Assembly: GCA_963829055.1 (NCBI GenBank)
Contig: CAWHHI010000004.1
Coordinates: 704,001-768,000 of the forward strand
Direction: 5' to 3'
DNA from: an uncultured Gemmatimonadaceae bacterium
Lineage (GTDB): Bacteria; Gemmatimonadota; Gemmatimonadetes; Gemmatimonadales; Gemmatimonadaceae
Length of the DNA stretch: 64,000 nucleotides
The notes beneath the pieces are model-generated. The model was given only the letters and a program-made list of their open reading frames with translations. It did not search any database and was not told the origin of the DNA. A program made the position numbers and the translations under genes. Positions 1 to 64,000 of this stretch are shown one piece after another. Within the stretch, counting starts at the first letter, position 1. Every line of letters begins with the position of its first letter.

Positions 1-589
1 CCGGCGGTGGCGGCTCCGGGTACAGGCACCGGTAGCACGGGCCGTCCTCTGTCGCGAATACGGAGGCCTGACCGTCGAATCGAAAGATGCTGCCGTAGAC
101 GTTAGGCTTCCCGAGCAACACGCAGGCGTCGTTCACCAGATACCGCGTTGCGAAGTTGTCGGTGCCGTCGAGCACGAGGTCGTACTCGCGCACGATCGTG
201 AGGGCGTTCGCCGCGGTGAGTCGCGTGGCGTGCAACTCGAGCTTCACGTTGGGATTCGCGTCGTGCAGCCGATCTCGCGCCGCGTCGAGCTTCGAGCGTC
301 CGACATCCCCAGTGCCGTACAGGAGCTGACGCTGGAGATTCGTAACCTCGACGATATCGAAGTCGACGAGACCGATGGTTCCGACGCCGGCCGCCGCGAG
401 GTACAGCGCGGCTGGTGAACCGAGCCCTCCGGCGCCAACGATCAGTACGCGCGCAGCCTTGAGTTTTCGCTGGCCATCGATGGCGACTTCGGGAAGCAGC
501 AGATGCCGGCCGTAGCGCAGCAACTCCTCGCGCTCGAGTGCGGGCGCGGTGCGGGACCGAATCAGGGGATTGTCGAGTGTCGCAGTCAT
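1..589 (-). CDS. moeB: MoeB/ThiF/MoeZ-family sulfur-carrier adenylyltransferase (3' end runs off the window)
   Basis: Not in the ORF track because it is open at the edge. Hand translation from ATG 589 gives RYGRHLLLPEV...RVLIVGAGGLGSPAALYLAAAGVGTIGLVDFDIVEVTNLQRQ...DGTDNFATRYLVNDAC...GPCYRCLYPEPPP, the canonical E1-like motifs. Confidence 0.95.
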   Translation of the reverse strand, partial: MTATLDNPLIRSRTAPALEREELLRYGRHLLLPEVAIDGQRKLKAARVLIVGAGGLGSPAALYLAAAGVGTIGLVDFDIVEVTNLQRQLLYGTGDVGRSKLDAARDRLHDANPNVKLELHATRLTAANALTIVREYDLVLDGTDNFATRYLVNDACVLLGKPNVYGSIFRFDGQASVFATEDGPCYRCLYPEPPPP

Positions 590-591
590 TC

Positions 592-867
592 TCAGCCTCC
601 AGCGACGGCAGAAACGATGATGAGCTCATCGCCATCGGTTACCGTCGCCTGGAATCCTCCGCCGAAGCGGATGTCTTCGTCGTTGAGATAGTAGGTGACG
701 AAGGGATAGGGCTCGCCACGATCATCGACGAGTCGCGGGGATAGTGACGGGAAGCGACGCGTGAGGTCGGCGACGGCTTCTCCGACGGTGGCGCCCGACG
801 CTTGAAGGGCGCGCTGGCCGTCGGTGAGGCGGGAGAGAACGCTCGGAAGAGAGATCGTCAGAGACAT
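592..867 (-). CDS. MoaD/ThiS/CysO-like ubiquitin-fold sulfur carrier protein
   Basis: 91 aa with YLNDEDIRF motif and C-terminal AVAGG (Gly-Gly); lies directly upstream of moeB. Confidence 0.93.
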   Translation of the reverse strand: MSLTISLPSVLSRLTDGQRALQASGATVGEAVADLTRRFPSLSPRLVDDRGEPYPFVTYYLNDEDIRFGGGFQATVTDGDELIIVSAVAGG

Positions 868-874
868 AGAAAGG

Positions 875-957
875 CGCTGGGTGCTGGGTGGTCTTGCCGG
901 TGCTGGGTGGTCGTGCTGGTGGCTGGGTGTGGCTACGTGCGAGCGTGCTGCGTGCTG
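875..957 (+). repeat. Intergenic GCTGG(G)T-rich repeat; copy of a dispersed element
   Basis: 902-929 GCTGGGTGGTCGTGCTGGTGGCTGGGTG differs by 1 base from 44462-44489. Confidence 0.85.
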
Positions 958-963
958 ACAGGC

Positions 964-2242
964 TTATGCCTGGTTGACCAACGCGGCGACCGCACTCAGG
1001 CGCGGCGCGATCACCGGAGCGGGTGGAAGTGCATCGGCTACCGCGTCGAGTGTCTTCAGGCCGTTTCCCGTTATGCAGAGCACGACCTCGTCATCAGGAC
1101 GCAGGCGCCCAACGCTCGCGAGCTGCTTCGCGGCGGCGACGGTGACACCACCCGCGGTTTCGGCGAAGATGCCCGTGGTCTCGGCGAGCAAGCGTATTCC
1201 GGCGACGAGCTCCGCATCGGAAACCGCGGCCGCCCAGCCATTCGTCTCCGCGATACCGCGGGCCGCGGTGAGGCCGTCCGCAGGGTTGCCGATCGCGAGC
1301 GAACGCGCGATGGTCGAAGGGATCTCCGGCTCGATGCGCCCACTGCCTCGCTCCACGAGCCTAACGATCGGTGCACAGCCGGTTGCCTGAGCGCCGTGCA
1401 GCCGCGGCAGCGGGCCAGTGAAGAGCCCTGCCTCGGAGAATTCCCGAAAGCCACGATGGAGCTTGGTGACCAACGCACCACCGGCCATCGGGGCAACTAC
1501 GGCCGTCGGCGCGCGCCACCCAAGCTGCTCGATGATCTCGAATGCCATCGTCTTCGAGCCTTCGCCGTAGTACGCGCGAAGATTCACGTTGACGAGCCCC
1601 CAGCCGAAGCTGTCGGCTACCTGTGCGCACAGTCTGTTCACGTCGTCGTAGGTGCCGCGAACGCGCACGAGCTTCGGTGCGAACACGCTCGTGCCGAAGA
1701 CCTTTGCAGGCTCGAGATCGTGCGGAATGAAGATCCACGCCTCGAGTCCAGCGCGCGCCGCGTGTGCGGCGACGGCATTGGCGAGGTTCCCGGTAGACGC
1801 ACAGCCGATGACACCGAGCCCGAACGCGTGGGCCGCGTTGATCGCGGTCGATACGACACGGTCCTTGAACGACAACGTCGGGATGTGAGACGGCGTCGTT
1901 CTTCACCCACACGCGTGCGACACCGAGCCTTCGCGCGAGCTCGGGCGCTTCCACCAGCGGCGTGAACCCGGAGTCCAGCGACAGCGATGGCGTCCCGGTG
2001 AACGGGAGCCACTCGCGGTATCGCCAGAGCGATGGCGCGCGGCGCGCGATCTCCTCCCGGCCCGGAAGTGTTCTCGTCGCATCATATTCGGGTACGAGTG
2101 GCCCAAGACACTGCAGGCAGATCGCGCTCGGCTCCGCGTCGAAACGGCTTTCGCAATTGGAGCAGACGAGTGGAAGGGCAGTGCATGCAGACTGAGGACG
2201 GCGCGTGGACGACTCGACGCCATCGAGAACGGTGGCAGACAT
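964..2242 (-). CDS. thrC: Threonine synthase-like PLP enzyme (fold type II) with N-terminal Zn ribbon; one frameshift near 1881
   Basis: ORF 1361..2242 gives the N-terminus (CSNC...CLQC, SLWRYREWLP, GFTPLVEA, VWVKNDAVSHP). ORF 964..1875 continues SFKDR, CASTGNLANAVAA, NVNLRAYYGEGSKT, ITGNGLKT. Removing one C from a CCC run restores HPTLSFKDR. Confidence 0.9.
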
Positions 2243-3237
2243 CAGGCGACTCCTGCGTAGGCTGTGGTTAACGCGCGCGTCGAGTACACACGTGCGGCGG
2301 CGATCGTATCAGCGAGAAGAGCGGACGCGGTCGAGCGCCCGCCTGCGCCCGCGCCGTGCCATGTGAGAGTGCCCGCGAGTGCCGCTCGCACCTCGACGAC
2401 GTTGTGCACGCCGGTGCCCGTCGCGAGCGCGTCGCCAGCGTCGAGCACTGTGGGTTCGACCGATGCGTGTATCTGCCCGTTGCGTTCGGCCGTTGCGACC
2501 AGTCGGACGCGCCCGCCTCGACACCGGGCGGCGTCGACGGTCTCGGCGAGTGATGCGTCGATCCCACGCACCCTAACGCGGTCGAGCGTCACCGGTTCCT
2601 TCCAGGCAATCGAGCAGAGGATCGCGAGCTTCGCGGCGGCGTCTGCGCCACTGAGATCGTCGGTTGGATCGCGTTCGGCGAATCCTGCTCGCTGTGCGTC
2701 GCTCACCGCCTCGGCGAACTGACGGCGCTGCTCCAGCTGCCCAATGACGAACGTGGTGGTGCCGTTCAACACCCCGCGCAGGCCGTGAATCTCCTCGCCG
2801 GCGAGTGATTCACGGAGCGCGCGGACGATCGGCACGGCTGCAGCAACGGCACCCTCGCAGTGCAGGCGAGAGCCGGGGTCAGCGAGCGTCGCGAGCAGAT
2901 ACGGATCGCGCGCGAGCGCCTGCTTGTTCGCGGTGACCACCGCGGCGCCTCGGTCCAGGGCGGTGCGGATCCAGTGCGCGGCGTTAGGTGCACCGCTGGC
3001 CTCGATGACGATGTCGATCGACGGATCGGCGGCGATCGCGGCGGCGTCGTCGGTGAGCGCACCCAGTGCCTGCCGAGGATGACGCAAGTGGGGCCTGAGC
3101 ACGGCGATACGCGCGAGCCGCAATCGCGAACTCGTCAGGCGCTCCAGGGATGTGCGTCGTTCGGCGAACGACGAAGCGAACGCGGTGCCAACGGTGCCGC
3201 AGCCGATGAGACCGAGGCGCAACTCGACGGGTGACAC
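2242..3237 (-). CDS. hom: Homoserine dehydrogenase, short form without ACT domain
   Basis: GLIGCGTVG, VVTANK, EGAVAAAVP, GVLNGTT, GFAERDPTDDLSGADAAAKLAIL, GAGAGG. GTG at 3237 is preceded by a GGAAGGAG Shine-Dalgarno. Confidence 0.92.
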   Translation of the reverse strand: MSPVELRLGLIGCGTVGTAFASSFAERRTSLERLTSSRLRLARIAVLRPHLRHPRQALGALTDDAAAIAADPSIDIVIEASGAPNAAHWIRTALDRGAAVVTANKQALARDPYLLATLADPGSRLHCEGAVAAAVPIVRALRESLAGEEIHGLRGVLNGTTTFVIGQLEQRRQFAEAVSDAQRAGFAERDPTDDLSGADAAAKLAILCSIAWKEPVTLDRVRVRGIDASLAETVDAARCRGGRVRLVATAERNGQIHASVEPTVLDAGDALATGTGVHNVVEVRAALAGTLTWHGAGAGGRSTASALLADTIAAARVYSTRALTTAYAGVA

Positions 3238-3283
3238 AGTGGTTCTTCTCCTTCCACCCGTCTCCACCGCGTCGCCCGGAGAC

Positions 3284-3316
3284 AAAAAATCCCCGAGGCG
3301 AGAAAAGCCGCGGGGA
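3284..3316 (-). terminator. Intrinsic terminator in the hom leader (riboswitch expression platform)
   Basis: Minus strand TCCCCGCGGC-TTTTCTC-GCCTCGGGGA followed by TTTTTT, between the aptamer and the RBS. Confidence 0.85.
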
Positions 3317-3321
3317 CGCGT

Positions 3322-3375
3322 GGCCTTTTAGCTGTTTGTTTAACGTGGCCGCAATACGCCGTAAATCACCACGAG
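3322..3375 (-). ncRNA. SAM-II (SAM_alpha-type) riboswitch aptamer
   Basis: Minus strand CTCGTGGTGATTTACGGCGTATTGCGGCCACGTTAAACAAACAGCTAAAAGGCC matches the SAM-II pattern: CGUGG/CCACG P1 stem, UGAUUU, UUGC, A-rich linker, GCUAAA. It sits upstream of homoserine dehydrogenase. Confidence 0.88.
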
Positions 3376-3445
3376 TGAACTTCGATTGTGCTCGAATTAC
3401 TAAATGGGGCCGTGCGCAATTGCAAGGGCCAGCAAGAACAACTGG

Positions 3446-3560
3446 TAGCTGGTCGCTCGTGCTGGTCGCTGGTCGGAAGCGGACTGGGATGCCTGTTCGT
3501 GGCGTCACTCGGGGTCTTGCTCTCGACCAGCAACCAGCACGCAGCACCCAGCGACCAGCT
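3446..3560. repeat. Inverted arrangement of GCTGGTC-type heptamer repeats (long imperfect hairpin)
   Basis: Left arm AGCTGGTCGCTCGTGCTGGTCGCTGGTCG; right arm CGACCAGCAACCAGCACGCAGCACCCAGCGACCAGCT; immediately after the vWA gene stop. Confidence 0.75.
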
Positions 3561-3569
3561 CCTGCCGTT

Positions 3570-4850
3570 CTAACTGACGGTTTTGGTTTTTCTCCGCAGG
3601 AAATCCATCAGGATGAACTGGCCTAACGTCATCGTATTCGTGAAGTACGCCTTGCCCTTGCTGATCTCGGAGACACGCTTCACGAACTCCACCAGGGCGC
3701 GATCGCGGGCGAGCATGAACGTATTGATCATGATGCCCGACCGACGGCAGTTCGCGACTTCCTTGAGCGTCTCGGCGATGACCGTCGCATCGAGGCCCAT
3801 CGAGTTCTTGTAGATCTGCCCATTCGGCATCGTGAGCGCGCTCGGCTTCCCGTCCGTGATCATGACGATCTGCCGCATGTCCTTCTTCTGCGCGAGCAGA
3901 ATGCGGCGCGCCAGCTTCAGGCCTTCGGCCGTGTTCGTGTGATACGGGCCCACTTGCGCGTGCGCGAGCGTCGGCAGCGGAATCTCTTCGGCCGAGTCGT
4001 GAAAGAGCACGACGCGAATCGTGTCACCGGGAAACTGCGTGCGAATGAGGTGCGTGAGCGCGAGCGCGACTTTTTTGGCCGGTGTGAACCGGTCTTCTCC
4101 GTATAGGATCATGGAGTGCGATGTGTCGAGCATGAGCACCGTCGCGCATGACGACCGATACTCCGCCTGACGCACCATCAAGTCCGAATACTCGAGGTCT
4201 ATTGGAACGCCGATTGTCCCCGTTCGGGCGAGCGAATTCTTGAGCGTTTCGTTCACGTCCAGATTCAGGACGTCGCCGAACTCGTACACCTTGCTCCAGC
4301 CGTCGGACTCGATGCCGGTGGCGAGGTACGGCGTGTCGTGCGCACCAATGCTCGACTTGCCGAGTGACCCGAGGAGGTTGCGTAAGGTTCGGTATCCGAG
4401 GAAGTCGATGCCCTTGTCAGTAAGATTGAACTGCACGTCACGCGACGCCGCGTGCGCCAGGCTTCCACGGCCTTCCAGGGGTTGATGTGTATCCGGAACC
4501 TGGGGCGGTGCGTCGATGTTCAGATAGCCCTCAGCGGTGAGGCGCTGCACGAGTTCGTCGAGGAGCTTGGCAAGTTTCGCCTGCGCCTCCTCGTCGCCAT
4601 CGCCGCGGAGCGCTTGCAGCATCTCGGGGGTGAACTGGCCACTCTCGATCAGCGCGTTGAGGATTGCCTCCTTGAGCGCATCGAGTGATCGGTCCGCTTC
4701 GCCTCCGAAGTCGCCCCAGTACGGGTGCGACATGCGTCCGCCGGCGAAACCAGACTGTAACAGGAAATCGGCCAGCTTTTCGAGGAGGGACTGCAGATCG
4801 ACCGCGTCCGCCAACTCGGGGCTGAACTTGGAGTAGGTGTGGAAGCGCAT
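3570..4850 (-). CDS. von Willebrand factor A (vWA) domain protein, likely partner of the AAA+ ATPase at 7514-8988
   Basis: MIDAS-like [21 protein letters not shown]; start MRFHTYSKF at 4850. Confidence 0.88.
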
Positions 4851-5004
4851 AGCAGCAGAGACGGGGGACTGGGGACGAGAGACGAGCTGGCACCGACTCG
4901 AGCACGAGCGGGCGAGCGCCGGTGGACTCGTCTCGATTCGCTGGTCGCCGTGTACCGAAACGTACTGCCGGGTCTCGGGACGCGCACGACCTATACTGCG
5001 CCGG

Positions 5005-6263
5005 ATGGCCACTCGAGTCCGACGACGCACGCGCCATCCTCCAAGTCGATCAACCCGTTTCGTGTGCTGCTCACGCACCGAAACTTCCGGCTGTTCTGGA
5101 TCGGACAGACGCTGTCGCTCATCGGCACGTGGATGCAGACGATGGCGCAGGGGTGGCTCGCGCTCGAGCTGACGAACAACGCGTTTCTGGTCGGGCTCGT
5201 CGCGTCGATCGGGTCACTCCCGATTCTCGTGCTCTCGCTACCGGCCGGCGTGCTGGCGGATCGCGAACACAAGCTCCGCCTGGTGACGATAGCGCAGTCG
5301 CTGCTATTGATCGAAGCAATCGTGCTCTGGTGGCTGACGTTCACGGGGCATGTCACGATCGGCTGGCTGCTCGCGCTCTCGGCGGCGAATGGGGCCATCA
5401 GCGCCATCGAGATTCCGGCGCGCCAGGCGATGATGATCGACCTGGTAGGTCGCGAGGACCTCCGAGACGCGATCGCGTTGAACTCCAGCGGGTTCAATCT
5501 CGCACGGATCTTCGGCCCCGCCGTAGCGGCGGTCGTGATCGCGAAGGCGGGGATCTCATGGTGCTTCGGCCTGAACGCGCTGAGCTATTTCACCGTGTTG
5601 CTCGGGCTTTCGCGCATCCGGCTGCCGGCGTGGCATCCGCCGCTCACGACCGGGTCGCCGTTACACGGTATGCTCGAAGGGCTGCGCTACGTTCGCGCGA
5701 CGAAGAAGGTCTCGACGCTCATCAAGTTCATCGCCGTGTTCTCGGTGCTCGGCGTGCCGTACATCACGCTCATGCCCGTTGTCGCACGCGATCTGCTCGG
5801 CCTCGATGCCAGCGGGTACGGGCTCCTGCTCTCGTCGCTTGGCCTCGGTGGGCTGAGCGGGGCCCTTGCTCTCGCGGCGGTCGGTGGGCGCATGCCGCGC
5901 GGCAAGCTGCTCGTGGCGTCGTCGTATACGTACGCCTTCCTGCTGATCATGTTCTCGCTCGTGCGCGTCTCGTGGATCGCCTACCCGATTCTGTTCGTCA
6001 CAGGGTTCAGCATGATCCTCACGAACGCGCTCGCGAACAGCATGTTGCAGTCGTTCGTCATCGATCGTTTCCGCGGACGACTGATGTCGGTCTACTCGCT
6101 CATCTCGGTAGGACTCTCGCAGGTCCTCGGCGCCTTCGCGGCGGGTGCGGTCGCGAGCGCGGTCGGTGTCGACTGGGCTATTGGCGGTGGGGCAGCCATC
6201 ATGCTCGCGTTCGCGATGTACGCCTTCCGTCGCGAGAGCAGCTGGATCGTGACGGAGCACTAG
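5005..6263 (+). CDS. MFS transporter (MFS_3/EntS-like); start uncertain, probably a 1-nt indel just after ATG 5005
   Basis: About 12 hydrophobic segments; HRNFRLFWIGQTLSLIGTWMQ, GVLADR, AIALNS, FRGRLMS. The ORF track extends it to 4839, but TATACT-N7-ATG at 4992-5005 suggests the true start. Confidence 0.88.
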
Positions 6264-6278
6264 CCCGCGACGCGGGCG

Positions 6279-6902
6279 TTAGGCGAGGAGCGCCCGCGCC
6301 GCCTGGGCAATCAGGTCGGCGGCACCTTCGACGCCGAGTCGCTCCGTGTTCACGCACAGATGGTAGTTCTCCGGCGCGTGCCATGAGCGCTGCCAATGGC
6401 GGCGGACGTACTGCTCGCGGCGCTTGTTCATCTCGTCGACGCGACGTGACGCTTCCTCCGCCGTCGTGTTCTCGCGCTGCATCACGCGTGCGACGAGCGC
6501 CGGCTTCGCCGCGTAGCAGAAGACGTGAAGCGCGTCGGTCCGTTGGGCGAGATACGACTGGGCCCCACGACCGACGAGCACAACGGGCCCACGAGCAATC
6601 GCGTCGTCGATCACGTGCTCAGTGACCTCCAGGAGTCGCTCCTCCGTCGGCGGCAGGGGTGCCGACAGGGAAGGGGACACGATCTCGGGCGACCCGAGCG
6701 CGAGCGCATCGGCAAGGCGTTCGGCGAGTGACGGCACGCGCTCCTCGATCGCCTGCACCTCTACCGGCGTGCGTCCAAGGCGCGCGGCTACGCGCTCGAC
6801 GAGCGCGTTGTCCAGGAGAGTCCAGCCGAGCGCGTCGGCGACACGTCCTGCTACTTCCGACCCGCCCGAGCCGAACTGTCGCGAGATCGTGATGACGGGC
6901 AT
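6279..6902 (-). CDS. Cytidylate kinase-like family protein
   Basis: ITISRQFGSGG P-loop variant, VLVGRGA, YHLCVNT. Confidence 0.88.
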   Translation of the reverse strand: MPVITISRQFGSGGSEVAGRVADALGWTLLDNALVERVAARLGRTPVEVQAIEERVPSLAERLADALALGSPEIVSPSLSAPLPPTEERLLEVTEHVIDDAIARGPVVLVGRGAQSYLAQRTDALHVFCYAAKPALVARVMQRENTTAEEASRRVDEMNKRREQYVRRHWQRSWHAPENYHLCVNTERLGVEGAADLIAQAARALLA

Positions 6903-6911
6903 GGCTCCCGC

Positions 6912-7517
6912 CTAACGTTGTTTCAGCGAGCGAACGCGAAGATGCTCTACGACCTCGAACCCGAGCGCCTCCCAGGCGGCGTTGGCGAGTGGGTTGTCAG
7001 CCGCATTGTGCAGTCGCATCTCCTCGAGTCCACGGTCGCTGCACCACTGCTCCGCTTCCTTCATGAGCGTGTGCAGCACTCCCCGTTCGCGCGCCGACGG
7101 CACGACGTACACGGAAGACACGTACGCGTACTGCGATGGATCGAGCAGTGGCGATCCGGAGGAATGAATGCACCGCAGTACGCCGACCGTTTCTCCCTCC
7201 AACTCGGCCAGAAAGAGCACCTCGTTGGGCGATTGGAGTTGCGCGGCGAACAGCCTGGCCGCGCGGGATTCTGCGTCCGCGCGAAGGCGGCCGTAGATCG
7301 CGTTATGCGCGTGCTCGCGCAGCAATGCCATGCGCAGCGTAAGAATTGCCGGGAGGTCCTTCTGGCTAGCACGACGCACGACAACGCTGGCGGCCGCCTT
7401 CGGCACGTGCGCGGTCTGCCCGTTGCTCGAGAGCGCAGGCGGCCGGGGGCCAACCCGCGATGTCGGTGCTCCGACGTCGCTGTCCCGTCTGCCGGCCCCG
7501 CCACCCTTTCGCGTCAC
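6912..7517 (-). CDS. GNAT-family N-acetyltransferase
   Basis: VYVVPSARERGV motif A and AAWEALGF motif B; GTGA overlap with the upstream ATPase stop. Confidence 0.85.
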   Translation of the reverse strand: MTRKGGGAGRRDSDVGAPTSRVGPRPPALSSNGQTAHVPKAAASVVVRRASQKDLPAILTLRMALLREHAHNAIYGRLRADAESRAARLFAAQLQSPNEVLFLAELEGETVGVLRCIHSSGSPLLDPSQYAYVSSVYVVPSARERGVLHTLMKEAEQWCSDRGLEEMRLHNAADNPLANAAWEALGFEVVEHLRVRSLKQR

Positions 7518-8988
7518 GCGGACATGCCACCACCAAACAGATCCTGATTCGGGCGACGTCGCTGTTCCTGCACCGCACGGCCATAGCGACCGGCATCGGT
7601 GCGAGAAATTTTCTTGCGAGCAACGAGCGCTTCGAGCACGAGCTCGCAGGCGGCCGCCGTGAATGCAGGATCGCTCTTCGGTGCGAGTCCCACATCACTG
7701 CACGATGTCGAGCAACGTCGGCACGTTCGCGAACCCCTTCACGAGCGCCTCGGCGGACGTGTCGTCGGTCACCTCGAGCGCTCCGCCGACGTCGAACCAC
7801 ATGACGATCTCGTCGGCGTTCACGACACCAGCACGCTCACGGAACGTCGCATCGGCCGCGCGCCGGATGAGCTCTCGCGCAATCGTCTGTCCGCCGACGA
7901 GCTCACCCTCGTACTCGAGCTCGATCTTTCCGGTGATCGACGGCATGGCGGCGTAGACATCGGCGATGCGCGGGACCACTTCCGTCTCGCCGGTTCGCAA
8001 CGTGCGCCGCTCGGCGTTCGAGACGATGTTCTCCGTGACCGTGATCGGCATGCGCTGCGACACGCCGGACCGCCGATCGATGCGCTTGTCGGTCCGCGCC
8101 TCGAACGCGACGCGCTCGACGACCTCGCCGATGAAGTCGGGAATGCGTACCGTGCGATCGCCGCGGCCGGTCCATGCTTCCTGGCTCGTGATCGCCATGC
8201 CGATGTCGACCGTCTCTGGATAGTGCGTCTGAATCTCGCTGCCGATGCGGTCCTTGAGCGGCGTGATGATCTTCCCGCGCGCCGTGTAGTCCTCGGGATT
8301 GGCGGTGAAGCACAGCAGCACGTCGAGCGGCAGGCGCACCGGATAGCCTTTGATCTGGACGTCGCCTTCCTGCATGATGTTGAACAGGCCGACCTGCACC
8401 TTGCCCGCGAGATCCGGCAGCTCGTTGAGCGCGAAGATGCCGCGATTCGCACGCGGCAGCATGCCGTAGTGCATCGTCAGCTCGTCGGCCAGGATGTGGC
8501 CACCGCGCGCTGCCTTGATCGGATCGAGGTCGCCAATGAGATCGGCGATGGTGACGTCAGGCGTCGCGAGCTTCTCGACGTATCGACTGTCGCGATCGAG
8601 CCAGGCGATCGGCGTGTCGTCGCCGGCTTCCGCGAGACGCATCCGACCGAACTTGGAGACGGGTCGCGAACGGATTGTCGTTCACTTCGCTGCCCTCGAT
8701 GATCGGAATCGCCTCGTCGAGGAGCGTCGTCAGCGCGCGCAGAATCCGGCTCTTCGCCTGACCACGCAGGCCGAGCAGGATGAAGTTGTGCTTCGAGAGA
8801 ACGGCGTTGACGATCTGCGGCATGACGGTGTCCTCGTAGCCGAGAACACCCTCGAACAGCGGGCCGCCCGCGCAGATGCGGTTCAGAAGATTTTGACGAA
8901 GCTCATCCTTCACGGAACGCCGCTGAAGTTCAGGGGCGCCGAATGGTGAGCGCTTCAACGCGCCGAGGGTCGAGGGATAGGACTGCAA
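7514..8988 (-). CDS. MoxR/ChlI (magnesium chelatase-like) AAA+ ATPase; frameshifts near 8664 and 7697
   Basis: Walker A-like GLRGQAKS, LATPDVTIADLIGD, GIFALNELPDL, FTANPEDYTARGKIITPLKDR. The C-terminal tail ACELVLEALVARKKISR...GGMSA* ends at 7514 in a third frame. Confidence 0.87.
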
Positions 8989-9060
8989 CTGAATACTCCG
9001 TCGCTGGAATGCGTGCGCGAATCGTTCGATTGCGCTTTGATCGCTGTTGCAAGATAGCGC

Positions 9061-11155
9061 TCAGTCAGCGAGCGCCACCTCGACGAGGTTGTCGTAGAAC
9101 ACTGGCCCGTGGCCCAAGTCCGTCTCGCGCTGCGACGTCGTGGCGTTCGCGTTGGTGCCGTCGGGCGAGAGCTTTCCCCACCAGATCGACGGTGCCCACA
9201 CGACGCCTTCACGAATCGCGTCACCGACGCGCGCGACGGCCGTGAATTCACCGCGGTCGTTGAACACGACCACGCGAGCGCCGGCGGAGATGCCGCGCCG
9301 CTCGGCGTCCGCCGAATGGAGGACGCACTCGGGCTCGGCGTTCTTTCTCAGCGACTCGATGTTCACGAACGTCGAGTTCAGGAAGTAGTGGCGCGGTGAC
9401 GAGATCAGGACGAGCGGGAACCGTGCCGCAAGCTCGGGCGCCGTTTCGGGCAACTCGAGCGGTGGTGTGTAGGTGGGAAGGGGATCGATGCCCATTTCGG
9501 CGAGGCGTGCCGAGTAGAACTCGCACTTGCCGCTGGGCGACGGGAAATTTCCTTCTGCATACGGAAGGTAGGGGCGGGGAACACCGAGGCGTACCCACCC
9601 GCGCTCCTTCAACACGTCGAAGGTCACGCCGCGCATGCGCTCGTGCGGCGTGTCGAGTGCCTGTTTGATGAGCGTGATATCGTCATCGGCGAGCGCGGGA
9701 TGCGTCATCCCCATGCGCTTCGCGATGAGACGGAAGATCTCGCTGTTCGGCTTCGCCTCGCCGAGCGGCTCGATCGCCGGCTGGTTGAGCGACGCGTAGA
9801 GATGTCCATACGCGAGATGGATGTCCCAATGCTCCAGCTGCGTCGTCGCGGGAAGGACGATGTCAGCGTAGTCCGCGGTGTCCGTCTGGAAGTGTTCGAG
9901 CACGACGGTGAACAGGTCCTCCCGAGCGAGCCCACGAAGGACGGCGTTGCGGTCCGGGGTGACCGCCGCGGGGTTGCAGTTGTAGACCACGAGCGCACGC
10001 ACCGGCGGCCCACCTAACGCGCCGTCGGGACTACTCAGCGCTTCGCCAAGCCGGATCATGTTGATCGTGCGGACGGGCGGCGACAGGTCCGGTCGCTCGA
10101 TCGCGGCGTTGTTGAAGCGGAACGTGGCGCTCGTGGAGAGCTGCACTCCGCCGCCTGGCCGTCGCCAGTGCCCCGCAACGCCGGCAGGCATGCAATGGTG
10201 CGCACCGCCATTCCGCCGCCGTAGTGACGCTGCAGCCCGTAGTTCACCCGGATGAACGCTGCGCGGGCGCGCCCGAACTCGCGTCCCAACTCGCGAATCC
10301 GCTCGACCGGCAGGCCGGTGATCGCCGCCACTCGCTCCGGCGGGTACTCGCGTACGCGCTCGCGCAGCTGCTCGGCGCCTAACGTGTACCGCTCGAGGTA
10401 GTCGCTGTCCTCGAGGCCCTCGTCGAAGATCACGTGCATCATCGCGAGCGCGAGCGCCCCGTCAGTGCCAGGCCGGATCGGCAGCCACTCGTCGCACTGC
10501 TCCATCGTCCGCGTGCGCACCGGGTCGATGCCGATGATCGCGCGCACCACGCCGCCGCGCTTCCAGCACGAACGGCCAGAGGTGTGGGTTCGACGTGAGC
10601 GTGTTCGTTCCCCAGAGCAGGACCAGATCGCTCTCCGGGATGCCCTCGCCGTCCGCGCCGAGGTTCGCGCCGACGGTCATCCGCATGCCGACCGTGCCGG
10701 CCATCGAGCAGATCGTGCGATCGAGCTTCGACGCGCCAAGCAGATGGAAGAACCGCCGATCCATCGACGATCCCTGCACGAGCCCCATCGTTCCGGCGTA
10801 CGAATACGGCAGAATTGCCTGCGGACCGTCAGCCGACGTGGCGATCGCGTTCAGACGCTCGGCGATCTCCTCAATCGCCTCGTCCCACGAAATCCTAACG
10901 AATGATCCGGAGCCCTTTTTGCCCCGTGCGTCTCAGCGGGTGCAACACGCGATCTCGATGATACGTTCGCTCGAGATAGCGGTTGACCTTGGCGCACAGG
11001 AAGCCGTTGGTGAACGGGTGCTGCGGGTCGCCGGCGATGCGCGTCGCTCGGCCGTTCTCAACGGTCGTGAGTGTCGCGCATGTGTCAGGGCAATCGTGCG
11101 GACAGGCTCCACGCACGACGCGGGTATCGCTCTCAGGGAGAGTCGCTGTGCTCAC
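9061..11155 (-). CDS. Molybdopterin (DMSO-reductase superfamily) oxidoreductase with N-terminal 4Fe-4S motif; frameshifts near 10923, 10541 and 10176
   Basis: CPHDCPDTC...[48 protein letters not shown], spread over four ORF pieces; no Tat signal seen. Confidence 0.9.
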
Positions 11156-11424
11156 GGACGGGCACGTTCGAGGACAGGATCGGGTCTCTTCGAAAAAGGT
11201 ACGTTGTGGGCACTCGGCGGGCCACGTTGGAATTCCGTCCACCTAATACGTTCGACGGCATTGAGTTACCGCCGGCCCCGAGGTCTGGAACGAGCTCGAC
11301 TGCGCCAAGCGAATGTCGAGTCCCGAGAGTCGGCTGCTCGCGGACATGACGGGACGGAGTTTGCATCAGCGGACTGCATCGGGAAACGCATTGGTGTCCT
11401 TACACTTGGACAACGTGGCTGGCC

Positions 11425-11452
11425 TTGACACAGGGTATCGCCGCCGTAGTTT
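11425..11452 (+). promoter_or_regulatory. Sigma70-type promoter for the small lipoprotein
   Basis: TTGACA (11425-11430), 16-nt spacer, TAGTTT (11447-11452). Confidence 0.7.
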
Positions 11453-11522
11453 TCCCCCCGATCCTGGTACCGCGTGCGCGGTCCATGGCAACCGCTGATA
11501 ATCCCGCTCAAGGAGACTCTCA

Positions 11523-11714
11523 ATGAAGCGCCTGGCCCTTGTCGCCGCCGTACTGGCACTCGCAGCCTGCAAGACGAAGGAAGAGACCCCGGCCGTCGAC
11601 ACCACCGCTGCCCCCGCAATGGCTCCCGCTCCCGCGGACAGCGCCATGAAGATGGACAGCGCGATGAAGATGGACACGAGCATGAAGAAGGACACCACCA
11701 CGAAGAAGCCGTAG
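11523..11714 (+). CDS. Small Met/Lys/Asp-rich lipoprotein (63 aa)
   Basis: AGGAG RBS, signal peptide with lipobox LAAC, repeats DSAMKM-DSAMKM-DTSMKK, own promoter and terminator. Confidence 0.85.
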   Translation: MKRLALVAAVLALAACKTKEETPAVDTTAAPAMAPAPADSAMKMDSAMKMDTSMKKDTTTKKP

Positions 11715-11736
11715 GCTGGTTTCCTGATCCACAATG

Positions 11737-11764
11737 AAGGGCGCGACTTCGGTCGCGCCCTTTT
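11737..11764 (+). terminator. Intrinsic terminator
   Basis: AAGGGCGCGAC-TTCG-GTCGCGCCCTTTT. Confidence 0.9.
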
Positions 11765-11803
11765 GCGTTTCATGCTGTTGGCGCCAGGCGCGCCAACGCG
11801 ACG

Positions 11804-12868
11804 TCAGTCGGGGAAGGGAAGCGTGAGAACGCTGGCGGTCGATTCCCCACCATCCCATCGCACGCGGACCGCCGTCGCCGGCGCGACCTCGCGACGCACC
11901 ATCGCGATCGCGATGCCGCCGAGTCGCGGCGATGCTGCGCTACTGCGGACGTCGCCAACGGGCTTGTCATTTTCGTCGAATAGCAGCGCCCCGCGCGGGA
12001 CCGGCGTCGTGTCGGAATACGTTAGGCCACGCAAATGCCGATTGACGTGCCCGCGGAAATGGACGCGCGCGACCGTTTCCTGGCCTGTATAGCAGCCCTT
12101 CGTGTACGAGATCGCGTGCAGCTCATCGAGGTTCGCTTCCTGTGGAATGGTCGACTCGTCGATGTCGATCCCCCACTCGGGGCGTCCCGCCTCGATCCGC
12201 GCGATCTCCCACGCTTCGAGTCCAGCGGGCACCGCGCCAAGCTCCACCGCGCGGCGCCAGATCTCTCCAACCGTGTCCGCCGGCAGGAACAGGTCGAATC
12301 CTTCCACGCCGACGTCCGGCGTACGCGCGACGAGCACGGGCATGCCGTCGCACTCGGTCACCATATGCGCGAAGGGCGCGAGTGCAGCGAGAGCGTCGGG
12401 ACTGGCGCCGGTGAGCGCCGCGACGATAGCGCGTGCCCGCACACCGAACACGCCAATGTCGGCGAGCACGTCGGTGCGATCCGCATAACGAGTGGCTCGC
12501 GGATTCACGTATTTCTTGATCATCGCCATCCAGCCCGCGGCGGCGCGGACGGGAACGTCGACCAGCAGTTCGTGATCGCGGGCGAATATCCGTATGTCGG
12601 CGATGATCTTTCCGCGAGGCGTGAGCGCGGCCGCGTACTGACCCGTTCCTGGTGAAAGCGCCGCGACGTCGTTGGTCACGAGGCCCGTGAGCGTGTCGAC
12701 TCGCTTCTCACCCTCGAACGACATGCGTGCGCGGTGAGAGCGATCGACGAGGATCGCCGCGCGTCGGAGTGCGGCGTACTCGCTCTCCACTCCCGCGTAC
12801 CGAAGGGCAACGGGGCGACCGGAGATGTCGCCGACGACTGCTTCGGAATGCGCGACCGACACTGTCAT
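11804..12868 (-). CDS. ygfZ: YgfZ/GcvT-family folate-binding protein
   Basis: KGCYTGQETVAR signature; ATGA overlap with the upstream HAD gene. Confidence 0.9.
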   Translation of the reverse strand: MTVSVAHSEAVVGDISGRPVALRYAGVESEYAALRRAAILVDRSHRARMSFEGEKRVDTLTGLVTNDVAALSPGTGQYAAALTPRGKIIADIRIFARDHELLVDVPVRAAAGWMAMIKKYVNPRATRYADRTDVLADIGVFGVRARAIVAALTGASPDALAALAPFAHMVTECDGMPVLVARTPDVGVEGFDLFLPADTVGEIWRRAVELGAVPAGLEAWEIARIEAGRPEWGIDIDESTIPQEANLDELHAISYTKGCYTGQETVARVHFRGHVNRHLRGLTYSDTTPVPRGALLFDENDKPVGDVRSSAASPRLGGIAIAMVRREVAPATAVRVRWDGGESTASVLTLPFPD

Positions 12869-13554
12869 CGCTCGGCTCCGTGCACGCCGTGTGTCACCAG
12901 GTCGAGCGAGCGGACTGCGAGCCCGACGAGGGAAGGGATGAGCGCATCGGCGTCGAGGGCGAGGTGCATGGGCAGAGCTCCGACCACCGCACAACGCAAA
13001 CCCGCGGCCTTCGCGGCGCGAATGCCGGCCGCGCCGTCTTCCAGCGCCACGACATTTCGCGGGACGACCGGCTTCCGACGCGCGAGCCGTTCGAGCGCAC
13101 CGGCGTATTGGGCAGGCGAGGGCTTGGGCGTGAACGCGTCATCATCCGCGATGATGAACTCGAACGCATGGTCCAACTGCGCGAGGTTCAGCGTCTGCTC
13201 GATGTCCTGCCGCGCTGCCCGCGAGACGATACCAAGCCGCGTAGTCCCCTGAAGCGCTTCGATCGCGGCCTGCGCGCCTTCCATGAGGGAGATGCCGGTC
13301 TCGACGAGCGTGGCGAATCGGCGGTCGGCCCGCATGCCTGCAAGCTCAATCCCGGTTTCGTCGATGGCTATCCCGCGGAGCGCGAATGCCGCGCGAATCG
13401 CTGCGCGCACCGGCAGCCCGCTACAGCACTCGCCGTACTCCTCTTCAGTGAGGGTGACGCCGTCGCGTTCAATCGTATCCGTGAGGGCCCGGCGCCGAGC
13501 AACCCGGGTATCCGCTATGACACCATCGAATTCGAAGAGAACGGCATCGATCAT
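12865..13554 (-). CDS. HAD-superfamily (beta-PGM/CbbY-like) protein with an atypical ExD motif I
   Basis: AVLFEFDGVIADT, GIVS, KPSP, ALEDGAAGIRAAKAAG. Confidence 0.85.
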   Translation of the reverse strand: MIDAVLFEFDGVIADTRVARRRALTDTIERDGVTLTEEEYGECCSGLPVRAAIRAAFALRGIAIDETGIELAGMRADRRFATLVETGISLMEGAQAAIEALQGTTRLGIVSRAARQDIEQTLNLAQLDHAFEFIIADDDAFTPKPSPAQYAGALERLARRKPVVPRNVVALEDGAAGIRAAKAAGLRCAVVGALPMHLALDADALIPSLVGLAVRSLDLVTHGVHGAER

Positions 13555-13612
13555 GGGTAGAACAATAACGGGGCGTGAACGCTCACGGGAAACGCCCCCG
13601 TGCCGACAGACG

Positions 13613-14941
13613 TCAGTCCCCGTCCTGACGAGTGGGTTCCGATTGCCGGGTTTCACTCGCTCGTGCGTACGAAGCATCGAGCAGGTCGATCGGGTGAACC
13701 GCACGCGCGCGCGCGTGGGCCAGCCTGAGTCCCGCCCCGATCTGCATGAGACAGCCGGGATTCCCTGTGGCTACCCAGTCTGCACCGGTCGACGCGATAT
13801 GGCGGAGCTTCGGCGCGAGCACGGCATTCGAAGTGGCCGGCTCGAGCAGGTTGTAGATGCCCGCAGCGCCGCAACACTGCTCGGAATCCGTGAGCGGAAG
13901 CAGGGTGAGCTCGGGAATGGCGCGAAGCACCGCCAGGGGCGGCGCCACGACGCGCTGGGCGTGCAGCAAATGGCAGGGCGCATCGTACGTGACGCGCAGC
14001 GGTAGCGGCGCCCCCGGGCGGGGGCCGGCGGCCGCGAGCAGCTCACTCACGTCGCGCACGCGCGCAGCCATCGCGGCGGCTCGATCTGCCCAATGCGGAT
14101 CATCTCCGAGTAGGTGCCCGTACTCCTTCATCATCGCGCCGCAGCCTGCCGCGTTGACGCCAATGAACTCGGCGCCGCTCTTCTCGAACGCCTCGACGTT
14201 CTGTCGGGCGAGCGTGCGCGCGGTCTCGAGGTCGCCCGCATGTGCATGCAGCGCCCCGCAACACGCCTGGTTCGGTGCGCCTCGTACACGATAGTCGTTG
14301 GCTCTGAGCGTGCGACGCGTCGCCCGATTGGTGCGAGCGAACAAGCCGCTCATGACGCAGCCCTCGAGCAGCGCGACGGCGCCCCGCGTTCCCTCCATGC
14401 CAAAGTCGTACTCGCGCTCCGGCAGAGGAAGGCGGGTCGAGGCCAGCATCGCCGAGGCGAACCCGAGCCGACCACCCATGCTCGCCGCGAGAGACGGCAA
14501 ACGGGTCGCGCGAATGATGCGAGACGCGATGAGCATAACGCGGAGCAACGCCTTCTTCGCAAAGACGCCGAGTACGAGCCGTCCCAGCAACGGCGTTGGC
14601 CTAACCTCGCGAAGCGTCGCGCGTGTGGCCTCGAGCAACTGCCCGTACGGGACGCCCGACGGGCACGCAGTCTCACAGGCGCGGCAGCCGAGGCAGCGAT
14701 CGATGTGTGTTTGAAGGCTGGGGTCGTCGAGCGGGATCTCGCCCTCGACTGCTGCGCGCATCAGCACAATGCGACCGCGGGGACTGTCGTTCTCGTCCTC
14801 CAGGTTCACATACGTCGGGCAGGCCTGCAGGCAGAAGCCGCAGTGGACGCACGTCTCGATGCCCGGGATGGCCGCAGCGAGCGGGGTGTCGGGGATCGCG
14901 CAGGGGAGCGATCGACGTCCAGGCAGCGCCGTAGTGGTCAC
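13613..14941 (-). CDS. glcF: Glycolate oxidase iron-sulfur subunit
   Basis: CVHCGFCLQACP and CLGCRACETACP ferredoxin motifs; two CCG domains. Confidence 0.9.
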   Translation of the reverse strand: MTTTALPGRRSLPCAIPDTPLAAAIPGIETCVHCGFCLQACPTYVNLEDENDSPRGRIVLMRAAVEGEIPLDDPSLQTHIDRCLGCRACETACPSGVPYGQLLEATRATLREVRPTPLLGRLVLGVFAKKALLRVMLIASRIIRATRLPSLAASMGGRLGFASAMLASTRLPLPEREYDFGMEGTRGAVALLEGCVMSGLFARTNRATRRTLRANDYRVRGAPNQACCGALHAHAGDLETARTLARQNVEAFEKSGAEFIGVNAAGCGAMMKEYGHLLGDDPHWADRAAAMAARVRDVSELLAAAGPRPGAPLPLRVTYDAPCHLLHAQRVVAPPLAVLRAIPELTLLPLTDSEQCCGAAGIYNLLEPATSNAVLAPKLRHIASTGADWVATGNPGCLMQIGAGLRLAHARARAVHPIDLLDASYARASETRQSEPTRQDGD

Positions 14942-16161
14942 GCTCGGGCGTCTCCGAGGATTCCGGGATTGAGCAGGCGGTGTGGGTCGAACGCGTCCCT
15001 TACCCCGCGCGACAGGGCATCCGACACCACGTCAGGCGACAGCGTAGGCCACAGTGAGGCGGGCAGGCGCTCGAAGATACGAACGTCGCGAGCAGTCGCC
15101 TGCAGGGCATCCACCGCGGCCGACGGCAAGTCTCCGTCCGCGTGAGGCAGGATCACTCTGGCGACCGCGCGGAGCAGACTTCCATGCGCAACGCCATCGC
15201 CAGCCGCGGCCAACCTGCTGGCTGTGGCCCACGTCTCGGCAAACCGAGCCACAGGACTCGAGAGTCGCACGGTTGACGCGTCGGGTGGCTCAATGACTCG
15301 TAGTCGGTTCCACATCTCTGTTGGTACGTCGCTCACGTCTCCGAATTGCGCGAGTGCGTCACGTTGCGCCGCCACCGCTTCCGCATTTCCCGCCAGGCGG
15401 GCGACGATGACGGTGTCGGTTCCGAGGCCGAGGTTCCGAACGAGCGCAGCACTCAGGATCTCGAGCGCGAGCGGCGCAATCGGGGCCGTGCGAAGCCGAG
15501 CGAGGAGGTCGGCGAGCGCGGACTCGGCGTTAGGCACGGCGAGGGCGACGGAGGCGTCCTGCTCTGGAAGGCCGCGCAGTCGGACCGACACCTCGGTGAG
15601 CACACCAAGCGTCCCCCACGCTCCGATGTTGAGCCGGGTGAGGTCGAAGCCGGCGACGTTCTTCACCACGCGGCCGCCGCCCCGGATGATGTCGCCGACG
15701 CCCGTCACGGCCTCCAACCCAAGGACGATGTCGCGCGGAGCCCCCAGGGTTCCGCTCATCGGGCCGGCGGATGCGGTCGCGGCCGTTGCGCCTAACGATC
15801 CGGCGTCGCCGCCCCACGGCGTGAGCGCAAGCCACTGCCCGTGCTGCGCGGTCGCCGCGGAGATCTCGGCCAGCGTCGTTCCGGCGCGCGCCGTGAGGGT
15901 GAGGTCCCCGGGCGTATAGTCGACGATACCGGTGAGGCCGTCGAGCTCTATCCGCCGGGCGTCACGAACCGGGCGGCCCGCACCGAGCCACGTCCCACGA
16001 CCGACGATGCGAAGAGGTGTCCGCCGATCGATCGCGTCGCGCACGATCTCACGGACATCGGCGACGCTCGTCGGACGGGCGGCGGCCGGTGCCGCCGACG
16101 CCGGCAGCGGAGCCGCGGCGGTCGTACGGGCAGCGGCGGCGTCAAACGTTAGGCGTTCCAC
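14938..16161 (-). CDS. glcE: Glycolate oxidase FAD-binding subunit; start approximate
   Basis: YTPGDLTLTARAG, GGRVVKNVAGFDL, FDPHRLLNPG; lies between glcD and glcF. Confidence 0.87.
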   Translation of the reverse strand: MERLTFDAAAARTTAAAPLPASAAPAAARPTSVADVREIVRDAIDRRTPLRIVGRGTWLGAGRPVRDARRIELDGLTGIVDYTPGDLTLTARAGTTLAEISAATAQHGQWLALTPWGGDAGSLGATAATASAGPMSGTLGAPRDIVLGLEAVTGVGDIIRGGGRVVKNVAGFDLTRLNIGAWGTLGVLTEVSVRLRGLPEQDASVALAVPNAESALADLLARLRTAPIAPLALEILSAALVRNLGLGTDTVIVARLAGNAEAVAAQRDALAQFGDVSDVPTEMWNRLRVIEPPDASTVRLSSPVARFAETWATASRLAAAGDGVAHGSLLRAVARVILPHADGDLPSAAVDALQATARDVRIFERLPASLWPTLSPDVVSDALSRGVRDAFDPHRLLNPGILGDARA

Positions 16162-17579
16162 GCTGCCTTCCGTACGCCGTGCCATTCGCGGCAACTGTGA
16201 ACAGGGACAACCTTTCCTGGGTTGGCCCTTCGGTCGGGATCGAAGACCTCGCGAAGCCGGCACATCGCGGCGAGCGACTCGGACGAGAAGATGAGGTCCA
16301 TGTAGTCGAGCTTGTCGAGGCCGATGCCGTGCTCGCCAGTGATCGTGCCTCCAGCCGCGACACAGGCCGCCATGATCTCGCGCATCGCGGCGTGGACGCG
16401 AGCCTGCTCATCGGGATCGTTCGCGTCGTAACCGATATTCGGATGCAGATTACCGTCCCCGGCATGAAACACATTGCACACCGTGATGCGCTGGCGGTGC
16501 GCGATCTCGTGAATGGTCGCCAGAACGTCCGGTAGCCGAGTGCGCGGAATGACCGCGTCCTGCACGACCAGATGCGGGGAGATGCGCCCCATCGCGCCAA
16601 ACGCCTTCTTCCGCCCCTGCCAGAGACGTGCGCGCTCGGCTTCGTCGCGCGCGATCCGGACCGTGCGCGCGCCGGCGGTTTTGCACATCGCCTCGACGCG
16701 CGCGACATCGGTTTCGAGGCCGGCGGTGAGCCCGTCGAGCTCGATCAGCAGGATGGCCTCGGCGTCCACCGGGTAGCCGGCGGCGTAGATCGATGCTTCG
16801 ACGGCGCGGATCGTGGCGCCGTCCATCATCTCGAGTGCCGCCGGGACGATACCAGACGCGATGATCTCCGATGTCGCACGCGCGGCGTCGCCGACTGACG
16901 TGAAGTCGGCGAGCAGCGTCCGTACGGATTGCGGATTCGGCGAGAGTCTGACGGTGACGTCGAGTGCGATGCCGAAGCAGCCCTCCGATCCGACGAAGGC
17001 ACCGAGCAGGTCGTAGCCGTCCGCCTCGCCCTCGGCATTCCCGAGCCGCACGATCTCGCCGTTAGGCAGGATCGCCGTGACCGCGCGAACGTGGTTCAGC
17101 GTCACCCCGTACTTGAGGCAGTGCGGGCCCCCGGCATTCTCGGCGACATTGCCGCCGATCGTGCACGCCGCCTGGCTGGAGGGATCTGGCGCGTAATGCA
17201 GGCCGTACGGCGTCGCTGCTCGCGTCAGTGCGACGTTCACGACGCCGGGTTCCACGACAGCCAGCCGCTCGACGGGATCGACCGAGAGGATGCGCGTGAG
17301 GCGATTGAGTCCGATGAGCACGACATCGTCCGCGAGCGCGCCACCCGACAATCCCGTGCCCGCGCCGCGCGGTACGAACGGAATGCCGCGTTCGGCGAGC
17401 AGCCTAACGACGGCGACCAGCTCGTCGCGCGTGCGCGGAAAGACGCCAAGGCGCGGCTGCTTCGTGTAGCCGGGCAACCCGTCGCTACGGTAGACGACCA
17501 GCTCGCTCGGTCGCGCAAGGACGCTCCGTGCACCGACAATGTCGGCGAGGAGGCTGGGCAACTCGGATGTCACTGTCAC
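16149..17579 (-). CDS. glcD: Glycolate oxidase subunit GlcD (FAD-linked oxidase)
   Basis: RGAGTGLSGG, YAPDPSS, GGPHCLKYG, HAGDGNLHP, GEHGIG. Confidence 0.92.
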   Translation of the reverse strand: MTVTSELPSLLADIVGARSVLARPSELVVYRSDGLPGYTKQPRLGVFPRTRDELVAVVRLLAERGIPFVPRGAGTGLSGGALADDVVLIGLNRLTRILSVDPVERLAVVEPGVVNVALTRAATPYGLHYAPDPSSQAACTIGGNVAENAGGPHCLKYGVTLNHVRAVTAILPNGEIVRLGNAEGEADGYDLLGAFVGSEGCFGIALDVTVRLSPNPQSVRTLLADFTSVGDAARATSEIIASGIVPAALEMMDGATIRAVEASIYAAGYPVDAEAILLIELDGLTAGLETDVARVEAMCKTAGARTVRIARDEAERARLWQGRKKAFGAMGRISPHLVVQDAVIPRTRLPDVLATIHEIAHRQRITVCNVFHAGDGNLHPNIGYDANDPDEQARVHAAMREIMAACVAAGGTITGEHGIGLDKLDYMDLIFSSESLAAMCRLREVFDPDRRANPGKVVPVHSCREWHGVRKAAWNA

Positions 17580-18244
17580 TTGGCGACGTACGGGCCGCGA
17601 CCGTTGCCCTTCGCTCGTCCGTGCACCTTCGCGCGCGCCTCCAGTGAATCGACGGCGCCTGCGAGCATGGTCCCTAACGTTTCCAGCCGCTCGGACGCCA
17701 GCCGCGACTCGAGCAGCGCCTGGCGACGAGAGGGCTCGATGTCGATCAGCGCCGCGATGCCAAACGACAACGAGTTGGCGTCGTCCGGCAGTGTCGGCAG
17801 CGGATCGTGATCATCCGCGAGCGTGCGAGCCGCGCGCCCGACCCGATCGAACAGCCCGCGGACGCGTTTGGCGAGCGGGGCGAGTACTGCCTCGTCCTCC
17901 GGCACATCGTCGTATTCGTCGACTTCCGCGACGCGGTAGGGCGCAGCGGTGACTACGAAGCGCAGCAACGAGAACCGACGGACCCCGTGGACGACGATGT
18001 TGGAGCGCCCGTCCGGCAGGGTGTGCGCGTCGTCCACCTCGGCAATGCAGCCGACCGTGCCTGGCACGAGGTCCGCCTCGCTGACGCCTTCGGCGCGGAA
18101 GACGATGCCGAATCGCGAATCGCCCTCGACGCAATCGGCCAGCAGCTGCCGATACCGCGGCTCGAAAATGTGCAGCGGCAGCGGAGCGCCGGGGAACAGC
18201 ACCAGCGGCAGGGAGAACAGTGGCAGGAGAGAGAGGGGCACCAC
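17576..18244 (-). CDS. LON peptidase substrate-binding (N-terminal) domain protein
   Basis: LPLVLFPGAPLPLHIFEPRYRQL, LPDGRSNI; no AAA or protease domain. The start may be the second GTG at 18241. Confidence 0.9.
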   Translation of the reverse strand: MVPLSLLPLFSLPLVLFPGAPLPLHIFEPRYRQLLADCVEGDSRFGIVFRAEGVSEADLVPGTVGCIAEVDDAHTLPDGRSNIVVHGVRRFSLLRFVVTAAPYRVAEVDEYDDVPEDEAVLAPLAKRVRGLFDRVGRAARTLADDHDPLPTLPDDANSLSFGIAALIDIEPSRRQALLESRLASERLETLGTMLAGAVDSLEARAKVHGRAKGNGRGPYVAK

Positions 18245-18259
18245 GGAAAGGTAAAACCC

Positions 18260-19153
18260 TCAGGCAGTTGTTGCGTCCTCCGGTGGAACGACCAGCAGAA
18301 GCGCATCACGATCGATCCTGTACTCGAGCGGCGAGTTCAACTCGACCAGCTCACCATCAACGGCGACACGGCCGGCACGACGACGAAGCTCGATACGGCA
18401 TTCGTCGACTACGAACGTATCCATGAGCTTTCCGCGATCGATCGCCATGTTGCCTCGCAACGCCGCCGTCACCCCGGCGGCGACCAGGCGCGCGAACGTC
18501 CCGCCGCGCACGACGATCACGTGCAGCCCCCGCCGACCATCCTTCGCGCGGCCTCCCATCGAAGGCAACTGAAGCTCTCGTTCGCCGACGCCCACGAAGA
18601 CGAGCGCGCTCCGATAGCGCCGCATCTCGCCGTCCAGTCGCAGCTCGACCGTGAATGGGCGTACTCGGCCGAGCAACCGAAGTCCGGCGATCAATGTCGC
18701 GAGGCGATATCCGAAGTACCGCTCGATGCGTTCGCGAGTTCGCACGAAAACCACGTACGCACCGACGGAGCTCGTATTGAGGAAGAGTCGGCCGTTGACG
18801 GTGGCGACGTCGGCGGTGATGGTGGTACCGGTAGCCGAGATCCGTGCCGCCTCGGCATGATCGGTTGGGATGCCGTGGTCCTTCGCGAAGTGGTTGAGCG
18901 TGCCGCCAGGAACGACCGACAGCGCCGTCTTCGTCCCCACGAGGGCGGCTGCGGCTTTGGCAACGGTGCCGTCACCTCCAGCGACGACGATGCGATCGGC
19001 GCCAGCACTGACGGCGTTCTCGATCTGCTCGTCCATGGACTCGGGGTCACACGCCTCGACAGTGAAGGCGCCTACCGCTTCAAGGGCGTCGCGTGCTGCC
19101 TTACCGGAGCCGGACTCGAGGTTGACGAAGGCCGGAATTGGCCGTTGTGACAC
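18260..19153 (-). CDS. Diacylglycerol/lipid kinase family protein (DAGKc)
   Basis: VNLESG, AGGDGT, PGGTLNHFA, VDGE; GTG at 19153 preceded by AGGAG. Confidence 0.88.
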   Translation of the reverse strand: MSQRPIPAFVNLESGSGKAARDALEAVGAFTVEACDPESMDEQIENAVSAGADRIVVAGGDGTVAKAAAALVGTKTALSVVPGGTLNHFAKDHGIPTDHAEAARISATGTTITADVATVNGRLFLNTSSVGAYVVFVRTRERIERYFGYRLATLIAGLRLLGRVRPFTVELRLDGEMRRYRSALVFVGVGERELQLPSMGGRAKDGRRGLHVIVVRGGTFARLVAAGVTAALRGNMAIDRGKLMDTFVVDECRIELRRRAGRVAVDGELVELNSPLEYRIDRDALLLVVPPEDATTA

Positions 19154-19246
19154 GGGTGACTCCTGGAGAGGGCGACACGCGCTCACTCCACAGGGCGAAA
19201 AGCGTACCCGTCAATTGTCGAGCGGGGCAGCTGTCCTGCCAGCTGC

Positions 19247-19687
19247 CTAACGACCGAGAATCCGGTCGATGGTCGTGCGGAGCTTCGAGAATTCGAATGG
19301 CTTCTCGATAATCTCGCACGACGTCTCGCGCGCGAAATCCGCCGCCTCATCGGAGACGAGGTCGCCCGTGGAGAAGACGAGGCGGGGCAGGACTTCGGGG
19401 CAATCCTTCTCGATGCGGTCGTGCAGCTCGATACCGGAGAGGCCAGGCATCCGCAGGTCGGACACCACGAGCGAATAGGGAGGCGTTGCGCGCTGGCTTC
19501 GGTCGTGGAGGATCATCTCGAGCGCTCGGCCACCGTCGCCGGCCTCTTCCACTTCCCAGCCCATTCGCGTGAAGAATCGTCGCAGGGCGATCCGGATTGT
19601 CGACTCGTCATCGACGACCAACACGCGTGGCGGCGTGATCGACGGCATTCGGTTGGTCGGATCGGGCTCGTTTGTGCGCTCCATCAC
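19247..19687 (-). CDS. Single-domain response regulator; start uncertain
   Basis: VLVVDDE, SDLRMPGLSG, STG, EKPF. Confidence 0.88.
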   Translation of the reverse strand: MMERTNEPDPTNRMPSITPPRVLVVDDESTIRIALRRFFTRMGWEVEEAGDGGRALEMILHDRSQRATPPYSLVVSDLRMPGLSGIELHDRIEKDCPEVLPRLVFSTGDLVSDEAADFARETSCEIIEKPFEFSKLRTTIDRILGR

Positions 19688-19760
19688 ACCCTGACGACCG
19701 TGGTGAACTCGCGATACATCGCGTCGAGATGATCCCGACCATCAGAACAACCAGAGATGC

Positions 19761-19790
19761 AAAAGGGCTCGGCGATCTGCCGAGCCCTTC
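19761..19790 (-). terminator. Intrinsic terminator after the sigma factor gene
   Basis: Minus strand GAAGGGCTCGGC-AGATC-GCCGAGCCCTTTT. Confidence 0.85.
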
Positions 19791-19811
19791 GACACGAGAC
19801 GGCGGCGTATG

Positions 19812-20705
19812 TCAGGCCGCGGTCCAGAAGCCGGCGAGCGCCGACCCATCCGGGGACTCACGGAGCTTTTCGAACGCGCGCTCCCGAATCTGACGGATTC
19901 GCTCACGGGTAACGCCCATGAGTGCGCCGATCTTTTCGAGCGTCATGGCCTCGGAGCCTTCTTCGAGACCGTAGTAGAGATAGAGGATCTTTCGCTCACG
20001 CGGAGTGAGGTACTGTCTGAACACGCGATCGATGAACTCGCGCATCAGCTTGAAGTCGGTGACTTCCTCGATCTCGGTGCCATCGACGCCAGCGAAGCGC
20101 TCGCCGAGCGTGCAGGCTTCGCGATCGGAGCGGTCGATTGGTGCATCGAGCGAGACTTCGGTGGCGGACATCTGCTTCGCCGCGCGTACAGCTTCCGGGG
20201 TCTCCTCGAGGAGTCGACCGATCTCGCTGTCGGTGGGATCGCGCTTGAGCACCTGCGAGAGCACCGTTTCGGCGCGAGCGAGCCGGATGAGCTGAGAGTT
20301 CTGGTTGAGCGGAATTCGCACAGAGCGAGTCTGCTCGGCCAGCGCTTTCAGGACGGCCTGTCGTACCCACCAGACGGCGTACGAAATGAACTTGACGCCC
20401 TGGTCGGGATCGAATTTTCGGACGGCCTTGAGCAGGCCTTCGTTCCCGATAGCCACCAGCTCGCTCAGGTCGAGTCCGTGGCCCTGGTACTTCTTCACGT
20501 AGGAGATGACGAAGCGGAGGTTTGCCGTCACCAGCCTTTCAGCTGCCTTCTCGTCGCCTTTCTGGGCGCGTCGTGCTAACCGTCGCTCTTCTTCGGGATC
20601 GGTTATGAGAGGGAGCTTTTGTATATCCTGTAGATATTGATCGAAAGCGGTGGAGGGGGAAGAACGGAAGAACCCTTTAGACCTGCTCTCGGTCACTTGC
20701 TGCAT
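19812..20705 (-). CDS. Sigma70-family (RpoD/RpoS-like) sigma factor lacking region 1.1
   Basis: LVTANLRFV, KFISYAVWWVRQ, MTLEKIG...VTRERIRQI; only 297 aa. Confidence 0.93.
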   Translation of the reverse strand: MQQVTESRSKGFFRSSPSTAFDQYLQDIQKLPLITDPEEERRLARRAQKGDEKAAERLVTANLRFVISYVKKYQGHGLDLSELVAIGNEGLLKAVRKFDPDQGVKFISYAVWWVRQAVLKALAEQTRSVRIPLNQNSQLIRLARAETVLSQVLKRDPTDSEIGRLLEETPEAVRAAKQMSATEVSLDAPIDRSDREACTLGERFAGVDGTEIEEVTDFKLMREFIDRVFRQYLTPRERKILYLYYGLEEGSEAMTLEKIGALMGVTRERIRQIRERAFEKLRESPDGSALAGFWTAA

Positions 20706-20780
20706 ACACGCCCCTTACCATGCGGAAGGTTGATGCGAGCTCGGTCGGGATCGCTCGCGGGCTTGGTCAGCAGAGGCGGC

Positions 20781-20810
20781 ACGATAACACGGGTGTACAA
20801 TCAAGGTCAA
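20781..20810 (-). promoter_or_regulatory. Sigma70-type promoter of the sigma factor gene
   Basis: Minus strand TTGACC, 18-nt spacer ending in TGT (extended -10), then TATCGT. Confidence 0.6.
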
Positions 20811-20900
20811 CAGGTTTTTTGACGGTGACTTCTGCGCGACGCGCTGCGATGTGGGATGTCGTTGGCGAGTAACGATTTGTGATGTTTCGCACGCGCGCAC

Positions 20901-20937
20901 AAAAAACGGGGAGGCATGAGGCCTCCCCGTCGTTTTT
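20901..20937. terminator. Intrinsic terminator, potentially bidirectional
   Basis: AAAAAACGGGGAGGC-ATGAG-GCCTCCCCGTCGTTTTT. Confidence 0.85.
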
Positions 20938-20951
20938 CAGCCGAAAATTGG

Positions 20952-21131
20952 TCAGACCGCCGGCGGATCGCGCGGTTTCGTCCGCGAAGTTGCCATCAGA
21001 ATGCCGATGCCGAGCAGCACGACGACGCCGACGAGGATCCATGTCGGAGGCACGTTGAGCAGGTACGCGGCGATCCCAAGCCCGATGATCAGAATGATGA
21101 AGCCGACGAGATAGGTGCCGAAGGACGACAT
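20952..21131 (-). CDS. Small two-helix membrane protein (59 aa)
   Basis: MSSFGTYLVGFIILIIGLGIAAYLLNVPPTWILVGVVVLLGIGIL...; GGAG RBS; terminator downstream. Confidence 0.75.
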   Translation of the reverse strand: MSSFGTYLVGFIILIIGLGIAAYLLNVPPTWILVGVVVLLGIGILMATSRTKPRDPPAV

Positions 21132-21191
21132 TGCTGTCTCCGGTGGAGTCACCCCATGCATGAGCAAGCCGCGTTCCCTGACCCCGACGAA

Positions 21192-22298
21192 CTACGCCAA
21201 CGCGCGAATGATCTCGAGCGAGCGTTCGTCCGGAACGTGAACACCCCATCCTGACGTTTCCCCGGCCATCTCGCCCACGCGCTTCGGCAAGGCGTACTCG
21301 AGCATGCCGCGGCGCCGCTTCTTGTCGGCGCGCATGAGTGCGAAGACCCGGTCTGCGCTGAGCGCACGCGGCATCGTGCAGGGGAGTCCGATGCTCTCGA
21401 CTGCCCGCTTGATTCCCGCAGCCGTGCCGGCGTCCGCGATGCCGACGTGCTCCGCGAGCCTCGCTTCGGCGACCATGCCGATGGCGACCGCCTCACCGTG
21501 CAGCAGCGAGTAGTCGCTCCCCGCTTCCACGCCATGACCGATGGTGTGCCCGAAGTTCAGCACCTTTCGAAGGCCGTGTTCACGTTCGTCGGTTGCGACC
21601 ACGCGGGCTTTGATACGGATGCTTCGCTCGATGAGCGGCTCGAGTGTGGAGACTGGTGTGTTCCCGGCGAGCAAGCCAGGCACGAGGGCGATGACCGCGT
21701 CGATCTCGGATTCGTCGGCGATGACGGCGTGCTTGATCACTTCCGCGAAGCCCGCGCGCAACTCGCGTGGTGGGAGCGATGCGAGCGTAGACGGATCGAT
21801 CACGACGAGCGCCGGCGGGTGAAACGCGCCGACGGTGTTCTTGCCGGCCGGCGTGTCCACGGCTGTCTTGCCGCCAACGGACGCATCGACCATCGCGAGC
21901 AGCGTCGTGGGCACCTGCACGACCGGGACGCCACGCATGTACGTCGCGGCGACGAACCCGGCGAGATCTCCAATGACGCCGCCGCCCAGCGCGATGATGG
22001 TCGTGTCTCGGGCGCAGCCTCGCTCGAGCAGTGTGTCGGTGATCGCGCTCCACTGTTCTCGCGTCTTGTGCTGCTCGCCGGCGGGGATGACGACCGTGTG
22101 TACGCGGTCATCGCTCGTGCCGAGCGACGCGCTCACGAGCGCGTCGTGCACGGCGCCGAGGTAGTGCGGCGCGACGTTGTCGTCCGTGACGATCGCGTAC
22201 TGGTGTGCCGATGCATGCTCGCCGACAAGCTCGGCGAGCCTGCCCAGCGCGCCGCTGGCGACGACGATCGGGTAGCCGAGAACGTCGATGGACGTCAC
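21192..22298 (-). CDS. aroB: 3-dehydroquinate synthase
   Basis: GGGVIGDLAGF, PTTLLAMVDASVGGKT, LNFGHTIGH, HGEAVAIGM. Confidence 0.95.
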   Translation of the reverse strand: MTSIDVLGYPIVVASGALGRLAELVGEHASAHQYAIVTDDNVAPHYLGAVHDALVSASLGTSDDRVHTVVIPAGEQHKTREQWSAITDTLLERGCARDTTIIALGGGVIGDLAGFVAATYMRGVPVVQVPTTLLAMVDASVGGKTAVDTPAGKNTVGAFHPPALVVIDPSTLASLPPRELRAGFAEVIKHAVIADESEIDAVIALVPGLLAGNTPVSTLEPLIERSIRIKARVVATDEREHGLRKVLNFGHTIGHGVEAGSDYSLLHGEAVAIGMVAEARLAEHVGIADAGTAAGIKRAVESIGLPCTMPRALSADRVFALMRADKKRRRGMLEYALPKRVGEMAGETSGWGVHVPDERSLEIIRALA

Positions 22299-22302
22299 AC
22301 GG

Positions 22303-22854
22303 CTACCAGGTGACCTCGCCCGCGCCCGCCCGTCGGTTGGCGACGCGCGAGAGCACAAAGAGCAGGTCTGACAGGCGATTCAGGTAGATGACGACGAGTT
22401 GCGGGATGTCATCCTCGCGGCGCAGGTGGACGACACGTCGCTCGGCGCGGCGGCAGACGGTTCGTGCCACGTGGAGCGCCGCGGCCTTCGGAGTACCGCC
22501 CGGTACGATGAAGGCCTTGAGCGGCTCGAGCTCACTCTCGCCGTCGTCGATGGCGCGTTCGAGCTGGGCGATGCGGTCCTCATCGACGCGCGCCTTGATG
22601 AGCTGCTCGCGCATCTTGTCGGGGTTGGGCGTCGCGAGGAGCGCGCCGATCGCGAACAGGTCACGCTGAATGGGCACGAGGACCTCGTCGATGCGCGGCA
22701 TCATCTCCACGGCGCGCGCCATCCCGAGAATCGCGTTCAGCTCGTCGATGTCACCGTAGGCCTCGACGCGCGGGTGATCCTTTCCGACGCGTCCACCGCC
22801 GAACAGGCCGGTGTCGCCGGTGTCGCCGGTCTTGGTGTAGATCTTCGTCGTCAT
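22303..22854 (-). CDS. PduO-type cob(I)alamin adenosyltransferase
   Basis: KIYTKTGDTGDT, YGDIDELN, RTVCRRAER, YLNRLSD. Confidence 0.93.
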   Translation of the reverse strand: MTTKIYTKTGDTGDTGLFGGGRVGKDHPRVEAYGDIDELNAILGMARAVEMMPRIDEVLVPIQRDLFAIGALLATPNPDKMREQLIKARVDEDRIAQLERAIDDGESELEPLKAFIVPGGTPKAAALHVARTVCRRAERRVVHLRREDDIPQLVVIYLNRLSDLLFVLSRVANRRAGAGEVTW

Positions 22855-22920
22855 GCGGATAAAGTAGCCGTGCTGTGACGGGTTCGCCGCGACTCGGGCT
22901 GCTGCGTACTGAAAGCAATT

Positions 22921-23053
22921 CACCACCGAGGACGCGGAGGACGGAAAGGACCGCTTCACCAACCATCCAGAACCAAGGGTGTGAACGGAAACGGCCGGAA
23001 GCATCGGATCGGTGCCAAAGCAATTCTTTGCGTGCTCCGCGTCCTTTGCGGTG
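22921..23053. repeat. Imperfect inverted repeat built of GAGGACGCG-like nonamers (REP/MITE-like)
   Basis: CACCACCGAGGACGCGGAGGACGGAAAG versus the reverse complement of CTTTGCGTGCTCCGCGTCCTTTGCGGTG. Confidence 0.7.
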
Positions 23054-23135
23054 CATCACTGTTGGACGCGTCTCTGCGTGTTCGGCGACACCGACTGGCT
23101 TCGCAAATCCGCGAAGAACCTTATTCTTCCACCGC

Positions 23136-24155
23136 ATGACGACCCACGATCTCACCGACATCACGATCATCGGCGGCGGACCGACGGGTTTGTTCGCCCA
23201 GTTCTACGCCGGCATGCGAAAGGCGACATCGCGCATCGTCGACGCGTTGCCGGAGCTTGGCGGACAACTCAAGGCGCTGTATCCCGAAAAGCTGATCTTC
23301 GACGTTGGTGGGTTTCCCAAGGTTCTCGCGAAGGACCTCGTCAATCAGCTCGCCGCGCAGGCGGGACAGTTCGGGTCGAAGTCGTACCTCGGAGAACGGG
23401 TCGTTGGGCTGACCCAAGAGAACGGGCATTTCGTCGTCGCCACAGAGCGGAACCAGTTTCCATCGCGGGCGGTGGTCATCGCAGGTGGCATTGGCGCGTT
23501 CTCGCCACGGCGTCTGCCGCAAGCGTGCGCCGAGCCGTGGTATGGCCGTGGTGTGCACGAGATCGTGACGGATCCCGAGGAGTTTCGCGGGCGCCGCATC
23601 GTGATCATCGGTGGTGGTGACACCGCGTTCGACTGGGCGCATCAGCTGCTCGATCGCGCGGCGTCAGTGACGCTCGTGCATCGGAGTGACCGATTCCGCG
23701 CGCACGCCGCGACGGTGAGCGAAGTGGAATCCGCGGCGGCACAGGGTAGGGCACAGCTGCTCACGTTTCATGAGCTCGCCGACATCACCTCCACGGGCGA
23801 CCAACTGAGCGGCGTGGTGCTCAAGGACATCAAGGGCAAGACGACGCGCGCGCTCGAAGCCGATGCGATCCTGCCGATGCTCGGTTTCGTCAGTGATCTT
23901 GGTGCGTTGACGGAGTGGGGGCTGCAGATCGTGAATGACGAGATCGTGGTCACGAGCACGATGGAGACGGGTCGCCCGGGGATATACGCCGCGGGAGACA
24001 TCACGACGTATCCGGGGAAGCTCAAGCTCATCGCCACGGGATTCGGCGAGGCGGCCATCGCGGTGAATCAGGCCGTGCACTGGATCTATCCGGACAAGAA
24101 GGTGAATCCGGGGCACAGCTCGAACCTCGCCATCTTCGGGCAGAAGGACGACTAG
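23136..24155 (+). CDS. Thioredoxin-reductase-like ferredoxin-NADP+ reductase
   Basis: IIGGGPTG, GGQLKALYPEK, GGGDTAFD, YPGKLKLI, PGHSS; no CxxC. Confidence 0.9.
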   Translation: MTTHDLTDITIIGGGPTGLFAQFYAGMRKATSRIVDALPELGGQLKALYPEKLIFDVGGFPKVLAKDLVNQLAAQAGQFGSKSYLGERVVGLTQENGHFVVATERNQFPSRAVVIAGGIGAFSPRRLPQACAEPWYGRGVHEIVTDPEEFRGRRIVIIGGGDTAFDWAHQLLDRAASVTLVHRSDRFRAHAATVSEVESAAAQGRAQLLTFHELADITSTGDQLSGVVLKDIKGKTTRALEADAILPMLGFVSDLGALTEWGLQIVNDEIVVTSTMETGRPGIYAAGDITTYPGKLKLIATGFGEAAIAVNQAVHWIYPDKKVNPGHSSNLAIFGQKDD

Positions 24156-24170
24156 CAGGCTGATTCGCCG

Positions 24171-24620
24171 CTACTGCTTCGCGAGCACCACCTGCACGCG
24201 CGACCCGCCGAACGTGTCGTCCGCGACCAGCAGGTTGCCGGCGACCTGGAATGAGAGGTCCTGGATGAAGATGTCGGACGGGACGCCGTCGATCTTCACC
24301 TCGCCTTTCGTGATCTTCCACGTGCCCGCGAAGTCCTTATCGACTGCTTTACGCGGGATGGTAGCGTGACCGCGCACTGATCCCGCTGGATCGAATGCCG
24401 CGGACAGCGACCCGCCGGACTGCAGGATGTTGTCGGCGCCTAACGCGGTGGTCACCGTGAACGTGGTCGCGCGGTAGCTGCCGGGGACGTGCAGGGCCGT
24501 GGGCGATTCCGAGTTGTTTTCCCTGCATGCAGTGCCTAACAAAAGCGTGCCCATCGTCGCGAGCATAGCGATTCGCCGCAGGTCCCGCGCGCCACCAGCG
24601 CTACGTGTCTTTTCGAGCAT
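24171..24620 (-). CDS. Hypothetical beta-rich lipoprotein; start uncertain
   Basis: Hydrophobic stretch ending GTAC; downstream of the MazG-like gene on the same strand. Confidence 0.6.
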   Translation of the reverse strand: MLEKTRSAGGARDLRRIAMLATMGTLLLGTACRENNSESPTALHVPGSYRATTFTVTTALGADNILQSGGSLSAAFDPAGSVRGHATIPRKAVDKDFAGTWKITKGEVKIDGVPSDIFIQDLSFQVAGNLLVADDTFGGSRVQVVLAKQ

Positions 24621-24969
24621 TGCTCGCCTCGTCCGAATAGCCTTCGGGATAGCGACGACTGAGCTTCGCGAGATTCACGGCCGCTATTTCATCGAGCGAT
24701 ACGCCGAGTGCGCCGGCCGCCGCCGTTAGGCACCAGAGCGCGTCGCCAAGCTCCGTCACGAGCCGCACGACGTCGAGCTCGTGGTGCATGAACGCGTGCT
24801 TGCGTACGAGCCCGAGTGCCTCGCCTGCTTCCTCCGCCAGCCCAGCGGTCGCGTCGAGTAGACGCTGATCACGTGGGAGCGCTGTATTGAGTGTGCGAGC
24901 GGCGAGACGCTGGTACTCGACGAGCGTGAGCGGAGCGTGGTCGGGGCCACCAGTTCGCGAGTCACTCAT
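24601..24969 (-). CDS. MazG-like nucleotide pyrophosphohydrolase
   Basis: GLAEEAGE, ELGDALW, NLAKLSRRYPEG. Confidence 0.88.
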   Translation of the reverse strand: MSDSRTGGPDHAPLTLVEYQRLAARTLNTALPRDQRLLDATAGLAEEAGEALGLVRKHAFMHHELDVVRLVTELGDALWCLTAAAGALGVSLDEIAAVNLAKLSRRYPEGYSDEASNARKDT

Positions 24970-25882
24970 AAGCGACGCGTGGATCCGCTTTGGCGTACGC
25001 GATGTCCGTCAGGAGGTTCACGGCGACGAACACGACACTGAGGAACAGCACCGAGCCCTGAATCGCCGGCAGGTCGCGACGAGAGATGGCGTTCACCACG
25101 TACCGCCCCAGCCCTGGCCAACTGAATATCGTCTCGGTGAGAATGCTGCCGGTGAGGTAGTATCCGAAATCGAGGCCGAGCACGGTGATGACCGGGATGA
25201 GCGCGTTGCGCAGGGCGTGTCTGACGACGACCGCTCGCTCGACGAGTCCCTTGGCGCGCGCCGTTCGCACGAAGTCGCTGCCTAACACCTCGAGCATCGA
25301 TGAGCGTGTGACGCGCGCGAGGAACGCGATGGATCGGGAGCCGAGGGCGAGGGCCGGAAGCACGAGATACTGAGCGCGTCCGTACCCTGATGGCGGAAGC
25401 CAACGTAGCGTGACGGCGAACAACAGGATGAGCAGCAGCCCGACCCAGTAGACCGGAAAGGAGATGCCGAGGTAGGCGGCACCGAGCGAGATGCGATCGA
25501 TCCAGCCGCCCGGCCAGCGCGCGCTCACCACGCCGATCGTGATGCCGACGAACGCGGCGAGAACCATCGCGGTTGCCGCGAGCAGCAGCGTCTTCGGGAA
25601 ACGCTCCGCGATATCGCGCAGAATGGGTCGCCCCGTGATATAGGAGGTCCCGAGATCACCGCGCAGCACGCCACCGGCGTAATGCGCGAACTGCAGGTGG
25701 ATCGGATCATCGAGGCGAAGCTCGCGACGCAGTCGCGCGATGGTTTCGGCGTCGGCGCGTTCGCCGACCATCTCCTGCACCGGGTCGCCGGGCGCGACGT
25801 ACAGCAGTAGGAAGACAACGACCAGCACGCCCGCCAATGTGGGAATGGCGAGCAGCACGCGCCGCAGGAGAAACGAAGGCAA
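24962..25882 (-). CDS. Peptide/nickel ABC transporter permease (DppB/OppB type)
   Basis: PGDP, GDLGTS, FVRTARAKG, HALRNA, GSILTETIFSWPGLG. Confidence 0.93.
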   Translation of the reverse strand: MPSFLLRRVLLAIPTLAGVLVVVFLLLYVAPGDPVQEMVGERADAETIARLRRELRLDDPIHLQFAHYAGGVLRGDLGTSYITGRPILRDIAERFPKTLLLAATAMVLAAFVGITIGVVSARWPGGWIDRISLGAAYLGISFPVYWVGLLLILLFAVTLRWLPPSGYGRAQYLVLPALALGSRSIAFLARVTRSSMLEVLGSDFVRTARAKGLVERAVVVRHALRNALIPVITVLGLDFGYYLTGSILTETIFSWPGLGRYVVNAISRRDLPAIQGSVLFLSVVFVAVNLLTDIAYAKADPRVAYE

Positions 25883-27448
25883 CTACTGTCTCTGTTCCGG
25901 ACCCACGATCTTCACGTCGGTCCAGCGTTGACCGTTGAAGATCGTCGGAACCTTGAAGTTCCGGATCCAGGGTTGAACCGCGTACAGGTCGTTGAAAAAG
26001 AAGAGCGGCACCATCGGTGCGTCGGCGTACGCGAGCGAGTCGGCAGACCGATAGAGCGTTGCACGTTTCGCATCATCCTGTTCGCGACGAGCGGCGAGCA
26101 TAACGCGGTCGAACGCCGGGTTCGCGTAGAACGACACGTTGCCCCCGGGCCCTTTGCTGCCGGAGTAGAGCAGCGGATACAGAAAGCTGTCGGCGTCGGG
26201 ATAGTCGGCGTACCACGTCTTGAGCGTCATGTCGGTCTCGCCTTTGCGCGCGGCCTCACGCGCCGACGACGCATCGCGCTGCACGAGCTTCGTGCGAATG
26301 CCGGCGGCGTTCAGATATCCCTGCACAGCCTGTGACAGGCGCGCGATCGTCGCGTCCTGCGAGTGCCAGAGCTCGACGTCGATCCCGTTCGGATGGCCAG
26401 CGGCCGCCAGCAGCTGCTTCGCTTTCGCGGGGTCGTATGCATAACGACTGCGGGTGGAGTCACCACCGTCGAGGATTGGTGAGACGACGCCGCGGGCGAG
26501 AAATCCCCGCCCACCCATGAGTTGGTCGAGGATGGTTTTCGTATCGACAGCGTGGTTGATGGCCTGACGAACGCGAGCGTCCGTGAGCGGTGGCCGCGTG
26601 GTGTTGAGCGCGAGGTAATAGAGAATGAGCGCGGGTGCGCTCTGTAGCATGGCGCTCTTCTCGTCCGTCTGCTCCCAAGCCACAGTCTCGCCTTGGGGAA
26701 TCACCAGGACGTCCACGTTCCCGCTCTCGAACTCCGCGACCGCGGTGCTCGGTTCCGGAATGATGCGCGCGATCAGCGTGTCCGTTGCAGGAGCGCCGCC
26801 CCAGTACGTCGGATTGCGCGTGAATTTGAGATAGTCGTCGTGCTTCCATTCCACGAACGTCCACGGTCCCGTGCCGACGGGATGTTGTCCGAAGTCCGCG
26901 GGAATGGAGTCGGGCACGATGGACGCGACAGGCATCGCGAGCAACTTCGGAAAGGACGCCAACGGCTGAGACAGCGTGATGACGACGGTCGAGTCGTCAG
27001 GGGCCGACAGTCCCGAGATCGATTTCGCCCGACCCGCCGCGAACTCGGCCGATCCGCTGATCGGGGCGAGCGGCTCGGCTCGACCGCCCTTGGTGCTCGG
27101 GTCCAAGGCACGTTGGAATGTGCGGACGACGTTCTGAGCCGAGAACGGTGTGCCGTCGTGGAACTTCACGCCGCGCCGGAGATGGAACGTGTACGTGAGC
27201 CCGTTCGGCGAGATGTCCCATCGTTCGGCGAGGCCCGGTTCGACGCGCGCATCCGGCGTGAACCGCGTCAGCCCATCGAAGACGTACGAGACGGCGCGCC
27301 CGGTGGGGACATCGGTCGAGAGCGCTGGATCCAGCGACCGCGGGTCGTATGTATCCCGCGAGTCGACGATGGAGCGGCGCTGCGGGGCCGATTCGCCTCC
27401 GCGGCAGGCGAGCGTTGCGAGGGCCAGCAGGATGAGGCGAATGCGCAT
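25883..27448 (-). CDS. Family 5 ABC substrate-binding lipoprotein (DppA/OppA type)
   Basis: Lipobox TLAC; SLDP, LAERWDIS...YTFHLRRGVKFHDG, PVGTGPW. Confidence 0.93.
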   Translation of the reverse strand: MRIRLILLALATLACRGGESAPQRRSIVDSRDTYDPRSLDPALSTDVPTGRAVSYVFDGLTRFTPDARVEPGLAERWDISPNGLTYTFHLRRGVKFHDGTPFSAQNVVRTFQRALDPSTKGGRAEPLAPISGSAEFAAGRAKSISGLSAPDDSTVVITLSQPLASFPKLLAMPVASIVPDSIPADFGQHPVGTGPWTFVEWKHDDYLKFTRNPTYWGGAPATDTLIARIIPEPSTAVAEFESGNVDVLVIPQGETVAWEQTDEKSAMLQSAPALILYYLALNTTRPPLTDARVRQAINHAVDTKTILDQLMGGRGFLARGVVSPILDGGDSTRSRYAYDPAKAKQLLAAAGHPNGIDVELWHSQDATIARLSQAVQGYLNAAGIRTKLVQRDASSAREAARKGETDMTLKTWYADYPDADSFLYPLLYSGSKGPGGNVSFYANPAFDRVMLAARREQDDAKRATLYRSADSLAYADAPMVPLFFFNDLYAVQPWIRNFKVPTIFNGQRWTDVKIVGPEQRQ

Positions 27449-27526
27449 TGACAATGGCAGGTGAAACACGAGAACTTACCGATCCCCAGTTCGTTCCGCC
27501 AATCTACGCTAGGCTGCTGTCTGACC

Positions 27527-28453
27527 GTGAGTTACCTGCTGTTCGCCGACGATAACGAGGACATGCGGTTGATGCTGCGTGACCTCTTTCACTCGTCGGG
27601 GCACGAGGTCAGCCTGGCCGAAGACGGGCTCGCTGCTCTCGCGTCGATCCGCGAACGCGAGCCCGACCTTGTCATTCTCGACCATAGCATGCCGGGAATG
27701 TCAGGGTTCGAGGTGTGTCGAAACGTGAAGCGAAATCCATTCACGTCACGCATCCCGGTACTCATGTTGACGGCACAATCGGAGATCGAAAGCAAAATCG
27801 AAGGGTTCGCTGCAGGCGCCGACGATTATCTCGCCAAGCCATTTGATCCGCGCGAACTGCGGGCGCGAGTCTCAGCGTTGCTCAGACTGGTGGAGCGCGA
27901 GGGTGACCGCAACCCGACCAGTGGCTTACCCGGCGGGCACGCGATCGAGAAGGAGATCGCGCGCCGAGTCGGGAAGGCGGAACCGTTTGCCGTATGCTAT
28001 CTCGATCTGGATAACTTCAAGGCGTTCGCTGATACGTTCGGCTTCGCCACTGCCGATATCGTCATTCGCGGACTGGGGGCGGCGATCCGAGATTCCGCAT
28101 ACGCCATCGCGGGTGAGGGCGGGGGCGACTTCGTCGGCCACATTGGCGGCGATGACTTCATCGTTGTCACCACGGAACCGCACGGCGAGGCGATCGTCAA
28201 GGAATGCGCGCGCCGGTTCCGCGATGTGATCGCGCGCGCGGTCGGTGATGAGGCGGCCGAAAGCGGGTACTTCACTGGCGTCGATCGCGACGGCCACATC
28301 AAGCGCTTTCCGCTGGCTCACGTGTCGGCCGCAGTGATGCTCGTACGTCCGGAGTGCTGGGTCAATCTCGCGCACTTCGGGATGGCGGCCGCAGACGCCA
28401 AGCGTCGCGCGAAGCAGCAAGGTGCCGGGAGCATCCTCGTCGAGACGGTGTAG
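27527..28453 (+). CDS. Response regulator with a GGDEF-family domain (GGDDF variant)
   Basis: REC domain (ADD, LDHSMP, KPF) followed by DLDNFKAFAD and HIGGDDF. Confidence 0.88.
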   Translation: MSYLLFADDNEDMRLMLRDLFHSSGHEVSLAEDGLAALASIREREPDLVILDHSMPGMSGFEVCRNVKRNPFTSRIPVLMLTAQSEIESKIEGFAAGADDYLAKPFDPRELRARVSALLRLVEREGDRNPTSGLPGGHAIEKEIARRVGKAEPFAVCYLDLDNFKAFADTFGFATADIVIRGLGAAIRDSAYAIAGEGGGDFVGHIGGDDFIVVTTEPHGEAIVKECARRFRDVIARAVGDEAAESGYFTGVDRDGHIKRFPLAHVSAAVMLVRPECWVNLAHFGMAAADAKRRAKQQGAGSILVETV

Positions 28454-28506
28454 CTCGTCGGGAGATGGGATTGGGAAGTGGGTCAAACGCATCGACAACG
28501 CCGGCA

Positions 28507-28722
28507 ATGCTCAAACGGGAAGCGCCACGCACCAAAAGCGAGTACGTCTATCGTCGCAAGCTCGAGCCGCAGGAGCTGCTACCCGCTCTTGGCGTCGCTG
28601 TGGGCGTTGGTGCGTTCGCCTTCTACGTCGCATACCTGTTCCTCCAGCGCACACCGCTCGACCCGAACACCATAGCCGCGACGACGCCACGCAGACGACT
28701 GTCCAGCGGGGCGTCCGACTGA
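28507..28722 (+). CDS. Small single-TM hypothetical protein
   Basis: Hydrophobic helix LLPALGVAVGVGAFAFYVAYLFL; TGATG coupling with tamA. Confidence 0.6.
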   Translation: MLKREAPRTKSEYVYRRKLEPQELLPALGVAVGVGAFAFYVAYLFLQRTPLDPNTIAATTPRRRLSSGASD

Positions 28723-31044
28723 TGGAGTGGCGCCGAGCGCTGCTCGCACTCGGCTTGGTCGTCGCTGGTCACTGCGTGGTCGCTCCGGCAACGTTGTCGG
28801 CGCAGGACATCGCGTGCGACAGCGGCGACCTCGAAGTCGTACGGGTCGGCTTCAGCGGGAACACCGCGTTCCCCGACGCGCAGCTCGCGAATGGGCTCGT
28901 GACGACTCCGTCCACGTGGGCGCGGCGCATGTTCCGCATCATCGGCACGAAACACTGTCTCGACACGGCAGAGGTCAAAGTAGATCCCGTCCGGCTGCTG
29001 CTGCTGTATAGCAGGCACGGGTTCACGGGTACCAAGGCTGCGGCGCGCATCGATACGGTGGCGCCCGGAAAGGTCTCGGTGGTGTTCGGCATTCAGGAAG
29101 GTGCGCCGATCATCCTCCAGCAATTCACGATCACGGGGCTCGATTCGGTCCCTCGAAGCGATCGGATCACGGCGGGGCTGCCAGTCAAAGTGGGCGCGCG
29201 GTTCGACCAGGTCGCGGTCGAGGCATCGCGCGACACGATCCTGCGACGGCTCCGTGACAACGGGTACCCGAACGCGGACCTGCTGCGTAGCTACGAGTCG
29301 GACACGGCGAGGCGCGTCGCGACGCTGAAGCTCGACGTGGCCACAGGTCCGCGCGCACGCATCGGTGCCGTGAACGTCGCGGTAACACCGCGCGACGGAG
29401 AGCATCAACAGATCTCCGACGATCGCGTCCTCAGCACGCTCGGCTTCGAAACTGGCGATCTGTATCGCGAGCGTGAGCTCGAAGACGCGAAGCGCGCGTT
29501 GTATCTGTCGGATGCCTACCGCCACGTCGAGGTGACGCCGGATACGACGAGTCTCTCGTCAGCGGGAGACTCTACGATCGACGTCAACGTCTCGCTCGCC
29601 GAGAGCTACATGCGGTCGCTGCGTCCTTCGGCGGGATGGGCGACATTGGACTGCTTCCGGACGCAGGTCGACTATTCGGACTTCGCGTTTCTTGGCGCGC
29701 TTCGGCGCCTCGACGTGAGTGCCCGCGCCTCCAAGATCGGCGTCGGCTACCCGACGGACCTGGACGGCTCGATGAAGCAGCTGTGTTCGGCCAGCGCGCG
29801 GAACGACACGTACAGCGATACGCTCAACTACTACGTGGGTGCAACGCTCCGTCAGTCGTCGCTGTTCGGGCTGCGCGCCGTGCCGACGATCACGTTGTAC
29901 AGCGAATTGCGTTCGGAGTACAAGGTATACGTACGGTACACGCCCATCGGCACCATCCTGTCGCTCAACCAGCAGCTTCGCCCCACGCTCGGCGCCACAT
30001 ACGCGTATCAACTCGAGTACGGACGAACGAGTGCAGAGCCAGCGATTTTCTGTGGTGTCATCGGCGTCTGTGATGTCAACGAACAGAACCTTCTGAAACG
30101 GTCGCAGCGTCTCGCGACGGCGAGTGTCACGTTCGGTCGCGATCGGCGGAACGACGCGTTCTATCCGACGGCAGGCTCCTCGATGTCGCTGGAGCTGCGC
30201 ACTGCCAATGAGGCTCATCGGGTCCGACCCCGATCTGCAGTTCAACAAGATCGTGGCGGACGCGAGCTGGTACTGGGCGCTCCCTAAGAACTCGGTGCTC
30301 GCTGCACGCGTCCGCGCTGGCCTGGTCGTTGGACAACGTATTTCTCTCGGCACGTCCGAGACGGTGTTCATTCCCCAACAGGAGCGGCTGTACGCGGGCG
30401 GCGCGAACACCGTTCGCGGCTACAGGCAGAACGAGCTGGGGCCGGTGGTCTATCTTCCGGATACGCTCCAGGTCTGCATCGCACCAAAGGGAGTCTGCGT
30501 CGAACCAACCGCGGCGGCGATGGACACCGTGTACTTCACATCGAAGCCCAGCGACTCGCCGCGCACGCTACCAGTGGGTGGTAACACCGTCGTCGTAGGC
30601 AACCTCGAGCTCCGCATGCCGAGTCCCTACATTCCCGACCGGTTGCAGATCGCGTTCTTCGCGGACGCGGGGCAGGTATGGACGCGTGGTGGCACAGGCG
30701 CCGAGGAATCGTTCGGCGGCCTGAAGGTCACGCCAGGGTTCGGTATGCGACTGGCGTCGCCGGTCGGGCCAATTCGGTTGGACGTCGGCTTCAACCCGTA
30801 CAACCGGAAGTCGGGCTCAGCGTACTTCGATGCGCCGGCGAGCGGTGGAGAGGCGCCGCTGTATTGCATCAGCCCGAACAACGGCCTTCCGGTCACGGGG
30901 TGGGTTCGCAACCCTGAGCCTGACGCCAAACCGCCCACGCAGGCGATTCCCCCGGGTGGATGCCCGACGTCGTACGAGCCGACCAAGAGCAACGGTTTTT
31001 TCCGGCGCCTGAGCTTCCAGGCGTCCATCGGGCAGGCGTTCTGA
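28722..31044 (+). CDS. tamA: Omp85/TamA-family outer-membrane protein; frameshift near 30208
   Basis: Signal peptide, POTRA-like repeats, YAGGANTVRGY, SPVGPIRLD, terminal SIGQAF; directly upstream of TamB. Confidence 0.87.
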
Positions 31045-31057
31045 GCCTCGGAGACGC

Positions 31058-34000
31058 GTGACTCGACGCCGACTCGTCGTTATCTCGAGCGCTGTCTCGA
31101 TACTCGGACTCGGTCTCGTCGCCGCGCTGGCGGTCGTGAGCGTGCTCAAGACGCAGCTCGGGCGGAATTTCGCGCGTGACTACGTCGCGCGACTCATCGC
31201 GCCGCGCATCAAGGGCAAGGTGTTCGTCGGGAGCATCACGAGTCTCTCGTTCGGCAGTGCGTCTATCGACTCCGTCGAGATTCGCGGACCGGACGACTCG
31301 TTGTTCGTCGCCGCGGGCCGCCTAACGGTTCGGCTCGATCCGCGCGATCTGCTCGACAAGCGCCTGCTGCTGAGTCTCGTGGAGATCGACCGTCCCGTCG
31401 TGCACTTCCGAAAGGACGCAAACGGCAAGTGGAACTACAAAGGCATCTTCGCGACGGGTCCGAGCAAGAAGCGGGTGCCGGGTGCGGAGCGTGGGTGGGG
31501 TGAGTATTTCGTGGCGGACTCGCTCATCCTCCGACACGGGACATTCCTGCTGTCCATGCCGTGGCACCCGGATGACTCACTGCATGGCGCCAAGCGCGAC
31601 AGCGCGATCGCGCGAAACCTCACGCGAAAGGACAAGGTCATCAACCGCACCGCGTCGGGGTTCGAGCGCACGTGGCGGTGGGAGAACATCCATCTCGTGT
31701 CCGGCTACACGCGTCTCGCCGATCCTGATAGCGTGGGTCGCCTGGTCCAGATCGCGAAACTCGACGCCGACGAATTCGATCCGCCGTTCAACTTTCGGAA
31801 CGTGCGTGGCGGCGCGCGGCAGACCGCCGATTCGCTGTGGCTCGACCTCGTGCACTTCGACCTGCCGGGATCGACCGGGAAAGGCGGCTGGCAAGGTCTG
31901 GTGGGGTGGCCCGGACCCGACGAAGTACGACCTGCGCATCGTCGGCGACTCGGTGTCGCTCGCCGACGTCAACTGGGTCTATCCGACGCTGCCGACGACG
32001 GGCGGCGGGTCGATGGTGCTGACGATCAGGAACGAGAAGAACCTCTCGGTCCTCGACTACGCACTGTCGGAGATGGATGTGCGCACGACCCGCTCACGGC
32101 TTCGTGGCAGCATGACGTTCGGTGTCGGTGCTCCCGTGCTCATCGTGAAAGACCTCGCGCTGGAAGCGGCGCCGGTCAACTTCGATCTCATTCGGGCGCT
32201 GAACGGCAAGCCGTTTCCGTACGACTGGCAGGGTGATCTGACGGGTACCGTCCGCGCGCGCGGCGGACCGGTGAACCGGTTTCACGTTGACGATGCCCGC
32301 ATCACATTCGCGGATGCGAACGTGCCGGGAGCGGTGACGCGCGCAACGGGGAAAGGGGATCTCGACATCCTGTTCCCGGCGTTCACCACGTTCCGGGGAC
32401 TGGACGTGGACGTAGCGCAACTGGATTTGCGCACGCTGCAGTACCTCAACCCGAACTTCCCGCGCGTCAACGGTATCGTGTCGGGCACCGCCACGCTCGA
32501 CTCGATGTGGCTCGACGTCAGGCTCCGGAACGCGGACCTCACGCATCGCGACGGGCCCGGCGACTCCACGCGCGCCACCGGCAGCGGACGTGTCACCATC
32601 GGCGACAAGTTCACGAGCTACGATCTCGCATTGAACGCGCAGCCGCTGTCGTTCACGACACTGGCGCGGTCGTATCCGGCACTCCCGCTGCGCGGATCCT
32701 ATCAGGGTCCGCTCCGGCTGCAGGGCTCGATCGATGACCTGTCCATCACCACGGAGCTGACTGGCCCGGGCGGAACGTTCTCCTACGATGGCCGCGTCGA
32801 CGCGTACCCGCGGAGCTACGCTGCGCGCGGGGCGCTGACGTTCTCGAATCTCGACGTCAGAACGCTGCTCGCCAACGACACGCTTCCGGTGACGTCGCTC
32901 AACGGCCGCGTGGACCTCGACGTCGCCGCGGACTCGGCATCGCGTGATTCGACGCTGACGAGCCTCACCGGCCTCGTGTCGGCGACGATCGATCGGTCGG
33001 TCGTCGACAGCATCCGCGTCTATCAAGGGGTGGCGCGCCTCGGATTCGACAAAGGCCGAGTGCGCGTGGATACGCTGCGGATCGAGACGACGGCCGGGGT
33101 GGTGCTCGCCCACGGCGCGTTCGGCCTAACGCCGGTGGTTTCGGACTCGCTCACCTATCGGGTGAGCATCGATTCGCTCGGCGGACTTCGGCGGTACTTC
33201 GGGACCACCGTGACTCAAGGTGTGTCCGTGGCGACGACCGACTCCATCGACGGGTCGGTGGTCGTCACCGGGAGGGTGGGAGGGTCGTTGGATTCACTGG
33301 TCGTGACCGGCGATGTCAATGCGCGGGAGATCTGGGTGCGAGGCGACCAGGCGAAGCACGTGACCGGCGGCTTCGAGGTAGCGCGTGTTCGCAGTGCGCT
33401 CGCCGGGCGATTGAGCCTGCGTGCTGATACCGCGGCGGTCGCAAACGTTGGAGTCACGAGTGCCACGGTCGCGCTCCGCGCGATCGACCGTGAACACGGC
33501 GAATTCCGCGTCGAGGCGACGAGTGCGAATGGGCCACAACTCGCTGTCGTGGGAGCGGCATCGGTTGCGGGCGACACGACGGTCGTCCGATTCGACGAGC
33601 TGGCACTCGGCGTTCGCGAACACAGGCTGAGTCTCGAGCGACCGGCGACACTTACCGTGCGCCCCGATGGCGTGGCGTTGGATTCGCTTCGCATCCGTGA
33701 CGTGAATGCCGGTGTGCTCACCGTCGCGGGCACGCTGCCGACGACTGCGCCGATCGCCTTGACGATTCGCGCGGACAGCGTAGAGCTCGGAGACATCGGC
33801 GAGCTGATTCAGGCAAACGTGCCATTCGGCGGACTCGCCTCGGTGAGCGTGAACATCGCCGGCGTTCGCAGCGCGCCAGAGATCACGATCGACGGATCGC
33901 TGGACCAGCCGCGCTTCGGCGATGTCCGGCTCGATCGCGCGACGCTCGGCGGCAGCTATGTGGCGAGACGCATGCAGGCCAAGGCTGAACTGTTTCGCCG

Positions 34001-35612
34001 CGACCGCTCGGTCCTCGCGGTGAACGCGTCGATTCCGGTCGACCTCGCGCTCGCGTCCGTGCCCACGCGAATGCTCGCCGACTCGCTGCGAGGTAACATC
34101 CGCTCCGACAGCGTCGAACTGGCGATTCTCGAGACCGTATCGCCGGCCGTCGTGAACGCCTCCGGAACGTTCGCCGCAAATCTCGACATTGGTGGCGTGT
34201 GGCCACAGCCGACGCTCAATGGCAACCTAACGATCGCCGGCGGCGCGCTCGGACTGGTGCCGTTGGGCCGGGTGAGGCTGACCAATCTCAACGCGAATCT
34301 GAACTTTCTCGGGGACAGCGTTCACGTCGACCGGTTCACAGCGACCACGCGCGAGGAGCGTGTGGGCTCGCTGTCGCTCAGCGGGTTCGCGAGTCTCGCG
34401 AATCGCGATGACCCGCGCTTCGACCTCACCGTATCGGCGCGCGACTTTCACATCATCGACAAGCCACGCGTCGCACATCTCGATGTGTCGGCCTCGAACC
34501 TGCGCCTGGTCGGCTCGTATTCGCGATCGACGCTCACCGGCCTGATCACGGTGGAACGTGGCACCGTGTTCATCCCGGACCTCTTCGAGAAGCAGGTCAT
34601 CAGCCTCGATAGCCCCGAGCTGTACAACATCATCGACACGACGCTGACGACGAACCGCACGCTGTTGCCGAAGGCGCCGCCGGCGCTCGTGAAGAACATG
34701 CTCGTCGAGAACGTGCAGGTCCGGATGGGCAGCGACGTCTGGCTTCGATCGGCCGAGGCGAACATCAATCTGGGCGGAGCCGTTGCGGTCAGGGTGGGCC
34801 ACAGCACGTCGGAGGAGAGTCCATTCGACCAACTCGCGCTCGAGGGAACGCTCACCACGAATCGAGGCACGTACCGTCTCAACCTGGGCATAGCGCAACC
34901 GAAGTTCATCGTCGAGAGCGGGACGGTGCAGTTCCTCGGAGAACCGGATTTCAACGCGATCCTCAACATCAGCGCGTTGAACACTGTGCACCGCGTGTCC
35001 AGCACCAACCAGGCGGCGCAGGACGTTCGGATTCGCGTGAGGATCGGAGGCACACTCGCGCGACCGCTGCTCACGCTATCAGGCGCCGACAGCCTGCTCA
35101 ACATCTCGCAGACAGACCTGTTCAGCTATCTGCTCACCGGCGGCCCGAGCTTCGCTGTGAACAGTCAGGGCGCGACGGCTAGCCTCCTTCGATCGTTCGG
35201 CAGCTACCTCGGCGACCAACTTCGCGGCTTCGGGCTGTTCGATGTCGTGGACATCGAGCTTGGCCGCCAGGGGATTGTCGCGGGCCAGGGTTTGACCGGC
35301 GGATTGAACAGCATTTTCAGCGGCGCGCGCCTGGGTGTCGGACGCCAGCTTGGCGATCGGGCATTCGTCAGCGCGAATGCGGGACTTTGTCTGGGATCGT
35401 TGCTCGGGGGAAGCTCCAGCAACACCTCCAACCTGTACGAATCGATCGGCGTGAAGATCGACTATCGGCTCAACGAGAACGTCGGCGCGTCAGCGGCGTA
35501 CGAGCCGCCCACGAGCGCGCTGCTGTGTAGCGCGGGCATCGCGGCAGGACGCGGCTTCACGCCAACCCCGCGGCAGTGGGGCTTCGACATTTTCCGAACG
35601 TGGCGGTTTTAA
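31058..35612 (+). CDS. tamB: TamB/AsmA-like large periplasmic bridge protein (about 1500 aa); frameshift near 31885
   Basis: N-terminal TM anchor, long amphipathic beta pattern, C-terminal RIGGTLARPLLTL...DLFSYLLTG and terminal WRF. Confidence 0.85.
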
Positions 35613-36487
35613 GACGGCGCGTTCTTCTCATCGTAAACCCAGGCTCTCGCCGAGGGGCGCGGCGTCAGGCGCTCGCGACGGCGGCGTTCGCACGGCGCGG
35701 CGTGGCGTGCGACCTCGTTCTCACCGAACGACCCGGCCATGCCGCGGAGATCGCGAACGAGCGCGGACGCGCCTACGATGCGGTGTTCACGCTCGGCGGC
35801 GATGGGACCGTGATGGAGGTGATCGGCACGCTCGCTCACAGCAGCGTGCCGATCGGAGTCCTGCCCGGCGGCACCGGGAACCTCATTGCCCGCGTGCTCG
35901 ACATTCCGCTCGGTATCGCCGACGCGGTCGACGCCCTCCTCGACGGTGATGAGGCGCAGATCGACCTCGGGTCGATAGGCGGCCACCGGTTCGCATTTGC
36001 GGCGGGCGTCGGCGTGGATGCCCGGATGGTCGAGACGACGTCGACGGCGCTCAAGGGGCGATTCGGCGTGCTCGCCTACTTCTGGACCGGAGCGCGCGCC
36101 GCGCTGCAGCAGGAGCGGTTCGCGGTGATCGCCACGGTCGACGGCGTTCGACACGAGCGCACGGCCACCATGGTCATGGTGGCAAACTTCGGCGCGGTCT
36201 TCCGGGATCTCATCACCCTCGGGCCCGGAATCCGACAAGATGACGGATTGCTGGACTTGTGCGTCTTCTCTCCGAGCGGGCTGCGGGATTCGGTCCGGAT
36301 AACCTGGCGATTGCTTCGCAAGGATTTTCGCACCGATCCGTGCATGCTCTACACCGCCGGTCGGCAGATCCGAATCGAGACGGATCCGCGCCGACCAGTG
36401 CAGGCCGATGGAGACCTTGTGGGAATGACGCCGTTCGATGTCGCAGTAGAGCCGCTGGCAGCGCACGTGCTCGTGCCGCGCCGCTAG
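35600..36487 (+). CDS. Diacylglycerol/lipid kinase family protein (DAGKc); start approximate
   Basis: LIVNPGS, GGDGT, PGGTGN, DDGLLD, QADGD. Confidence 0.9.
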   Translation: MAVLRRRVLLIVNPGSRRGARRQALATAAFARRGVACDLVLTERPGHAAEIANERGRAYDAVFTLGGDGTVMEVIGTLAHSSVPIGVLPGGTGNLIARVLDIPLGIADAVDALLDGDEAQIDLGSIGGHRFAFAAGVGVDARMVETTSTALKGRFGVLAYFWTGARAALQQERFAVIATVDGVRHERTATMVMVANFGAVFRDLITLGPGIRQDDGLLDLCVFSPSGLRDSVRITWRLLRKDFRTDPCMLYTAGRQIRIETDPRRPVQADGDLVGMTPFDVAVEPLAAHVLVPRR

Positions 36488-36493
36488 GACCAA

Positions 36494-39400
36494 GTGGCCA
36501 CTCACTCCGAGCCGGTCGCCACGCCGCTCGCCGCAGACGAGCGATGGACATCCGAGGAGACGGCGTTGCTGGAGGCGTTGCCGCCGTCGCTCGGTGGGCG
36601 ACTCCGCACGCTCCTTCGTGACCGGGATCACTATCTGGCGCTGCACGCGTCGTTGATCGACGGCGAGCGCGCGACGTCGCTCGACGAGCGGCTGCGCCTG
36701 TTCGTGCAGGCGATTCATTCGATCGGCTACGGACGGGTCGGGATCGCAATTCAGGAAAGCGACCACGAGTCGGCCCGCTGCATCGCGGTAGGGATGGAGC
36801 AGCACGAGGTGCTGACCCTCAGTAATGGGCGCCCCGGTGCAACCGATTGGAGTGCGAACGGGGTGCACGTGCTTCCGCTGCGCACCCCCGCGGGTCACCT
36901 GGTCGCCACGCTCGTAGTCGGAGAGCCTGTCGACGACGGCTCCGCGGCCGCCGCGCGCCTCCGGACGATCGACCTGTTCGCGCAACAGGTCGTCCATCAC
37001 ATCGAGCAGGTCCGGCTCTCTGAACTGACCGCGCGTCAGGCCGATCACCTTCAGCGGTTGCAGACCGTAAGCAGCGCGCTCGCTCGCTCACTCGACGAAC
37101 GCGAGATCTCCCTCGAACTCGCGCGCGGCGTCTCGCAACTCATCGCGTGCGACAGCGTAGTCGTCGTGCACCCGGACCTCGAGCGGTCGACCGTCACGCC
37201 GCTGGTGCGGCTCATCGGCAACACGGAGTACTCGTCGACGGAAGCACCGCTCGGGGACGGCGTGATCGCGCGTGTCGCGCGGACCGGCCAGCCCGTGCTC
37301 GTCGCGGAACCTCACCCGGCGGCATCCGAGCTCATCGGAGCCGACGCGCTGGTCATCGCAGCGGGAACACCGGTGGCATCGCTGCTCGCCGTGCCGCTGC
37401 GCGTGGGGCTGCGACTCGTGGCGGTGCTCGCCGTTGCAAGTGTCCAACACGATGCGTTCTCGGATTCCGATGCGGACCTGCTGCTGACGATGGGCGCCCA
37501 GGCCGCGAGCGCGTTGAGCAACGCGCGGCTCTACGCGGAGAGTCAGCGCGAACGACGTCAGACGGAAGCGCTCGCCGACGTCGCGAAGGCGGTGAGCGAG
37601 TCACTTCGGATGGGTGAGGTCATGCGCCTCATCATGCGCCACGCGATGTCGCTGCTTGGCGTGGAAGGCGCGTCCGTCGCGCTCCGCCGGGATGACTATC
37701 TCCACGTCGTTGCGGCCGGTGGCATCGGCGATGTACTGGCCGGCATCGTGCTGCCCGTGCGCGGAAGCATCAGCGGCCGAGCGGTCGTCGATCAGCAGGC
37801 GATCATCGTGAACGACGTGCCTAACGACCCGGACGTCAGTCGGCAGGCGATGCGGCTGGTCCGCGTGCGTAACACGCTCGTCGTTCCCCTGTCGACCGCG
37901 CGCGGCGTCATCGGCACGCTGTCTGTCTTCAATCGCGGCACGGACTTCGAAGAGGCGGACGCGCGTATCCTGCAGCGGCTCGCTGACCACGTTGCCGTCG
38001 CGATCGTCAACGCGCGGCTGTACGAGGAGCTGGCCGAGTCGAGTCGCGAGTGGACGGTGGCGTTCAACGCCATCCCCACCGCGATGGTCGTCATCGACGA
38101 CGACGGTCGCATCGTGCGGTACAACTCCCGCGCGCTCCAACTGGGACACTTCGAGACGCATCGCGAGCTCGTGGGCCGGCAGTTCTATGAAGCGGTGCTC
38201 GCCGAGTCGCGAGCGATCGGCGACGGTTGTCCGCTGTCGCGCGCGCTCCAGGACGGTGTGCTCGGACGAGAGACGATGCGGTCTCCCGTGCGCGGGCTCC
38301 TGTTCGATGTCGTCGCATCGCCGCACCCGAACGGCGGCGCGGTCGTGACGTTCGATGACGTGACCGCGGCGCACACGCTGGCCGAGCGCAATCGACTCGT
38401 GCTCGACACGACGAATGACGCGATCCTCGTGCTCGATCCGGAGCGTCGCATCTCGTTCGCGAATCCCGCCGCGACCGAACTGCTCTCCGGGCGAGGTGAG
38501 TTGATCGGCACGGCGCTCTCGGCGCTGGTGCCGCCAGAGCACGCCGATGAGATCGAGGCACACGCAGCGGCGACGGCGAACGGCGAGGCGAGGCGGTATG
38601 ACGCTGTGTTCGTCCGGGCGGACAACGACCGCCGCCAGGTGTCGGTGAGCCAGTCGGCGCTGCGCGATGTCACGCGCGTGATCGGGACAGTCGTCGTGCT
38701 ACGCGACATGACTGACGAGCGACGCGCGCGCGACGCGATGACACAGTCCGAAGCGCGGTATCGCAACATCTTCGAGACCGCCACCGACCCGCTGTTCACA
38801 CTCGATACGCGCGGGAGTGTCACGTCAGCGAACGACGCCACATGTCATCTGTTCGACGCATCTCGCGAGGAGCTGCTCGGGCGTCCGATCGCGGGCTGGG
38901 TCGATTCCTCTGATCGCGATGCGGTGTTGGCGGCGTTCCGCGATTCAGGACTCGGCAGAGGGCACCGGTTCGAGTGCGCCGTCGCACGAGGTAGCGGCGA
39001 GCGGCGTCGCGTGTCGGCGACCACGACGCCCATCCGGCACGGTGGACGCGTAACAGGTGTGCTGGTCCTCGCGCGAGACGTGACGGAGCATCGGGAGCGT
39101 GACGCCGCGCTGGCTCGTTCGGAAGCCCGATACACGGATCTGGTGGAGTCAGCGTCCGACGCGATCTTCACGGTCGATCGCGATGGCAACTTCACGTCGG
39201 TGAATCGCGCGCTCGAGATCGCGACCGGGAAATCGCGCGCCGAGCTTCTTGGCGCGCACTTCAATACGGTGATCGACGCCCGTGACCGCGAGGAGTGCGG
39301 GCAAACGCTGCTCGATGCGCTTCAGGGCCGACGCGAACGGCGCGAGCTTCGCTACCTGGATGGGAACGGCGTCGCGCGACCAGGGGCCATGCTCGCGTCA

Positions 39401-40588
39401 CCGGTGACCGAAGGCGACACGGTCGTTGGCGCGATGGGTGTGGTGCGCGATGTGGGTGAGGAGAAGCTGCTGGTGGAGCAGCTCGTCCAGCAGGAGAAGC
39501 TCGCCGCGATCGGGCAGCTCGTGAGCGGTGTCGCGCACGAGCTGAACAACCCGTTGGCCAGCGTGATGGCGTTCTCGCAACTCGTGCTCACGAGTGTGCA
39601 TAACGACGAGGAGCGTGACGACGCGCTGCGCACGATCAACGGCGAGGCCAAACGCGCCGCGAAGATCGTCTCGAACCTCCTCACATTCGCCCGTCAGCAT
39701 CCGCCGCAGCGCACGACGACGTCGGTCAACGACGTGCTCGCGACCGTGTTGGAGATGCGTCGTTATGTGCTCCGGGTTCACGGCATCGAGCTCGAGGAGC
39801 GACTCGACCCGAACGTGCCGCGGATCTGGGCCGATCAGTTTCAGCTGCAGCAGGTGTTCCTCAATCTCATCGGCAACGCGGAGCAGGCACTGCGCGACTG
39901 GCCGGGTGAGCATCGCATCCACGCGACCACGGAAGTGCGCGGCGGTCGCATCCTCGTCACCGTGCGCGATTCGGGGCCGGGCATTCCGGCGGCCGAGATC
40001 GATCGCGTGTTCAATCCGTTCTACACGACGAAGGCGATCGGGAAGGGCACAGGGCTTGGGCTGTCGGTTTCCGACGGCATCATCCGCGAGCACGGCGGCT
40101 CGATTCGCGTCGAGGCGCGCGATCAGGGCGCGTCGTTCGTCGTCGATCTTCCGATCATCGCGCCGCCTGGCGCCGAGCCGATTGGCGGAGCCGAGCCGGT
40201 TGTACACCCGTCGGGCGATCGTGCGCTGACAATGTTGGTCGTCGACGACGAGCCTGCCATCCGATCGGCCATCGTGCGGTACTTCGGCGGGCTCGGGCAC
40301 ACTGTCGATGCGGCGGGCACAGGAGCGGAGGCGTATGCGCTGCTCGAGAGTCGTCGCTATGATGCACTGCTGCTCGATCTGCGAATGCCGGACACGAGCG
40401 GCGATGCCATCTACCGCGACCTCCTCGAGCGCGATCCGACGCACGCATCGCGAGTCATCTTCCTCACGGGGGATGTGCAGAGCGACTCCACCCAGCGGTT
40501 CATCGAGGAGACCGGGCGCGCGAGTGTCATGAAGCCGTTCACGTTCGACGAGCTCACCCGGGCGGTGCTCGCTCAGGCTGCGCGCTGA
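36494..40588 (+). CDS. Cytoplasmic hybrid sensor histidine kinase (GAFs, four PAS, HisKA, HATPase, REC)
   Basis: GAF ends NARLY twice, PAS repeats (NPAA, NDAT, NRAL), AHELNNPL, NAEQA, DSGPG, FYTTK, GTGLGL, C-terminal REC; no TM segment. Confidence 0.93.
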   Translation: MATHSEPVATPLAADERWTSEETALLEALPPSLGGRLRTLLRDRDHYLALHASLIDGERATSLDERLRLFVQAIHSIGYGRVGIAIQESDHESARCIAVGMEQHEVLTLSNGRPGATDWSANGVHVLPLRTPAGHLVATLVVGEPVDDGSAAAARLRTIDLFAQQVVHHIEQVRLSELTARQADHLQRLQTVSSALARSLDEREISLELARGVSQLIACDSVVVVHPDLERSTVTPLVRLIGNTEYSSTEAPLGDGVIARVARTGQPVLVAEPHPAASELIGADALVIAAGTPVASLLAVPLRVGLRLVAVLAVASVQHDAFSDSDADLLLTMGAQAASALSNARLYAESQRERRQTEALADVAKAVSESLRMGEVMRLIMRHAMSLLGVEGASVALRRDDYLHVVAAGGIGDVLAGIVLPVRGSISGRAVVDQQAIIVNDVPNDPDVSRQAMRLVRVRNTLVVPLSTARGVIGTLSVFNRGTDFEEADARILQRLADHVAVAIVNARLYEELAESSREWTVAFNAIPTAMVVIDDDGRIVRYNSRALQLGHFETHRELVGRQFYEAVLAESRAIGDGCPLSRALQDGVLGRETMRSPVRGLLFDVVASPHPNGGAVVTFDDVTAAHTLAERNRLVLDTTNDAILVLDPERRISFANPAATELLSGRGELIGTALSALVPPEHADEIEAHAAATANGEARRYDAVFVRADNDRRQVSVSQSALRDVTRVIGTVVVLRDMTDERRARDAMTQSEARYRNIFETATDPLFTLDTRGSVTSANDATCHLFDASREELLGRPIAGWVDSSDRDAVLAAFRDSGLGRGHRFECAVARGSGERRRVSATTTPIRHGGRVTGVLVLARDVTEHRERDAALARSEARYTDLVESASDAIFTVDRDGNFTSVNRALEIATGKSRAELLGAHFNTVIDARDREECGQTLLDALQGRRERRELRYLDGNGVARPGAMLASPVTEGDTVVGAMGVVRDVGEEKLLVEQLVQQEKLAAIGQLVSGVAHELNNPLASVMAFSQLVLTSVHNDEERDDALRTINGEAKRAAKIVSNLLTFARQHPPQRTTTSVNDVLATVLEMRRYVLRVHGIELEERLDPNVPRIWADQFQLQQVFLNLIGNAEQALRDWPGEHRIHATTEVRGGRILVTVRDSGPGIPAAEIDRVFNPFYTTKAIGKGTGLGLSVSDGIIREHGGSIRVEARDQGASFVVDLPIIAPPGAEPIGGAEPVVHPSGDRALTMLVVDDEPAIRSAIVRYFGGLGHTVDAAGTGAEAYALLESRRYDALLLDLRMPDTSGDAIYRDLLERDPTHASRVIFLTGDVQSDSTQRFIEETGRASVMKPFTFDELTRAVLAQAAR

Positions 40589-41946
40589 TGTCGTCCGTTC
40601 TCATCGTCGATGACGAGCGTCCCATCACCGACGCGTTCGCGGCGTTCTTCGAGCGTCACGGGAATCACACCGTGACGTGCGCGTACACGGGCGCGGATGC
40701 GATCGCCGCGTTCGAGGCATCGCGCCCGGATCTCGTACTGCTCGACCTGCGGCTTCCGGACATGACCGGCTTCGACGTGTACGCGCGCATTCGCGAGCAC
40801 TCGCCGGCGGTGATCATGATCAGTGGCCACGGCGACATTCCGCTCGCGGTGCAGGCGCTGCAGAGTGGGGCGGAGAACTTTCTGACAAAGCCCGTGGAGC
40901 TGCCGCACCTCGAGGTGGCGGCAGAACGGGCATTCGAGAAAGTTCGCCTGCGACAGCTGAATCAGTACCTCAGCGAGCGCAGAAGCGGTGGCGTTGCCGC
41001 AACGTTCGCGTTGGGCAGGTCGCCAGTGATGCGCGACCTCTCGGCGCAGGTGGAACTGCTCGCGGCGAGCGATCGCACCACCGTGCTGCTGCTCGGCGAG
41101 AGCGGAGCGGGCAAGGGGCGCGTGGCCGAGTTGATCCATGCGCACAGTCCGCGTCGGACGCAGGCGTTCGTCGAGGTGAACTGTGCGGCGCTCACGGCGG
41201 ACGCGCTCGACGTGACGCTCTTCGGCCAGGACACGGTCACGCACGGCGCTGGCGGAGAATCACGCGCGGGACTGTTCGAGGTCGCCGCTGGCGGCACGTT
41301 GTTTCTGGATGAAATCGGCGAGGTCGGGACGCACCTGCAGGCGCGCCTGCTTCGCGTGCTCGAGGGCAAGGCGTCGCGACGGGTTGGAGGAACGCGCGAG
41401 ATCGCGGCCAACGTGCGCATCATCGCGGCGACGAATCGCGATCTCGTCACCGAGGTGAACGAGGGTCGGTTCCGCGAGGATCTGTACTACCGGCTCAGCG
41501 TGATGCCTCTGTACCTTCCTCCGCTCCGTGCCCGGTCGCGTGAAGATCTCGTCGAGCTCATCGGGCGCATCGTGGATGACCTCCGGCCGCACCTCCCGGC
41601 GGCGCCGCACGCTATCAGCGATGAAGCACTCGATCGACTGCTGCGCCACGCGTGGCCTGGGAACATTCGCGAGCTACGGAACGTGCTCGAGCGCGCGATG
41701 ATCGTCGGGCGAGGGATGGAGCACATCGATGCCCAGCATCTGCCGGCGGAGGTTCGCGATTCGTCGGCGCCCAGCACCGACCATCACGTGCCACGCACGC
41801 TCGAGGAAATCGAGCGCTCTCACATCGAGCGAACGCTCAGGGCGCATAACGCGAATCGCACGCACGCGTCGCGCGAGCTGGGGATTTCCCGCGCGACGCT
41901 GATCAAGAAAATCAAGGAATACGGGATCACCTCGCGCGCCCGCTGA
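40588..41946 (+). CDS. NtrC-family response regulator (REC-AAA-Fis HTH) lacking GAFTGA
   Basis: GESGAGKG, LFLDEIG, FREDLYYRL, WPGNIREL, LGISRATL. Confidence 0.92.
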   Translation: MSSVLIVDDERPITDAFAAFFERHGNHTVTCAYTGADAIAAFEASRPDLVLLDLRLPDMTGFDVYARIREHSPAVIMISGHGDIPLAVQALQSGAENFLTKPVELPHLEVAAERAFEKVRLRQLNQYLSERRSGGVAATFALGRSPVMRDLSAQVELLAASDRTTVLLLGESGAGKGRVAELIHAHSPRRTQAFVEVNCAALTADALDVTLFGQDTVTHGAGGESRAGLFEVAAGGTLFLDEIGEVGTHLQARLLRVLEGKASRRVGGTREIAANVRIIAATNRDLVTEVNEGRFREDLYYRLSVMPLYLPPLRARSREDLVELIGRIVDDLRPHLPAAPHAISDEALDRLLRHAWPGNIRELRNVLERAMIVGRGMEHIDAQHLPAEVRDSSAPSTDHHVPRTLEEIERSHIERTLRAHNANRTHASRELGISRATLIKKIKEYGITSRAR

Positions 41947-41973
41947 CGGCGCGCGCAATTCTGGGGGAACGAG

Positions 41974-42171
41974 ATGGCCGAGCTGCGCGAGCGAGACGCC
42001 ATGGTGTGCCGGGCGTGCAGGAAGGAGGAGCGCGCGTCGGAGGGCTACCCGTGCTCCGACTGTGGTCGCTTCATCTGCAACATGTGCAACATGCGCGGCG
42101 TGCTCCGGTGTGAGGACTGCGCACAGCCCGCGGGCGCGTCGGCGGTGAAGGCTCCCGCAACCGGCGCGTGA
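41974..42171 (+). CDS. Small Cys-rich putative double zinc-finger protein (65 aa)
   Basis: Four CxxC pairs (CRAC, CSDC, CNMC, CEDC); GTGA overlap with the next gene. Confidence 0.7.
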   Translation: MAELRERDAMVCRACRKEERASEGYPCSDCGRFICNMCNMRGVLRCEDCAQPAGASAVKAPATGA

Positions 42172-43160
42172 GCGATCCTATGAGCGCCGACCTGTCCGCG
42201 CTCGGAATCGCTGTTGGCCACGCCACAGACTACGACGGTGCCACCGGGATCACCGTCGTGCGCGGCGTGGATCGCGCGTTCCGATGCGCTGCCGCGGTGA
42301 TCGGTCGGGCGACAGGTACTCGTGAGCTGCATGCCGCCTCGCCGTTCCACCTCGTCGATCGCGTCGACGCCGTCGTGCTCACCGGCGGCTCCGCGTACGG
42401 GCTCGATGCGACAGCCGGCGCGATGCGGTGGATGGAGGCGCGCGGCCGTGGCCATCCGGTCGGCGGGGGCGCCGGTGTGGTGCCCATCATCCCCGCGGCG
42501 GTGATCTTCGACCTGGTCCCGTTAGGCAGCTTCGCGGCGCGGCCGAGCGCGGCCATGGCGTACGAGGCGTGCGACGCCGCGACGTCCTCGGGGATCGCGG
42601 AAGGCAGCGTCGGCGCCGGAACGGGCGCGACGGTCGGAAAGGCTGGCGGGATCGCCGGCGCCATGAAAGGCGGCGTGGGCATCGGCATGGCGTCAGCAGG
42701 CGGCGTCACGGCTGCCGCCGTGGCGGTGGTCAACGCGCTCGGCGACGTCCGCGACGCGAGCGGCAGCATCATTGCTGGCGCGCGCGATGCGAACGGACGA
42801 TTTCTCGACGGCGCGCGGCTGGTCTCCGAAGGGGGCGTGCAGCGAAGGTTCGCGGACACAGCGCTGCAGAACACGACGATCGCCGTCGTCGCGACGAGCG
42901 CGTGTCTCGCGCGCGTCGAGCTTTCACAGCTCGCGCAAGCCAGCTCCGCCGCGCTCTACAGGCGTATCACGCCCACGGGCACGAGCTTCGACGGCGACGT
43001 GATCTTCGCCATTGGTCCACTCGAAGGTCCCACGGCGCCAGCGCCGCAGGTGGAAGGGTTGGCGGTTGCTGCACTGGAGCAGGCGGTGGAGCGCGCCGTT
43101 CGACTCGCGGTCGGCCGCGACGGGATTCCCGGGTTGGCGGACGGCATAGACGGGCGATGA
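42168..43160 (+). CDS. DmpA/peptidase S58 (P1) family aminopeptidase
   Basis: VGHATD, GTRE, GGSAYGL, EGSVGAGTGATVG, QNTT, DGDVIF. Confidence 0.9.
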   Translation: MSDPMSADLSALGIAVGHATDYDGATGITVVRGVDRAFRCAAAVIGRATGTRELHAASPFHLVDRVDAVVLTGGSAYGLDATAGAMRWMEARGRGHPVGGGAGVVPIIPAAVIFDLVPLGSFAARPSAAMAYEACDAATSSGIAEGSVGAGTGATVGKAGGIAGAMKGGVGIGMASAGGVTAAAVAVVNALGDVRDASGSIIAGARDANGRFLDGARLVSEGGVQRRFADTALQNTTIAVVATSACLARVELSQLAQASSAALYRRITPTGTSFDGDVIFAIGPLEGPTAPAPQVEGLAVAALEQAVERAVRLAVGRDGIPGLADGIDGR

Positions 43161-43919
43161 CTGACGTCGCCATCGTTCGGGCGGCGATCGCGCCGATGCA
43201 TGCAGAGGCTCGCGTGTCCAGCGCTCAGATCTCGCAGCGATTGGCCGGTCACGCGGTCACGGTGAAGTTCACCGAAGGCGACTGGATGCGCGTGTTCGGC
43301 GAAGACGGCTACGAGGGCTGGATGCATCGCGGCTACGTCCACTTCGCGACCGACACGCCGGTCTCGCCCGACGACCGCCGTCTCTCGCTCGGATGCGTCG
43401 TTCGTGATCGCGAGCGAGGCTGGTCGCGAGCGCTCCCGTTAGGCGCCTGGCTCAGCTCGAGCGAGACCGTCGTCACGGGCTACGCGCTCGAGCCGCGTGG
43501 GACGCACCGCTGCCTTGCCGCGCGACGCATCGTCGGTTGCCACGACCGCGGTCGAGCGCTTCGCTGGCACGCCATATCAGTGGGGCGGTGTCACGCCGTG
43601 GGGCGCCGACTGCTCGGGGATCGTGCAGACCGCGTTCTGGCTGCACGGTGTGATACTTCCGCGCGACGCGTGGCAGCAGGCGGAGGTGGGTCGCGCGGCG
43701 GGGAGTGACATGTCGCGCTGGGATGCTGGCGATCTGCTGTTCTTCAGCGAACGGGCAGACGGGCGCATCACGCACGTCGGGATCGCGCTCGGCGGCGGCC
43801 GCATGGTGCACCTGGCCCTCGGTCGCGGCGGCTATGCCGTGGAGCAACTCGACCTTCACGACGACGCCTACGTGACGTCGCTCATGTCGCGCTTCGTCAC
43901 GGCGCGCCGCGTGATCTGA
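43157..43919 (+). CDS. SH3b + NlpC/P60 (C40) peptidase, YkfC-like; frameshift near 43498
   Basis: N-part DWMRV..DGYEGWMH; C-part GTPYQWGG..GADCSG, LPRDA, GDLLFF, THVGI, MVH. Confidence 0.87.
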
Positions 43920-43962
43920 CCATCGCCCTGGCCTCACGATCGACGTCGCGAGGCTGGCTCTG

Positions 43963-44394
43963 TCAGCTCACCATGCCGCTCGGCGGCAGGACCGGCGCGC
44001 CCATACGCACCTGTAGCCGCGCGCTCGCGTGCAGCTGGTCGTCGAGCGCGATCTGCATGGTGTAGCCGCCGACTTGATCGAGCGGCAGGTCGATGGCGGC
44101 GATGAGCGGCAGATCCATCTCGGTCGGGATCTGCTGAGGAGGCGCGGCGGCTCCGACGTCGAGCTCGCCGAGTGACGACCAGAGCTCGGTGCCGGATGGG
44201 TTGAGCCAGCGGAGCGACACGGTATGGCGGCCGATGTCGGAGCTGGAACCCTTGAGGCGCAGCACCAGCGTGGCGCGCGGGTGCACCGTGGGCATGGTCG
44301 CAACCTGAACGGCATCGAACACGCCCAGGATGTTGAGCTTTCCTTCTTGCGACAGATTTGCCGCGTCGGCGAACAGCGCAAATGAAACGTGCAT
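43963..44394 (-). CDS. Conserved hypothetical protein (DUF6941-like beta-sandwich)
   Basis: ALFADAANLSQEGKLNILGVFD; TAGCTT-N6-ATG start. Confidence 0.75.
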   Translation of the reverse strand: MHVSFALFADAANLSQEGKLNILGVFDAVQVATMPTVHPRATLVLRLKGSSSDIGRHTVSLRWLNPSGTELWSSLGELDVGAAAPPQQIPTEMDLPLIAAIDLPLDQVGGYTMQIALDDQLHASARLQVRMGAPVLPPSGMVS

Positions 44395-44424
44395 CGTGAC
44401 AAGCTAAGCTAGAATCGACGTTTC

Positions 44425-44562
44425 GGGACTGGGGACTTGGGGACTGGCAACAGCGCTGGTGGCTGGGTGGTCGTGCTGGTTGCTGGGTGACGCTGAGTGC
44501 AGGCCGATAGTGCCAGCGAGCCTGGATGGCAATCGAGTGCGACCGAGCGACGGCTGATGGCC
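44425..44562 (+). repeat. Composite heptamer element: (GGGGACT)n, GCTGGGT core, GGCTGAT
   Basis: 44455-44495 matches 51189-51229 with 3 mismatches in 41 nt. Confidence 0.85.
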
Positions 44563-44589
44563 CGGCCAATCGGCTGTTAGCTTTGGCGC

Positions 44590-45507
44590 ATGCCGGCGAC
44601 CGCCAATTCCGTTGCGACGCCCGGCCGCAGCTCCACGCGGCCGGGCGATTTTGTCACTGACTCGTTGCTCGTCGCGATGGCCGCCATCTGGGCCATCAAC
44701 TACACCGTCGCCAAGTACGGCACCCGGACCGTGCCACCCCTGGCGTACAACGCCGTCCGCATCGTCATGGCGACGGTCGCGCTGCTCGTCATCGGGCGAT
44801 TCCGGTCGCGCGAACAGCCCGTGCGCCGGGACATCATCGCGCTGCTCGTGATCGGCGTCCTCGGCAACGGGCTGTACCAGTTCTGCTTCATCGAAGGGCT
44901 CGCCCGCAGTCGCGCCGGCACCGTGGCGCTCATGCTCGCCGGATCACCCGCCTTCGTCGCCATTGTCGGGCGCCTGTTTCGCGTCGAACGTGTGAACGCT
45001 CGCGGATGGGCGGGCATCGCACTCCAGCTCGTCGGTATCGCGTTCGTGGTGTTCGGCTCGGTCATGCACACCAGCGGTGACGATACCTTGATCGGTAGCG
45101 CGTTCATCGTCGCCGGGTCACTCTGCTGGGCCTTCTTCGCGATTCTCATCAAGCCGTACACCGAGCGCCTCTCGGGCATCGACGTCGGCGCCTACAGCCT
45201 CGCCGGCGGCGCGCTGTTCGTGACGCTGGTTGGCATCCCGAGCATCGTGGCGACGGATTGGCGTGCGGTCACGACGCCCGTGTGGGGTGCCATCGTGTAC
45301 AGCGGCATCGGCGCGCTGGTCGTCGGAAACCTCATCTGGTACCACGGCGTGAGCCGTATCGGCCCGACCCGCGTCTCGATGTTCAGCAACCTCCAGCCAC
45401 TCGTCGCTCTCGCCGTCGCGTGGATCGTGCTGGGAGAGGTCCCAACGATCTGGCAGGGCCTCGGGGCCGGCAGCATCATGACGGGCCTCGTCATCACTCG
45501 AACCTGA
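44590..45507 (+). CDS. DMT/EamA-family transporter
   Basis: Ten hydrophobic helices in two EamA repeats; SNLQPLVA...LGE. Confidence 0.9.
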   Translation: MPATANSVATPGRSSTRPGDFVTDSLLVAMAAIWAINYTVAKYGTRTVPPLAYNAVRIVMATVALLVIGRFRSREQPVRRDIIALLVIGVLGNGLYQFCFIEGLARSRAGTVALMLAGSPAFVAIVGRLFRVERVNARGWAGIALQLVGIAFVVFGSVMHTSGDDTLIGSAFIVAGSLCWAFFAILIKPYTERLSGIDVGAYSLAGGALFVTLVGIPSIVATDWRAVTTPVWGAIVYSGIGALVVGNLIWYHGVSRIGPTRVSMFSNLQPLVALAVAWIVLGEVPTIWQGLGAGSIMTGLVITRT

Positions 45508-45517
45508 ATTCGTCGTC

Positions 45518-46210
45518 GTGAAGCTCGTTCTGTTCGACATCGATGGAACCATTCTCTGGAGCGACGGCGCTGGCCGACGCGCGATGCAGCGCGCCCTCAC
45601 GACAGCCTTCGGCTCGTCCGGGTCCCCGGAGTATCGCTACGACGGAAAAACGGACCGGCAGATCGTGCGCGACCTCATGCGCGCTGAGGGACACGCCGAT
45701 GATCTGATCGACGGGCGCATGCAGACACTGCTCGACGACTATGTCACCGGGCTCCACGAGGAGCTGCGCACGGGTACGTCGATCGTGAAGCGGTTCGACG
45801 GGGTGCTCGAGCTGCTCGATGCGCTCGAGGCCCGCGACGACCGCCGCATCGGATTGCTGACCGGCAACATTGAGGTCGGTGCGAACGCCAAGCTGCGAGC
45901 GGTCGGCATCGACCCGACACGCTTCACCGTGTCGGCGTTCGGGTCGGACCACGAGATCCGGGGCGAATTGCCTGGCATCGCCCAGCGTCGGGCTCGCGAG
46001 CAGCTCGGGCTTCACGTCGAAGGCGACGCCATCGTGATCATCGGCGACACTCCGGCCGACATTGACTGCACCCGAGGCATCGGCGCGCGCGCCATTGCGG
46101 TCGCGACGGGTCGCTATTCCGTGGACGATCTGGCCGAGCACAGTCCGGTCGCGGTGTTCGCGGATCTGCGCGACACCGATGCCGTCATGCGCGCCATCGA
46201 TGCCGCGTGA
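45518..46210 (+). CDS. HAD-family hydrolase (phosphoglycolate phosphatase-like)
   Basis: LFDIDGT, LLTGN, IIGDTPAD. Confidence 0.9.
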   Translation: MKLVLFDIDGTILWSDGAGRRAMQRALTTAFGSSGSPEYRYDGKTDRQIVRDLMRAEGHADDLIDGRMQTLLDDYVTGLHEELRTGTSIVKRFDGVLELLDALEARDDRRIGLLTGNIEVGANAKLRAVGIDPTRFTVSAFGSDHEIRGELPGIAQRRAREQLGLHVEGDAIVIIGDTPADIDCTRGIGARAIAVATGRYSVDDLAEHSPVAVFADLRDTDAVMRAIDAA

Positions 46211-46211
46211 G

Positions 46212-46808
46212 ATGATGGTTCGCGAGGTCGAGCTCAAGAGCGTCGTCGACGACGTGGCGACGCGCCGTCGCCGCATCGAAGCGGCCGGTGCGCAGATGAC
46301 GTTCGACGGACGCCTCGAGGATCGCCGCTACGACACCGCGGACCGCCGCCTGAGCGCCGCCGACGAGGTGCTGCGTTTGCGCGCCTACAGCGACGGTCAC
46401 GGCGTGCGGGCCGCGCTCGAGTGGAAGGGACCCACCCGCCAGGAGGATGGGTACAAGGTTCGTGATGAGCTCAGCACAAACGCCAGCGACTCCACGACGC
46501 TCGCGGCCATCCTCGAGCGGCTCGGCTACTCCGTCATCGGGGAGATCGACCGCCACGTGATCCAGTACGCGCTGGATCACGCCGTGGTCCGCTTCGAGCA
46601 GTATCCGCGAATGGACGCGCTCGTGGAAGTCGAAGGGCCGCCGCCCGCGATCGAACACGCCATCTCGGCGTTAGGCATGCGGCGCGACGCGTTCACCGCG
46701 GAGCGTTTGCTGGCGTTCGTCGATCGCTACGAGGCCCGAACCGGGCTGCGCGCCGCCTTGAGCGATCGCCAGCTCGCGAGCGACAACAGAGCACCGACCG
46801 ATGTCTGA
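46212..46808 (+). CDS. CYTH domain protein (class IV adenylate cyclase/triphosphatase-like)
   Basis: EVELK (ExExK), YD, LRLR, WKGP, KVRDE, VEVEG. Confidence 0.85.
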   Translation: MMVREVELKSVVDDVATRRRRIEAAGAQMTFDGRLEDRRYDTADRRLSAADEVLRLRAYSDGHGVRAALEWKGPTRQEDGYKVRDELSTNASDSTTLAAILERLGYSVIGEIDRHVIQYALDHAVVRFEQYPRMDALVEVEGPPPAIEHAISALGMRRDAFTAERLLAFVDRYEARTGLRAALSDRQLASDNRAPTDV

Positions 46809-47548
46809 TATCCCCCGCATTCCCGTTCGCGTCCGCGGCACCATCCGTGGACTCGCCGTCGATGCCGATGGCGCCGTTCGCCTGGCCGACGAGGTGGTAT
46901 TGATCCACGTCGATGATCGCGAGCATTCGACGCGAGTGGAACGCGTGGACGGCGTCGTGTGGGACATGCCGGTACTGACGCTGCACGTGGCCCGCGAGAC
47001 CGTCGAGCTCAGCGGACACGCGGCACTGCAGTCGCTCGGCACGACAGATCATCACATCCGCGCTCGCACTTCCCGAGCTCACACGGACGATGCACGGCCT
47101 CGGATCTCGTCGCGGACAACCCGGTGCCGATCACGATCGGTTCTTCGCGGGATTGCTCGCCGCCCGGCGCGCCGCGGAAGGCTTTGTCGAACCCGAATCG
47201 CGTCTTGCCGCCTTCGACGCAAGCCGTCTGTCTCAGATGCTCACCACGCTACTCGGCGAGCTCGCCGCGGAGCGCTTTCCGTCGAGCGCTCCCGACCGTC
47301 GCGCGCTCGAGGCAGAGCTGCTCGATCACGGTGAGCGCGTGTACATGGCGCTGGACGCGTTAGGCGAAGCGGCGCAGCAGGTGCGCGAGAGCGCGAACGC
47401 GGTACGCCTCGCGAGCTGGCGCGAATGGACACGTGCGGCCCAACGCGTATTCGAGGCTGCCGACCGCAGTTGGATCGCAATGCTCCCCGCGCTGGCTGCC
47501 GCGCCCGCACCGGTCGAGCGGCGGCGGTTCTGGCGTCGGCCAGCGTGA
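46801..47548 (+). CDS. Hypothetical protein; frameshift near 47042
   Basis: ORFs 46801.. and 47090..47548 join; overlaps with the CYTH gene and acpS suggest translational coupling. Confidence 0.6.
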
Positions 47549-47955
47549 TCGCCGGCATCGGCATCGACCTGGTCGACATTGCCCGGGTAGACCGGCTCCT
47601 CGACGCAAAGGGTGAACGTGCTCTCCGGCGCCTGTTCACCGCCGATGAGGTCTCCTATGCTCTGGCGCGGGCGCTTCCCGCACAGCACCTGGCTGCTCGA
47701 CTCGCCGCAAAGGAAGCCGCATTCAAGGCGCTCTCGGGAAACGCGCTGGCGCGGGGAATAGGCTGGAGGGAGATCGAGGTCATCCGAGGGGAGATCCGTC
47801 CGACACTCGCCCTGCATGGTCGCGCGGCGGAACGGGCGACCGAGCTCGGGGTGACGTCGATCTGGCTGTCGCTGACGCACAGCGCGACGACTGCCGGGGC
47901 AGTAGTGGTCCTGGAGGGTGATCCCTCGGCCAATGCCGTGACTCGTGCCGACTAG
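47545..47955 (+). CDS. acpS: Holo-ACP synthase
   Basis: GIGIDLVD, AARLAAKEAAFKAL, LSLTHS. Confidence 0.93.
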   Translation: MIAGIGIDLVDIARVDRLLDAKGERALRRLFTADEVSYALARALPAQHLAARLAAKEAAFKALSGNALARGIGWREIEVIRGEIRPTLALHGRAAERATELGVTSIWLSLTHSATTAGAVVVLEGDPSANAVTRAD

Positions 47956-47989
47956 CGCGGTTTTTGTATAGCCGATAATTTCACTCGGG

Positions 47990-50191
47990 ATGAAATCGCA
48001 AGCCATCTTCGCTGCGGCCTTCGCCGCGCTGATCGCCCTTGGTCCGACCCCGACGCTGGGAGCCCAGGAAGGGCCCGCGAAGCGGCTGTCGAGCATCGTC
48101 GGCGTGGCAGTGGAGGAATACGCGAAGGCGATCGATGCGAGGGGCAATCTCATCTCGGACATCGAGTACGACGAGGCGGTCTCCTTCCTCAAGGACGCGA
48201 AGGAAGTCGCTGCCCGTCTCAGCGGAGCTCGTGCTGCTTCGGCTCAGGCCGTGCTCGACTCACTCACCGCCGCCGTCACGGCGAAGCGCCCCCCGCAGGA
48301 CCTCGCTGGCTTGCACGAACGCTTTGCGGCGGCGCTCGGCACGGAAGGCGCCCTCGACATGCCGACGAAGGCGGTCAACCTCGCCGAAGGCAAGGCGATC
48401 TACGAACGCGCATGCGCGTCGTGTCACGGTTCCCTCGGTCGTGGCGATGGGCCAGCGGCCCGCGGAATGAGTCCTCCGCCGCCGGCGATCGGTACGCGCG
48501 AGGCCATGCACGACGTGTCTCCAGCGCTCATGTACCGGATCGTGTCGGTCGGTGTCGCTGGAACGCCCATGATCGGTTGGGCTGATCGACTCAGCGCCGA
48601 CGAGCGATGGAATACCGTCGCCTACATCAATTCGATGCGTGCCTCGCCTCAGCAGGTGGCCGAGGGTGAGGGGCTCTATACGCAGCGCTGCATCCAGTGC
48701 CATGGCGCGACTGGCTCGGACGACGGCACCGCGGTCGCGAGCCTATCGAAGCTGCCGCCCGAACTCGGCGGATTCGCCTGGCAGGCCGAGCGCAGCGACG
48801 CCGACATCGCGCGCGCGATTCGCGCGGGCGCCCCGGGCACGGCCATGCCCCCGTCGCGCGATCTGACCGACTCCGAGCTGACGACGATGGTCGCGTTCGT
48901 TCGAACGCTTACGAGCAAGCAGCCATCAGCTCAGGCTACCGCGGCGGGGACGCGAAACAAGGATGGAGTGGCAGCATCGCGTGAGGTCATGACGCTGCTG
49001 GACGAAGCGCTCGCGGCGGCGCGCGCAGGCAGGACGGCAGACGCCGGCGATCGCGCCTTCGATGCCTATATCGCATTCGAGCCGCTCGAGACGCCAGCCC
49101 GCGCCAAGAGTCCCGGTCTCGTCGCGAACATGGAGCGACAGTTCGCGGACTTCAAAGGCGCGGTCAAGTCGAGCGACGTTCGTCGCGCGGAACAGGCGCG
49201 GGATGCGATCACCGCTGGTCTGCCGACGATTCTCGATCTCGCCCGACCGACCACGGGCCCGTGGAGCGCGTTCCTGCAGTCGTTCCTGATCATTCTGCGC
49301 GAGGGGTTCGAGGCGATTCTCGTTGTCGGCGCAGTCGTCGCGTTCCTCCTCAAGACCGGACATCGCGAGCGCCTGCGTTCGATCTGGGCCGGCGTCGCGG
49401 CGGCGCTCGTGGCCAGCGCTGCAACGGCGGTCGTTCTCGCGACGGTGCTCAGCGCGATGCCGGCGTCGCGTGAGGTGATCGAGGGCGCGACGATGCTGAT
49501 CGCCGTCGCGGTGCTGTTCTCGGTGAGCTACTGGCTCATCTCGAAGGTGGAAGCGGCGAAGTGGCAGCAGTTCATCCGCGGCAAGGTGAACGCTGCGCTC
49601 GAACGCGGTGGCGGTACCGCGCTCGCATTCGTCGCGTTCCTCGCGGTCTACCGCGAGGGTGCCGAGACGGCGCTGTTCTACCAGGCGCTGTTCAACGAAG
49701 GGCTTGGCAACGGCCTCCCGATCGCGCTCGGAATTCTGGTCGGTTTCGGCGCGCTCGCCATCGTGTTCACGCTGTTCTACCGGTTCGGCGTGCGCATTCC
49801 GCTGCGCCCGTTCTTCGCCACCACGAGCGTGCTGCTGTACTACATGGCGTTCGTGTTCATGGGGAAGGGCATTCGCGAGCTGCAGGAGGGGAATCTCATG
49901 ACCATCACGGTCCTCCCGGGATTCCCGCATGTCGAAGCGCTCGGACTGTTCCCGAGCGTGGAAACATTGCTGGGCCAGGCGCTGCTGATCGCGCTGTTCA
50001 TCTTCGCGCTGGCCAAGACGTTCTGGCCTCGCAGAGCCGTGACGCTGCCGACGATCGAGCCCGCACCCGCTGGCGTTCAGCTCGACGAGCGGGTGGAGCA
50101 TCTGATCCAGCGCGTCAAGGAGCTCGAGGCAAGGCTCGCGCGCATGGAAGAAGAGCCGGAGCTGCAGGCGACCACCACCACGAAGCGGTAG
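47990..50191 (+). CDS. Di-heme cytochrome c / FTR1 (OFeT, PbrT-like) iron or lead permease fusion
   Basis: Signal peptide, CASCH and CIQCH, REGFE and REGAE motifs in a 7-TM domain. Confidence 0.9.
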   Translation: MKSQAIFAAAFAALIALGPTPTLGAQEGPAKRLSSIVGVAVEEYAKAIDARGNLISDIEYDEAVSFLKDAKEVAARLSGARAASAQAVLDSLTAAVTAKRPPQDLAGLHERFAAALGTEGALDMPTKAVNLAEGKAIYERACASCHGSLGRGDGPAARGMSPPPPAIGTREAMHDVSPALMYRIVSVGVAGTPMIGWADRLSADERWNTVAYINSMRASPQQVAEGEGLYTQRCIQCHGATGSDDGTAVASLSKLPPELGGFAWQAERSDADIARAIRAGAPGTAMPPSRDLTDSELTTMVAFVRTLTSKQPSAQATAAGTRNKDGVAASREVMTLLDEALAAARAGRTADAGDRAFDAYIAFEPLETPARAKSPGLVANMERQFADFKGAVKSSDVRRAEQARDAITAGLPTILDLARPTTGPWSAFLQSFLIILREGFEAILVVGAVVAFLLKTGHRERLRSIWAGVAAALVASAATAVVLATVLSAMPASREVIEGATMLIAVAVLFSVSYWLISKVEAAKWQQFIRGKVNAALERGGGTALAFVAFLAVYREGAETALFYQALFNEGLGNGLPIALGILVGFGALAIVFTLFYRFGVRIPLRPFFATTSVLLYYMAFVFMGKGIRELQEGNLMTITVLPGFPHVEALGLFPSVETLLGQALLIALFIFALAKTFWPRRAVTLPTIEPAPAGVQLDERVEHLIQRVKELEARLARMEEEPELQATTTTKR

Positions 50192-50226
50192 TCAGCTCCG
50201 GATCTACTGCTAGTGGAGCACGTTCG

Positions 50227-50284
50227 AGATGTTGAGAGCAGGCGATTCTGGCTATAGGGCCTGCCTCGCCTGCTCTCAACATCT
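50227..50284. repeat. Perfect 19-bp inverted repeat between convergent genes
   Basis: AGATGTTGAGAGCAGGCGA (50227-50245) and TCGCCTGCTCTCAACATCT (50266-50284), 20-nt loop. Confidence 0.9.
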
Positions 50285-50300
50285 GAAGCAGCAGCTCGTG

Positions 50301-51152
50301 CTAGCGAGCTACAGCGGCCTTCGCGTAAATGCCTGGTTTGCCCGGACCAACGTCCTTTCGCATCTGCATCCACACGATGCCTAACGCCGCCAGTGCCAGG
50401 CCAATGGCCTGGGCCGCCGTGAGCGGGCCGAAGAAGCGGTCGTCCTTCGCGCGCAGGAACTCGATCAGGAATCGCTCGATCCCCGCCAGGACCAGATAGA
50501 GACCGAACAGCCATCCCTCGGCGTGCTTGTGATCGCGATAGCGCCACAGAATCGCGAACATGATGAAGCCGAGTATGGTTTCGAACAGCTGCGTCGGATA
50601 GACGGACAGCAGCGTGTCAGGACTCGAGCCTGGCGGCGGCTGGACGCCGAACAGCGCCTGCATGTTCCGCACGGTCGATGGCGGCGCGCCCTCGGGGAAT
50701 GCGACAGCGAGCGGGTTGTTCCACGGGCGCCCGTAGTCATCGCCGACGGCCCAACAGCCAGTGCGCCCGACGCTGTAGCCCGCGGCGATGCAGATCCCCG
50801 CCACGTCGCTGATGCGGATGAAGTTCAGCTTCTTGTACTTGATGGTGAGATAGCAGGCGGCGACCGATCCCATGAACCCGCCCCAGAACACGAAGCCGGC
50901 GCGACTGAAGAAGTCGCGGATGTCGTGGGTGATCACGAGCGTGTAATACAGCTTGCCACCGATGAGCGTCCCGAGCACCGCCGCGAGAATCAGGTCGGGA
51001 ATGGGAGACGGATCGTGTCCGCGGCGCGCGAGCTCGCGTTGCGCGATGATCTGCGAGATCGCGAACGAGAGCAACACCGCTATCCCGAAGCCGGTCAGAG
51101 ACAGCGGGCCAATGTTGAAGTTGAACGGGTGGACTATCGTGGCGTCAGGCAT
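50301..51152 (-). CDS. lgt: Prolipoprotein diacylglyceryl transferase
   Basis: GFVFWGG, GRTGCWAVGDDYG, YPTQLFE, RFLIEFLR. Confidence 0.9.
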   Translation of the reverse strand: MPDATIVHPFNFNIGPLSLTGFGIAVLLSFAISQIIAQRELARRGHDPSPIPDLILAAVLGTLIGGKLYYTLVITHDIRDFFSRAGFVFWGGFMGSVAACYLTIKYKKLNFIRISDVAGICIAAGYSVGRTGCWAVGDDYGRPWNNPLAVAFPEGAPPSTVRNMQALFGVQPPPGSSPDTLLSVYPTQLFETILGFIMFAILWRYRDHKHAEGWLFGLYLVLAGIERFLIEFLRAKDDRFFGPLTAAQAIGLALAALGIVWMQMRKDVGPGKPGIYAKAAVAR

Positions 51153-51158
51153 CTAGAC

Positions 51159-51268
51159 GGGAATAGGGAACTGGGAACGGGAACCGCAGCTGGTTGCTGG
51201 GTGGACGTGCTTGTTGCTGGGTGACGCTGGGTGCTCAGCTGATGGCTGATGGCCGATGGCTGATAGCT
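51159..51268 (+). repeat. Composite heptamer element: (GGGAACT)n, GCTGGGT core, (GGCTGAT)n
   Basis: GGGAATA GGGAACT GGGAAC GGGAACC ... core 51189-51229 ... GCTGATG GCTGATG GCCGATG GCTGATA. Confidence 0.85.
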
Positions 51269-52325
51269 AACCCACAACCTGTACGGTCCCAGGAATCGGC
51301 ATGGATGCGTACGCGTTCAGCGACAGGGAATCTCGTACACCACGCTCGAAGTGGAAGAGCCCGGCGCGAGCGATCATCGCCGCGTTATCTGTCGCGAGAC
51401 GTGGCGTCGGTGCGAACACGCTGACACCGAGCGGGCCCAGTCGGTCGCGCATCGTGTTGGCCAACGCTCGATTGCACGCGACGCCGCCGCCGAGGACGAT
51501 GCGTTGGCGGCCGAACGACCGTGCCGCGCGCCAGCTCTTTTCGACGAGCGTATCGATCATCGCGTCCTGAAACGCGCGGGCAATCGCACGCCTGTCCCGT
51601 TCGATGTCGGTGCTGGCCCGCACCGCGTTCAGCACGGCCGTCTTGAGGCCACTGAACGAGACATCGAAGTAATCGGGATCGCCCAACTGCTGGTCGCCGC
51701 GCACCATGGGCCGCGTGAAGCGAAACGGGCGCGCTTCCTCCGGGTTCGATTCGCCCGCGAGGCGCTCGATGGGTCGGCCGCCGGGGTACGGCAGCCCGAG
51801 CATCTTCGCGACCTTGTCGAACGCCTCGCCCGCGGCGTCGTCGCGGGTGGCGCCGAGGATGCGGTACGAGCCCCAGTGCTCGACGTCGATGAGCAGCGTG
51901 TGGCCCCCGGACACGAGCAGGGCGGTGAACGGCGGAACGGCGTCGGCGTGCTCGAGCGACGTCGCGAACAGGTGGCCTTCCATGTGATGCACGCCGACCA
52001 GTGCCGCTCCCGTGCCGTACGCGACCGCCTTCCCGAACGAGACGCCCACGAGCAGCGCGCCGACGAGCCCCGGCCCGAACGTGACGGCGACGGCATCGAT
52101 GTCGCCTAACGTGATGGACGCGTCCGCCAGCGCCCGCTCGGCGACCGGGGCGATGCTCGCGAGGTGCGCGCGCGACGCCAGCTCCGGGACGACGCCGCCG
52201 AACACGCGGTGAACGTCCTGCGACAGGATCACGAGCGAGTCGAGGTGCGTGGCGTCGCCGCTGCCCGACAGGATCGCGGCCGACGTCTCATCGCACGACG
52301 TCTCGATGCCGAGGATTACCGGCAC
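51267..52325 (-). CDS. tsaD: tRNA N6-threonylcarbamoyltransferase
   Basis: LGIETSCDET, GGVVPELASRAH, HHMEGH, VSGGHT, DDAAGEAFDK, TDNAAMI. Confidence 0.96.
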   Translation of the reverse strand: MPVILGIETSCDETSAAILSGSGDATHLDSLVILSQDVHRVFGGVVPELASRAHLASIAPVAERALADASITLGDIDAVAVTFGPGLVGALLVGVSFGKAVAYGTGAALVGVHHMEGHLFATSLEHADAVPPFTALLVSGGHTLLIDVEHWGSYRILGATRDDAAGEAFDKVAKMLGLPYPGGRPIERLAGESNPEEARPFRFTRPMVRGDQQLGDPDYFDVSFSGLKTAVLNAVRASTDIERDRRAIARAFQDAMIDTLVEKSWRAARSFGRQRIVLGGGVACNRALANTMRDRLGPLGVSVFAPTPRLATDNAAMIARAGLFHFERGVRDSLSLNAYASMPIPGTVQVVG

Positions 52326-52374
52326 GCGGTGGCTCCGGTGCCGGATGAGGCGATGTCGCGCGACGCGCCGCCGA

Positions 52375-53131
52375 TCATCGCGGACGTAACGCCGTCACGC
52401 GCGCCGAATCGCGCGCGACGCGCGTGAGCGGCGGGAACTGCACGAGGAGCCGGATCTCCGCCGGACGAACGGTCACGCCCGCCGCGAGCGCTTTCATGTC
52501 GATCGGGACCACGAAGTCCCCACTGTCCCGGACCGTGACCGTCTGGTCGACCGTGCTCACCGATGACACTGTGTTGACGATGCGGCGAGGACCGGTCACG
52601 GTCACGCTGTCGGGAACCATCCGCGTTAGGTGCTTGCGCGTCATCGTCCGTCCGCTGTCCGCCACGACGTGCACCGCGCTCGCGACCGGAACACGCGCGC
52701 GATGTCGTCACGTCGAACACGAGCACGAGACTGCGCGGCTGCACGTCGCGCACGATGGCGTCGATGTCCGGCGGGATGTAGACGTCCCCTGGTCGCAGGT
52801 CGATCGCGAGGCTATCGGGCGCGTCGTCCGTCACGATGCGACGCACCACCGGCGGCGTGTGATAGAGCTTGATGAGGTCGCGCGCGCGTCCGGCCACGAG
52901 AGCGCGGATCACCGGACGCTGCCCCGTCATGATGCGCGCGGAATCGTACGATGCGTCGAGACGTACGGGGACGAGCTCTTCCGACGGCTCCTCTGCACTG
53001 ACGACGAACCAGAGCACGACGGCGAAGAACAGTGCCGCGCCCTTGTAGCCGAGCCGCTCGGTGAACGCGCCTCTCAGCCATCGCCGGACCGAGGCGCCAG
53101 ATATGGACCGCTCGCCGTCGCGGCCCGGCAT
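52375..53131 (-). CDS. YbbR/CdaR-like membrane-anchored protein; frameshift near 52700, both ends uncertain
   Basis: TERLGYKGAALFFAVVLWFVV anchor, VQPRSL, PDSVTVTGP, VRPAEI. Confidence 0.65.
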
Positions 53132-53132
53132 G

Positions 53133-53738
53133 TCAGGGGCGCACGGAAACCGGCGCCGTGTTCGGCGCGTCGGTGCCAGCGTCTCCAGCCGACGCGGGCA
53201 CGCCGAGCATCTGCGCGAAGAGCGCGCGATTCGCGGGCGAATCCCAGTTGTCGGCGGCAATCACTTTCTTTCGGATCACGCCATCTCGGCCAATGACGAA
53301 CGTCTCCGGAACACCGGTCGTCTGATATGCCGTCTTGATGCCACCCGGCGCATCGTACAGGATCTCGAACGTCAGCCCGTACTGATCGCGAAATTTCCTG
53401 ATCTCGTCCTCGAAGCCCGGACTGTCGACGCTCACGGCGACGACCTTGAGTCCGCGCGCGGCGTATCGGTCGTGAAGGGCCTGGATACTTGGCATCTCCG
53501 TGCGGCACGGGATGCAATACGTCGCCCAGATGTTGAGCAGCACCACCTGGCCCTTGTAGTCGGCGAGCGTCTTCGTGACCGGAACGCCGTCCACGGTCTT
53601 CGCCTGGAAGTCGGGTGCCTTCGAGCCGGCGGTGACCGGGAACAGCTCATCGCCCAGGTAGTGCGTGCCCGCGAGGAGCCCGCCTCCCAGGATGAGCACC
53701 ACGATGCCGACGAACGCCCACTGTTGCCTAACGGTCAT
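53133..53738 (-). CDS. TlpA/ResA-like membrane-anchored thiol-disulfide oxidoreductase
   Basis: APDF, LLNIWATYCIPCRTEMP, GVPETFVIGRDG. Confidence 0.92.
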   Translation of the reverse strand: MTVRQQWAFVGIVVLILGGGLLAGTHYLGDELFPVTAGSKAPDFQAKTVDGVPVTKTLADYKGQVVLLNIWATYCIPCRTEMPSIQALHDRYAARGLKVVAVSVDSPGFEDEIRKFRDQYGLTFEILYDAPGGIKTAYQTTGVPETFVIGRDGVIRKKVIAADNWDSPANRALFAQMLGVPASAGDAGTDAPNTAPVSVRP

Positions 53739-54409
53739 ACGCTCACCCCACATCGACCACGCAGTTCACCGATCTCGCCCGCCGGATCGTGTGCGGAAAA
53801 GATCGCGTTTCCAGCGACGAACGTGTCGGCACCCGCGCGCCAGCAATCACCGATCGTATCTCGCGCGACGCCGCCATCGACTTCCAACGCCGCGGCGCTT
53901 CGCGAAGCCGCGAGGAGCGCGCGCGCGCGTCGAATCTTATCGAGCATCGGGCCGATGAACGACTGCCCACCGAATCCCGGATTTACCGTCATAATCAGCA
54001 GAAGGTCCAGGTCACCGGCGACCTCGCTCACCATCTCCAACGGCGTCGATGGATTGAGCGCGACGCCGGCATCGCAGCCGAGCTCCTTGATGCGATAGAT
54101 CTGCCGGTGCATGTGCGGCGCGACTTCAGCGTGAATCGTGAGTCCCGTCGCCCCCGCCTGCGCGAAGTCCTCGAAGTACTTCTCCGGCTGAACCACCATC
54201 ATGTGCACGTCCAGCGGCAGAGTCGTCAGCCGGCGAACGGTCTCGATGACCTTCGTGCCGAACGTCAGGTTCGGTACGAAGCATCCGTCCATGACGTCGA
54301 TGTGAACGAGGTCGGCGCCACCAGCCTCGATGCGCGCGACGTCATCCGCCAATCGCGAAAAATCGGCGCTGAGGATCGATGGGGCAATACGAGCGCGAAC
54401 GCCTTTCAT
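53735..54409 (-). CDS. rpe: Ribulose-phosphate 3-epimerase
   Basis: IAPSILSADF, HIDVMDG, MTVNPGFGGQ, EVDGG. Confidence 0.96.
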   Translation of the reverse strand: MKGVRARIAPSILSADFSRLADDVARIEAGGADLVHIDVMDGCFVPNLTFGTKVIETVRRLTTLPLDVHMMVVQPEKYFEDFAQAGATGLTIHAEVAPHMHRQIYRIKELGCDAGVALNPSTPLEMVSEVAGDLDLLLIMTVNPGFGGQSFIGPMLDKIRRARALLAASRSAAALEVDGGVARDTIGDCWRAGADTFVAGNAIFSAHDPAGEIGELRGRCGVSV

Positions 54410-55128
54410 GGAACGATCGAGAGTGAGACACGCGAGCCTGCGGCAAGCCGACTTCCCGCTGCGGGCGTTTGCGAGATGACGGTCTGTGGGATGCCGGTGG
54501 CGAGCGAATCGGTGGTGACTTCACCAAGGCGCAGACCCACCTGTTCGAGCATTGACCGCGCCGTGGAAAACGATTGGCCGACGACGTCGGGGGTGCTCAC
54601 CGCCGGCGGTCCGCTGCTGACGATGAGGTCGACGCGAGTGGATGGGGATACAGCCGTACCAGCCGCGGGAGCTGTCGCGAGCACGGCGCCTCTCGCGGCA
54701 TCACTCTCCTGCTCGCGCGTTTCGCCCACCTCGAGCCCGGCCTTCTCGATGGCGTCCTGAGCCAGTGCCTGCGTGAGGCCAACGACTGGCGGTACCTGCA
54801 ATTGCCGCTGGCCCGCGCTCACATCGAGAAGGACTTCCGTCCCGCGTGGCTCGGTCGCGCCAGGTGGGGGCGATTGCGCGAGCACGGTCGACTTGGGCGC
54901 GAGCTCCACGAAACGCTGTTCGCCGGTCTTCGCCTTGAAGCCGGCGGCGTCGAGTCTGTTCACGGCTTCATCGTACAGAAGACCCACCACCTGGGGAATC
55001 TTCCCGTCGTCCGGAATGATCTGCGCGGGGAATACGGCGAACGCGACAATCAGGTACGCGAGGAGGAATCCTCCAGCGGCGACCATGGCGTAGGGAAAAA
55101 GACGGCGCGAGGACGCGCGCCAGTTCAC
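54406..55128 (-). CDS. Stand-alone membrane-anchored triple-PASTA domain protein
   Basis: N-terminal TM then IPQVVG, VPPVVG, TPDVVG repeats with VLAQSP / VISQTP. Confidence 0.88.
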   Translation of the reverse strand: MNWRASSRRLFPYAMVAAGGFLLAYLIVAFAVFPAQIIPDDGKIPQVVGLLYDEAVNRLDAAGFKAKTGEQRFVELAPKSTVLAQSPPPGATEPRGTEVLLDVSAGQRQLQVPPVVGLTQALAQDAIEKAGLEVGETREQESDAARGAVLATAPAAGTAVSPSTRVDLIVSSGPPAVSTPDVVGQSFSTARSMLEQVGLRLGEVTTDSLATGIPQTVISQTPAAGSRLAAGSRVSLSIVP

Positions 55129-56510
55129 GCGCGCGCCCTCCGGAACCGAGCCGCGAACGCACCATCGGTCGCATGCCGCTGGGGAAGCACGCGTAGGCGA
55201 CCCGCATCGAGCACGGCCGAGGGGACCGCGCCATCCGGCGGCGGCTCGAGGACCCACTCCGGGTGCTCGGCCAGGAAGCTTTCCACTTGCGCGTCGTTCT
55301 CCTCGGGCTCGAGCGAGCACGTGCTGTAGATCATGAGCCCACCCGGACGCACGACCGACGCCGCGGCACGGATGATCGCGCGCTGCATCGCGCCCATAAC
55401 GGCCAGGTCGGACACCTTGAGTCGCCACCGCGCATCGGGGTGGCGCCGGAATGTGCCGGTGCCCGTGCACGGCACGTCAATCAACACCGCATCCACTGGT
55501 GCCAACGCCGGCTCCCGCGCGTCGGCGGCGACGGCGTAGATGTTCTTCGCCTCGACGCGGCGCAGGTTACCGGCCATGCGCGTTAGGCGCGCGAACGAGC
55601 GATCCACGGCGACCACCGTCCCGGCGGTACGCGACAGCTCGAGCGCCTTCCCGCCGGGTGCCGCACAGAGGTCGGCGACGGTACTGCCCGGCTCGATCGC
55701 CGCATAACGAGTCACGAGCGTCGCGCCCGGGTCCTGCACGAAGAACAGTCCCTGGCGGTATGCGCCGAGCTCCGCGAGCGAGACGCTGCTGGTAATGCGG
55801 ATGCTGTCGCGAACGAGCGGCACGTCCTCGACGTGCACACCCGCACCTTCGAGCATCGCTTCCAGCTGCTCGCGCACGACGCCGAACGGCCGCAGGATGA
55901 TCGGCGCCTCGGCATTGTTCGCGGAGAGAAGCCGCTCGGTGTCCTCGGCGCCCCAGCGTGCGACCCACCGCGCGACGAGCCAGCGCGGATGCGAGTACGT
56001 GAGCGCGAGTGCGTCGATCGGGTCGGGACGCGGCGCGGCCGGCTCTGCGCGCGGAACGGGCGGGAAGGGAATCATCTCCCGCTCGCGATCCACGCGACGC
56101 AGCACCGCGTTCACCAGCTTGCTCGCACCGAGGCCGTGGCGTCGCTTCGCCAGCTCGACGGACTGCGCGATGGCAGCGTAGGGCGGCACGCTGCGCATGA
56201 ACAGCAGCTGATAGACGCCTAACCGGAGGATGTCGGTGAGGTCGGGATCGAGCCGCGCGAGCCCGCCGCGCACGCGCTCGGACAGCGCCGCGTCGAGCCA
56301 GGCGCGCCGGCGCAGCATCCCGTAGAGCAATTCCTGCGTCCACCTGCGGTCGCGCGCGTCGAGCGACTCGACGCGCCGCTCGAACGACGAGTCCAGCAAC
56401 TCGCCGGCACGCAGGTCGGCGCACACATCGGCGGCCGCGACGCGCGCGTCAGTGACGCCACCGCGAGCAGCGGTCGCGGATCCCGCGTGGTGCTCGGCGT
56501 CTTCGCTCAT
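55125..56510 (-). CDS. rsmB: 16S rRNA m5C967 methyltransferase
   Basis: NusB-like N-terminus, YSHP, VQD, DLCAAPGGK, DVPCTGTG, YSTCS. Confidence 0.94.
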   Translation of the reverse strand: MSEDAEHHAGSATAARGGVTDARVAAADVCADLRAGELLDSSFERRVESLDARDRRWTQELLYGMLRRRAWLDAALSERVRGGLARLDPDLTDILRLGVYQLLFMRSVPPYAAIAQSVELAKRRHGLGASKLVNAVLRRVDREREMIPFPPVPRAEPAAPRPDPIDALALTYSHPRWLVARWVARWGAEDTERLLSANNAEAPIILRPFGVVREQLEAMLEGAGVHVEDVPLVRDSIRITSSVSLAELGAYRQGLFFVQDPGATLVTRYAAIEPGSTVADLCAAPGGKALELSRTAGTVVAVDRSFARLTRMAGNLRRVEAKNIYAVAADAREPALAPVDAVLIDVPCTGTGTFRRHPDARWRLKVSDLAVMGAMQRAIIRAAASVVRPGGLMIYSTCSLEPEENDAQVESFLAEHPEWVLEPPPDGAVPSAVLDAGRLRVLPQRHATDGAFAARFRRARA

Positions 56511-57304
56511 CCGAGCATTCCCGCGATCGGTGAGGATGGCACCGCGATCTCACGTCGCGGCATACGGCCGGCGAGGTGTGCGAGCCGGCCCGCTTCGACC
56601 GCGAGTCGCATGGCCACCGCCATGCGCACCGGATCGCCGGCTGCCGCAATGCCCGTGTTCATCAGGATTCCGTCCACGCCCTGCTCCATCGTGATGCACG
56701 CGTCAGAGGCCGTACCAACACCGGCGTCGACGATCACCGGCACCGAGAGTCGATGCTTGATGGTGCGGATGGCGAAGGGATTCAGCAACCCGAGACCCGA
56801 GCCAATTGGCGAGGCCAACGGCATCACCGCGACGGCGCCGGCGTCCTCCAGCCGGAGCGCGGTGATCAGGTCGTCGTTCGTGTAGGCCATCACCTTGAAG
56901 CCGTCGGCTGCCAACACACGGGTCGCGTCCAGCAACCCCGCCGTGTCGGGAAGCAGACTCTCCTGGTCACCGATGACTTCGAGCTTCACCCACTCGTTGA
57001 ACCCAGCGGCCCGAGCGAGTCGGGCGTAGCGCACTGCGTCATCGGCGGAGTAGCAGCCGGCTGTGTTCGCGAGCAGGAAGTAGCGAGCCGGATCGAGGTG
57101 ATGCAGCACGCCCGCGTCCTTCGTGCGGTCGAGATCGACGCGCCGTACGGCCACGGTCACGACCTCGGCACCGGACGCCTCGATGGCCTGCACCATCACC
57201 GCGTTCGACGGATACTTCCCCGTGCCCACCATCAGACGCGACTGGAATTCGCGCTCGCCGACGATGAACGACGTATCGAGCGTCGGTTGGGTCGCCGTCG
57301 CCAT
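56507..57304 (-). CDS. thiG: Thiazole synthase
   Basis: SRLMVGTGKY, NTAGC, WVKLEV, MPLASPIGSG, VDAGVG. Confidence 0.96.
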   Translation of the reverse strand: MATATQPTLDTSFIVGEREFQSRLMVGTGKYPSNAVMVQAIEASGAEVVTVAVRRVDLDRTKDAGVLHHLDPARYFLLANTAGCYSADDAVRYARLARAAGFNEWVKLEVIGDQESLLPDTAGLLDATRVLAADGFKVMAYTNDDLITALRLEDAGAVAVMPLASPIGSGLGLLNPFAIRTIKHRLSVPVIVDAGVGTASDACITMEQGVDGILMNTGIAAAGDPVRMAVAMRLAVEAGRLAHLAGRMPRREIAVPSSPIAGMLG

Positions 57305-57307
57305 CGC

Positions 57308-57541
57308 TCAGCCTCCGCCCACGAAGTGCACGATCTCGATCGTGTCGCCGCCCGTGAGCTCAATGTGCCCATACGAGTCACGGTCGCGGAGAATCTCGCG
57401 ATTCCGCTCGACGACCACGAGCCGCGGGTCGAGCTCGAGCGATGTGAGCAGCGATGTGATCGTCGATCCCGCCGGGATGTCCCGCGAATCGCCGTTCACT
57501 GTGATCGCGACCGCGTCGCTACGGACCCCCAAATGCGCCAT
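57308..57541 (-). CDS. thiS: Thiamine biosynthesis sulfur carrier
   Basis: ITVNG, VVVERN, IEIVHFVGGG C-terminus; adjacent to thiG. Confidence 0.93.
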   Translation of the reverse strand: MAHLGVRSDAVAITVNGDSRDIPAGSTITSLLTSLELDPRLVVVERNREILRDRDSYGHIELTGGDTIEIVHFVGGG

Positions 57542-58205
57542 GGGCAGAAAGATAGTCGATGACGGCAGCGCCGGCATCGCGCGCGTGCCACACACCGCGA
57601 ATGACCGCGACGCCATGCGCACCGGCATCACGTAGTGCCCGCACGTGCTCAGGTCGGACGCCGCCGATGGCGAGGATGGGCACGGCGCAATTGGCGGCGA
57701 GCCGCTCGATGAACGCCGTGCCGCGGCCATCCTCTCCGGGGTGCGACTCGGTCTCGAACACATGTCCCGCGACGATCCACTGGACGCCGGCGGCGGTCGC
57801 TGCCTCGGCGTCGTCGGCGGAGTGAACGCTCGCACCCACAGCCAACGTCGGGACGGAACGACGGGCGTCGGTTGGAGACATGGAGCGCGATGTGAGTTGG
57901 ACACCACGTGCGCCTGAAGTCAGAGCGACATCCGCGCGGTCGTTCACGACGAGCCACGCTCCGGTCTCTTGCTGCAGCTCGGCGATCCGACACGACAGGT
58001 CGTAGAGGCGGCGTCCGCCCAGCCTCGGGGCGCGCACGTGGACCGCCACGCGGGGCCCGCCGGCGTGCATGACGCGACGCGCGCGGTCGACGAAATCGGA
58101 GCGCAGCACGATGTCGTCGCTCGTGACGGCGTGAAGCACCGGAATGCGATCAGCATCCCGGACGCCGGATGCTCGCGCGGCTTCCTCAGGTCCCGAGCTG
58201 GTCAC
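57519..58205 (-). CDS. thiE: Thiamine-phosphate synthase family (ThiE or TenI); start approximate
   Basis: VNDRADVA, GASVHS, GHVFETESHPG, AIGG; the VH and SH residues are also compatible with TenI. Confidence 0.8.
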   Translation of the reverse strand: MTSSGPEEAARASGVRDADRIPVLHAVTSDDIVLRSDFVDRARRVMHAGGPRVAVHVRAPRLGGRRLYDLSCRIAELQQETGAWLVVNDRADVALTSGARGVQLTSRSMSPTDARRSVPTLAVGASVHSADDAEAATAAGVQWIVAGHVFETESHPGEDGRGTAFIERLAANCAVPILAIGGVRPEHVRALRDAGAHGVAVIRGVWHARDAGAAVIDYLSAHGAFGGP

Positions 58206-59137
58206 CGACCTTGATCCCCCGGCCGCGCGCCAGCTCGCCAATGCTCAATCGTCGCTTCCCGGCCGGCTGTGCATCGACGATGCGCACCACGCCGTCCCCA
58301 CACGCGATCACCGCGCCGTCGTCGTCGATCGCGAGCACGGTGCCTCCGCTGGGAAACGCGGTGCCGTGTGCGATAGCGAGCGTTGCTGCGCGGGCGCCGA
58401 AGACCTTCACGTCGGCGCCACCGAGCGTCGTGAACGCTCCGGGCTTGGGATCGAACGCGCGGATGGCTGTGGCAATCTCGCCAGCAGAACGGGTCCAGTC
58501 GATCCGTGCATCGTCGCGCTCGATCTTGGGCGCCATCGTGGCGGCTGCTTCGTCCTGCGGACGCTCGACGATGGCGCCGATGTCGAGCAGCGACAGTGCC
58601 TCGATGAGCGCGAGGGCGCCGAGCTCCGAGAGGCGCAACTGCAGCTCGCCGTACGTCTCGTCGTGCACGATCGGCGTCGCGCACCTGCAGCAGGATCGGT
58701 CCGGCGTCGAGCTTGGGGACCATCCGCATGATGGTCACGCCGGTCTCGCTCTGCCCGGCGCGAATGGCGGCCTGGATCGGCGCCGCGCCCCGCCATTGTG
58801 GAAGCAGCGAGGCGTGGATGTTCAGCGTGCCGAGCCGCGGAAGGTCGATGACTTCGCGCGGGAGGATGTGGCCATACGCGACGACGACGGAGATATCGGG
58901 CTCGAGGGCGCGGATGGCGTCGACGAACTCCGGACCACGCGGCCGATCCGGCTGCAGCACGGTGAGGGATTCTTCGAGCGCGATCTGCTTGATGGGTGAT
59001 GCGACGAGCGACGAGCGCGATCGACCTCGCGGGCGGTCAGGCTGCGTGACGACGCCGACGACCTCGAACCCTTCGCCGAGCAACGCGCGCAGTGGCGGCG
59101 CCGCGAATTCCGGCGTTCCCCAGAAGAGCACCCTCAT
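58186..59137 (-). CDS. fmt: Methionyl-tRNA formyltransferase; frameshift near 58680
   Basis: FWGTPEFA, VVTQPDRP, NIHASLLP.WRGAAPI, LDAGP; the C-terminal part (APKI, IDW, ACGDG, QPAGKR) is in ORF 58186..58668. Confidence 0.94.
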
Positions 59138-59158
59138 GGGAGCACTCTCATGGCGCGA

Positions 59159-59713
59159 TCAGAGCGCCTCCTCTCCGTGCCTGCCCGCGATCTCGTTAGG
59201 CGGCAGGCGTCGCATGTTCTGCGGGAAATCCTTTTTCATCGACTCCCACTTCGCGAGCGCGGCCCGCCGCTTGAGGAAGCTCAGGTAGTCGATGAACAGC
59301 TTGCCGTGGAGATGATCGATCTCGTGCTGGAGGCAGCGCGCGAGGAGGTCCGTGGCTTCGAGCTCGAATGGCTGACCGTCGCGGTCGAGCGCACGGACGG
59401 TGACGTTGAGCGCGCGATCGACATCGCCGAACACTTCCGGGATCGAGAGACACCCTTCTTCACCGCGGGCGGAGCCTTCGGTGAGAATGATCTCGGGGTT
59501 CACGATGACGATGGGACTGTTCTCGATATCGACGACCGCGATGCGCTCGGTGCGGCCAATCTGCGGCGCAGCGAGTCCGATACCCTTCGCGGCGTACATG
59601 GTCTCGAACATGTCGTCAGTGAGACGCCGCAGCTCGTCGGTCATGCGTTCGACGGGCCGCGTTTCCTGGCGAAGGATCGGAGAACCGAGAACGTGTATTT
59701 CTAGGAGGGACAC
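59159..59713 (-). CDS. def: Peptide deformylase
   Basis: GIGLAAPQ, EGCLS, QHEIDH. Confidence 0.96.
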   Translation of the reverse strand: MSLLEIHVLGSPILRQETRPVERMTDELRRLTDDMFETMYAAKGIGLAAPQIGRTERIAVVDIENSPIVIVNPEIILTEGSARGEEGCLSIPEVFGDVDRALNVTVRALDRDGQPFELEATDLLARCLQHEIDHLHGKLFIDYLSFLKRRAALAKWESMKKDFPQNMRRLPPNEIAGRHGEEAL

Positions 59714-59722
59714 TGAACTAGC

Positions 59723-59744
59723 GGGGAACCGGGAACTGGGAACC
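59723..59744 (+). repeat. Short (GGGAAC[C/T])n heptamer tract
   Basis: GGGGAACC GGGAACT GGGAACC between yajC and def. Confidence 0.7.
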
Positions 59745-59760
59745 GATAACTCGCTGACCG

Positions 59761-61367
<1,607 letters not shown>

Positions 61368-61832
61368 TCACTCGCGAGCCGCGCGGCACGGACGATGGTC
61401 GCGGATCATCGGCAGCACCTCGAGCGTGGACGCTGCGACGTTAGGCGCGCAGCTGTACCCCATGCGCAGCCGTCGCGTCGCGGACGTCTTGGTCGTCGCC
61501 CGCAGAGAATCGACCTTGAGCTGTGCAGCCACCGTGCCGAACAGGCCATCCAGGAGCTCGTCGCCCGACGATGACACCAACTCGGCTCGCGTGACGGCGC
61601 CGGTGGTATCGGTGAGAACGGTGACGCGCACGTCGCCGCTCTCGGGCTTGTTCGCCGCCAGCCGCTCGGGGCATTGCACGCGCAGATACTGGTCGAGTGT
61701 CTGCGTCGCGGCATCGAGCTCGAAGCGCGGGTTCTTGGCGTCAGGGAGGTAGTAGCGCGTCACGGTATGCACGCATGCCGCCGCCACGAGCAACATCGCG
61801 ACGCCGAGCATGGTTAGGCGCTGCCGCGTCAT
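61368..61832 (-). CDS. Hypothetical lipoprotein with a TonB C-terminal-like domain
   Basis: Lipobox AAAC; SGDVRVTV..DTTGAVTRAELVSSSGDELLD resembles TonB_C/TolA. Confidence 0.6.
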   Translation of the reverse strand: MTRQRLTMLGVAMLLVAAACVHTVTRYYLPDAKNPRFELDAATQTLDQYLRVQCPERLAANKPESGDVRVTVLTDTTGAVTRAELVSSSGDELLDGLFGTVAAQLKVDSLRATTKTSATRRLRMGYSCAPNVAASTLEVLPMIRDHRPCRAARE

Positions 61833-61845
61833 CGCGGCCGGCCGC

Positions 61846-62898
61846 TCATAAAATGACCATCGCATCGCCATAGGAATAGAATCGGTAGCCTGTCTCGAGC
61901 GCTGTTCGATACGCGCGCATCGTGAGGTCGTACCCGGCGAACGCAGCGACGAGCATGATCAGCGTGGAGCGCGGAAGATGAAAGTTCGTGATCAGTTTGT
62001 CTACGGCGCGGAACTCGTACGGCGGCCGGATGAAGATACGCGTGTCGCCGCTCGCCGCGGCGAATGATCGGTCTTCGCGCGCCGCGCTCTCGAGCGTCCT
62101 CACCGACGTGGTGCCAACCGCCCAGATATTTCTGCCGTTCGCCCGCGCCGCGTTGAGCGTCTCGGCCGCGGCTTCACTGAGCCGAAACCACTCCTCGTGC
62201 ATCACGTGGTCCGCGGGATCGTCGGTTTCCACTGGCTTGAATGTTCCCGCGCCGACGTGGAGCAGGAGATCGGCGCGCCGGACCCCTTTTGCGGCGAGCG
62301 TGTCGAGAAGCTCCGGCGTGAAATGGAGGCCGGCGGTGGGTGCCGCGACCGATCCCGACTCGTTCGCGTAGACGGTCTGATACCGGTCCGTGTCCGTGGC
62401 TTCATCGCTGCGCGCGATGTAAGGCGGCAACGGAACGTGTCCGACGCGCTCTATCGCTTCGTCTATCGGCAACGGCGATCGCAGTTGCACGATGCGCGAG
62501 CGACGATCGGTCACCTCGAGGACATCAACGTCGAGCTCCGGCGCGATGTGAATCGTGCGGCCGGGTTTCACCTTTCCGCCGGGGTGGACGAGCGCCTCGA
62601 ACCGATCGTCGCCGAGTGGCTTGAGCAGAAACACTTCGGCGGGTGCACCGGAGTCTCGTGTGCCGAGGAGCCGGGCGCGGAAGACGCGCGTGGTGTTGAG
62701 CGCGAGCGCGTCGCCGGGTGCGACGAGCGTGGCAATGTCCGCGAAGCGGCCGTGATCGATCGTACCGGCGGCGCGGTTCACGATCATGAGCCGGCTCTGG
62801 TCGCGCCGCGCCGCGGGCGTCTGCGCTATGCGGTCGCGGGGGAGCTCGAAATCGTAGTCCGAGGTGCGGAGCCCGGGTGTGGCGTTAGGCGCTGTCAT
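61846..62898 (-). CDS. queA: S-adenosylmethionine:tRNA ribosyltransferase-isomerase
   Basis: YDFELP..IAQ, PLPPYI, YQTVYA, AAPTAGLHF, TNFHLPRSTL, YRFYSYGDAM. Confidence 0.96.
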   Translation of the reverse strand: MTAPNATPGLRTSDYDFELPRDRIAQTPAARRDQSRLMIVNRAAGTIDHGRFADIATLVAPGDALALNTTRVFRARLLGTRDSGAPAEVFLLKPLGDDRFEALVHPGGKVKPGRTIHIAPELDVDVLEVTDRRSRIVQLRSPLPIDEAIERVGHVPLPPYIARSDEATDTDRYQTVYANESGSVAAPTAGLHFTPELLDTLAAKGVRRADLLLHVGAGTFKPVETDDPADHVMHEEWFRLSEAAAETLNAARANGRNIWAVGTTSVRTLESAAREDRSFAAASGDTRIFIRPPYEFRAVDKLITNFHLPRSTLIMLVAAFAGYDLTMRAYRTALETGYRFYSYGDAMVIL

Positions 62899-63053
62899 TC
62901 CGAGCGGGTTGTCATTCCGAGCGAGCGTCAGCGAGTCGAGGAATCGCGAGCGTCCCGCTAGAGGGCCCTCTACCGAGGACAGTCTCGATTCCTCGACTCC
63001 GGCCTTCGGCCTCCGCTCGGAATGACACGGATCCCCGCTCGGCTCGGAATGAC
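62894..63053. repeat. Nested REP-like palindromic element (GTCATTCCGAGC ... GCTCGGAATGAC twice)
   Basis: Left ends at 62894 and 62911, right ends at 63015 and 63042; inner stem GAGTCGAGGAATCG / CGATTCCTCGACTC; central palindrome TAGAGGGCCCTCTA. Confidence 0.9.
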
Positions 63054-63057
63054 AGGG

Positions 63058-64000
63058 TCACCCTTCGAACAGCGTGCCCTGATTGTGCTGCGCTGGCGGA
63101 GTATAGCCGAAGTGTCGATAGGCGATGGACGTCGCGACGCGGCCGCGAGGTGTGCGCTGGAGGAAGCCGTTCTGAACGAGAAACGGCTCGTACACCTCTT
63201 CGATCGTGCTCGCATCTTCGCCGACAGCGGCCGCGATCGTGTTGATGCCGACCGGCCCGCCCTCGAACTTCTCGATGATCGACTTGAGGATGCGCGAGTC
63301 CATGTCGTCGAGGCCGAACTGGTCGACCTCGAGCAACTGCAACGCGTCGTGCGCAATGTCGCGGGTGATCGTGCCGTTGCCTTTCACCTGCGCGTAGTCG
63401 CGAACACGACGCAGCAGGCGGTTCGCGATGCGCGGCGTACCACGCGAGCGCCGAGACAGCTCCGCCGCGCCCTCCGGAACGATCGGCACCTTGAGCACCT
63501 CGGCCGTTCGATGCACGATGAGCTCGAGGTCTTCAGCCGGGTAGTAATTGAGTCGCTGCTCGATGCCGAACCGTGCGCGCATCGGCGGCGTCAGCATGCC
63601 AAGCCGAGTCGTCGCGCCGATCAGCGTGAACTTCTCGATCGGCATGGTGATCGTCTGCGCCTTCGGTCCTTCGGAGAGCCGGATGTCGATCCGGTAATCC
63701 TCCATCGCGGGATAGAGGAACTCCTCGATGATCGGGCGCAGGCGGTGGATCTCGTCGATGAACAGAATGTCGCCGGCTCGCAGATTCGTGAGCGTGCCTA
63801 CGAGATCACCGGGCTTCTCGAGCGCTGGCCCCGACGTCGTTCGGATGTTCACGCCAAGCTCTCGCGCGATGAGCTCGGCCAGCGTCGTTTTGCCGAGGCC
63901 GGGCGGGCCGAAGAACAGCGTGTGATCGAGCGGCTCACGCCGGCTGAGGGCGGCGTCGATGTAGATACGAAGGCTGTCCTTCACCTTCTGCTGGCCAATG
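63058..64000 (-). CDS. ruvB: Holliday junction branch migration ATPase (5' end off the window)
   Basis: [44 protein letters not shown]; the frame stays open to the edge. Confidence 0.97.

Follow-up and report, generated by a model that had tools for sequence, protein, structure and literature searches.

In Mycobacterium tuberculosis, cysteine is made by a CysM/CysO/MoeZ/Mec route in which CysM acts on O-phosphoserine and Mec frees the product, and in Wolinella the HcyS/HcyF/HcyD/MetY system makes homocysteine via a protein thiocarboxylate, using O-acetylhomoserine, MetY and a JAMM peptidase (our literature search found no publication on this Wolinella route). The operon described here lies at the left end of the 64-kb window, i.e., the whole stretch of DNA that was analysed, and resembles the mycobacterial system in its CysO-type carrier, its rhodanese-bearing MoeZ and a PLP enzyme that would take thiocarboxylate sulfur. 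However, CysM is of the cysteine-synthase type, whereas the window enzyme is of the threonine synthase (ThrC) type and is accompanied by hom and by SAM control. With the Wolinella route it would share the use of a protein thiocarboxylate for homocysteine, but O-acetylhomoserine, MetY and the JAMM peptidase have no counterpart in the window operon.

The closest described system is the MetM/MetO pair of Streptomyces albulus, which with MoeZ and Mec converts O-phospho-L-homoserine to homocysteine (Hasebe et al. 2024, doi 10.1128/aem.01247-24, as represented in 10.1101/2024.10.14.618325, PMC12172450 and 10.64898/2026.09.15.751699). The GapMind 2026 preprint outlines this as a four-step pathway of MetO, Mec, MoeZ and MetM, in which Mec is assigned to MetO maturation only; this outline and PMC12172450 establish that the route, which the original prediction had named, is real. 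As these sources outline it, the S. albulus system shares with the window operon a ThrC-homologous PLP enzyme, a carrier encoded directly downstream, a SAM riboswitch upstream, MoeZ and a separate thrC; it differs in that the riboswitch here is SAM-II and not SAM-I, moeZ and an ACT-less hom are inside the operon, the carrier ends in a free GG, no Mec was found and the host belongs to the Gemmatimonadota. The route was described in Streptomyces in 2024, so that the operon, which brings its own homoserine dehydrogenase, is likely one more instance of a known pathway whose chemistry is already published. SAM-II control of hom is also in print: the SAM_alpha-controlled hom-metXC operons of Hyphomonadaceae likewise place SAM-II ahead of a methionine-dedicated hom, but with MetX acylation downstream and not MetM/MetO, as outlined in PMC4239095, which weakens the earlier suggestion that SAM-II control and a dedicated hom look new. 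A literature search for Gemmatimonadota methionine biosynthesis with metM, to which the text of Hasebe et al. 2024 was out of scope, found no publication, and a search on SAM-II, Gemmatimonad, hom and thrC gave nothing on the operon among the matches listed.

Layout and control of the SAM-II operon

All five elements that had been predicted, a SAM-II aptamer and four co-directional genes, are present on the minus strand, in the order SAM-II, hom, ThrC-like enzyme, GG carrier and moeZ. The features are as follows.

3308–3382, minus strand: SAM-II (SAM_alpha) riboswitch aptamer, RF00521, 50.3 bits; core from P1 to P2a at about 3373–3322
3284–3316, minus strand: GC-rich hairpin followed by six U, predicted to be the expression platform's intrinsic terminator; terminator-like match at 3304–3290
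2242–3237, minus strand: hom, ACT-less homoserine dehydrogenase, 331 aa, with a putative GTG start; PF00742 at 168 bits, and PF03447
964–2242, minus strand: likely MetM-type ThrC-like PLP enzyme, about 425 aa, with N-terminal Zn-ribbon-like cysteines and the catalytic SFKDR lysine; frameshifted in the assembly
1879–1888, near 1880–1883, minus strand: one extra base in a C run that shifts the enzyme frame, a +1 frameshift in the assembly
592–867, minus strand: MetO/CysO-type ubiquitin-fold sulfur carrier, 91 aa, with an exposed C-terminal GG; PF02597 at 39 bits
1–589, minus strand: 5′ part of moeZ, E1/ThiF domain plus rhodanese, 394 aa, continuing 595 bases left of the window

The riboswitch ahead of these genes stands well above the RF00521 gathering score of 36 (E 2.5e-8) and is the sole Rfam match in the window. 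Across 16 leaders, 207 of 208 cells in the 13 pairs of P1, P2b and P2a are paired; a two-sided change occurs in one pair, in 4 sequences, and covariation support is thin because 11 of the 13 pairs never vary. A hairpin with at least five U in the next 9 bases follows in 10 of the 16 leaders. Terminator-like matches numbered four, against 2.0 +/- 1.6 in shuffled sequence, so that the match at 3304–3290 carries little weight alone. The window's own leader folded into an alternative stem (fold z = -2.0), leader folding established no antiterminator there, and a promoter search found no sigma-70-like promoter for the operon. SAM binding is predicted to favour the terminator and turn the operon off.

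Domain and profile searches of Hom identified the Homoserine_dh and NAD_binding_3 domains (PRK06349, 286.9 bits) and no match to an ACT domain, in agreement with the original reading of this gene. From end to end it matches the catalytic portion of 4pg4 (E 7e-50), and it keeps GxGxxG, TANK, NGT and E.DP.DD..G.DAA.K; its stop codon overlaps the ATG of the enzyme gene (TGATG at 2244–2240). Contigs of RNA run X17 cover hom and the enzyme gene, although such contigs are no sign of transcription. The carrier is a ThiS-family protein ending in AVAGG, and its nearest solved relatives are of the CysO type (3dwg_C, the best PDB match, E 8e-21; 4n6e_B, E 4e-20). The activator, predicted as a MoeB-like E1 protein, is indeed an E1 (PF00899, 278 bits), but its rhodanese domain (PF00581, 66 bits; loop CKGGTRS in the translation) makes it MoeZ-type and not a plain MoeB; on the PRK07878 MoeZ model it scores 503 bits, under the cut-off of 647. 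The three carriers of the genome stand in three contexts, beside thiG, beside moaA and in the SAM-II operon. The thiS-thiG pair, expected at 56.5–57.5 kb, is located at 57523–56507, and together with moaD-moaA it led us to reject a thiamine or molybdopterin role for the operon carrier.

The threonine-synthase-like enzyme and its relatives

The enzyme has an N-terminal CxxC...CxxC, the PALP fold and a fold-type II PLP site with its catalytic lysine. The Zn ribbon of the original reading is not diagnostic, as the ordinary thrC of the genome has one too. The thrC model TIGR00260 gives the C-terminal piece 214 bits against a cut-off of 167.1, but has no power to separate MetM from ThrC. With ThrC (TIGR00260; PDB 2zsj, 1uim, 6cgq and 2d1f) the enzyme shares the fold, the PLP lysine motif SFKDR and the likely substrate; it differs in identity (30–38%, with 37% to a Streptomyces hom-linked ThrC and 30% to the genome's own thrC), in its side of the tree and in its substrate-site motifs. 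In place of the ThrC motifs N-S-x-N-P-x-R-x-E-G-Q-K-T and GNxGN, which are not kept, it has NVNLRxYY and AGG, as do the Streptomyces and Microcystis genes. The reference for MetM was a set of proxies, i.e., SAM-I-led, carrier-flanked Streptomyces genes standing in for S. albulus MetM, and identity to the seven Streptomyces genes shown to be SAM-I-led is 46–47%; no MetM structure surfaced in a PDB search.

A quick tree search on 103 proteins places the window enzyme with 92 motif-bearing rows, the SAM-I-led Streptomyces genes included, and sets them apart from 10 carrier-less ThrC-family rows with an SH-aLRT of 99. Long-branch warnings attach to the outgroup, and the motif used to pick the ingroup was left among the aligned columns. 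This phylogeny, which the original prediction had proposed as a check, groups the enzyme with the MetM-type proxies and apart from ThrC. A carrier is adjacent at 72 of 80 motif-selected loci and at 0 of 10 other ThrC-family loci; a SAM riboswitch is present at 16 of 20 hand-picked loci, and the 10 control loci have neither. The gene called threonine synthase by family models is likely, on sequence grounds, a MetM-type enzyme.

Among 40 relatives we identified 15 orthologous operons, with SAM-II and the carrier in all 15, moeZ in 13 and hom in 8. These searches and one row of the PanB tree discussed below include an unpublished genome, G013, on which no claim rests. ThrB is found in 15 of 16 operon-bearing genomes vs 10 of 25 without the operon. 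MetX at 280 bits or more occurs in 1 of the 16 vs 3 of the other 25, so that mutual exclusion of MetM and MetX is weak; no genome, controls included, reached the model cut-off. Three genomes of the same genus carry MetX-family genes at 149–155 bits, and one operon-bearing genome (G031) has no ThrB match and MetX at 280 bits.

A putative route to homocysteine and its alternatives

We consider it quite likely that the four-gene operon makes homocysteine by the MetM/MetO route, and the claim that a mis-annotated thrC uses a thiocarboxylated carrier to this end, a predicted function, fits all of the genomic tests. A search of the source genome (86% complete) revealed the second thrC that had been looked for, in a separate thrA-thrB-thrC operon on contig C16 that has no riboswitch match. 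No MetA was found in this genome and there is no convincing MetX, but of its four Cys/Met-metabolism PLP loci two score 500 and 467 bits on the cystathionine gamma-synthase model (cut-off 513). The sole MetX-family match above 30 bits, C4:13080, was rejected as a PRK06489 protein with an apparent signal peptide. The other two SAM-II matches of the genome lead metH and an SsuE/RimK/SfnG-like organosulfur-scavenging operon; neither a SAM-I riboswitch nor a sulfite reductase domain was found in the genome at this completeness, and the SufS model gave 17 matches, all below cut-off. The homocysteine reading is supported by the separate thrABC, the absence of MetA, the methionine and sulfur regulon under SAM-II, the Streptomyces clade and the carrier in 15 of 15 orthologs.

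In the proposed route, Hom, a clear member of its family, would reduce aspartate semialdehyde to homoserine and, having no ACT domain, would escape threonine feedback, in a role like that of E. coli MetL. ThrB, whose gene is in the thrABC operon, would be shared in trans and phosphorylate homoserine. By analogy with CysO/MoeZ, MoeZ would adenylate the GG end of the carrier, which the rhodanese persulfide would convert to a thiocarboxylate. MetM is predicted to act by PLP-dependent gamma-elimination/replacement, swapping the phosphate of O-phosphohomoserine for the sulfur of the thiocarboxylated carrier. As no Mec was found, homocysteine would be released without a JAMM peptidase; in the 2024 work of Hasebe and colleagues MetM reportedly yields free homocysteine directly. 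MetH, behind the second SAM-II switch, would then methylate homocysteine.

The need for a JAMM peptidase in building homocysteine on a carrier, as first proposed, is not borne out: a Mec-like gene was not found in 15 of the 16 operon-bearing genomes, five of those 15 being 96–100% complete, and neither this gene nor a homoserine kinase was found left of the window. In the source genome a JAB match at C16:215453 (23.6 bits) was rejected as Mec, being RadC-like by sequence and place. Nothing extends past the GG of the carrier that would need to be taken off, and we therefore treat Mec as accessory to the MetM/MetO pair and not as defining it. The same lack of a Mec match could be read otherwise, with homocysteine becoming amide-linked to the carrier by an S-to-N shift, as in CysO-Cys, and being freed by a peptidase other than JAMM/Mec; the carrier is nearest to CysO, and if an amide forms some other enzyme must cut it, since no Mec was found in those genomes. 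We hold this to be quite unlikely, as the carriers end in a free GG, no conserved peptidase gene was seen in the 15 orthologous operons, mec lies apart from the operon, in a cysM-mec-cysO/moeZ cluster, in the single operon-bearing genome with a strong Mec match, and Mec serves only MetO maturation in the GapMind outline. A rival reading takes hom-thrC as a threonine module whose enzyme acts as an additional, or a bifunctional, threonine synthase, with the carrier and MoeZ serving another sulfur pathway; we hold it to be distinctly unlikely. The SAM-II control in all orthologs, the separate thrABC, the contrast in carrier adjacency and the replaced ThrC-type motifs all argue against it, although the thrC cut-off is passed, hom beside thrC is the usual threonine layout (loci L183 and L184), the ThrC-family genes of two genomes (G027 and G029, 99% complete) are the operon enzyme and a weak PRK08197-like match only, and the Microcystis homolog, as summarised in PMC12172450, has threonine synthase activity in vitro and does not fully act as MetM.

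Production by this module of cysteine or some other sulfur metabolite through CysO/CysM-like or cysteate-synthase-like chemistry would suit the CysO-type carrier with MoeZ and the SAM-II switch ahead of an organosulfur operon, but is extremely unlikely given a ThrC-type enzyme that scores 56 of 325 bits on the cysteate synthase model and a hom that points to a homoserine substrate. The frameshift raises the further alternative of a recent pseudogene in a strain taking methionine from outside, which would agree with the 15 kb around the gene on contig C4, where no other frameshift occurs in the tested rows (the 1 of 15 that is split is the enzyme gene). This is very unlikely, since the extra base is missing from the contigs of 4 of 4 independent runs (one contig spans 1098 bases with three other differences) and the assembly is rich in indels elsewhere, with metH in many pieces, a moeB paralog affected and 4 of 5 rows affected in the pan region. 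As orthologs are also uninterrupted in 15 of 15 relatives, the frameshift is probably an assembly error that is not in the living gene.

A PanB paralog in the place of hom

In five related operons the slot of hom is held by a PanB paralog, which forms one clade in the PanB tree and is a second copy beside an ordinary panB in 3 of 3 genomes checked; no homoserine dehydrogenase was found in 4 of the 5 genomes with this arrangement. A route from pyruvate through 4-hydroxy-2-oxobutanoate to homoserine is known from synthetic biology. We tentatively suggest that the first slot of the operon may be homoserine supply, filled in Gemmatimonadota by either an ACT-less Hom or the PanB paralog, which might hydroxymethylate pyruvate to 4-hydroxy-2-oxobutanoate for a transaminase to convert to homoserine, feeding a Mec-free MetM without aspartate semialdehyde. 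If true, the paralog would be a natural version of the pyruvate plus C1 homoserine route, and the alternation of hom and PanB paralog in one slot makes such a route directly testable.

The MetM reading would correct a gene called threonine synthase by family models, and the operon would account for methionine synthesis in a lineage of soil and rhizosphere bacteria where MetA and a clear MetX are lacking. With its own Hom, its own MoeZ, an unmasked carrier and no Mec, this compact operon may serve as a minimal system for how homocysteine leaves its carrier.

A SAM-II-led operon and its conservation

The original prediction placed a SAM-controlled, sulfur-carrier route to homocysteine at the left window edge, and this operon reading was correct: the operon is real and conserved, with SAM-II upstream and a carrier downstream of the enzyme gene in all 15 orthologous operons that we found among 40 sampled relatives (69-89% over the C-terminal part of the enzyme). 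The window copy lies on the minus strand and is cut by the left edge.

Features of the operon (window positions)
3382-3308, minus strand: SAM-II (SAM_alpha) aptamer, 50.3 bits against a cut-off of 36, the sole Rfam match in the 64 kb
3316-3284, minus strand: GC-rich hairpin, then six U, directly after the aptamer
3237-2242, minus strand: hom (homoserine dehydrogenase) by family match, with no ACT domain match
2242-964, minus strand: ThrC-like PLP enzyme, its ATG overlapping the stop of hom
867-592, minus strand: sulfur carrier, 91 residues, GG end
extending 595 bases past the left edge, minus strand: moeZ, an E1 gene with a terminal rhodanese domain

Genes, order, families and co-occurrence are direct observations here. 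The closest solved relatives of the carrier are CysO-type proteins, and no kinase or JAMM gene was found near the operon. A membrane protein gene adjoins moeZ to the left of the window (L001:12701-13396), with weak scores only for NicO/DsbD_2; a similar gene follows moeZ in one other locus (L056) and is absent there in the same-genus loci seen.

Across 16 leaders, aptamer pairing is kept in 207 of 208 cells and 11 of 13 pairs are invariant. A hairpin with a U-rich tail appears in 10 of the 16 leader folds, with the window's own leader favouring a different stem. Targets of SAM_alpha listed in part of an earlier study include hom (PMC4239095). GCTGG-rich, REP-like intergenic repeats lie at 868-963 and 3430-3570, where depth spikes; they give 80 and 52 short BLAST matches in the genome, and two of their 10-mers occur 110 and 80 times.

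Counts among the relatives are descriptions rather than tests, because kin are not independent. Read in this way, moeZ comes next in 13 of 15 operons (one of the other two stops at a contig edge), and the first position holds an ACT-less hom in eight (all six same-genus operons plus two), a PanB-like gene in three and nothing in four. The homoserine kinase gene thrB lies inside the operon in 2 of 15, with ThrB present in 15 of 16 operon genomes versus 10 of 25 others.

MetM-type enzymes and the PanB-like first gene

Known systems for comparison are CysM/CysO, Wolinella HcyS and E. coli MetL. We scanned GTDB genomes for the motif NxNxRxYYxEGSKT and used 80 of at least 120 stretches; among the matches listed, taxa included actinobacteria, cyanobacteria, Acidobacteriota, Chloroflexota, archaea and others, and a carrier lay within 3 kb in 72 of 80 motif loci versus 0 of 10 motif-less ThrC-family loci, 8 of which had flanks of only 1.5 kb. 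Rfam models applied to 20 hand-picked loci gave SAM-I in 14 (Streptomyces 7/7), SAM-II in 2 and no SAM switch in the two cyanobacterial loci. In three archaeal loci (L070, L094, L132) a single open frame, downstream of the MetM-type gene, holds both the carrier domain and an E1 domain.

A quick ML tree was built from 103 proteins, after removal of 7 rows that were duplicates or fragments. In it, 93 motif-type rows split from the 10 controls with a support of 99, subject to long-branch warnings, and the window enzyme is one of the 93, placed with rows labelled Gemmatimonadales. It is 46-47% identical to seven SAM-I-led Streptomyces genes and 49% to the Microcystis homolog, 37% to a hom-linked Streptomyces ThrC and 30% to its own genome's thrC. 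Two substrate-site motifs, whose residues we take to be the phosphate-site residues in ThrC, have the Streptomyces/Microcystis version and not the ThrC version.

A PanB-like gene stands at hom's position, behind the SAM-II switch and abutting or overlapping the start of the enzyme gene, in five operons: those of G007, G027 and G029 and of the genomes of L111 and L129 (L054:5644-6522; L057:7889-8788; L059 about 4950-5950; L111:3665-4564; L129:1466-2341). These paralogs form one side of a branch with a support of 99 (FastTree, 37 PanB rows), apart from ordinary panB, which G007, G027 and G029 also carry. G027 and G029 (99% complete) gave no match to a homoserine dehydrogenase domain, nor did the small L111 and L129 genomes, which have no completeness figure. 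The pattern of PanB for hom is weakened because G007 has a homoserine dehydrogenase and in G023 neither hom nor the paralog was found. Part of one report describes a synthetic route from pyruvate and formaldehyde through 4-hydroxy-2-oxobutanoate to homoserine, and a partial rescue with P. putida panB (10.1101/2025.02.17.638773). In the five operons the PanB paralog might serve a natural counterpart of such a route, a reading that we hold to be less probable than not.

Methionine and threonine genes elsewhere in the source genome

The source genome (G000; 7.8 Mb, 86% complete) has a thrA-thrB-thrC operon on contig C16 with no riboswitch match. Its third ThrC-family gene, of PRK08197 type, lies between uvrC and a LarC-like gene (C16:573949-575118, L003); this type is apparently present in most relatives, even some without a thrB or hom match. 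The third homoserine dehydrogenase-family gene of the genome, divergent and ACT-less, lies outside any amino-acid operon (C4:395140-396564, L004), with similar matches in 6 of 6 same-genus genomes.

At this completeness, neither MetA nor a sulfite reductase domain was found, and the top MetX-family match is a PRK06489 protein. Of four Cys/Met PLP loci, none passes a curated cut-off as one piece and two come close to a cystathionine gamma-synthase model; the genome's SAM-riboswitch matches place no switch at any of the four. A second SAM-II match leads metH and then a homocysteine methyltransferase/MTHFR-like gene, a stretch with many frameshifts in this assembly (C4:611300-616018, L258). The third leads an SsuE/MsuE-like FMN reductase, a RimK-like ATP-grasp protein and an SfnG-like monooxygenase (C11:129887-132794, L257), which suggests organosulfur scavenging under SAM control. 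The remaining two ThiS-family carriers adjoin thiG and moaA; the thiS-thiG pair (window 56507-57523), with a ThiE-like gene upstream and fmt and an rsmB-like gene beside it, looks ordinary.

Proposed route and alternatives

We consider it likely that the operon encodes a MetM/MetO-type homocysteine route, each catalytic and regulatory step of which we infer as follows. Hom, probably not subject to threonine feedback, would make homoserine; ThrB would supply the phosphorylation step in trans; MoeZ would convert the carrier to its thiocarboxylate; the MetM-type enzyme would swap phosphate for sulfur, with homocysteine set free; and MetH would complete methionine. SAM would switch the operon off, probably through termination.

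Excerpts of the GapMind 2026 preprint give the thiocarboxylate route as MetO, Mec (MetO maturation), MoeZ and MetM, a route also given in part of 10.64898/2026.09.15.751699. A strong match to Mec, a JAMM peptidase, occurs in 1 of 16 operon genomes, G033, where it is part of a cysM-mec-cysO/moeZ cluster distinct from the operon (L253:4522-7296); in that cluster the carrier is apparently in one frame with MoeZ, and the MetM operon of G033 has no moeZ of its own. A carrier-bound product, released by a peptidase of another kind, is unlikely. Cysteine-type chemistry is the least credible reading and highly unlikely.

A threonine role, which we hold to be slightly less probable than the carrier-bound product, has to be weighed with the Microcystis homolog, which in the portion of PMC12172450 consulted is 51.6% identical, adjoins a metO-like gene, has no SAM switch, made threonine in vitro and was not fully MetM in action. 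That portion places a SAM riboswitch upstream of S. albulus metM, and the GapMind excerpts note that MetM is frequently misannotated as threonine synthase. On the other side stands the separate thrC.

The enzyme gene carries one surplus base just 5' of the PTLSFKDR motif and, in the local stretch, is alone among 15 rows in changing frame. One base is missing at 1879-1888 in contigs from 4 of 4 public runs of different studies (one contig covers 1543-2641, with 3 further differences), and the frame is unbroken in 15 of 15 orthologs. The assembly has other indel-rich spots: metH is in many pieces, a moeB paralog is interrupted and, in the pan region, frame changes affect 4 of 5 rows. The surplus base is likely to be an assembly error, and a true pseudogene is very unlikely. 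The MetM/MetO pathway itself is already published, and the window operon adds another member to it.
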